From the IMG/VR virus record IMGVR_UViG_2541047945_000003: a stretch of DNA of 10,027 nucleotides; one strand, given 5' to 3'. A model generated the notes under the pieces. It saw only the letters and a list, made by a program, of their open reading frames with translations. It did not search any database and had not been told where the DNA came from. The stretch comes from a virus. Taxonomy: Duplodnaviria; Heunggongvirae; Uroviricota; Caudoviricetes. The position numbers and the translations under genes are program-made. Within the stretch, counting starts at the first letter, position 1. The number at the start of each line of letters is the position of its first letter. Positions 1-10,027 of this stretch are shown here, one piece after another.

Positions 1-573
1 CAGAATATGGCGGCGATGCTGACCGGCAGTGAGCAGAACTGGCGCAGCTTCACCCGTTCCGTGCTGTCCATGATGACAGAAATTCTGCTTAAGCAGGCAA
101 TGGTGGGGATTGTCGGGAGTATCGGCAGCGCCATTGGCGGGGCTGTTGGTGGCGGCGCATCCGCGTCAGGCGGTACAGCCATTCAGGCCGCTGCGGCGAA
201 ATTCCATTTTGCAACCGGAGGATTTACGGGAACCGGCGGCAAATATGAGCCAGCGGGGATTGTTCACCGTGGTGAATTTGTCTTCACAAAGGAGGCAACC
301 AGCCGGATTGGCGTGGGGAATCTTTACCGGCTGATGCGCGGCTATGCCACCGGCGGTTATGTCGGTACACCGGGCAGCATGGCAGACAGCCGGTCGCAGG
401 CGTCCGGGACGTTTGAGCAGAATAACCATGTGGTGATTAACAACGACGGCACGAACGGGCAGATAGGTCCGGCTGCTCTGAAGGCAGTGTATGACATGGC
501 CCGCAAGGGTGCCCGTGATGAAATCCAGGCACAGATGCGCGATGGTGGTCTGTTCTCCGGAGGTGGACGATGA
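1..573 (+). CDS. H: Tail tape measure protein H, C-terminal fragment (5' end lies outside the window)
   Basis: Frame-1 ORF is open from base 1 and stops at TGA 571-573. Gly/Ala-rich translation ending ...RDGGLFSGGGR matches the lambda gpH C-terminus as I recall it. Its stop overlaps the M start (ATGA), the standard lambda H-M junction. Confidence 0.88.
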   Translation, partial: QNMAAMLTGSEQNWRSFTRSVLSMMTEILLKQAMVGIVGSIGSAIGGAVGGGASASGGTAIQAAAAKFHFATGGFTGTGGKYEPAGIVHRGEFVFTKEATSRIGVGNLYRLMRGYATGGYVGTPGSMADSRSQASGTFEQNNHVVINNDGTNGQIGPAALKAVYDMARKGARDEIQAQMRDGGLFSGGGR

Positions 574-899
574 AAACCTTCCGCTGGAAAGTGAAACCCG
601 GGATGGATGTGACATCGGCTCCTTCCGTCAGGGAGGTGCGCTTTGGTGATGGCTATTCCCAGCGTGCGCCTGCCGGGCTGAACGCTGACCTGAAAACGTA
701 CAGCGTGACGCTGTCTGTCTCCCGTGAGGAGGCCACGGCGCTGGAGTCGTTTCTGGCTGAGCACGGGGGCTGGAAGGCCTTTCTGTGGACGCCGCCTTAT
801 GGCTACAGGCAGATAAAGGTGACCTGCGCAAAATGGTCGTCGCAGGTCAGTATGTTGCGTGTTGAGTTCAGCGCAGAGTTTAAACAGGTGGTGAACTGA
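570..899 (+). CDS. M: Minor tail protein M
   Basis: 109-aa ORF (MKTFRWKVKPGMDV...) with the length and sequence of lambda gpM from memory. ATG overlaps the H stop and its own stop overlaps the L start (TGATG at 897-901). Confidence 0.9.
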   Translation: MKTFRWKVKPGMDVTSAPSVREVRFGDGYSQRAPAGLNADLKTYSVTLSVSREEATALESFLAEHGGWKAFLWTPPYGYRQIKVTCAKWSSQVSMLRVEFSAEFKQVVN

Positions 900-1597
900 T
901 GCAGGATATCCGGCAGGAAACACTGAATGAATGCACCCGTGCGGAGCAGTCGGCCAGCGTGGTGCTCTGGGAAATCGATCTGACAGAGGTCGGTGGAGAA
1001 CGTTATTTTTTCTGTAATGAGCAGAACGAAAAAGGTGAGCCGGTCACCTGGCAGGGGCGACAGTATCAGCCGTATCCCATTCAGGGGAGTGGTTTTGAAC
1101 TGAATGGCAAAGGCACCAGTACGCGCCCCACGCTGACGGTTTCTAACCTGTACGGTATGGTCACCGGGATGGCGGAAGATATGCAGAGTCTGGTCGGCGG
1201 AACGGTGGTCCGGCGTAAGGTTTACGCCCGTTTTCTGGATGCGGTGAACTTCGTCAACGGAAACAGTGACGCCGATCCGGAGCAGGAGGTGATCAGCCGC
1301 TGGCGCATCGAGCAGTGCAGCGAACTGAGCGCGGTCAGTGCCTCTTTTGTACTGTCCACGCCGACGGAAACGGACGGCGCTGTTTTTCCGGGACGTATCA
1401 TGCTGGCCAACACCTGCACCTGGACCTATCGCGGCGATGAGTGCGGTTATCACGGTCCGGCAGTCGCGGATGAATATGATCAGCCGACGTCCGATATCAC
1501 GAAGGATAAATGCAGCAAATGCCTGAGCGGTTGTAAGTTCCGCAATAACGTCGGCAACTTTGGCGGCTTCCTTTCCATTAACAAACTTTCGCAGTAA
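899..1597 (+). CDS. L: Minor tail protein L
   Basis: 232-aa ORF (MQDIRQETLNECTRAEQSASVVLWEIDL...) matching lambda gpL in length and sequence from memory. The C-terminal Cys cluster (CSKCLSGC) is consistent with the known metal-binding tail of gpL. Start is coupled to the M stop. Confidence 0.9.
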   Translation: MQDIRQETLNECTRAEQSASVVLWEIDLTEVGGERYFFCNEQNEKGEPVTWQGRQYQPYPIQGSGFELNGKGTSTRPTLTVSNLYGMVTGMAEDMQSLVGGTVVRRKVYARFLDAVNFVNGNSDADPEQEVISRWRIEQCSELSAVSASFVLSTPTETDGAVFPGRIMLANTCTWTYRGDECGYHGPAVADEYDQPTSDITKDKCSKCLSGCKFRNNVGNFGGFLSINKLSQ

Positions 1598-1602
1598 ATA
1601 CC

Positions 1603-2346
1603 ATGACACAGACAGAATCAGCGATTCTGGCGCACGCCCGGCGATGTGCGCCAGCGGAGTCGTGCGGCTTCGTGGTAAGCACGCCGGAGGGGGAAAGATA
1701 TTTCCCCTGCGTGAATATCTCCGGTGAGCCGGAGGCGTATTTCCGTATGTCGCCGGAAGACTGGCTGCAGGCAGAAATGCAGGGTGAGATTATGGCGCTG
1801 GTCCACAGCCACCCCGGAGGTCTGCCCTGGCTGAGTGAGGCCGACCGGCGGCTGCAGGTGCAGAGTGATTTGCCGTGGTGGCTGGTCTGCCGGGGGACGA
1901 TTCATAAGTTCCGCTGTGTGCCGCATCTCACCGGGCGGCGCTTTGAGCACGGGGTGACGGACTGTTACACGCTGTTCCGGGATGCTTATCATCTGGCGGG
2001 GATTGAGATGCCGGATTTTCATCGCGGGGATGACTGGTGGCGTCACGGTCAGAATCTCTATCTGGATAATCTGGAGGCCACAGGGCTGTATCAGGTGCCG
2101 TTGTCATCAGCACAACCGGGCGATGTGCTGCTGTGCTGTTTTGGTTCATCGGTGCCGAATCATGCCGCCATTTACTGTGGTGACAGCGAGCTGCTGCACC
2201 ATATTCCTGAACAACTGAGCAAACGAGAGAGGTACACCGACAAATGGCAGCGACGCACACACTCCCTCTGGCGTCACCGGGAATGGCACGCATCTGCCTT
2301 TACGGGGATTTGCAACGATTTGGCCGCCGCATCGACCTTCGTGTGA
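1603..2346 (+). CDS. K: Tail tip assembly protein K (MPN/JAMM plus NlpC/P60 two-domain protein)
   Basis: 247-aa ORF 6 nt after the L stop. The translation has a JAMM-type motif HSHPGGLPWLSEAD (H-x-H-x7-S-x2-D) and downstream Cys/His residues (DCYTL ... LLHH) consistent with an NlpC/P60 fold. The classical lambda annotation starts K at an internal Met (here ATG 1747, MSPEDW...); I prefer 1603 because a complete MPN domain needs the upstream residues. Confidence 0.85.
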   Translation: MTQTESAILAHARRCAPAESCGFVVSTPEGERYFPCVNISGEPEAYFRMSPEDWLQAEMQGEIMALVHSHPGGLPWLSEADRRLQVQSDLPWWLVCRGTIHKFRCVPHLTGRRFEHGVTDCYTLFRDAYHLAGIEMPDFHRGDDWWRHGQNLYLDNLEATGLYQVPLSSAQPGDVLLCCFGSSVPNHAAIYCGDSELLHHIPEQLSKRERYTDKWQRRTHSLWRHREWHASAFTGICNDLAAASTFV

Positions 2347-2915
2347 AAACGGGGGCTGAAGCCATCCGCGCACTTGCCACACAGCTCCCGGCGTTTCGTC
2401 AGAAACTGAGCGACGGCTGGTATCAGGTACGGATTGCCGGGCGGGACGTCAGCACGTCCGGGTTAACGGCGCAGTTACATGAGACTCTGCCTGACGGCGC
2501 TGTGATTCATATTGTTCCCAGAGTCGCCGGGGCCAAGTCAGGGGGCGTATTCCAGATTGTTCTGGGGGCTGCCGCCATTGCCGGATCATTCTTTACTGCC
2601 GGAGCCACCCTTGCAGCATGGGGGGCAGCCATTGGGGCCGGTGGTATGACCGGTATCCTGTTTTCTCTCGGTGCCAGTATGGTGCTCGGTGGTGTGGCGC
2701 AGATGTTGGCACCGAAAGCCAGGACGCCCACGGCAGCAAGTACAGATAACGGCAAACAGAACACCTATTTCTCCTCACTGGATAACATGGTTGCCCAGGG
2801 CAATGTTCTGCCCGTTCTGTACGGTGAAATGCGCGTGGGGTCGCGGGTGGTCTCTCAGGAGATCAGCACGGCAGACGAAGGGGATGGTGGTCAGGTTGTG
2901 GTGATTGGTCGCTGA
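2244..2915 (+). CDS. I: Tail assembly protein I
   Basis: 223-aa ORF (MAATHTLPLASPGMARICLYGDLQRFGRRIDLRVKTGAEAIRAL...) matching lambda gpI from memory, with a Gly/Ala-rich hydrophobic central segment. It overlaps the 3' end of K by about 100 nt in another frame, as in lambda. Confidence 0.9.
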   Translation: MAATHTLPLASPGMARICLYGDLQRFGRRIDLRVKTGAEAIRALATQLPAFRQKLSDGWYQVRIAGRDVSTSGLTAQLHETLPDGAVIHIVPRVAGAKSGGVFQIVLGAAAIAGSFFTAGATLAAWGAAIGAGGMTGILFSLGASMVLGGVAQMLAPKARTPTAASTDNGKQNTYFSSLDNMVAQGNVLPVLYGEMRVGSRVVSQEISTADEGDGGQVVVIGR

Positions 2916-2932
2916 TGAAAAACGTTTATGTG

Positions 2933-2953
2933 AAACCGCCTCCGGGCGGTTTT
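2933..2953 (+). terminator. Short GC hairpin with a weak T-tract in the I-J intergenic region (possible attenuator or RNA structure)
   Basis: AACCGCC-TCCG-GGCGGTT inverted repeat (7-bp stem, 4-nt loop) followed by TTGTCGTTT. The U-tract is interrupted, so this is weak as an intrinsic terminator. Confidence 0.3.
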
Positions 2954-2974
2954 GTCGTTTATGGAGCGTGAGGA

Positions 2975-5900
2975 ATGGGTAAAGGCAGCAGTAAGGGGCA
3001 TACTCCGCGCGAAGCGAAGGACAACCTGAAGTCCACGCAGTTGCTGAGTGTGATCGATGCCATCAGCGAAGGGCCGGTTGAAGGTCCGGTGGATGGATTA
3101 AAAAGCGTGCTGCTGAACAGTACGCCAGTGCTGGACAGTGAGGGGAATACCAACATCTCCGGCGTCACGGTGGTGTTCCGGGCCGGTGAGCAGGAGCAGA
3201 CACCGCCGGAGGGATTTGAATCCTCCGGCTCCGAGACGGTGCTGGGTACGGAAGTGAAATACGACACGCCGATCACCCGGACCATCACGTCGGCAAACAT
3301 TGACCGACTGCGTTTTACCTTCGGCGTGCAGGCACTGGTGGAAACCACCTCAAAGGGGGACAGGAATCCGTCGGAAGTCCGCCTGCTGGTTCAGATACAG
3401 CGTAATGGTGGCTGGGTGACGGAAAAAGACATCACCATTAAGGGCAAAACCACCTCGCAGTATCTGGCCTCGGTGGTGGTGGGTAACCTGCCGCCGCGCC
3501 CGTTCAGTATCCGGATGCGCAGGATGACGCCGGACAGCACCACAGACCAGCTGCAGAACAAAACGCTCTGGTCGTCATACACCGAAATCATCGATGTGAA
3601 ACAGTGCTACCCGAACACGGCACTGGTCGGCGTGCAGGTGGACTCGGAGCAGTTCGGCAGCCAGCAGGTGAGCCGTAATTATCATCTGCGCGGGCGCATT
3701 CTGCAGGTGCCGTCGAACTATAACCCGCAGACGCGGCAATACAGCGGTATCTGGGACGGAACGTTTAAGCCAGCATACAGCAACAACATGGCCTGGTGTC
3801 TGTGGGATATGCTGACCCATCCGCGCTACGGCATGGGGAAACGTCTTGGTGCGGCGGATGTGGACAAATGGGCGCTGTATGTCATCGGCCAGCATTGCGA
3901 TCAGTCGGTGCCGGACGGTTTTGGCGGCACGGAGCCGCGCATCACCTGTAATGCGTACCTGACCACACAGCGCAAGACGTGGGATGTGCTCAGTGATTTC
4001 TGCTCGGCGATGCGCTGTATGCCGGTATGGAACGGGCAGACGCTGACGTTCGTGCAGGACCGACCGTCGGATAAGGTGTGGACCTATAACCGCAGTAATG
4101 TGGTGATGCCGGATGATGGTGCGCCGTTCCGCTACAGCTTCAGCGCCCTGAAGGACCGCCATAATGCCGTTGAGGTGAACTGGATTGACCCGAATAACGG
4201 CTGGGAGACGGCGACAGAGCTTGTGGAGGACACGCAGGCCATTGCCCGTTACGGTCGTAGCGTCACGAAGATGGATGCTTTTGGCTGTACCAGCCGGGGG
4301 CAGGCACATCGCGCCGGGCTGTGGCTGATTAAAACAGAACTGCTGGAAACGCAGACCGTGGACTTCAGCGTGGGTGCCGAAGGGCTTCGCCATGTACCGG
4401 GCGATGTCATTGAAATCTGCGATGATGACTATGCCGGTATCAGCACCGGCGGGCGCGTGCTGGCGGTAAACAGCCAGACCCGGACGCTGACGCTCGACCG
4501 TGAAATCACGCTGCCATCTTCCGGCACCACGCTGATAAGCCTGGTTGACGGGCAGGGGAGTCCGGTCAGCGTGGAGGTTCAGTCCGTCACCGACGGCGTG
4601 AAGGTAAAAGTGAGCCGTGTTCCTGACGGCGTTGCCGAGTACAGCGTGTGGGGGCTGAAGCTGCCGACGCTGCGCCAGCGCCTGTTCCGCTGTGTGAGTA
4701 TCCGTGAGAACGATGACGGTACGTATGCCATCACTGCCGTGCAGCATGTACCGGAGAAAGAAGCCATCGTGGATAACGGGGCGCACTTTGACGGTGACCA
4801 GAGCGGCACGGTGAATGGTGTCACGCCGCCAGCAGTGCAGCATCTGACCGCAGAAGTCACTGCAGACAGCGGGGAATACCAGGTGCTGGCGCGCTGGGAT
4901 ACGCCGAAGGTGGTGAAGGGGGTGAGCTTTATGCTTCGCCTGACCGTGGCAGCGGATGACGGCAGTGAGCGGCTGGTCAGCACGGCCCGGACGACGGAAA
5001 CCACATACCGCTTCACGCAACTGGCGCTGGGAAACTACAGGCTGACAGTCCGGGCGGCAAATGCCTGGGGGCAGCAGGGCGATCCGGCGTCGGTATCGTT
5101 CCGGATTGCCGCACCGGCAGCGCCATCTCGGATTGAGCTGACGCCGGGCTATTTTCAGATAACCGCCACGCCGCATCTTGCCGTTTATGATCCGACGGTA
5201 CAGTTTGAGTTCTGGTTCTCGGAAAAGCGGATTACCGATATCAGGCAGGTTGAAACCACAGCCCGCTATCTTGGCACGGCGCTGTACTGGATAGCTGCCA
5301 GTATCAATATTAAGCCGGGCCATGATTATTATTTTTACGTTCGCAGTGTGAACACCGTTGGCAAATCGGCATTCGTGGAGGCCGTCGGTCGGGCGAGCGA
5401 TGATGCGGAAGGTTACCTGGATTTTTTCAAAGGCCAGATAACCGAATCCCATCTCGGCAAGGAGCTGCTGGAAAAAGTCGAGCTGACGGAGGATAACGCC
5501 AGCAAACTGGAGGAGTTTTCGAAAGAGTGGAAGGACGCCAACGATAAATGGAATGCCATGTGGGGCGTCAAAATTGAGCAGACCAAAGACGGCAAACATT
5601 ATGTCGCGGGGCTTGGCCTCAGCATGGAGGATACGGAGGAAGGCAAACTGAGCCAGTTCCTGGTTGCCGCTAACCGTATCGCGTTTATTGACCCGGCAAA
5701 CGGGAATGAAACGCCGATGTTTGTGGCGCAGGGCAACCAGATATTCATGAACGAAGTGTTCCTGAAGTATCTGACGGCTCCCACCATTACCAGTGGCGGT
5801 AATCCTCCGGCATTTTCCCTGACACCGGACGGGCGGCTGACGGCGAGAAATGCTGATATCAGCGGTAACGTGAATGCGAACTCCGGGACGCTCAATAATG

Positions 5901-6388
5901 TCACGGTAAATGAAAACTGTACGATTAAGGGCATGCTGGAGGCGAACCAGGTCAGAGGTGACTTCGTTAAAACTGTATCCAAATCATTCCCGAAAAAGGC
6001 TGGTACGTGGGGTAACACGGAAACACCAAACGGGACGGTTACAGTCACCATTTACGATGATCATAACTTTGACCGCCAAATCATTATTCCGCCCATTATT
6101 TTTAACGGTGTGGCGTATGACGATCCGGGGAGCGGTAATAACCCGGGAGGTACGCGATACACGGGTTATGGTTTTGAAGTTCGCAAAAATGGCGTATTAA
6201 TCGCATCCAGAGAAACTAAAGGAGCCATTCCCGGTAGTTACAGTGCGGTTATTGATATGCCGAGTGGTGGTGGTAACGTCACTCTGGAGTTTAAGATTTT
6301 CCAGAAAGGCAATCAGGGCGCAGGTAACATCACAGACTGTACGGTGATTGTGACCAAAAAAGCTGCTTCCGGTATCAGTATCCGTTGA
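2975..6388 (+). CDS. J: Central tail fiber / host specificity protein J, with a divergent C-terminal receptor-binding region
   Basis: 1137-aa ORF preceded by AGGA 1 nt upstream of the ATG. The first ~975 residues ([34 protein letters not shown]...) match lambda gpJ closely from memory. The last ~160 residues (from about [14 protein letters not shown]... to ...[10 protein letters not shown]) do not match my recollection of the lambda J C-terminus. Confidence 0.93.
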
Positions 6389-6408
6389 AATATTTATAAC
6401 CCCAATAC

Positions 6409-6436
6409 GGGCGCCAGCAATGGCGCCTTTTTTATT
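6409..6436 (+). terminator. Rho-independent terminator-like hairpin between J and stf
   Basis: GGCGCC (6410-6415), loop AGCAAT, GGCGCC (6422-6427), followed directly by TTTTTTATTT. It lies 21 nt after the J stop. Confidence 0.6.
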
Positions 6437-6448
6437 TGTGGAGTGAGT

Positions 6449-8803
6449 ATGGCAGTACAGATTTCAGGTGTGCTGAAAGATGGTGCGGGAAAACCAATAC
6501 AGAACTGCACTATTCAACTGAAGGCAAAGCGTAACAGCACCACGGTACTGGTGAACACGGTGGCCTCTGAAAATCCGGATGAAGCCGGGCGTTACAGCAT
6601 GGATGTTGAGTATGGCCAGTACAACGTCACCCTGCTGGTTGAAGGTTTTCCGCCTTCACATGCCGGGACCATCACCGTGTATGAAGATTCTAAGCCGGGG
6701 ACGCTGAATGATTTTCTCGGTGCCATGACGGAAGAGGATGTCATGCCGGAGGCATTACGCCGTTTTGAGGCTATGGTGGAAGAAGCAGCACGTAACGCTG
6801 AAGCTGCCTCTCAGAGCGCAGCGGCGGCAAAGAAATCCGAAACTGCAGCGGCATCATCGAAGAACGCGGCGAAAACCTCAGAAACGAATGCAGCTAACAG
6901 CGCACAGGCGGCAGCGGCCTCGCAGACTGCATCGGCAAATTCCGCGACAGCAGCTAAAAAATCAGAAACCAACGCGAAAAACAGCGAGACAGCAGCAAAG
7001 ACGAGCGAAACCAACGCAAAGTCCAGCCAGACGGCAGCGAAAACCAGCGAAACGAATGCTAAAGCCAGTGAAACTGCGGCAAAAAACAGCCAGGCTGCAG
7101 CAGCTGAAAGCGAGAGCGCAGCAGCCGGTTCTGCGACTTCAGCAGCTGGATCAGCAACTGCTGCGGCTAACAGCCAGAAAGCTGCGAAGACGAGTGAAAC
7201 TAACGCAAAGTCCAGCCAGACGGCAGCGAAGACCAGCGAAACGAATGCCAAAGCCAGCGAAACTGCGGCAAAAAACAGTCAGGATGCAGCGGCCCAAAGC
7301 GAGAGTGCCGCAGCTGGTTCTGCAAGTGCGGCAGCTAATAGCCAAAAAGCTGCAAAAACCAGTGAAACTAACGCAAAGACGAGTGAAACAAAAGCAGCAG
7401 CCAGCGAGATAGAAGCAACGTCAGCCGCAACAAGAGCAGAGAATGCAGCCCGGATTGCAGAAGATGCCGCTGATCCTGCTTCAGTCCCTCCGCTTCCTGA
7501 TATCTGGCTACCCTTGAATGATTCTCTGGAAGCGATAACAGGGTATGCCCCGGGCTATAAAACAATAACCATCGGCAGTGATGAAATAACAATGCCTGTT
7601 AATGGCATATGCCAATTTAGCCGCGCTTCATCAGCAACGTATATTGATAAGTCCGGGCATATTACCGTGGCAGGGAATAACGTTCCTCGTTTTGAAAAAT
7701 ATGGTTTGCTGATAGAGAATCAGCGAACAAACATGTTCGTAAATAGTTTTAATCCTGATGCGTGGAATAAAAGCGGTGGTATATCTGTAACATCATCAAC
7801 AGATGAATTTGAGTTTAAATATGGACGTTTCACAGTAGGAAGTGAGATAGCAGGAACGACAACAGGGAGAAATATATGCACAGTTGCTGGTAATAAAGGC
7901 ATAGATGTGACTGGCGATGATCAGTACAGTAAAGGTCCGTATGTTACCGCGTCGTTCAGGGTAAGAAGTGATCTCAATGTTCGCGCACGTATCCGTTTTG
8001 AACGGTATAACTCGGAAGGATACACTTTCCTTTGTGACGCCTATTTGTCATTACAGACTCATGAACTACAAATTACGGGTGGTAATGCCCAGCTATTAAC
8101 AGCAAACTTTGAAATCGACCCTGGTAGTGGATGGATATATTTTCAGGCAACACTGAAATGTCTGCCAGAATGGGGAATGGTTGGTACGCAGCTGCAAATT
8201 GCAGCCGACAGAGCAGTGGGGGCTTTTGCAACAGGTGACTGGATAGAAGTAACCACCCCGCAATTCGAGTATGGTGCTTGTGCAACTTCCTTTATCATAA
8301 CGACAACAGAGCCAGCGACTCGTGCATCAGATTTATGTAAATTTCCGCTGATGAAAAATATGTATACCATGCCTTTTACGTTCATGGTGGAAGTCCATAA
8401 AAACTGGTTTATTTCTCATAATGCTGCACCGCGTGTCATTGATTCAGAAAATCACCAGTCCGGAGGCCCATTTATTATGGGGTTTGGTTCTTCTGGAACT
8501 ATCAGTCAGGATGGTTATTCGTATTGCGATATAGGCGGGGCTAACCGGCGTGTATATGAGTCATGCGGAGTAAGAGATCTCGTTATGGGATTCAGGGTTA
8601 AGGCTGACGGCATGACATGCTCATTTGCAAATAAGAATATAAGCACTGAAACCAAAACAGTATGGAAATATATTCGTGAAGCAGCCGTGATTCGTATCGG
8701 GGGGCAAACGACGACAGGATTACGACACCTTAATGGTCATATAAAAAACCTCCGTTTCTGGAACAGAGCATTGTCAGATACGCAGCTTAAGGAATACGTA
8801 TAA
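6449..8803 (+). CDS. stf: Side tail fiber protein (Stf-like): lambda-type N-terminal domain, repeat shaft, divergent C-terminal putative receptor-binding domain
   Basis: ATG 6449 with GGAG 5 nt upstream (the ORF track begins at an in-frame GTG at 6443). The N-terminus MAVQISGVLKDGAGKPIQNCTIQLKAKRNSTTVLVNTVASENPDEAGRYSMDVEYGQY... resembles the lambda Stf N-terminal domain from memory. The middle is an Ala/Lys/Ser/Glu/Thr-rich repeat region (KTSETNAK units). The C-terminal ~430 aa is lower-GC and ends ...IKNLRFWNRALSDTQLKEYV, which resembles the terminal strand of LamG/concanavalin-A-like jelly-roll domains. Confidence 0.85.
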   Translation: MAVQISGVLKDGAGKPIQNCTIQLKAKRNSTTVLVNTVASENPDEAGRYSMDVEYGQYNVTLLVEGFPPSHAGTITVYEDSKPGTLNDFLGAMTEEDVMPEALRRFEAMVEEAARNAEAASQSAAAAKKSETAAASSKNAAKTSETNAANSAQAAAASQTASANSATAAKKSETNAKNSETAAKTSETNAKSSQTAAKTSETNAKASETAAKNSQAAAAESESAAAGSATSAAGSATAAANSQKAAKTSETNAKSSQTAAKTSETNAKASETAAKNSQDAAAQSESAAAGSASAAANSQKAAKTSETNAKTSETKAAASEIEATSAATRAENAARIAEDAADPASVPPLPDIWLPLNDSLEAITGYAPGYKTITIGSDEITMPVNGICQFSRASSATYIDKSGHITVAGNNVPRFEKYGLLIENQRTNMFVNSFNPDAWNKSGGISVTSSTDEFEFKYGRFTVGSEIAGTTTGRNICTVAGNKGIDVTGDDQYSKGPYVTASFRVRSDLNVRARIRFERYNSEGYTFLCDAYLSLQTHELQITGGNAQLLTANFEIDPGSGWIYFQATLKCLPEWGMVGTQLQIAADRAVGAFATGDWIEVTTPQFEYGACATSFIITTTEPATRASDLCKFPLMKNMYTMPFTFMVEVHKNWFISHNAAPRVIDSENHQSGGPFIMGFGSSGTISQDGYSYCDIGGANRRVYESCGVRDLVMGFRVKADGMTCSFANKNISTETKTVWKYIREAAVIRIGGQTTTGLRHLNGHIKNLRFWNRALSDTQLKEYV
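6998..7354 (+). repeat. In-frame tandem duplication (~189-bp unit, two near-identical copies) inside the stf shaft, within a longer degenerate ~27-nt periodic region (~6820-7400)
   Basis: Copy A 6998-7186 and copy B 7187-7354 align almost base for base (aagacgag[c/t]gaaac[c/t]aacgcaaagtccagccagacggcagcgaa...ggttctgc). Copy B lacks about 21 nt near its 3' end. Protein level: KTSETNAKSSQTAAKTSETNAKASETAAKNSQ[A/D]AAA[E/Q]SESAAAGSA... occurs twice. Confidence 0.8.
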
Positions 8804-9072
8804 TGCGGGATATAACATTACGATTCGATAACAGAGAACAGTTTAACGCAATTGTATATGACAGTGGCCTGTTCAGTCTTGAAGAAGAAAATGGGGTTCT
8901 TGTTGATGTTATTGGCTGCATTATTGATTACGAGGAGCCAGAAAACGAAAGATGTACAGGCATTGATCGCGGTGGTTTTTTCGTAAACATGAGGATTGTT
9001 GATGGCAGTAAAAACATATCTTCTTTAATGCCTTTCATTACGACAGATCAGCATGTAAGGACATGGGCTTAA
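8803..9072 (+). CDS. Hypothetical protein (89 aa), start overlapping the stf stop; possible non-canonical fiber-associated factor or moron
   Basis: ATG 8803-8805 overlaps the stf TAA (TAATG), with AAGGA 9 nt upstream. AT-rich, acidic translation (MRDITLRFDNREQFNAIVYDSGLFSLEEENGVLVDVIGCIIDYEEPENER...). I recognise no family, and it does not resemble the canonical lambda Tfa as I recall it. Confidence 0.5.
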   Translation: MRDITLRFDNREQFNAIVYDSGLFSLEEENGVLVDVIGCIIDYEEPENERCTGIDRGGFFVNMRIVDGSKNISSLMPFITTDQHVRTWA

Positions 9073-9084
9073 TGGAGTAAGACA

Positions 9085-9810
9085 ATGGTTACAAAAACAG
9101 TAATTCCTGATGACATCAAAACGCTAAAATCCGATGTTAGTAAACTAAAAACTGATCAAGGAAGCTATGCAACAAAATCATATGTAGACAATAAAACAAC
9201 ATGGAATAGTTATTGCAATGTAATCTATGATCAAAAGGCATTGCCGACCACTGGAACTATATTTAGCGGTAAGATTCACTTGTCAAATAAGACTGGTGAA
9301 ACGGAAAACGCTTATAGTGATATATATACCAGAAAAAATATTGATGGTACTAAAGATACAATGACGAGGATCGTCACACATAACGGGACAAAAGGTATCT
9401 TTTGGGACTTTAGTGATCTTTACGGAGGAACTTTAATTTTCCCTGGCACTGCTGGTTATTTGAAAATGGGTAAATGCCTCATGTCCTATGGGGATCGTGT
9501 AGATAATGCCCTGATTAAATTTGATTATACAGACACACTACAGATCAAATATGCTAATCATGGTTCGACCATGACACTAAACACACAGGGAACCGCTCAC
9601 GCTGGCGTTACTGCTAAATTGTGGGGCAATTCTAGCCGTCCGGTTGTTTATGAAGTTGGTGTAGATGGTGGGGCTTTTATATTCTTCGGTCAAAAACAAA
9701 CAGATGACACATATGCATTTGCTGTTAATGGTGCATGTCAAGCGACCGCATTTAACCAGATAGACTGGCCCCCTGAATCACCAGACAACCAATATCACTT
9801 ATTTAAGTGA
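9085..9810 (+). CDS. Hypothetical protein (241 aa as read), 3' end fused to or truncated by IS2; native sequence ends at about codon 225
   Basis: ATG 9085 with GGAG 7 nt upstream. AT-rich ORF with an N-terminus ([31 protein letters not shown]) reminiscent of fibre-type proteins, then a Gly/Thr/Tyr-rich region. From nt 9761 the frame continues through the IS2 terminal repeat ([16 protein letters not shown]) to TGA 9808-9810, so the C-terminus is IS-derived. Confidence 0.55.
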
Positions 9811-9811
9811 T
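9794..9811. promoter_or_regulatory. Perfect palindrome in the IS2 terminal region upstream of insC (candidate OrfA operator / promoter element)
   Basis: ATCACTTA-TT-TAAGTGAT is a perfect 8-bp inverted repeat with a 2-bp spacer, about 40 nt upstream of the insC ATG. The IS2 orfA-proximal end is known to carry the orfA promoter and repressor binding; the exact site assignment is my inference. Confidence 0.35.
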
Positions 9812-9851
9812 AGTCTTAATACTAGTTTTTAGGCTAGTCATTGGAGAGCAG

Positions 9852-10027
9852 ATGATTGATGTCTTAGGACCGGAGAAACGCAGACGGCGTACCACACAGG
9901 AAAAGATCGCAATTGTTCAGCAGAGCTTTGAACCAGGGATGACGGTCTCCCTCGTTGCCCGGCAACATGGTGTAGCAGCCAGCCAGTTATTTCTCTGGCG
10001 TAAGCAATACCAGGAAGGAAGTCTTAC
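9852..10027 (+). CDS. insC: IS2 transposase OrfA (InsC), N-terminal 58 codons; 3' end outside the window
   Basis: Translation [58 protein letters not shown] matches IS2 InsC from memory, including a helix-turn-helix-like segment. No stop codon before the window ends. Confidence 0.9.

Follow-up and report, generated by a model that had tools for sequence, protein, structure and literature searches.

Background

Lambda geneticists have worked for decades with the h434 host-range allele of gene J. Phage 434, and the hybrid lambda h434 with its tail fibre gene from 434, are reported to bind OmpC as receptor in place of LamB (PMC3509688 and PMC11101478, citing primary work). The LamB-binding J protein of lambda (gpJ; PDB 8iyk, 8xcj and 8xck) is built of hub domains, two FNIII domains, a helical shaft, a beta-prism fibre and a trimeric Ig-like receptor-binding domain (RBD), which inserts four distal loops into the porin; on binding, the base of the RBD spreads, the fibre twists and the tail opens (PMC11101478).

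Other tips on lambda-like J proteins have been described. A8 (PDB 9wca/9wcb) and 1A2 are engineered, OmpC-targeting lambda gpJ chimeras (Brodel et al., Nature 2024, PMC11338833), in which the C-termini of natural prophage J proteins were joined to the lambda body at lambda residue 964. Phage phi330, a siphophage of EHEC, has a lambda-like J with an OmpC-dependent tip, the role of OmpC having been established for its tail fibre by knockout and complementation (PMC12502783).

Here we analysed the J gene in a stretch of 10,027 nucleotides from a tailed phage (IMG/VR record IMGVR_UViG_2541047945_000003), hereafter called the window, and compared its C-terminal region with those of these phages.

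Organisation of the tail module

The window holds the genes for the tail tip and for host recognition of a lambda-like E. coli prophage (Table 1). Comparison of the ORFs and their Pfam matches with the phage records found that J is placed after M, L, K and I, and that the gene order is as in lambda and 434. From position 1 to 9760 the window was 99.9% identical to Escherichia phage PhiR11_1, a deposited phage record in which E. coli K-12 MG1655 is given as the host. A chromosomal prophage adjoining ybhB in E. coli LC-1302-2020 matched the entire window at 99.99% identity. Both PhiR11_1 and the LC-1302-2020 prophage have the same whole tail module as the window, and the J gene of PhiR11_1 had 99.7% DNA identity to that of the window.

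The product of J contains the Pfam series Phage-tail_3, FNIII-A_GpJ, Ig_J, Ig_J_second, Phage_Tail_Tip and Ig_GpJ_C (hits to PF13550, PF24801, PF24421, PF24489, PF09327 and PF12421, each above the cutoff). J is the lambdoid tip attachment protein (gpJ), with the full series of domains from the hub to the C-terminal RBD.

Table 1 Features of the window and of the J gene
Feature	Position	Strand	Basis
End of tape measure gene	listed before M		ORF list
M	570-899		Pfam minor tail protein
L	899-1597		Pfam tail protein L
K	1603-2346		Pfam JAB + NlpC/P60
I	2244-2915		Pfam Lambda_tail_I
J, tail-tip attachment/central tail fibre protein	2975-6388	+	Single ORF, stop codon after 1137 aa
Conserved J body, residues 1-975	2975-5899	+	Identity to lambda J and 434 J
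Transition zone/candidate cassette junction, residues about 963-1005	5860-5990	+	End of the similarity to J genes carrying other tips
Predicted receptor-binding domain (Ig-like), 434/h434 type, residues 1001-1136	5975-6382	+	Pfam PF12421 Ig_GpJ_C
Intrinsic-terminator-like hairpin and T run, directly after J	6409-6436	+	Terminator scan
stf, side tail fibre gene	6449-8803	+	Pfam PF08400, E 6e-68
89-aa ORF	8803-9072		phrog_1361, function unassigned
241-aa ORF	9085-9810		Truncated tail fiber domain gene, phrog_4563

A conserved body and a diverged tip

J was 88% identical overall to lambda J (NC_001416, 1132 aa), and this identity was very unevenly distributed along the protein. A preliminary description of the sequence had stated that the first 975 or so residues of J are very close to lambda J and that identity would fall sharply near residue 975. 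A global alignment bore out both points: identity was 96.7% over residues 1-975 and 38.3% over residues 976-1137, the latter hereafter called the tip. In windows of 30 residues, amino acid identity to lambda J was 0.87 from residue 946, 0.77 from 961, 0.53 from 976 and 0.30 from 991, and stayed at 0.23-0.50 beyond. The same fall was found in the DNA, with identities of 0.95, 0.85, 0.74 and 0.48 in the 100-nt bins starting at 5675, 5775, 5875 and 5975, respectively, and by sensitive blastn the homology to lambda ended at position 5944. About 100 mismatches to lambda were seen in the last 162 residues, as against about 5 expected at the 3.3% divergence of the body, and therefore the divergence of the tip is not due to chance.

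The J body was also highly similar to that of 434 (97.1% amino acid identity). By homology to lambda gpJ, and with the domains named after PMC11101478, it would comprise the hub domains, the two FNIII/Ig domains, the helical shaft and most of the beta-prism fibre.

Base composition changed together with identity, as the preliminary description had noticed. The G + C content fell from 58.2% in the J body (2975-5899) to 46.8% in the C-terminal part (5900-6388), with 44% in the AT-rich segment at 6040-6130 given there as an example, and GC3 fell from 0.71 to 0.48. The C-terminal part of lambda's own J keeps a G + C content of 54.6%.

The same description had held the last 160 or so residues to differ entirely from lambda. 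Strong divergence was indeed found, identity to lambda J over the C-terminal 160 residues being 38% and not above 80%, but "entirely" proved too strong: residues 1001-1136 match PF12421 (E 3.9e-25, above the curated cutoff), the family to which the lambda tip also belongs, and in BLASTP and PDB sequence alignments the similarity runs to lambda's last residue with three small indels (of 2, 6 and 6 residues). A PDB sequence search aligned the tip with the lambda gpJ RBD of 8xcj/8iyk and also with A8 gpJ, in both cases along the entire C-terminus. Judged by this homology, the C-terminus is a diverged allele of the same domain as lambda's and not an unrelated sequence. At 38-39% identity to lambda residues about 990-1132, the tip falls outside the lambda (LamB-binding) type. 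An AlphaFold2 single-sequence model of residues 959-1137 had a mean pLDDT of 50.8, too poor for a fold search; the Ig-like fold is predicted from the Pfam and PDB sequence homology only.

The tip is of the phage 434 type

The J proteins of the window and of 434 are both 1137 aa long and align without gaps, with 96.4% identity overall. The tips were 92.0% identical over residues 976-1137 and 93% over residues 986-1137, with 13 substitutions in the last 162 residues and 11 in the last 152, many of them conservative (V/I, N/S, T/A, R/K). The full-length J DNA had 94.3-94.4% identity to 434 and to the laboratory hybrid lambda h434 imm21. On this similarity, the diverged tip is assigned to the classical h434 allele, that is, to the phage-434-type receptor-binding cassette.

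A tblastn search of 50,697 phage records with the last 162 residues gave a bimodal distribution, with 74 records at 90% or more, none at 60-90% and 169 below 60%. The high cluster includes 434 itself (92%), mEp460, cdtI, phage 2851 and many Stx-converting phages. Since the distribution is bimodal and 434 lies in the high cluster, the tip of the window is a member of one discrete tip type.

Within this type the window carries a sub-allele that was also found, at 96.5-100% DNA identity, in PhiR11_1, PhiR63_1, Tritos, HannyBb and ev207. The tips of HannyBb and Tritos, and those of prophages of E. coli LF82, NRG 857C and LC-1302-2020, were 100% identical to that of the window at the DNA level; PhiR63_1 was 100% identical over residues 976-1137 at the protein level (tblastn), and PhiR11_1 had 99.1% DNA identity. 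Between the window and 434, dN/dS was 0.15 in the tip and 0.14 in the fibre just upstream. Diversifying selection between the two tips was therefore rejected, and the value of 0.15 indicates ordinary purifying selection on the tip as a working protein.

Prevalence in E. coli

Of 5426 complete E. coli genomes, 2114 contained the DNA of the 434-type tip (5900-6388), with 2862 occurrences in all. A piece of the J body of the same length (489 nt, 4000-4488) was present in 4526 of these genomes, at 15,069 places. The DNA of lambda's own tip was found in 98 of the 5426, each time at 99% identity or more, and among the matches listed the genomes with the lambda tip were laboratory or DE3 strains. With 2114 genomes against 98, lambda is the unusual one. 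To speak of a "replaced" tip is thus a lambda-centred view, and it is the LamB tip of lambda that is the rare and unusual form. The 434-type cassette, carried by some two fifths of the complete E. coli genomes, is common, ordinary and already described, and nothing in the J of the window departs from known biology. The result is of use for annotation, in which the central fibre is best described as 434-type and as a probable binder of OmpC, not of LamB.

Receptor of the window J

The suggestion in the preliminary description that the receptor is probably not LamB is supported by homology, the tip being 38% identical to lambda and 92-93% identical to the OmpC-using 434. With 92-93% identity to 434 in the RBD, the porin is most likely OmpC, and we consider it highly probable that the J of the window uses OmpC and not LamB. 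The sequenced lambda h434 hybrid also has the lom, stf and tfa of 434, so that the hybrid alone cannot separate J from the side fibre as the determinant of OmpC use. The mapping of OmpC specificity to the C-terminus of J goes back to older genetics. When the side fibre had been replaced by an unrelated one, natural gpJ C-termini grafted at lambda residue 964 were sufficient to direct lambda particles to OmpC (PMC11338833).

By analogy with lambda, residues 1 to about 975 would form the tail-tip hub and the trimeric central fibre, and the last 150 or so residues an Ig-like RBD that would dock with its distal loops on a trimeric porin of the outer membrane. Receptor binding would then set off the same rearrangement of the fibre and opening of the tail as reported for lambda. 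The J of the window appears to be the lambda machinery nearly unchanged, differing in the RBD only.

An alternative is that the substitutions have given this 434-like tip another receptor (OmpF or LamB, for example) or have restricted it to a small group of OmpC alleles. Some room for such a shift is left by the 13 residues that differ from 434 among the last 162, and the sub-allele is a minority within its cluster, with 46 E. coli records at 99% DNA identity or more as against 2056 at 90-95%. Small changes can matter in these proteins: OmpC alleles can be discriminated by gpJ tips, and gpJ 1A2 delivers efficiently with the OmpC of EDL933 but not with that of MG1655 (PMC11338833), while a few point mutations give lambda J the use of OmpF (PMC11101478, PMC13190303). 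However, the tip aligns with that of 434 without indels, its substitutions are in many cases conservative, and the dN/dS of the tip, close to that of the upstream fibre, gives no sign of diversifying selection. Moreover, PhiR11_1, which carries the sub-allele, lists K-12 MG1655 as its host, and K-12 is the classical host of 434 too. A shifted receptor is therefore unlikely, and OmpC remains the preferred reading.

It is rather unlikely that the sub-allele recognises another set of OmpC alleles or a second porin relative to classical 434; if it did, the 434-type tips of E. coli prophages would be a graded series of allele-specific keys and not one specificity. No receptor, infection or binding data were found in the literature searched for the phages or prophages sharing the sub-allele. 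The PhiR phage collection was reportedly described by Brenes and Laub in 2025. The SNIPE paper, in which the PhiR panel was used, reported dependence on ManYZ and not outer-membrane receptors.

The tip as an exchangeable cassette

The relation between body and tip was examined in phages that share one and not the other. The J body of phage 2G7b is 99.2% identical to that of the window, and its tip merely 45%. By megablast the match to 2G7b ends at nucleotide 2945 of J (window position 5919), and by sensitive blastn it reaches 5991. Conversely, J bodies with a DNA divergence of up to 15% also carry the 434-type tip, those of Stx2c phages being an example.

The sharp boundary, the drop in GC and GC3, the 2G7b body with another tip and the lack of intermediates argue together for exchange of the tip by recombination. 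The tip behaves as an exchangeable cassette with its junction near 5920-5990, and swaps among lambdoid phages probably proceed by homologous recombination at about these positions, within the conserved part of the fibre that immediately precedes the tip. Brodel et al. made their engineered swap at the same place, lambda J residue 964 (PMC11338833).

The C-terminus could also have diverged in place, by fast evolution under pressure from the host and without any exchange. Receptor-binding domains do evolve quickly, and the tip is still homologous to that of lambda. This is nevertheless very unlikely, since the boundary is confined to about 30 codons and a fall in GC3 from 0.71 to 0.48 would not result from point substitution under protein selection. 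Divergence in place also disagrees with the absence of phage records at 60-90% similarity, with the nearly identical body of 2G7b bearing so different a tip, and with the occurrence of one tip on bodies as different as those of the Stx phages. That J is a relic in a decaying prophage, its tip without present function, is hardly credible: an IS3 element does interrupt the downstream tail-fibre-domain gene and is followed by IS66 in the LC-1302-2020 prophage, 99.99% identical to the window, but the J frame of 1137 codons is intact, dN/dS is low and a 99.9% identical tail module is carried by the deposited phage PhiR11_1.

The region downstream of J

The terminator scan found a hairpin with an 8-bp stem, including 6 GC pairs, followed by TTTTTT directly after J, and the 434 record has an annotated terminator in the corresponding position. 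In the stem (6409-6428) the two phages differ by a compensatory pair, GGGCGCC...GGCGCC in the window versus GGGCACC...GGTGCC in 434, which is consistent with a conserved functional hairpin. Between J and stf (6389-6448) the window has no lom, and the terminator leads straight into the ribosome-binding site and start codon of stf. Lambda, 434 and 2G7b have a lom of about 600 nt here, and their homology to the window skips it at 6432-6436.

The stf gene encodes a second host-recognition element of the module. Its N-terminal part matches the prophage tail fibre N-terminal family (Table 1), the C-terminal 446 aa match the tail protein phrog_1419, and the counterpart in PhiR11_1 is annotated as side tail fibre. 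An AT skew of 0.5-0.6 was observed at 6750-7500, arising from shaft repeats rich in Ala, Ser, Thr and Lys; the repeats at 6946-7396 have the peptide motif AAKTSETNAK and DNA periods of 21, 42 and 189 nt. In the RefSeq annotation of the identical prophage, stf is divided between a pseudogene and a separate protein named "head spike fiber domain", despite the frame being open throughout. The C-terminal 446 residues of Stf and the 89-aa ORF (together 7463-9072) are unrelated to the side-fibre tip and assembly protein of lambda and 434, and the G + C content falls further there, to 35-45%. The 89-aa ORF was considered as a counterpart of the 434 tail fibre assembly protein, which is also 89 aa long, and was rejected for lack of any similarity.

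The window ends within an IS3-family insertion sequence, the left end of which makes up its last 267 bases (9761-10027). The gene into which it is inserted encodes a "tail fiber domain" protein (phrog_4563) of about 346 aa when intact, as in PhiR11_1, so that the 241-aa ORF is what remains of this gene, truncated and ending in IS-derived sequence. E. coli LC-1302-2020 and MMC-J-0105 have the same insertion, followed there by an IS66 element.

Comparison with other J tips

Lambda J has the same order of domains as the J of the window, with a tip that is 38-39% identical and of different G + C content. Phage 434 shares with the window the terminator after J, and differs from it in having lom between J and stf and in its stf, which is different and shorter (1314 nt, versus 2355 nt in the window).

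Assignment of the tip to the types of the engineered chimeras was rejected in both cases, the identity over residues 986-1137 being 45% to A8 gpJ (PDB 9wca) and 45% to 2G7b for the 1A2/2G7b type. In tblastn against the 1A2 sequence of the supplement, which is damaged by optical character recognition, the tip of the window gave an E value of 1e-12 and that of 2G7b one of 2e-50. On this damaged sequence, the J tip of 2G7b (6400-6870 in that phage) appears to be of the same type as the engineered gpJ 1A2. The OmpC-dependent tip of phi330 was 44.5% identical to that of the window.

Several tip types of unrelated sequence on the same J body use OmpC, namely those of 434, A8, 1A2/2G7b and phi330, and the last three are each about 45% identical to the tip of the window. 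The existence of multiple OmpC-directed tips on one J body is relevant for the retargeting of lambda particles.

Follow-up and report, generated by a model that had tools for sequence, protein, structure and literature searches.

At positions 7340–9760 the window, a stretch of 10,027 nt of viral DNA, very probably encodes the distal, exchangeable part of a side tail fibre that a lambda-like prophage builds from a proximal and a distal segment. The AT-rich stretch is a widely shared, swappable three-gene side-tail-fibre cassette; an insertion sequence interrupts its last gene, and as a known exchangeable module it is largely ordinary. In Stf, the N-terminal domain for attachment to the tail is still of lambda type and the repeat shaft is retained; from about aa 300–340 the protein continues as the conserved module StfC. 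It is followed by a translationally coupled gene of 89 codons, orf89, and by a short second fibre gene, orf241, which in its intact form ends in a Peptidase_S74 domain. In the mechanism covered by the same assessment, a Stf trimer would sit at the tail tip as its anchor point and bind a surface glycan, presumably O-antigen or capsule, with its lectin-like end. This end would also act as socket for the distal fibre, which would dock via the conserved peptide M-x-T-x-T-x-I-P-x-D-I-x-x-L-K, and orf89 would be the small joint, or adaptor, completing the connection. The distal fibre may trimerize with the help of a C-terminal chaperone, cleaved off afterwards, and would supply a second receptor specificity.

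Upstream, the fibre genes are bounded by a hairpin resembling a terminator, located after the stop of J and before the start of stf (6409–6428, plus strand; 8-bp stem with 6 GC pairs, then TTTTTATTTG). A lom gene is absent from the interval between these two genes, according to the ORF list and the annotation. The side tail fibre gene stf (6449–8803, plus strand), encoding the proximal fibre of the cassette, is intact and specifies 784 aa from the ATG at 6449; the ORF opens with a GTG at 6443. Stf is 99.9% identical to Stf of Escherichia phage PhiR11_1 and matches phrog_1419 over the full length (E = 0). The virion-attachment domain PF08400 (6449–6841, plus strand; aa 3–133, E = 6e-68), common to lambda Stf, and the location right after gpJ, for which the gene order was checked, define a lambda-type side tail fibre. 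The N-terminus also matches the tail fiber protein in PDB 9E7M (E = 6e-22), a 94-aa chain with a sequence that fits a lambdoid Stf N-terminus. An Ala/Ser/Thr/Lys-rich shaft of the SETNAK type follows (6842–7470, plus strand), with nested 21-, 42- and 189-nt tandem repeats identified by TRF and translation.

StfC spans about 440 aa (Stf aa 341–786; 7463–8800, plus strand; HMM match of 759 bits) and comprises a conserved linker, a CBM/galectin-like beta-sandwich and a probable LamG-like end. A head-spike-fibre-like carbohydrate-binding beta-sandwich is recognized in Stf aa 423–628 (7709–8326, plus strand) by NCBIfam NF048003 with 48.2 bits, above the curated cut-off of 36. The StfC profile matches Rcc01080 in PDB 6TB9 (E = 1.8e-9), and the predicted model has a CBM-like fold; the AF2 model is confident for aa 100–273 of 447 only, the C-terminal part being of low confidence. 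By profile similarity, the StfC core is a homologue of the head spike fibre with which the gene transfer agent RcGTA binds capsule. The last ~50 aa of Stf carry a Laminin_G_3 (ConA-like lectin) signature in a C-terminal strand region (PF13385; 8630–8788, plus strand; E = 5e-4), which with 20.6 bits lies below the gathering threshold of 27.6 and recurs in 18 of 31 homologues. Domain searches found neither an intramolecular chaperone in StfC nor a gp37-like C-terminal receptor-binding end in Stf. Fibres that end in StfC have N-termini of three kinds (PF08400, PF12571 with PF03406, and T5-like); lambda-, T5- or P2-type N-termini occur among them. The Stf C-terminus had been described as novel in the earlier note, a view contradicted by the phrog_1419 and NF048003 matches and by 1,420 homologues at E <= 1e-5.

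Up to the insertion sequence IS2, the window and PhiR11_1 agree at 100% identity, and the gene order J, stf, 89-aa gene, 346-aa gene is shared. The same three-gene order occurs in JenP1 (gp23–25), VogelGryff (gp22–24), IrisVonRoten (gp22–24), PhiR46_1, PhiR47_1 and a P2-like prophage. An orf89-family gene was located directly 3′ of the StfC-ending gene at all 21 loci compared, 20 examined together plus the P2-like locus L020. The gene after it opens with a conserved docking N-terminus in 18 of the 21, including L014, in which only a truncated ORF of 64 aa is left. Distal fibres with this N-terminus are 231 to 586 aa long. The joint travel of the three parts, proposed beforehand, was thereby borne out. 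Among the matches listed, the 26 N-terminal aa of the distal fibre turned up only in records with full query coverage; EC104 and AKFV33, two of the matches checked, contain the split module. The motif after the docking N-terminus is internal in one-piece fibres, e.g. in LtfA of DT57C.

The gene orf89 (8803–9072, plus strand) overlaps the stf stop with its start (TAATG). It encodes a small acidic alpha/beta protein of phrog_1361 (E = 2e-30), a standalone family of about 90 aa; 375 homologues were found, and the AF2 model has a pLDDT of 69. The protein is a divergent allele, 29–38% identical to other family members. Position and co-occurrence are the only basis on which a joint between the two fibres is favoured over an assembly chaperone as the putative role of orf89. 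In ev207, L016 and L018, three of the 21 loci, orf89 is kept and the distal fibre is absent, which suggests a StfC partner rather than a pure adaptor; the three belong to one lineage, with orf89 89–96% identical. Sequence identities of orf89 correlate equally with those of StfC and of the distal N-terminus (r = 0.50 each), values compatible with plain linkage. The generalization that phrog_1361 is a so far unrecognized structural joint, forming with StfC and the M-x-T-x-T-x-IP-x-DI-x-x-LK peptide a universal plug-and-socket, is offered tentatively, at somewhat less than even probability. If it holds, a proximal fibre that binds sugar would serve phages of the lambda-like, T5-like, Queuovirinae and P2-like groups as a mount for swappable distal fibres, and the orf89 family would work as the T4 gp35 hinge does, though unrelated to it. 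In T4, the gene of the small protein gp35 lies between the proximal and distal fibre genes and its product forms the hinge; the analogy is one of position and function only.

The strongest competing explanation accepts the same cassette and takes orf89 for a non-structural assembly chaperone of the StfC lectin end, released after folding, with the distal fibre docking directly on Stf. Such a functional analogue of lambda Tfa, P2 G or T4 gp38/gp57 is a serious but doubtful candidate. The gene occupies the tfa position right after stf with translational coupling, its product is small and acidic as assembly chaperones are, and StfC has no intramolecular chaperone of its own. Furthermore, orf89 stays with StfC where the distal fibre is missing (L009, L016, L018), and in the model published for IrisVonRoten, Gp24 is attached to Gp22 with no discussion of Gp23 (PMC11990801). 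However, family and structure searches gave no sequence or fold match of orf89 to Caudo_TAP/Tfa, gp35 or any chaperone family, and the docking N-terminus was matched, among the records checked, only beside the StfC/orf89 module. Beta-sandwich CBM domains generally fold autonomously, which also counts against a chaperone. For the homologous spike fibre of RcGTA, a construct with the tagged fibre as its sole product was enough for production in E. coli (PMC10218006). A chaperone for the distal fibre is not expected in orf89 either, because distal fibres bring their own, as an S74 domain or as a separate Caudo_TAP gene after the fibre gene at the P2-like locus, where this genuine Caudo_TAP gene coexists with the orf89 homologue.

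The third gene is the 5′ fragment of a distal tail fibre gene and a pseudogene here (9085–9760, plus strand). It comprises codons 1–225 of a 346-aa protein and is identical to the PhiR11_1 gene for 676 nt. The ORF as called, orf241, extends over 9085–9810, matches positions 1–226 of 346 in phrog_4563, and consists in its native part of the docking N-terminus (aa 1–~26, conserved) and a receptor-binding body. Protein identity with JenP1 gp25 is 81%. The intact PhiR11_1 allele matches phrog_4563 over the full length and contains Peptidase_S74 (PF13884) at aa 227–278 (E = 2.7e-13), the domain starting with S227; a domain search of orf241 in the window gave no Peptidase_S74 match. The IS2 junction follows codon 225, one codon upstream of this intramolecular chaperone. 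IS2 begins at 9761 (9761–10027, plus strand) with its left end and inverted repeat TAGACTGGCCCC..., matches IS2 at 94–98% and is annotated with an IS3-family transposase; insC/orfA starts at 9852. Residues 226–241 of orf241 and the stop codon are hence encoded by IS2. This had been overlooked when orf241 was read as ending natively, while the coordinates called for stf, orf89 and orf241 were correct. The left copy of the target-site duplication, CCAGA (9756–9760, no strand), recurs as the same 5 bp at the right end of the element in NZ_CP091756; the element has 1331 bp, and 1336 bp lie between the junctions including the 5-bp duplication. In the source strain, E. coli LC-1302-2020, the remainder of the fibre gene resumes after IS2 and is then cut by ISEc23. 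With IS2 before the chaperone and ISEc23 at the 3′ end, a functional distal fibre cannot be made, which leaves the prophage with, at most, the proximal fibre and its lectin tip on display. The insertion is a natural truncation that predicts the loss of the distal fibre in this prophage.

The closest modelled relative is the Tequintavirus IrisVonRoten (Bas32), for which a published AlphaFold-Multimer model (PMC11990801) presents Gp22 as the proximal fibre, with a C-terminal domain that is galectin-like, and Gp24 as the distal fibre attached to it. The three-gene order is identical, and both a StfC-ended proximal fibre and an abutting phrog_1361 gene are present in the window. Stf aa 132–786 is 45.5% identical to Gp22, and orf89 33% to Gp23. 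The distal fibre opens with the same conserved 12-letter peptide and ends in an intramolecular chaperone; its docking N-terminus lies in the window, the chaperone part being split off by IS2 and intact in the PhiR11_1 allele. In contrast to IrisVonRoten, the anchor is of lambda type (PF08400) instead of T5 type, the phage is temperate, the distal fibre gene is broken, and the distal fibre has 346 instead of 574 aa, aligning with aa 29–336 to aa 264–571 in the C-terminal part of Gp24 at about 24% identity. A T-shaped fibre with dual receptor-binding domains (Gp12-like RBD1 and T5-like RBD2) was rejected for this locus, as RBD1 is absent from the distal fibre.

The Nonagvirus JenP1 and the Seuratvirus VogelGryff share the gene order and the distal fibre (81–83% protein and 85% DNA identity) with the same S74 chaperone. 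Identity with the JenP1 proteins is 39.7% for Stf (full length, PF08400 included) and 29% for orf89; unlike the prophage, JenP1 is virulent and has a modified genome. Since these StfC and orf89 alleles have diverged much further than the distal fibre, the cassette itself is mosaic. The T5-like phages DT57C and DT571/2 have branched, L-shaped fibres of LtfA and LtfB (PMC4728585, PMC10713586). As in the arrangement proposed here, the first of two fibre proteins alone is tail-anchored, the second docks on it via a conserved N-terminus, and each has an O-antigen receptor-binding region, widening the host range. The DT57C locus is, by contrast, given as two adjacent genes (gp108, gp107), a small gene between them not being mentioned (PMC4728585, PMC10713586). 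LtfA differs from Stf in having its own chaperone domain and no StfC, and the docking peptide had no match in DT57C, only the downstream shaft motif internal to LtfA being shared. The RcGTA head spike fibre Rcc01080/GhsB shares the lectin-like beta-sandwich, and the tagged protein bound capsulated Rhodobacter capsulatus far better than capsule-less cells (PMC10218006). It differs as a stand-alone 325-aa protein on the capsid spike base, not a trimeric tail-fibre end. It is not known to have an orf89-like partner or a second fibre. With lambda Stf, the N-terminal domain and the position after J are shared; the C-terminal half is unrelated to lambda Stf and gp37, and orf89 and an S74 fibre take the place of a downstream Tfa/Caudo_TAP (PF02413) gene.

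The base composition agrees with an exchange. Sliding-window GC falls from 0.55–0.63 (1–5400) to 0.41–0.45 (7600–8800) and 0.35–0.38 (8800–9600). By segment, GC and GC3 are 0.582 and 0.59 in the tail genes (7–2915), 0.566 and 0.67 in J, 0.435 and 0.36 in stf 7475–8800, 0.393 and 0.35 in orf89, and 0.382 and 0.30 in the native part of orf241; the stf repeat shaft (6800–7336) has a GC of 0.564. The best single GC change point is 7555 (z = 13), within stf. This placement is independently backed by DNA comparison: most lambdoid phages have DNA in common with stf over nt 1–356 only, a segment shared by about 230 lambdoid or Stx phages and the limit of identity with lambda, while in ev207, PhiR46_1 and PhiR49_1 identity runs to stf nt 894, window position 7336, with divergence beyond. 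The mosaic junction zone is set at 7336–7555 (no strand), between the end of allele identity and the change point. Homologous loci are low in GC as well (JenP1 0.42, IrisVonRoten 0.40), and 9121–9682 is 84.8% identical to the gp25 DNA of JenP1. The drop noticed by eye is real, uniform composition being excluded, and the earlier placement of the break inside stf and the replacement of the receptor-binding end and downstream genes by sequence of a lower-GC phage type stand. The distal part was probably acquired by recombination with lower-GC coliphages. An amino-acid or codon constraint of fibre proteins could mimic such a replacement, as receptor-binding parts are often odd in composition and the J C-terminus dips to a GC of 0.50. 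This is very improbable in view of the GC3 drop from 0.59–0.72 to 0.30–0.36, the stop of DNA identity with sister stf alleles at 7336, a distal fibre gene 85% identical to that of a virulent Nonagvirus, and the occurrence of StfC on unrelated N-termini.

Least probable, to the point of being largely refuted already, is the earlier suggestion of orf89 and orf241 as non-virion cargo of a moron hotspot (moron, superinfection exclusion, defence or host-range modifier), which the low GC, the location at the end of the tail operon and the lack of an annotated function for orf89 in the libraries searched had favoured, but against which stand orf241 as a genuine tail fibre cut to its N-terminal two thirds, orf89 as a fixed member of the fibre locus, the presence of cassette genes at the lateral tail fibre locus of T5-like phages and Queuovirinae that are strictly virulent, the gaps of −1 and 12 nt with no own promoter or terminator found in the window, and a PADLOC-DB search with 0 families for StfC, orf89, orf241, the intact fibre and the downstream 95-aa ORF. 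No defence or moron gene is present among the three (stf, orf89, distal fibre). Of the earlier interpretation, mosaic replacement and joint travel persist; novelty and accessory cargo do not. Homology to ordinary fibre-assembly genes applies by about half: both ORFs are conserved fibre-locus genes (phrog_1361, phrog_4563), neither is a classical lambda tfa.

As a discovery the stretch is of little importance: GenBank already has the sequence under phage PhiR11_1, existing PHROG families cover the three genes, and a homologue has been modelled for a BASEL phage. The analysis removes a false lead for defence and moron mining 3′ of stf and draws attention to the strict linkage of the small orf89 product. 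A single cassette for host range is passed among temperate lambdoids, P2-like prophages, and virulent phages of the T5-like and queuosine-modified kinds, which bears on host-range prediction and engineering. PhiR11_1 itself plates on K-12.

The gene stf (6449-8803, plus strand) encodes a protein of 784 aa. Its N-terminus is a lambda-type attachment domain (PF08400, E=6e-68) and matches the 94-aa chain of a tail fiber protein in PDB 9E7M, which has a lambdoid Stf N-terminal sequence. The shaft consists of nested 21/42/189-nt tandem repeats of the SETNAK type (6946-7396). These repeats show an extreme AT skew of ~0.59 and give rise to long spurious ORFs outside the stf frame (6738-7412 on the plus strand, 6811-7251 on the minus strand). 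Alternative-frame and minus-strand ORFs in 6738-8385 were rejected as a side effect of the repeats and of long genes on the plus strand. phrog_1419 was matched over the whole protein, including the last ~440 aa, a lectin-like module termed StfC. A 'phage head spike fiber domain' (NCBIfam NF048003) was detected in StfC at aa 423-628 with 48.2 bits vs a cut-off of 36, and the StfC profile matched the RcGTA head spike fibre Rcc01080 (PDB 6TB9, E=1.8e-9). Tagged Rcc01080 bound far better to capsulated than to capsule-less R. capsulatus cells (PMC10218006). The predicted structure of StfC is confident for the central beta-sandwich only. The last 170 residues are unmodelled, so that the LamG assignment relies on a sub-threshold Pfam signal, Laminin_G_3 in the last ~50 residues, seen in 18 of 31 homologues. 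In total, 1,420 StfC homologues were found at E≤1e-5, fused to N-termini of the lambda type (PF08400), the P2/Mu type (PF12571+PF03406) or the T5 type. This makes StfC a mobile fibre end and not the novel C-terminus assumed earlier. In the source strain E. coli LC-1302-2020 (NZ_CP091756), RefSeq/PGAP splits stf (locus L005 6750-9104, window 6449-8803) into a pseudogene fragment and a 'phage head spike fiber domain-containing protein'. The ORF is continuous there, with 99.9% identity to Stf of the Escherichia phage PhiR11_1; the split annotation is probably an artefact caused by the repeats.

The sliding-window GC content is 0.55-0.63 across the tail genes and the greater part of J, 0.41-0.45 at 7600-8800 and 0.35-0.38 at 8800-9600. 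GC and GC3 are 0.58 and 0.59 in the tail genes, 0.57 and 0.67 in J, 0.435 and 0.36 in stf 7475-8800, 0.39 and 0.35 in orf89 (8803-9072, plus strand), and 0.38 and 0.30 in the native part of orf241 (9085-9810, plus strand). The repeat shaft of stf has a GC content of 0.56. The best single change point lies at 7555 (z = 13). These values bear out the GC drop described in the earlier note, and ORF calling reproduced its ORF positions. In DNA comparisons, nt 1-356 of stf alone are common to ~230 lambdoid and Stx phages. Identity reaches nt 473 or 630 in some phages; in ev207, PhiR46_1 and PhiR49_1 it extends to nt 894 (window 7336) and is then lost. This comparative breakpoint agrees with the GC change point. 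The GC content is also lower in the C-terminal ~1 kb of J (5389-6388), where the receptor-binding end of this central fibre is encoded: GC is 0.50 and GC3 0.42 vs 0.59 and 0.72 in the remaining J, which suggests a second, separate mosaic replacement.

A large fibre, a protein of ~90 aa and a second fibre are encoded in this order in JenP1 (gp23-25), the Seuratvirus VogelGryff (gp22-24) and the T5-like IrisVonRoten (gp22-24), as well as in the lambdoid PhiR46_1, PhiR47_1 and PhiR55_1 and in IMG/VR contigs. In all 21 loci compared, the gene of the orf89 family directly adjoins the stop codon of the StfC-ending gene or overlaps with it. The next gene starts with M-[VA]-T-x-T-x-IP-x-DI-x-x-LK in 18 of the 21, a count that includes locus L014 with a truncated ORF of 64 aa only. 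The distal fibres of these 18 loci comprise 231-586 aa and have differing receptor-binding parts. That the parts travel together, as the earlier note had considered, is confirmed by both counts. One lineage (ev207 and loci L016 and L018) lacks the distal fibre, and orf89 is directly followed by a 97-aa hydrophobic protein (phrog_1443). A P2-like prophage encodes an H-type fibre with StfC, a 92-aa protein, a 303-aa distal fibre and a Caudo_TAP chaperone; the distal fibre thus brings its own chaperone. Some DNA match to the module was present in 722 of 5,426 complete E. coli genomes, 81 of which hold at least 80% of it. Across these genomes, a short stretch over the 5' end of the distal fibre gene (9066-9190) is conserved among many alleles, as expected for a recombination linker or docking segment. 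In phage vB_Eco_mar004NP2, 'two genes upstream of ltfB' have no orthologues in the sister phage (PMC6563131), which fits the mechanism proposed below for the cassette.

The window sequence is already public in identical form. Identity to PhiR11_1 (PV340547) is 100% over stf, orf89 and the first 225 codons of the third gene; the chromosomes of two E. coli strains, LC-1302-2020 and MMC-J-0105, match the entire 3' end at 100% identity. The third gene encodes 346 aa in PhiR11_1. The window matches this gene for 676 nt, up to position 9760, and then passes into the left end of IS2, so that 'orf241' comprises tail fibre codons 1-225 and 16 IS-encoded residues. The source genome contains a 1331-bp IS2 with a flanking 5-bp CCAGA duplication, followed by the remaining fibre gene. 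This 3' remnant, downstream of the window (L005 11391-14244), is cut ~20 nt before its stop by the IS66-family ISEc23, the second IS insertion in the gene. In strain CEA106S (NZ_CP166722.1 832018-835614), megablast aligned the cassette in two pieces over a span ~1.3 kb beyond the query, with an annotated IS3-family transposase beneath the match; this suggests an independent IS insertion somewhere within.

The intact distal fibre allele matched phrog_4563 over its full length and Peptidase_S74 at aa 227-278 (E=2.7e-13). It shares 83% protein and 85% DNA identity with the 'tail fiber protein' gp25 of JenP1 (Nonagvirus). Endosialidases and T5 pb1 have Peptidase_S74 as their intramolecular chaperone, and for them auto-cleavage after trimerisation is established. 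IS2 is located one codon upstream of S227, with which the chaperone domain begins; the fragment in the window is therefore expected to be unable to fold into a trimer. The prophage of the window is predicted to lack its distal fibre. For the 26 N-terminal residues of the fibre, matches came only from the records listed with full query coverage, and the split module was present in those of them that were checked, e.g. EC104 and AKFV33. The shaft motif behind these residues is internal in one-piece fibres, e.g. DT57C LtfA.

The window Stf belongs to the lambda Stf family by its N-terminus only. The region is neither a T-shaped dual-RBD fibre nor a Tfa system. By sequence it is a member, and a further lambdoid representative, of the IrisVonRoten/JenP1-type cassette; the chaperone part of its distal fibre is separated by IS2 in the window and intact in the PhiR11_1 allele. 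The homologous IrisVonRoten fibre has been described as consisting of Gp22, the proximal part, whose C-terminal domain is galectin-like, and Gp24, the distal part (PMC11990801). This description and the concept of the branched LtfA/LtfB fibre (PMC4728585, PMC10713586) are in line with the mechanism inferred for the cassette. Domain content, gene order, linkage, mosaic junction and IS2 disruption are established. Stf would be anchored via its N-terminus; its lectin-like end would bind a surface glycan and also carry the distal fibre. The latter would dock via its conserved N-terminal peptide and trimerise with its C-terminal chaperone, which would then be auto-cleaved.

The second gene, orf89, matched phrog_1361 ('unknown function', E=2e-30) and gave no match in Pfam, NCBIfam, PDB or PADLOC. 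A single-sequence search retrieved four fragments only, a profile built from phage homologues 375 matches. Among the 120 of these listed, nearly all have 91-93 aa, the others being 96 and 150 aa long; all that bear a name are 'hypothetical protein'. An exhaustive HMM scan of 1.84 billion proteins yielded 107 representative clusters. Genuine members stand alone at roughly 85-125 aa or are shorter fragments, with no genuine Rosetta-stone fusion among the 107 clusters; the few long matches were PKD, TPR or choline-binding repeat proteins hit via several weak stretches and were rejected as spurious. No relatives were found in a scan of one genome per species. The AF2 model (pLDDT 69) predicts a small beta-alpha-beta-beta-alpha sandwich, for which no informative structural neighbour was found. 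The allele of the PhiR11_1/R47/R55 lineage is an outlier of 89 instead of 91-93 aa, with 29-38% identity to all other members vs 34-100% among those; its StfC partner is likewise among the more divergent alleles.

A role of orf89 as structural joint is tentatively favoured over a StfC-specific assembly chaperone, which is possible at a lower probability. The chaperone reading gains from the ev207/L016/L018 lineage, in which retention of orf89 without a distal fibre counts against a joint. It is weakened by distal fibres having their own chaperones, by the production of the related RcGTA fibre in E. coli, where the construct encoded the tagged fibre only, and by the co-occurrence of the docking peptide with the module; all three argue for the joint. 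Co-divergence correlations of orf89 with StfC and with the distal fibre are equal (r=0.50 each), for which linkage alone suffices, and do not separate its partner. A literature search for virion proteomics covering an orf89-family small protein was unproductive; the vB_Eco_mar004NP2 study identified only 8 proteins (PMC6563131).

Apart from the role of orf89, the accessory or undescribed function proposed in the earlier note is unsupported, given the membership in a fibre cassette and the lack of a PADLOC match to a defence system in the region. No Rfam family was found in the window, and promoter-like sites showed no excess inside the module. A strong hairpin resembling a terminator, GGGCGCCAGCAATGGCGCC with a T-run behind it (6409-6428, plus strand), lies in the gap that separates the J stop codon from stf. 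This gap is devoid of lom in the window, while PhiR46_1 and PhiR47_1 carry lom there. The conserved hydrophobic phrog_1443 protein (95-97 aa) is encoded after the distal fibre in PhiR11_1 (locus L001 8769-9056), R46 and R47, and directly after orf89 in ev207 (locus L009 7670-7963). Located outside the window where the fibre locus ends, this protein may represent a genuine moron or membrane protein. Further downstream, three minus-strand genes are present in both PhiR11_1 (L001 9302-13158) and the source prophage (L005 14878-18734); they encode one FRG-domain protein and two hypothetical proteins of 254-272 aa and ~350 aa. As accessory or defence cargo, these three genes are stronger candidates than any part of the window.

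What the first reader, a model, noticed from the sequence alone, without database searches (positions are those of the whole stretch)
8803..9072. 89-aa acidic ORF with start overlapping the stf stop: candidate non-canonical fiber chaperone or small accessory protein
Its ATG overlaps the stf stop (TAATG), with a Shine-Dalgarno-like AAGGA inside the stf 3' end, so it is likely co-translated with stf. It sits where lambda has tfa, but is far shorter than canonical Tfa (~190 aa) and does not resemble it as I recall it. It may be a specialised chaperone for the new C-terminal domain or an unrelated moron.
Basis: inference. Interest (0 to 1): 0.5.

Follow-up and report, generated by a model that had tools for sequence, protein, structure and literature searches.

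The report
Small partner gene of lectin-tipped fibre
The 89-codon gene is real and belongs to an uncharacterised family that always follows one particular mobile tail-fibre tip module in many unrelated phages. It is therefore most likely a dedicated helper (assembly chaperone or small subunit) for that tip, though its function has never been tested.

Summary
An 89-aa acidic ORF (8803-9072, pI 4.4) starts in the stf stop (TAATG), 9 nt after an AAGGA.

It belongs to PHROG 1361, a family of unknown function. It has no Pfam, NCBIfam or PADLOC match and no resemblance to lambda Tfa.

The last 441 aa of Stf ("StfC") combine a GTA-head-spike-fibre-like domain with a LamG/galectin-like domain. This is a low-GC mobile module found in about 220 phage records: lambdoid, T5-like, T1-like, Dhillonvirus, Queuovirinae, rV5-like myoviruses and Aeromonas phages.

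In all 58 loci I inspected, an orf89 homologue starts at or within about 40 nt of the fibre's stop. These include 11 genomic loci retrieved through StfC alone.

The downstream second fibre is optional (present in 14 of 22 diverse loci). In this window IS2 has truncated it.

At one rV5-type locus, the allele ending in an intramolecular chaperone has no small ORF. The allele ending in StfC has one.

The AlphaFold model (pLDDT 82) is a small alpha/beta sandwich unlike any known fibre chaperone.

Best reading (about 0.5): a trans-acting assembly factor for the StfC tip. Main rival (about 0.28): a virion adaptor that docks the distal fibre's conserved N-terminal peptide. The function is untested.

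The parts
6443..8803 (+). stf, the side (proximal) tail fibre, 786 aa. It has a phage_tail_N N-terminus, an Ala-rich repeat shaft and the StfC tip.
   Evidence: PF08400 E 6e-68 and phrog_1419 over the full length. Annotated as side tail fibre in phage PhiR11_1.
7478..8800 (+). StfC, the 441-aa mobile tip module. It has a conserved N-part, a GTA-head-spike-fibre-like domain (Stf aa 423-628) and a LamG/galectin-like jelly-roll (about aa 630-786). It is the element that orf89 tracks.
   Evidence: NF048003 E 1.7e-12. Laminin_G_3 hit. PDB 6tb9 Rcc01080 E 0.0014. 218 phage records. GC drops to 42-44% here.
8789..8793 (+). Shine-Dalgarno-like AAGGA inside the stf 3' end, 9 nt before the orf89 ATG.
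   Evidence: Read directly from the sequence. Purine-rich stretches occupy the same position in homologous loci.
8803..9072 (+). orf89, a small acidic alpha/beta protein of family phrog_1361 and the obligate partner of StfC.
9085..9760 (+). Distal or branch fibre ('fiber B', phrog_4563). Only the first ~225 aa are present, including the N-terminal docking-type peptide [17 protein letters not shown]. Its C-terminal Peptidase_S74 intramolecular chaperone is cut off.
   Evidence: phrog_4563 E 2e-116, covering 1-226 of 346. Intact 346-aa homologues carry PF13884 at aa 227-278. Homology to them ends at about 9760.
9761..10027 (+). Left end of an IS2 (IS3-family) element that interrupts fiber B. Its first ORF starts at 9853.
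   Evidence: Annotated as IS3 family transposase in the identical E. coli record H1. Sequence. The identification as IS2 rests on my own knowledge of the InsC N-terminus.

Best explanation
orf89 is a real, translationally coupled gene of an uncharacterised phage family (PHROG 1361, with the sister family 18574). It is the obligate partner of the StfC fibre-tip module, which combines a GTA-head-spike-fibre-like domain with a LamG/galectin-like domain. The two genes move together as one low-GC cassette between unrelated phages.

The most likely mechanism is as follows. orf89 is made in step with Stf through the TAATG overlap. It binds the nascent C-terminal lectin-like region and acts in trans as a dedicated folding or assembly factor. 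This is the job done by lambda/Mu Tfa, by T4 gp38, or by the C-terminal intramolecular chaperone in other fibres. It may stay bound as a small cap.

What is shown: the gene is real, it is conserved, it is strictly linked to StfC, it is independent of the second fibre, and it is unrelated to known chaperones. What is inferred: physical binding to StfC and chaperone activity.
For: Strict linkage. All 36 loci with a tblastn match to orf89 have StfC directly upstream. In the phage loci examined individually, a family member starts at or just after the stop of the StfC-type fibre: AKFV33, SA126VB, IrisVonRoten, phage 21, tunus, nomine, VogelGryff, fp01, Aeromonas 14AhydR10PP and an IMG/VR contig. 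In fp01 the gap is about 45 nt and the fibre is annotated as two overlapping CDS.

Blind test. All 11 genomic loci retrieved through StfC peptide patterns alone carry the small ORF at or within about 40 nt of the fibre's end. They come from Escherichia ruysiae, an Escherichia sp., Silvania, Buttiauxella, Aeromonas (2), Leclercia (3) and one MAG contig.

Matching distribution. StfC occurs in 218 phage records and the IrisVonRoten small ORF in 203, with an almost identical organism breakdown.

Linkage block. Among E. coli prophages, StfC (98-100%) and orf89 (98-100%) stay constant. The Stf N-terminus varies and the downstream fibre varies from 47 to 100% or is deleted. Pairwise divergence of the small ORF correlates with that of StfC (r = 0.64, descriptive only).

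Independence from the second fibre. That fibre is absent after the small ORF in phage 21, the rV5-like phages, IMG/VR contig L036, the Aeromonas loci, Buttiauxella, and loci L032/L034.

Natural swap. At the same locus, rV5 gp41 ends in a Peptidase_S74 intramolecular chaperone and has no small ORF. Phage nomine ends in StfC and has a 110-aa family member.

Fiber B carries its own intramolecular chaperone, so orf89 is not needed for it.

Start/stop overlap or close abutment is conserved in most loci.
Confidence: 0.5

Rival explanations
1. orf89 is a structural adaptor or socket. It stays in the virion at the StfC end of the proximal fibre and forms, or completes, the docking site for the conserved N-terminal peptide (TxTxIPxDIxxLK) of interchangeable distal fibres. 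Its role would resemble that of the T4 gp35/gp36 hinge proteins.
For: The gene sits between the proximal and distal fibre genes in 14 of 22 diverse loci, with a conserved 3-12 nt gap. The distal fibre's first ~20 residues are nearly invariant across lambdoid, T5-like, Seuratvirus and Drexlerviridae loci, while the rest of that fibre is unrelated. A different N-terminal type (MAxRxDxIxL) follows phrog_18574-type small ORFs. DT57C LtfB has the phiEco32 gp15-type N-terminus and docks on a gp14-like region. StfC-type fibres have no detectable gp14-like docking region. BASEL 2025 models IrisVonRoten Gp24 attached to Gp22 and does not account for Gp23.
Against: The small ORF is conserved where no distal fibre follows: phage 21, dozens of rV5-like phages, Aeromonas phages and prophages, and L036. 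The first 95 aa of StfC are far better conserved (56-64%) than the small ORF (25-50%). That makes StfC a better partner for an almost invariant peptide.
Confidence: 0.28
2. orf89 is a stoichiometric tip subunit or cap. It stays bound to the LamG/GTA-spike-like domain and modulates glycan binding, either as a transient chaperone cap or as a co-receptor-binding piece.
For: It is strictly linked to a lectin-like tip. A precedent exists: small downstream chaperones proposed to act as transient caps in Alteromonas phages (PMC10579305). The invariant C-terminal RxW(A) motif suggests an anchoring peptide.
Against: The sequence is 98-100% conserved among E. coli prophages and is not hypervariable, so it is unlikely to determine specificity. 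No structural similarity to intramolecular-chaperone-like caps was found.
Confidence: 0.12
3. orf89 is an unrelated moron or regulatory gene that merely hitch-hikes at the end of the fibre operon, for example one involved in exclusion, defence or lysogenic conversion.
For: Morons are common at this position in lambdoid prophages. A conserved 2-TM protein (orf95, phrog_1443) and defence-like genes lie nearby in relatives.
Against: The gene is present in strictly lytic phages (T5-like, T1-like, rV5-like), always in the same translationally coupled position after the same fibre domain. There is no PADLOC hit. It has no signal peptide or TM segment (GRAVY -0.22).
Confidence: 0.05

Closest known systems
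Lambda Tfa / Mu-P2 tail fibre assembly proteins (Pfam Caudo_TAP, PF02413)
   Same: The gene lies immediately downstream of the side-tail-fibre gene and is co-expressed with it. It is presumed to be specific for the fibre's C-terminal domain. Fibre tip and partner gene travel together as one module.
   Different: orf89 is 89 aa against about 175-195 aa. Neither orf89 nor any of 78 relatives gives a Pfam match. The predicted fold is a small alpha/beta sandwich with no Tfa-like hit. The tip it accompanies is lectin-like (GTA-spike plus LamG), not a gp37/Stf-type tip.
C-terminal intramolecular chaperone domains (Peptidase_S74; K1F endosialidase, T5 pb1)
   Same: The presumed role is assembly of a fibre's distal end. 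At the rV5-type locus, an allele ending in an intramolecular chaperone and an allele ending in StfC plus the small ORF replace each other.
   Different: orf89 is a separate polypeptide, has no S74 motif and has no structural similarity. The neighbouring fiber B has its own S74 domain.
Branched lateral fibres of T5-like phages (DT57C LtfA/LtfB; phiEco32 gp14/gp15; IrisVonRoten Gp22/Gp24)
   Same: The overall locus logic is the same: a proximal fibre followed by a distal fibre whose N-terminus docks on the proximal one (PMC4728585, PMC11990801). IrisVonRoten Gp22-Gp23-Gp24 is a direct homologue of Stf-orf89-fiber B.
   Different: DT57C and phiEco32 have neither StfC nor a small ORF. The small ORF (Gp23) has not been assigned a role in the literature I could read.
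RcGTA head spike fibre Rcc01080 (PDB 6tb9; NCBIfam NF048003)
   Same: The central part of StfC, the partner of orf89, is homologous to it.
   Different: This concerns the fibre domain, not orf89 itself. Whether GTA loci encode an orf89-like partner was not tested.
Small trans chaperone 'caps' of Alteromonas phage fibres (V22/A5; PMC10579305)
   Same: A small protein is encoded right after the fibre gene, and the pair transfers horizontally between unrelated phage families.
   Different: Those chaperones resemble intramolecular chaperone domains. orf89 does not. There is no sequence relationship.

Membership tests
PHROG 1361 (uncharacterised phage protein family; sister family PHROG 18574) | Full-length match to the family HMM | tested here: met
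   E 1.9e-30, covering residues 1-89 against 1-92 of 92. Relatives from IrisVonRoten and nomine also match 1361. Relatives from fp01, Aeromonas and Leclercia match 18574 and/or 1361.
PHROG 1361 (uncharacterised phage protein family; sister family PHROG 18574) | Genomic position: starts at or near the stop of a fibre gene ending in the StfC module | tested here: met
   58 of 58 loci inspected.
Tail fibre assembly proteins, Caudo_TAP (lambda Tfa, Mu gpU, P2 gpG) | Sequence match to PF02413 | tested here: not met
   No hit at E <= 1 for orf89 or for any of 79 family members.
Tail fibre assembly proteins, Caudo_TAP (lambda Tfa, Mu gpU, P2 gpG) | Size of about 175-195 aa with two domains | tested here: not met
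   89 aa, single compact domain.
Tail fibre assembly proteins, Caudo_TAP (lambda Tfa, Mu gpU, P2 gpG) | Encoded directly downstream of the fibre gene and specific for its tip | tested here: met
   TAATG overlap. Strict co-occurrence with StfC.
Tail fibre assembly proteins, Caudo_TAP (lambda Tfa, Mu gpU, P2 gpG) | Required for folding or trimerisation of the fibre tip | not testable with these tools
   Needs co-expression or deletion experiments, or multimer prediction.
Intramolecular chaperone (Peptidase_S74) | PF13884 match and the autocleavage motif | tested here: not met
   No hit for orf89. The domain is present instead in fiber B homologues.
Anti-phage defence proteins (PADLOC) | HMM match | tested here: not met
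   0 families.
Virion structural adaptor or hinge (T4 gp35/gp36-like role) | Presence in purified virions at the fibre joint | not testable with these tools
   The available proteomics papers do not cover it.

The most novel reading that the evidence does not exclude
orf89-family proteins are not chaperones. They are the conserved 'socket' of a plug-and-socket system shared by siphoviruses and myoviruses. Bound to the StfC end of a proximal fibre, they capture the ~20-residue N-terminal plug (TxTxIPxDIxxLK or MAxRxDxIxL) of freely exchangeable distal receptor-binding fibres. That would explain why the distal fibre cassette recombines exactly at the orf89 boundary.
Probability: 0.25. Interest if true: 0.65.

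Novelty: new variant of a known kind. Interest (0 to 1): 0.42.

Why it matters
Fibre-plus-partner modules decide phage host range and are the parts exchanged in phage and phage-capsid engineering. The StfC module is among the more widespread lateral-fibre ends of coliphages: about 220 phage records, and small-ORF clusters seen on hundreds of E. coli contigs. Its obligatory 90-aa partner is annotated only as 'hypothetical' in nearly all records; a few call it 'tail fiber protein'. The published fibre models I could read do not assign it a role. Knowing that the two must be moved together, and whether the small protein folds the tip or docks the distal fibre, would directly affect fibre-swap designs. 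It would also add a structurally new family to the short list of fibre assembly factors. It is not a conceptual surprise: a small helper gene after a fibre gene is a familiar arrangement.

Tried and rejected
1. Homology to Tfa, gp38 or gp57A. No Pfam, NCBIfam or PDB-sequence hit. Rejected.

2. Defence or moron annotation. PADLOC is empty. Rejected.

3. phmmer against 1.84 billion representatives gave only 6 hits. P0017 looks like a frameshifted read-through of this same locus. P0019 (cadherin-like repeats) and P0020 (a long repetitive protein) were judged spurious.

4. The first genome-contig scan used patterns biased towards T5-like sequences and found nothing. The second scan, made through StfC, worked.

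5. The first AlphaFold model, built from 12 sequences, was poor (pLDDT 65). A 79-sequence alignment gave pLDDT 82. Fold searches were unspecific both times.

6. Are orf89 and the second small ORF after fiber B (orf95) paralogues? No. orf95 is a hydrophobic protein of phrog_1443 that phage 21's annotation calls a membrane protein.

7. Virion proteomics in the literature. The AKFV33 study analysed 4 gel bands only. rV5 itself carries the allele ending in an intramolecular chaperone, without the small ORF. The OSYSP and 9g papers gave nothing usable.

8. Does the Stf shaft carry the phiEco32 gp14-like docking region used in DT57C? No detectable similarity.

9. Synonymous versus non-synonymous changes among E. 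coli alleles. Too few differences to be informative.

10. Co-folding of orf89 with StfC.
Full report
**Context.** The window is the tail end of a lambdoid E. coli prophage. It contains H' (7-573), M, L, K, I, J (2975-6388), stf (6443-8803), orf89 (8803-9072), a further fibre ORF (9085-9810) and an IS element. Identical DNA occurs in E. coli chromosomes and in the induced ECOR phage PhiR11_1.

**Observation.** The ORF exists as described. The stf stop is TAA at 8801-8803 and the ATG is at 8803-8805, giving TAATG. AAGGA lies at 8789-8793, 9 nt upstream. The product is 89 aa with pI 4.38. No terminator-like site separates stf, orf89 and the next ORF, whereas a strong one follows J.

**Family.** orf89 matches PHROG 1361 ('unknown function') end to end (E 1.9e-30). 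It has no Pfam, NCBIfam or PADLOC match. None of 79 family members hits Caudo_TAP or any chaperone family. A profile search found 253 clusters at 90% identity; all names shown among the 120 listed are 'hypothetical protein' or 'prophage protein', and some clusters occur on hundreds of E. coli contigs.

**What it travels with.**
- The last 441 aa of Stf (StfC, 7478-8800) carry a GTA head-spike-fibre domain (NF048003, E 1.7e-12) followed by a Laminin_G_3-like end. There is a weak sequence match to the solved RcGTA head spike fibre.
- BASEL 2025 describes the homologous end of IrisVonRoten Gp22 as a protruding galectin-like domain (PMC11990801).
- GC falls from about 58-60% in the tail genes to 42-44% in StfC and about 37% in orf89 and the next gene, so the block was imported.
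- StfC occurs in 218 phage records. These span lambdoid phages (phage 21, ECOR prophages), Tequintavirus and Epseptimavirus, Drexlerviridae, Dhillonvirus, Queuovirinae, rV5-like Vequintavirus and Aeromonas phages.

**Co-occurrence.**
- In the 36 loci with a tblastn match to orf89, StfC is always directly upstream.
- In the phage loci fetched through StfC or otherwise, a homologous 88-110 aa ORF starts at or just after the fibre's stop. These are AKFV33, SA126VB, IrisVonRoten, phage 21, tunus, nomine, fp01, Aeromonas 14AhydR10PP, VogelGryff and an IMG/VR contig. In fp01 the gap is about 45 nt.
- A blind set of 11 genomic loci was retrieved with StfC peptide patterns only. It covers Escherichia ruysiae, an Escherichia sp., Silvania, Buttiauxella, Aeromonas, Leclercia and one MAG contig. 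All 11 have a family member at or within about 40 nt of the fibre's end, including loci where the fibre is degraded.
- Counts in the phage collection agree: 218 records with StfC against 203 with the small ORF, with the same organism breakdown.
- Among E. coli prophages, StfC and orf89 form a constant block, while the Stf N-terminus and the downstream gene vary or are deleted.

**The downstream gene.**
- In intact relatives the next gene is a 346-aa fibre with a C-terminal Peptidase_S74 intramolecular chaperone, followed by a 95-aa hydrophobic protein, orf95 (phrog_1443), that phage 21's annotation calls a membrane protein.
- In the window, homology to this 'fiber B' stops at about nt 9760 (aa 225), where an IS2-type element begins. 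Its chaperone domain is therefore lost.
- Fiber B is a variable cassette and is optional. It follows the small ORF in 14 of 22 diverse loci. It is missing in phage 21, the rV5-like phages, L036, the Aeromonas loci and Buttiauxella.
- Where present, its first ~20 residues are almost invariant (TxTxIPxDIxxLK), or of a second type (MAxRxDxIxL) after PHROG 18574-type small ORFs.
- DT57C LtfB has the phiEco32 gp15-type N-terminus (PMC4728585) and docks on a gp14-like region of LtfA. Neither DT57C nor phiEco32 has StfC or a small ORF.
- Stf and AKFV33 orf137 show no gp14-like region.
- The distal fibre in these loci therefore docks on something specific to the StfC/small-ORF module.

**A natural swap.** At the same position of the Vequintavirus fibre cluster, rV5 gp41 ends in a Peptidase_S74 chaperone and has no small ORF (PMC3606486, Table S3). 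Phage nomine and many relatives end in StfC and have a 110-aa family member.

**Interpretation.**
- Solid points: orf89 is a genuine gene. It is not a moron. It is the obligate, co-transferred and translationally coupled partner of the StfC tip.
- The mechanism is inferred. I favour a trans-acting assembly factor for StfC, at about 0.5. Three observations support this: the partner is needed wherever StfC is present, irrespective of a distal fibre; it substitutes positionally for an intramolecular chaperone; and fiber B has its own chaperone.
- The main rival, at about 0.28, is a virion adaptor that helps dock the distal fibre's N-terminal plug. It is supported by the sandwich position of the gene and by the plug types tracking the module subtype. 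It is weakened by conservation of the small ORF in loci without any distal fibre, and by the StfC N-part being much better conserved than the small ORF.
- A persistent cap role is also possible.

**Literature.** The papers I could read do not assign the small ORF a function. A few GenBank records call it 'tail fiber protein'; most call it hypothetical.

**Novelty and score.** The kind (a helper gene behind a fibre gene) is familiar. The family is structurally unrelated to the known helpers and is uncharacterised despite being common. I rate it a new variant of a known kind, of moderate interest.

Noticed in passing
window 9085-10027: The second fibre gene (phrog_4563) is interrupted by an IS2-type element at about nt 9761, right at the junction with its Peptidase_S74 intramolecular chaperone domain (aa 227 onward in intact copies). 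The distal fibre of this prophage is probably non-functional.
   Followed up: partly
window ~7500-9800: GC content steps down from about 58-60% (tail genes) to 42-44% (StfC) and about 37% (orf89, fiber B). The fibre end is a horizontally acquired cassette joined to a lambdoid Stf N-terminus and shaft.
   Followed up: partly
window 9085-9135; L003, L004, L037, L039, L044-L046, L048; L043, L049, L053-L055: The extreme N-terminus (~20 aa) of the distal fibre comes in discrete types. TxTxIPxDIxxLK follows phrog_1361-type small ORFs. MAxRxDxIxL follows phrog_18574-type ones. DT57C and phiEco32 have a third type and lack StfC and the small ORF. This looks like exchangeable docking plugs matched to the type of proximal fibre.
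   Followed up: partly
L001 7769-8056; L038 4590-4883 (not in the window, which ends in the IS): A 95-97 aa hydrophobic protein (phrog_1443, unknown function; annotated as a 2-TM membrane protein in phage 21) is conserved downstream of the fibre cassette in E. coli prophages. In phage 21 it directly follows the small ORF. It may be a lysogenic-conversion or exclusion gene.
   Followed up: partly
L002 8081-8879: A remnant of the tfa C-terminus and a serine recombinase (invertase-like) lie downstream of the cassette. This suggests that the StfC-orf89-fiber B-orf95 block replaced an ancestral invertible stf/tfa end.
   Followed up: no
L040 (phage nomine) versus rV5 genes 40-42: Allelic replacement at one Vequintavirus fibre locus. 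rV5 gp41 has a receptor-binding end plus an intramolecular chaperone and no small ORF. Nomine has a StfC end plus a 110-aa small ORF.
   Followed up: yes
phage collection hits H55, H78, H125, H126, H49, H142: Records named 'Campylobacter phage' and 'Listeria phage' carry rV5-like or T5-like coliphage fibre sequences. They are probably mislabelled or contaminated entries.
   Followed up: no
window 6800-7400: The Stf shaft is a long Ala/Ser/Thr/Glu/Lys-rich repeat (SETNAK(T/S)SETAAK...). It produces long spurious ORFs in other frames and on the opposite strand, and a strong AT skew (0.39-0.59).
   Followed up: no
L001 2984-6404: In strain FDAARGOS_1249 the same stf is split by an IS5-family insertion. 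In phages 3W and 4A7 the StfC region is interrupted by mobile elements. This fibre locus is a frequent IS target.
   Followed up: no

Follow-up and report, generated by a model that had tools for sequence, protein, structure and literature searches.

Side tail fibres and branched lateral fibres

In phage lambda (Ur-lambda), the side tail fibre protein Stf and its companion Tfa are encoded downstream of J. Lambda Stf has an N-terminal anchor and an Ala/Ser-rich repeat shaft, and its tip needs a Tfa of the Caudo_TAP type. Branched lateral fibres composed of LtfA and LtfB have been established for the T5-like phages DT57C and DT571/2 (PMC4728585, PMC10713586). For the Tequintavirus IrisVonRoten of the BASEL collection, Humolli et al. 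described gp22 as a proximal fibre whose C-terminus bears a "galectin-like domain" and predicted the attachment of gp24 with AlphaFold-Multimer (PMC11990801). Carbohydrate recognition has been described for RcGTA, whose head spike and tail fibres are reported to bind capsular polysaccharide (PMC10218006).

The locus considered here lies in a stretch of 10,027 nucleotides (IMG/VR record IMGVR_UViG_2541047945_000003), referred to below as the window. Within a lambda-like prophage, it makes up the distal tail module, and its ORF list runs from the end of H through M, L, K, I and J to the gene for a fibre of 784 aa, an 89-aa ORF and a truncated ORF (Table 1); the order H-M-L-K-I-J-stf is the same in the annotation of the related phage PhiR11_1. 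The position downstream of J, the anchor and the Ala/Ser-rich repeat shaft are shared with lambda. Unlike in lambda, no lom gene separates J from stf in the window, and an unrelated 89-aa ORF follows where lambda has its Caudo_TAP-type tfa.

Stf of phage 21 (CPT_21_22) is collinear with the present protein over its full length (aa 3–786, 46% identity). It shows the same three-part architecture and is followed by a homologous, overlapping ORF of 92 aa. Phage 21 differs in its tip allele and in having no distal fibre gene, in place of which it encodes a small membrane protein and the sitABCD cargo. IrisVonRoten gp22 is 45% identical over aa 114–786, the "galectin-like" C-terminal domain included; gp23 belongs to the family of the 89-aa ORF, and gp24 matches the distal fibre encoded here at 71% identity over its first 17 residues. 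Its anchor, in contrast, is of the T5 type, and its distal fibre is a T-shaped, dual-RBD protein of 574 aa as opposed to a fibre of 346 aa. The DT57C pair is alike in concept, since a tail-anchored proximal fibre carries a second fibre via a conserved N-terminus and both can give specificity. LtfA differs in its C-terminus, which is of the intramolecular-chaperone type, and has no sequence match to the present fibre outside the repeats.

The explanation that best accounts for the locus, with a probability of roughly 0.75, is a modular lambda-like Stf with a glycan-binding, lectin-like tip, a partner ORF and an optional distal fibre.

Table 1. Features of the fibre locus, in coordinates of the window
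Feature	Position	Strand	Evidence or remark
Terminator-like hairpin and T-run, between the J stop (6388) and stf	6409..6437	+	8 pairs, 6 of them GC (scan)
stf, side tail fibre gene, 784 aa	6449..8803	+	Uninterrupted ORF, ATG 6449
Lambda-type N-terminal anchor, attaches to the tail tip	6449..6841	+	PF08400, 9e7m_Ta
Heptad-periodic shaft rich in Ala/Ser/Thr/Lys/Glu, with a 63-aa higher-order duplication	6842..7477	+	Tandem repeats
Conserved hinge (PPLPDIWLPLNDSL...) and N-terminal strands of the tip module	7487..7708	+	Lowest column entropy in the family alignment
Tip domain 1, "phage head spike fiber"-type beta-sandwich (ConA-like)	7709..8326	+	NF048003
Tip domain 2, Laminin_G_3-like beta-sandwich, end ...IKNLRFWNRALSDTQLKEYV	8327..8800	+	PF13385 (sub-threshold), Foldseek
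89-aa partner ORF, overlaps the stf stop (ATGA)	8803..9072	+	PHROG 1361, function unknown
Second (distal) fibre gene, 5' 225 codons, truncated	9085..9760	+	PHROG 4563 "tail fiber"
IS2, left end, inserted in the distal fibre gene	9761..10027	+	Near-identical (99.6%) to the annotated IS2 of PhiR11_1

The stf gene and its relatives

The stf ORF lies on the plus strand, ends at 8803 and opens at either GTG 6443 or ATG 6449. The ATG is the likely start because it is preceded by GGAG at 6440–6443 and by a terminator-like hairpin (stem at 6409–6428), and because the same codon is used in the annotation of PhiR11_1; GTG 6443 is unlikely. At the position equivalent to the hairpin, phage 21 has an annotated terminator. 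Read from the ATG, the ORF has the length of 784 aa that an earlier, sequence-only reading of the window had given.

Over bases 1–9760, the window and Escherichia phage PhiR11_1 (PV340547.1) share 99.9% identity; the two part precisely at 9761. PhiR11_1 is a deposited phage genome with K-12 MG1655 as its recorded host; a full-text literature search found no mention of it. Its gene for a "side tail fiber protein" differs from stf by one base. The chromosome of E. coli LC-1302-2020 matches the whole window bar one mismatch, which falls outside stf.

The stf product is nothing out of the ordinary: it belongs to a large known family and has already been deposited and annotated. Positions 1–793 of the PHROG 1419 profile align to aa 3–786, thus covering the full length, with 1268 bits. 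Judged from this end-to-end alignment and from the collinearity with phage 21 Stf, the architecture is not unusual.

Anchor, shaft and mosaic junctions

The N-terminal region had been attributed to the lambda Stf family, and both profile and structure comparison bear this out. The PF08400 profile matches aa 3–133 in the numbering from GTG (residues 1–131) with an E-value of 6.1e-68 and 227 bits, against a cut-off of 26.6 bits, and the first 94 aa match the solved N-terminal chain of lambda Stf, 9e7m_Ta (E 2.5e-49).

The repeat shaft that had been noticed from the letters is likewise evident. Tandem repeats with periods of 21, 42 and 189 nt extend over 6946–7396, and the translation has a visible 7/14-residue register with the heptad SxT(N/A)AK(x). 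The shaft is weakly similar to the repeat region of DT57C LtfA (8hqz_d). An LtfA-type identity of the protein was rejected, as the PDB chain of DT57C LtfA matches the repeat shaft only. The GC content falls from 0.547 in the shaft to 0.435 in the last 447 codons of stf, in agreement with the lower value perceived earlier for the C-terminal part; it is 0.38–0.39 in the two genes that follow and 0.57–0.58 in the other tail genes.

In a tblastn search against the DNA of lambda stf/tfa, only aa 1–274 align, with 58% identity, and no similarity was found beyond about aa 274. The sequence-only reading had held the C-terminal part to be unrelated to lambda from about residue 340 and had named full-length collinear homology to lambda Stf as the result that would speak against it; such homology was not found. 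At the nucleotide level, identity to the lambdoid phages ev207, Tritos and HannyBb is about 95% but confined to positions 1–894 of stf, and that to lambda is about 91% and confined to positions 1–473. Given these end points, the mosaic junctions fall within the repeat shaft.

The tip module recurs at 33–54% identity in 218 phage records. Its carriers include lambdoid phages, among them phage 21, as well as T5-like phages, Drexlerviridae, Dhillonvirus, Nonagvirus (JenP1 and related phages of about 60 kb) and Vequintavirus, and it is also located behind P2-type (PF12571 and PF03406) and Tail_spike_N anchors. Within this identity range, it sits behind at least four unrelated N-terminal anchors. 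The proposal of module exchange thus stands: as far as these alignments go, the exchange is real, yet the architecture is common and already catalogued.

Fold and conservation of the tip module

A family alignment of 47 diverse relatives served as input for an AlphaFold2 model of the tip module. The monomer model is all-beta, with a pLDDT of 89.2 and a pTM of 0.87; the hinge region has lower pLDDT values (55–91). The predicted fold is the beta-sandwich (jelly-roll) of the ConA-like lectin/LamG superfamily. In Foldseek, the whole model aligns to tandem galectins, among them the head of the fibre of porcine adenovirus 4, which indicates two successive lectin-type sandwiches in the predicted structure. 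The adenovirus fibre (2wsu) ends in two tandem sandwiches of this type, both of which are aligned; as it belongs to a eukaryotic virus and the match has about 10% identity and a low TM-score, the analogy is one of fold only.

Profile searches lead to the same superfamily. For the first domain, NCBIfam model NF048003 ("phage head spike fiber domain") matches aa 423–628 over profile positions 1–181 of 182, with 48.2 bits against a cut-off of 36 and an E-value of 1.7e-12. The tie between NF048003 and the RcGTA protein is the name of the model only. The likeness to the RcGTA head spike fibre domain is this above-cut-off profile match; unlike the present fibre, the RcGTA protein is located on the capsid spike of a gene transfer agent and not on a tail, and the similarity is distant. 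For the second domain, Laminin_G_3 (PF13385) matches the last 48 residues of the module (396–443) with an E-value of 5e-4 and 20.6 bits, below the gathering score of 27.6 bits. The same profile reaches E ≤ 0.01 in 31 of the 47 family members, the best value being 2e-10. A Pfam scan of full-length Stf at E ≤ 0.1 gave no match in the C-terminal half; it took separate scans of the module and its relatives to bring out this signal. The LamG-like last strand and the lectin-like fold suspected from the sequence have thus been recovered by domain annotation and structure prediction, the strand as a sub-threshold match in this protein.

According to column entropy, conservation is concentrated in the hinge and a frame formed by PLPDIWLP..., PRFE..GLLIE..RTN and the final LamG-like strand, and variability sits in the bodies of both sandwiches. 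Such variable bodies on a conserved frame would be the pattern expected of a receptor-contact domain. Within the module, nucleotide-level similarity to phage 21 is confined to the hinge stretch listed in Table 1 (blastn, 74% over 7483–7575).

The partner ORF and the distal fibre

An overlapping ORF of about 90 aa follows the tip module at 77 of 78 loci, and the linkage was checked by profile HMM in seven lineages. The 89-aa ORF has no match in Pfam or NCBIfam and no similarity to lambda tfa DNA; its product has no recognisable chaperone fold, and the Caudo_TAP-type Tfa that accompanies a lambda-type Stf was not found at this position. A word-indexed homologue search with the ORF returned four fragments only, so that a profile of four members was needed. 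The phage 21 homologue was found by blastp and profile HMM, and tblastn against the phage 21 locus detected none. It is proposed that the 89-aa protein may act as a module-specific assembly factor or adaptor.

The truncated gene further downstream matches profile positions 1–226 of 346 in PHROG 4563. Its 225 residues are 100% identical to PhiR11_1, in which the intact gene encodes 346 aa and the C-terminus carries TSDRDLKDNI..., a sequence that we take to be typical of intramolecular-chaperone fibres. The first 16 residues or so are common to JenP1, IrisVonRoten gp24, a P2-like prophage and tunus, with the remainder diverging, and five lineages have the motif M[VA]T[KV]T[VIT]IP.DI..LK in common. 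Together, the 89-aa ORF and the downstream second fibre gene suggest a two-part fibre. Neither of these genes had been noticed in the sequence-only reading.

Such an arrangement invites the question of which fibre contacts the host. The ConA-like module could be a structural branching node that holds the distal fibre, the latter being the real receptor binder. A distal gene with a docking-type N-terminal peptide follows the cassette in PhiR11_1, JenP1, IrisVonRoten, the P2-like prophage and tunus; in the P2-like prophage, moreover, the module stands in place of the usual gpH tip and is followed by a separate fibre and a Caudo_TAP chaperone. DT57C LtfA offers a precedent, being on some hosts merely the attachment site for LtfB (PMC4728585). 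The distal gene, however, follows the tip cassette at only 23 of 75 evaluable IMG/VR loci, and phage 21 and phage rolling have none. Because of these counts and the example of phage 21, the lectin-like head is usually the end of the fibre and the distal fibre an optional add-on. The highly variable sandwich bodies also argue against a docking platform and for a receptor-contact surface. A purely structural role of the module is therefore considered unlikely.

A model for adsorption

In the modular Stf reading, the N-terminal 95–130 residues or so plug the fibre, presumably a trimer, onto the tail tip as in lambda, as homology to the solved structure shows. The shaft consists of heptad repeats, about 240 residues in all, and is probably a trimeric coiled coil. 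The last 435 residues or so are predicted to fold into the conserved hinge and two tandem ConA-like beta-sandwiches. These sandwiches most likely bind a surface glycan, which may be O-antigen, LPS core or another polysaccharide, and this binding would provide a reversible primary adsorption before J engages the terminal receptor. The protein of about 90 aa most likely helps the tip to fold or assemble, in place of a Tfa chaperone, as its near-perfect linkage suggests. Where a distal fibre is present, it probably docks via its N-terminal peptide, giving a two-part or branched fibre.

A lectin-like fold does not prove a glycan receptor, since lambda Stf has been reported to bind the protein OmpC. 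By analogy, the tip of the present fibre could recognise an outer-membrane protein. Its nearest relatives by fold and profile bind carbohydrates, however, and in the phage groups harbouring the module, O-antigen recognition is generally linked with the lateral fibres (PMC8594841), which makes a protein receptor rather improbable.

A broader and more tentative proposal, which we would entertain without expecting it to hold, is that the tip module, the overlapping gene of about 90 aa and the distal peptide of about 16 residues constitute a portable fibre-extension cassette, distributed over at least five to seven lineages of temperate and virulent phages. The protein of about 90 aa (PHROG 1361), which has no known fold relative, would then represent a new class of chaperone or adaptor. 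If true, with such a cassette any tail anchor could bear a lectin head and take interchangeable distal fibres.

State of the locus and possible use of the tip module

In the window, the distal fibre gene has been destroyed by IS2. The element cuts it after codon 225, exactly before the chaperone domain, with a 5-bp target duplication, CCAGA, at 9756–9760 (read in NZ_CP091756), and an IS66-family element is located just past IS2 in the LC-1302-2020 genome. The stf gene thus resides in an IS-peppered prophage, and its product may never reach a virion. From there, it is a short step to regarding stf in this genome as an inert relic of a decaying prophage: the next fibre gene is interrupted, a second IS element lies just beyond, and PGAP lists the stf locus of LC-1302-2020 as a pseudogene fragment and a 403-aa CDS. 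This is nevertheless held to be very unlikely, for the stf ORF is intact over 784 codons and one base away from the gene of a deposited phage recorded on K-12 MG1655. As that genome differs from the window at a single base outside stf, the low-complexity shaft seems to have led PGAP to split the gene.

The last alternative, the least probable of all, is a depolymerase fibre whose tip is a ConA-like enzyme (a GH16-type glycanase or a polysaccharide lyase) degrading O-antigen or capsule; it was set aside because Pfam and NCBIfam profiles of the tip and its relatives gave no match to a beta-helix, another catalytic domain or an enzyme family, and the best fold matches are non-catalytic modules.

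The value of the modular Stf with its lectin-like tip is practical and not conceptual, as it does not represent a new kind of system. The tip module and its partner of about 90 aa form a compact unit that works naturally on lambda-, P2- and T5-type anchors, which makes it a candidate for use in the retargeting of lambda-based delivery particles. This tip allele is common in E. coli prophages: of 5426 complete genomes of the species, 141 (about 2.6%) contain the C-terminal part of stf at a nucleotide identity of at least 95%. The listing of an intact fibre gene as a pseudogene fragment and a short CDS is flagged here as an annotation problem.

Exchange of fibre modules

The distal fibre gene, the second fibre gene, shares 84.5% nucleotide identity with its counterpart in the virulent Nonagvirus JenP1 (window 9121-9683 against 4037-4599 of the JenP1 locus), whereas the genes beside it are far more diverged between the two. 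Taken together, this level of identity and the greater divergence of the neighbouring genes suggest that temperate and virulent phages exchanged the distal fibre gene fairly recently. The distal part is also swapped independently of the proximal fibre. Near-identical copies (98-100%) of the tip of the side tail fibre Stf are followed downstream by at least two distal fibre alleles in IMG/VR loci.

Until residue ~900, the central tail fibre J matches lambda J at 95-100% identity, but over its last ~137 residues the identity is only 34-38%. A drop in GC content coincides with this divergent end, which is probably a second module swap within the window, besides that in stf. This fibre is probably specific for a receptor other than LamB. 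In lambda, the lom gene lies between J and stf, whereas it is absent from this interval in the window (6389-6448), which contains only a terminator-like hairpin (6409-6428 plus T-run) and a ribosome-binding site. The J-stf gap of phage 21 is arranged as in the window.

Features of the fibre region and the prophage right end
Feature	Location	Details
J divergent end	window ~5975-6388	J residues ~1001-1137; PF12421 receptor-binding domain
Distal fibre allele, 346 aa	IMG/VR loci L012-L037	start: 17 residues, not shown
Distal fibre allele, 227 aa	IMG/VR loci L012-L037	start: 17 residues, not shown
IS2 copy	window 9756-10027	in distal fibre gene, after codon 225; 5-bp CCAGA target duplication
IS66-family element	L004 11828-14244	tnpA, tnpB, ISEc23 transposase; just outside window

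Insertion elements at the right end

IS insertions cluster in a hotspot at the prophage's right end. In the window, the IS2 insertion point directly precedes the chaperone-type C-terminus of the distal fibre (TSDRDLKDNI); the gene is intact in phage PhiR11_1, with 346 aa. The E. coli chromosome NZ_CP091756.1 (L004) retains the 3' end of the distal fibre gene as a remnant, followed by the IS66-family element.

Database annotation

On the same chromosome, positions 6750-9104 correspond to window 6449-8803 and hold an intact 784-codon stf gene, which PGAP splits into a pseudogene N-terminal fragment and a separate 403-aa "phage head spike fiber domain-containing protein". Among the database relatives, many are "partial" proteins whose lengths differ widely. 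Apparently the low-complexity repeat shaft disrupts annotation as well as assemblies. Protein P0271, a 64-aa fragment with 68% identity to the 89-aa ORF (window 8803-9072), is named [quoted passage not shown] in one source; this name looks like a legacy misannotation.

Follow-up and report, generated by a model that had tools for sequence, protein, structure and literature searches.

The window, by which is meant the whole stretch of DNA analysed here (10,027 nt), encodes a lambda-type side tail fibre, Stf, and its coiled-coil rod very probably carries an old tandem duplication of nine heptads and has been resized by unequal crossing-over and by heptad slippage. The copies are clearly recognizable at the nucleotide level, they occupy corresponding places in the shafts of many related loci, and among those relatives there are shafts with fewer units, and one with more, whose junction units are chimeras of the two copies.

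The side fibre gene and its rod

Pfam profiles run on the encoded proteins identify the window as the distal tail module of a lambda-like prophage, in which the C-terminus of the tape-measure gene H is followed by M, L, K, I and J. The stf gene comes after J, as it does in the annotation of Escherichia phage PhiR11_1; lom, found in relatives, is missing here. The stf DNA is 100% identical to the annotated Stf coding sequence of PhiR11_1, whose start there is the ATG at 6449 in the window, and the open frame as such begins at a GTG, 6443 (6443-8803, 786 codons in the ORF list). The main features are as follows.

2975-6388: J, 1137 residues (Pfam)
6449-8803, + strand: stf, the side tail fibre gene, 784 aa from the ATG at 6449 (ORF list, PhiR11_1 match, PF08400, phrog_1419)
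6449-6730, + strand: N-terminal collar domain of Stf, anchor of the fibre on the tail (phmmer match to PDB 9e7m/9mgh)
6785-7477, + strand: coiled-coil shaft, 33 unbroken heptads of the form A-[K/A]-x-S-[E/A/Q]-[T]-[A/N] (heptad layout, 21-nt periodicity, AF2)
7478-8803, + strand: distal Stf, presumably receptor-binding (NF048003, phrog_1419; weak Laminin_G_3)

At the N-terminus the assignment is straightforward, with PF08400, the prophage tail fibre N-terminal domain, matched at 6.1e-68 (227 bits, cut-off 26.6) and phmmer aligning residues 3-96 with a solved tail fiber protein chain of 94 residues (PDB 9e7m/9mgh, E 2.5e-49). The distal end is of another kind. Residues 423-628 match NF048003, a phage head spike fiber domain (48.2 bits, cut-off 36), the C-terminal part matches phrog_1419 at 1.7e-185, and Laminin_G_3 at the very C-terminus is a weak match that falls under its cut-off. 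Downstream lie a gene for an 89-aa protein (phrog_1361) and then that for a second fibre with a Peptidase_S74 domain; neither a gp37-like tip nor a downstream Tfa chaperone gene was found with distal-domain profiles and among the downstream genes. Of what marks a lambda-type Stf, the collar domain, the gene position and the long coiled-coil rod are thus present and the lambda-type distal tip is absent, and, going by these profile matches, Stf here belongs to the broader family that has the Stf N-terminus and carries a different distal module from that of lambda.

Between the two ends is the tract that had first attracted attention. The earlier note had described a degenerate 27-nt periodicity over 6820-7400; the place was right, the extent was not, as the tract really runs from 6785 to 7477, and the period proves to be 21 nt, i.e., 7 residues, for mean self-identity of the shaft is 0.495 at multiples of 21 nt and, at multiples of 27 nt, 0.373, near the background of 0.36. 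Heptad phase is kept along the whole tract; 32 of the 33 heptads have Ala at position 1 and 29 have Ser at position 4. The richness in Ala, Lys, Ser, Glu and Thr that was also remarked on is real, as a count of composition gives A 36%, S 17%, T 12%, K 9.5% and E 8.7%. Searches of Pfam and NCBIfam gave no repeat family for the shaft itself.

In lambda the corresponding structure is known. In the cryo-EM/ET work on Ur-lambda (PMC12617516) the side fibre is a trimer whose collar (gpStfN, 1-91) passes by way of a flexible linker, 92-101, into a proximal coiled coil, 102-393. Because of the lambda-like heptad pattern, the collar match, the Ur-lambda structure and a helical AF2 model, the tract can be read as the proximal coiled-coil rod of Stf, its trimeric state being predicted from homology with lambda. 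The rod is built of 7-residue repeats with the small residues Ala and Ser at both core positions. Modelled as a monomer by AF2, Stf residues 95-365 are helical over 97-343 except for one break at Gly-containing heptads, 227-235, where pLDDT is below 50 and the chain folds back. A hinge at residues 227-235 was considered and set aside, the fold-back being treated as an artefact of modelling a monomer; AlphaFold3 is reported to fold back full-length lambda Stf likewise. The length of such a rod follows from the rise of a coiled coil, ~0.15 nm per residue: 33 heptads would come to roughly 34 nm and nine heptads (63 residues) to roughly 9 nm.

The duplicated block and its age

Within the rod, nine heptads are followed by eight that are plainly their counterpart and then by the beginning of a further unit.

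6995-7183, + strand: copy 1, 189 nt, nine heptads (Tandem Repeats Finder, MAFFT, heptad register; copy-1 diagnostic sites common to 79 two-copy loci)
7184-7351, + strand: copy 2, 168 nt, eight heptads, one heptad lost (alignment; copy-2 diagnostic sites)
7352-7393, + strand: partial third unit, two heptads, AKTSETN AKTSETK (Tandem Repeats Finder row 6977-7396, heptad match)
7013-7041, + strand, and again at 7202-7230: longest exact block between the copies, 29 nt, within the crossover interval of relatives
7332/7333, + strand: point at which copy 2 has lost 21 nt, one heptad (alignment with locus L036)

Tandem Repeats Finder gives a period of 189 with 1.8 copies and 89% matches over 6980-7323, and, in a looser row, 2.2 copies over 6977-7396; the units as originally drawn, when aligned by MAFFT, agree in 89% of columns and need one gap, of 21 nt. 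In heptad register the copies lie head-to-tail in the same reading register and are identical at 148 of 168 nt (88%), with 20 substitutions and one 21-nt in-frame gap, and 7352-7372 is identical to the first heptad of copy 2 at 18 of 21 nt. The in-frame tandem duplication of ~189 bp that had been proposed is therefore where it was said to be, or essentially so, complete with its 21-nt indel, and the 88-89% from alignment is above the ~80% below which the proposal was to be given up, but ‘nearly identical’ is too strong for units that differ at 20 of 168 nt. The copy 2 of eight heptads is due to the deletion at 7332/7333 relative to L036, a locus with the C-terminal tail type and shaft end of the window but with a full copy 2 of nine heptads.

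How old, then, is the duplication? It had been taken to be recent. Seventeen of the 20 substitutions that separate the copies are synonymous and at the third codon position, and three alter a residue, so at the protein level 53 of 56 aligned residues are identical, and it is this high amino-acid identity that would speak for a fresh expansion in this prophage lineage. The silent differences tell otherwise. By the Nei-Gojobori method dS between copy 1 and copy 2 is 0.68 and dN is 0.023 (ratio 0.03), and that dS exceeds the 0.08-0.32 seen when one unit is compared across phages. The sites that tell copy 1 from copy 2 are shared by 79 two-copy loci whose C-terminal domains differ, and copies group by position: identity across loci is 96.1% for copy 1 and 97.1% for copy 2, whereas copy 1 against copy 2 gives 91.8%, whether the two come from one locus or from different ones. 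Even the one-heptad deletion of copy 2 is found in 21 distinct nucleotide alleles. A very recent origin is thus highly improbable and that part of the earlier description has to be given up. Since copies are orthologous across the 79 loci and cross-copy identity is lower, the duplication is, to judge from these comparisons, older than the divergence of the alleles and than their spread among prophages with different C-terminal domains, and there appears to be little concerted evolution between the copies. The idea that the synonymous differences are spaced against recombination was also tried and rejected: differences placed at random leave a longest run of similar size (25.7 nt on average in simulations against the 29 nt observed, P(sim <= 29) = 0.79).

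Could the second copy nevertheless be a product of the assembler, or could the copy number have been collapsed or expanded by it? The warning that such repeats are an assembly hazard has some substance for the family at large: draft contigs often end in copy 1, nearly every one of the 120 best database relatives is a partial protein, and many proteins of the family are cut short by a contig end within copy 1, among them those of clusters P0084, P0089, P0091 and P0120 (325-447 members each), with the genes of P0084 and P0089 confirmed to run to the last base of their contigs. For this window, however, the concern falls away. Over its 10,027 nt a single mismatch separates it from the complete chromosome of E. 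coli LC-1302-2020, the duplicated structure recurs there, in the independently sequenced phage PhiR11_1, in an IMG/VR contig and in 21 distinct alleles, and the 20 differing sites leave as the longest exact shared word one of 29 nt, which is less than the usual length of reads or of the k-mers used in assembly. Moreover, the broken contigs retain copy-1-specific sites to their end and genomes carry several related stf shafts (median 2, maximum 10), so that paralogy between prophages is at least as likely as the tandem repeat to be the cause of the breaks. Of 5,426 complete E. coli genomes, 1,408 have a match. That the copy number here is an artefact is a remote prospect indeed, though host-range typing that relies on stf will often meet truncated genes in short-read assemblies.

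Repeats of this kind also invite the question of whether something is encoded in another frame or on the other strand. The mechanical ORF list does contain long ORFs at 6738-7412 (+) and 6811-7251 (-), and the lambda record annotates an antisense orf206b opposite orf-401 in the corresponding place. GCN-rich repeats, however, yield open frames from composition alone, and it is in the third codon positions of stf that changes have accumulated, not only between the copies, as given above, but also among alleles: one class has 79 variable sites, 53 of them at third positions, and the other has 145, 94 of them so placed. This third-position excess shows that the stf frame, rather than those alternative-frame or antisense ORFs, is the one under selection. 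No RNA family was found by Rfam anywhere in the 10,027-nt window, and coding of the repeat in another frame or strand is scarcely credible. Least credible of all is that the likeness of the two blocks is convergence forced by heptad composition instead of common descent, for though the whole tract is of low complexity and in-phase lags give 45-53% nucleotide identity everywhere, the best 135-nt window is 90.4% identical at lag 189 and no more than 70% at every other in-phase lag (best windows typically 55-66%), far above the repeat tract’s own background, and synonymous codon choices agree at most sites, for which convergence of the protein cannot account.

Gain and loss of units

The earlier note had suggested that the repeats would be substrates for recombinational expansion or contraction and that copy number be compared among related prophages; natural variants support the former idea. 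Shafts were taken from 180 related loci in GenBank phages, IMG/VR and E. coli genomes, which reduce to 103 distinct nucleotide sequences: 2 with one unit, 96 with two, 1 with three and 4 with no complete unit. As the relatives were picked by similarity to two-, one- and three-copy queries, the allele frequencies are not population estimates, and two units are by far the commonest state in what is a biased sample. By shaft length the distinct sequences divide as follows.

143 residues, 4 distinct sequences: short form without a complete unit
185 residues, 2 distinct sequences: one unit
235 residues, 21 distinct sequences: the form of the window, 9+8 heptads
241 residues, 1 distinct sequence: two units, copy 1 short by one heptad
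242 residues, 1 distinct sequence: full 9+9 heptads, tail type of the window
248 residues, 73 distinct sequences: 9+9 heptads
311 residues, 1 distinct sequence: three units

Database proteins show more shaft lengths, 150-244, mostly whole heptads apart.

What distinguishes the one- and three-unit alleles is the make-up of their junction units, which were painted with the 22 sites that separate copy 1 from copy 2 in 9+9 alleles. The single unit of L002 (phage IdasGreatGrand) and of L178 is of copy-1 type at the first three sites and of copy-2 type thereafter. The middle unit of L047, the single IMG/VR contig behind the three-copy allele, 2541047862_000009, is, as assembled, of copy-2 type at the first three sites and of copy-1 type thereafter. 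All three switches map to nt 18-85 of the unit, and the longest exact blocks between copies, which measure 29 nt in the window and range over 18-68 nt in its relatives, sit in that interval. The chimeras of L002 and L178 on the one hand and L047 on the other are reciprocal, and so are the products expected from unequal crossing-over between misaligned units.

A simple course of events fits. Very probably a nine-heptad block (63 residues, 189 nt) was duplicated in tandem long ago, and the two-copy form then became the common allele. With the first ~135 nt of the units still ~90% identical, misaligned homologous recombination now and then takes out or adds a unit, while slippage between adjacent heptads leads to loss of single heptads; the allele of the window is the common two-copy form minus one heptad of copy 2. 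The mechanism is ordinary: this is a well-explained length polymorphism, by textbook unequal crossing-over. In the library of literature searched there was no paper describing the nine-heptad unit or the alleles with one, two and three copies of it, and nothing on PhiR11_1, on side fibres of ECOR lambdoid prophages or on heptad duplications in tail fibres.

For new biology the import is small, and the uses are practical. The alleles are a natural example of a lambda-type side fibre rod resized by whole heptads without loss of register, which is relevant to those who build Stf chimeras, and the repeat tract is one that misleads automatic annotation, as RefSeq splits an intact stf in some complete genomes. 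Gain or loss of a unit would shift the rod by about 9 nm and so change the reach of the receptor-binding end from the tail tip. Might more be at stake? It is unlikely that rod length is a selected trait tunable in steps, or that the conserved unit docks another virion protein. If the former, steps of about 9 nm (one unit) or about 1 nm (one heptad) would adjust how far the distal domain extends to the depth of the O-antigen or capsule layer of the host. As to docking, a dN/dS of about 0.03 is unusual for a ‘simple’ Ala/Ser coiled coil, and the second fibre encoded downstream would be one candidate partner.

Lambda, its relatives and other coding repeats

The nearest well-studied counterpart is lambda Stf itself (orf-401 in lambda PaPa), which has the homologous N-terminal collar domain (PDB 9e7m chain, PF08400), is encoded after J as here, and shows the same heptad pattern: of its 32 heptads, 29 have Ala at position 1 and 24 have Ser at position 4. 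Over the first ~470 nt of stf here lambda-type phages are 88-91% identical, but the heptad DNA of lambda is not alignable with stf of the window beyond about 6915 and, by inspection, the heptad layout of orf-401 has no 189-nt duplicated block. The distal parts differ too, a gp37-like tip in lambda and, here, a distal domain of head-spike-fibre type without a tfa gene.

Closer relatives do share the duplication. The stf genes of PhiR55_1 and PhiR47_1 are 96-97% identical to that of the window and both have 9+8 heptads, while the group of ev207, Tritos and HannyBb shares both copies as 9+9 heptads. With ev207, Tritos, HannyBb, PhiR63_1 and PhiR49_1, DNA similarity spans the N-terminal domain and both units and ends near 7336; past that point about two heptads of the ev207-type phages are still similar as protein and then the shaft end and distal domains are different. 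The 248-residue shaft carries many distal-domain lengths, and the shaft is, on the evidence of such alignments, a shared module joined to varied distal modules. Engineered Stf chimeras, as in phage-derived delivery particles, exploit this modularity of shaft and distal part.

There is also a weak match, E 3e-5, of residues 35-225 of a T5-like L-shaped tail fibre (PDB 8hqz chain d), whose N-terminal rod is rich in Ala, Ser, Glu and Lys, to the shaft, with high compositional bias. That fibre and lambda-type Stf are both side fibres attached via a collar, but the attachment protein and the distal domains differ, and the match appears to be compositional rather than a clear homology.

Tandem coding repeats resized by unequal crossing-over are familiar from elsewhere, streptococcal M proteins and the stalks of trimeric autotransporters among them. 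With such systems the Stf rod has in common its in-frame units, its alleles differing by whole units and its chimeric junction units. It differs in that its units are 12% diverged and the two-copy state strongly predominates, so the Stf array is fairly stable rather than hypervariable.

Shaft of the side tail fibre

Gly-containing heptads close each unit of the duplicated segment of the stf shaft. Copy 2 has AAGSASA; those of copy 1 read AAGSATS AAGSATA and are placed as follows.

7121-7162: Gly-containing heptads of copy 1 (Stf residues 227-240)

In the AlphaFold2 monomer model the helix is broken only at this first Gly site, with pLDDT <50 there; the site may or may not mark a real flexible point of the rod.

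What is to be made of related shafts that do not keep to heptads? Those of five database proteins, P0081, P0077, P0085, P0083 and P0064 (lengths of 169, 180, 207, 218 and 244 residues), have an internal deletion that breaks the heptad register, and each was seen once only among the 120 proteins listed. These fibres may be functional, the coil accommodating a stutter, or they may be defective.

Treatment of stf in RefSeq

In both E. coli LC-1302-2020 and NR3736 the stf frame is unbroken, with 804 and 813 codons, respectively, from stop to stop. In RefSeq this intact frame is split, for both strains, into a truncated pseudogene and a separate CDS for a ‘phage head spike fiber domain-containing protein’, and so the entire heptad shaft is left without annotation.

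6813-7591: stretch of the window affected by the RefSeq treatment of stf (8054-8832 of the related stf locus L092; also in locus L091)

Gene order around stf

The following lie at or beyond the 3′ end of stf.

8803-9072: 89-residue ORF, phrog_1361 (unknown function), overlapping the stf stop codon
9761-10027: IS2-type insertion sequence (IS3 family), starting at 9761

A second tail fibre gene, starting at 9085, is broken by the IS2-type element from 9761 on. The product of its intact counterpart in Escherichia phage PhiR11_1 is 346 residues long, falls in phrog_4563 and carries a Peptidase_S74 chaperone domain. Similarity between the window and PhiR11_1 ends at 9760, and what lies beyond matches, in reverse orientation, an IS2 copy at another site in PhiR11_1.

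The phrog_1361 ORF is kept at the same place 3′ of stf in every relative inspected, the position that in lambda is taken by the tfa chaperone gene, and its product might be a candidate assembly factor for the distal domain of this type of Stf. On the 5′ side, lom is absent from the J-stf interval (6389-6448), as it is in PhiR11_1 and ev207, the spacing being only ~60 nt in all three, whereas in lambda, PhiR55_1, PhiR47_1 and IdasGreatGrand lom sits between J and stf.

Follow-up and report, generated by a model that had tools for sequence, protein, structure and literature searches.

The window analysed here, a 10,027-nt stretch of DNA, carries a lambda-type tail module that comprises the C-terminal end of the tape measure gene, the genes M, L, K, I and J, a 786-aa Stf-like ORF (6443-8803, plus strand; Pfam phage_tail_N, E = 6e-68, and PHROG matches), an 89-aa ORF (8803-9072, plus strand) and a 241-codon ORF, orf241 (9085-9810). 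The two ORFs upstream of orf241 belong to the side tail-fibre module, and the interval 6443..9072 matches phrog_1419 and phrog_1361. The 786-aa ORF is unbroken in the window and is one 'side tail fiber protein' in Escherichia phage PhiR11_1; the RefSeq/PGAP annotation of E. coli LC-1302-2020 gives it as two entries, of which one is a partial pseudogene ('prophage tail fiber N-terminal domain') and the other a 'phage head spike fiber domain-containing protein', a division that looks like an annotation artefact. A 674-aa ORF antisense to the J gene (3575-5599, minus strand) probably owes its open frame to chance, lying as it does opposite a long gene with biased codon use.

Positions 1-9760 of the window are 99.9% identical to the tail region of phage PhiR11_1 (PV340547.1), and the homology to this phage and to every IS-free allele of orf241 ends exactly at 9760 (query position 676). 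The sequence from 9761 onward reads TAGACTGGCCCCCTGAATC..., and the interval 9761..10027 on the plus strand aligns without gaps, over 267/267 bases and at 97.4% identity, with the first 267 bp of IS2A from K-12 MG1655. The earlier note, which had placed the start of an IS2 terminal sequence at about 9761, was therefore right on this point. The window holds the left end of the element, the first 267 of its 1331 bp, with the remainder beyond the window edge; it includes the start of IS2 orfA (insC; 9852..10027, plus strand), whose ATG is at position 92 of the IS, the same place as in K-12 insC1, and which runs in the same direction as the tail-fibre gene.

The right end of the element and the second copy of the target-site duplication lie outside the window and were taken from an identical public genome, that of LC-1302-2020 (NZ_CP091756.1), in which the locus overlaps the window over 4943 bases with 0 mismatches. 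There the full IS2 measures 1331 bp (L001 4677-6007) and matches K-12 IS2A at 1299/1331 positions (97.6% identity) with no indels; under the ISfinder convention, an isoform shares at least 95% nucleotide identity with the reference IS2. The imperfect terminal inverted repeats typical of IS2 are present (IRL TAGACTGGCCCCC..., IRR ...GGGGCAAATCCA, compared with K-12 IS2A). OrfA is intact at 121 aa, the A6G slippery site AAAAAAG is found at IS position 409, and OrfB is open and, judging from the alignment, near-identical to IS2 InsD; PGAP labels the element 'IS3 family transposase, programmed frameshift'. Each of the structural features of IS2 for which we tested was found, and the element is an IS2 isoform.

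The two ends of the element are flanked by the same five bases. The left copy of CCAGA occupies 9756..9760; at the right end in LC-1302-2020 the terminal ...GGGGCAAATCCA is followed by CCAGA (L001 6008-6012) and then by CCTCTGACC, the sequence past the second copy continuing with CCTCTGACCGAG. The IS-free allele has a single CCAGA, in the context AACCAGACCTCTGACC, and the alleles of FDAARGOS_1249 and CEA106S read AACCAGACCTCTGACCGAG across the site. The target duplication that had been predicted from the left junction is thus present at the other end of the IS2 in a genome identical to the window.

IS2 is multicopy, with 15-16 matching places in each genome that carries the junction, and repeats of this kind can be mis-assembled, so that a false join at an IS2 copy is a conceivable source of the chimeric sequence. 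However, we found the identical junction in two complete genomes that are independent of each other, one from Italy and the other from Israel (LC-1302-2020 and MMC-J-0105; 2/5426 complete E. coli genomes searched), both of whose chromosomes are 100% identical to the window over 9085-10027. Moreover, the 5-bp duplication is perfect at both ends of the IS, and its in silico excision exactly restores the gene. On these three grounds we reject an assembly artefact, to which we assign next to no probability.

The interval 9085..9760 (plus strand) is the 5' part of a lateral or side tail-fibre gene, comprising codons 1-225 of a native 346 plus the first base of codon 226. It is 100% identical to nt 1-676 of an intact allele of 1041 nt that is found in two E. 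coli genomes, FDAARGOS_1249 and CEA106S, and, with identical sequence, in phage PhiR11_1. The encoded 346-aa protein, WP_001703036.1, is annotated as 'tail fiber domain-containing protein', and members of this gene family are present over at least 80% of their length in 610 genomes, the family as a whole occurring in roughly 700 E. coli genomes. The IS2 sits between nt 675 and 676 of the 1041, after codon 225 of 346, or at 65% of the gene. The proposal that the insertion lay in the 3' end of the ORF was correct in placing it inside the ORF but overstated how near the end it is, as a full domain is removed.

Orf241 is continuous across the junction, and this open frame is what could speak for an IS2 that entered at or downstream of the native stop codon, leaving the protein intact or just extended by 16 residues. 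Alleles without the IS, 100% identical as far as the junction, nevertheless run on for another 121 codons, and the phrog_4563 'tail fiber protein' profile has 346 positions, of which orf241 covers only 1-226. Alignment to IS-free alleles, a check that the earlier note had suggested, thereby recovers the native 3' end and places the IS boundary short of, not past, the native stop. An intact or extended gene has practically no chance of being the correct reading, and the idea of a gene extended by the IS is rejected on the evidence of the IS-free alleles and the length of the PHROG profile. Because the IS-free alleles run 121 codons further, the comparison of sequences shows that the orf241 gene is truncated and not extended. 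Of the two possibilities that had been offered, truncation or extension, it is the former that stands: a protein of 346 aa is replaced by 225 native residues plus 16 encoded by the IS, with 121 residues lost. RefSeq labels both gene fragments 'incomplete' (partial tail-fibre pseudogene) and places them adjoining an IS3-family transposase.

The chimeric tail of orf241 spans 9760..9810 on the plus strand, as seen from its translation and from comparison with the native protein, to which the first 225 codons are identical. Codon 226 (9760-9762, ATA) is mixed, its first base native and the other two from the IS, codons 227-241 are encoded by IS2, and translation ends at the TGA at 9808-9810. Each of the three frames that lead into IS2 from its left end meets a stop within 50 nt, that of orf241 being the longest. 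Residues 215-241 (window 9727-9810) match the last 28 of the 97 positions of phrog_25059, a family of unknown function (E = 2e-5), which may have been built from other read-through ORFs at IS2 junctions in phage records.

The TGA belongs to the right arm of TATCACTTA-tt-TAAGTGATA, a perfect 9+9 palindrome (9793-9801 and 9804-9812) that a repeat search located at IS2 positions 33-52. The translation and this repeat together bear out the claim that the orf241 frame reads through for 16 codons to a stop within the IS2 palindrome. Binding of the OrfA (InsA) repressor has been reported at residues 39-48 of IRL, just upstream of the weak promoter P_IRL (PMC3299598), and the palindrome overlaps this reported binding site. 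The centre of the palindrome is TT here and AA in K-12 IS2A (ATCACTTAttTAAGTGAT versus ATCACTTAaaTAAGTGAT), and the 18-mer exactly matches the reverse complement of its K-12 counterpart; the exchange could have come about by inversion of the hairpin centre or by two point mutations. The TT centre is common to the IS2 copies of CEA106S, MMC-J-0105 and phage PhiR11_1, whereas the copy of F719 has AA.

The part of the gene beyond the insertion site encodes a recognisable domain. The intact protein matches Pfam PF13884, Peptidase_S74 ('chaperone of endosialidase'), at residues 227-278 with 50.4 bits against a cut-off of 22, and a Pfam search with the 241-aa ORF of the window matched no family. The break lies one codon before the domain, which in the intact allele starts with the predicted catalytic S227 and has K232 five residues on (S227-DRDL-K232, preceded by T226 at the predicted cleavage site). 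The motif SDRDLK(D/E)N is kept in 6/6 full-length homologues aligned, from Nonagvirus, T5-like phages and the Stf of the lambdoid phage mEp460, and in this alignment the window ORF departs at the residue directly before the Ser. S74 chaperone domains fold into tentacle hairpins and a C-terminal trimeric coiled coil. A search of PDB sequences with the intact 346-aa protein gave no match, and the same search with the C-terminal 121 aa gave no significant one: the best relevant match, at E = 0.12, was the long tail fibre distal subunit 6f45, and the other marginal matches were to designed coiled-coil and repeat proteins, with short coiled-coil matches over the last 30 residues. Given that no PDB match is significant, the fold assignment rests on Pfam and on conservation of the motif. 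The whole folding and predicted autocleavage domain, 121 residues, is separated from the fibre body.

Spikes of K1F and phi29 made without their C-terminal domain aggregate (PMC3357383). Since related fibres and tailspikes need the S74 domain for trimer folding, after which the domain releases itself by cleavage at the conserved Ser, the 241-aa product is, by analogy, most likely misfolded or aggregated and non-functional; no trimeric fibre would form, and the gene is most likely dead, a pseudogene. An alternative is that the truncated ORF encodes a functional fibre that is in effect already matured, perhaps folded with the help of a chaperone domain supplied in trans by a paralogue from another prophage. 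The native part of orf241 (residues 1-225) does nearly coincide with the predicted mature protein (residues 1-226), and some genomes have up to 4 places that match the tail-fibre gene family. However, S74 chaperones work in cis, as a C-terminal template for trimerisation, without which the K1F and phi29 proteins aggregate, and the product here would carry a foreign tail of 16 residues in place of the cleavage site. At the junction no start codon is available to the 3' fragment downstream, and this fragment is broken in turn by a second insertion element, ISEc23. In addition, both the early region and pR are missing from the prophage, which makes expression of the late genes doubtful. We therefore regard a functional truncated fibre as very unlikely; should the product nevertheless fold, alone or with a chaperone in trans, nature would offer an exception to the rule that S74 chaperones must act in cis, an outcome to which we attach equally little probability. 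The preferred reading, a misfolded product of a broken gene, implies that the 241-codon ORF would be a pseudogene fragment rather than a separate kind of tail fibre whose C-terminus is new, its last 16 residues being the left end of IS2.

The insertion might also have been retained for its effect on regulation, with IS2 promoters (P_IRL, outward-reading or hybrid) driving downstream genes. IS2 does carry a weak inward promoter and forms promoters at junctions (PMC3299598), and the terminator-like hairpin that the IS-free allele has after its native stop has been moved about 3.9 kb further downstream. However, the only sequences downstream of the IS2 are the 3' fragment of the pseudogene, ISEc23 and a 95-aa ORF of unknown function. 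Scanning 9000-10027 for the sigma-70 consensus gave no promoter-like site, a result that neither supports nor excludes the weak extended -10 of P_IRL, and the insertion is rare among complete genomes (2/5426). Adaptive regulation is thus an improbable account of the insertion, and the suggestion that IS2 promoter activity could affect downstream genes found no support.

In NZ_CP091756.1 the prophage lies between bioA/ybhB and ybhC, which is the lambda att region (3318000-3366000, L009), and retains Q and the lysis, head and tail genes. Its morons are iss and a gene for an ompC-like porin. Between the replication gene O and a 5'-truncated integrase, an IS3-family element stands in place of the immunity and recombination genes, and for this reason the prophage is defective. 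A second insertion, ISEc23 (IS66 family, 2532 bp), disrupts the 3' fragment of the same tail-fibre gene 10 codons before the native stop; it starts at L001 6358 (it is also seen in L008), about 600 bp past the right IS2 end and outside the window, and is flanked by an 8-bp target duplication, AATTGAGG. Removing IS2 and ISEc23 in silico, together with one copy of each target duplication, gives the intact allele with 0/1041 mismatches. This exact restoration shows that both insertions were simple and recent. MMC-J-0105 has the same two insertions and an extra IS3-family element in stf, a pattern that fits clonal inheritance followed by continued accumulation of IS elements. The prophage is defective and decaying, and the view that its distal region is in decay finds support both in the ISEc23 in the same gene and in the IS3-family element beside the truncated integrase.

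Other members of this prophage family have also been hit by IS elements. In F719 an IS2 lies within the S74 domain of an 89%-identical homologue (L004 3753-5083, target duplication ACGCT), in CEA106S an IS2 interrupts stf (L003 1052-2382, target duplication CCCAT), and in FDAARGOS_1249 stf contains an IS5. Phage PhiR11_1 has an IS2 near the right end of its genome, on the minus strand (L007, target duplication GAAAC). Between the IS2 copies of CEA106S, PhiR11_1 and the window there are 0-1 nt differences, and the F719 copy is about 46 nt away. Independent IS2 insertions in the tail-fibre module are therefore those in the present gene, in the F719 homologue and in stf of CEA106S, the PhiR11_1 copy lying outside the module; elements other than IS2 that have struck the module are the IS5 and the IS3-family element in stf and the ISEc23 in the present gene. 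This distribution may point to recurrent targeting of the prophage family by IS elements; a preference for its tail-fibre module is a reading to which we give little probability.

Taken together, these observations make us confident that an IS2 copy of 1331 bp transposed recently, in a simple event, into the lateral tail-fibre gene (346 codons) of a lambda-like prophage at the bio/ybhC locus of E. coli. IS2 entered between nt 675 and 676, reading in the direction of the gene, and the target CCAGA became duplicated. The open frame now proceeds through 225 native codons, crosses the junction and continues for 16 codons of the IS2 left end before stopping at the TGA in the operator palindrome. 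The S74 chaperone domain, from SDRDLK onward, is cut from the fibre body, and the product most likely misfolds or aggregates. The insertion would represent one step in the IS-driven decay of a prophage that was already defective.

The insertion is an ordinary, textbook IS2 event that is already annotated in public genomes, and there is nothing new in it as such. It has little import beyond annotation, although it provides useful context for scoring the intactness of prophages or for mining receptor-binding proteins. What the locus does document is the stepwise erosion of a lambdoid prophage by IS elements, while its near relative PhiR11_1 stays infectious.

Comparison with known systems places each part of the locus. 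The element differs from IS2A of K-12 by 32 substitutions and shares with it the length of 1331 bp, the ends TAGACTGG.../...CAAATCCA, a 5-bp target duplication, and orfA and orfB with the A6G frameshift site. In K-12, IS2A interrupts yaiX, and the present IS2 likewise divides its host gene into annotated fragments. In the T5 fibre protein pb1 the homologous domain is an intramolecular chaperone that is released by self-cleavage at Thr1263-Ser1264, where the Ser is activated by Lys1269 (PMC4690869). The spacing of Ser1264 and Lys1269, S-x4-K, is the same as that of S227 and K232 in the intact allele, the site falls between T and S as predicted here, and fibre proteins of T5-like phages are 41-48% identical to the intact allele across the S74 part. 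The intact allele thus resembles the S74 chaperone fibres in having S-x4-K at the start of the domain, followed by a heptad-like C-terminal helix. It differs from them in its short fibre body of 226 aa, encoded by a separate gene downstream of a Stf-like protein, and the copy in the window differs further in being without the domain. A further comparison is with PhiR11_1; no source paper for the PhiR (ECOR) phages turned up in a search of the literature. This phage has the same gene order and an identical tail-fibre gene, but in PhiR11_1 the gene is intact and the phage forms plaques and has been propagated on K-12; it carries the same IS2 isoform, 1 nt apart from the present copy, at another site.
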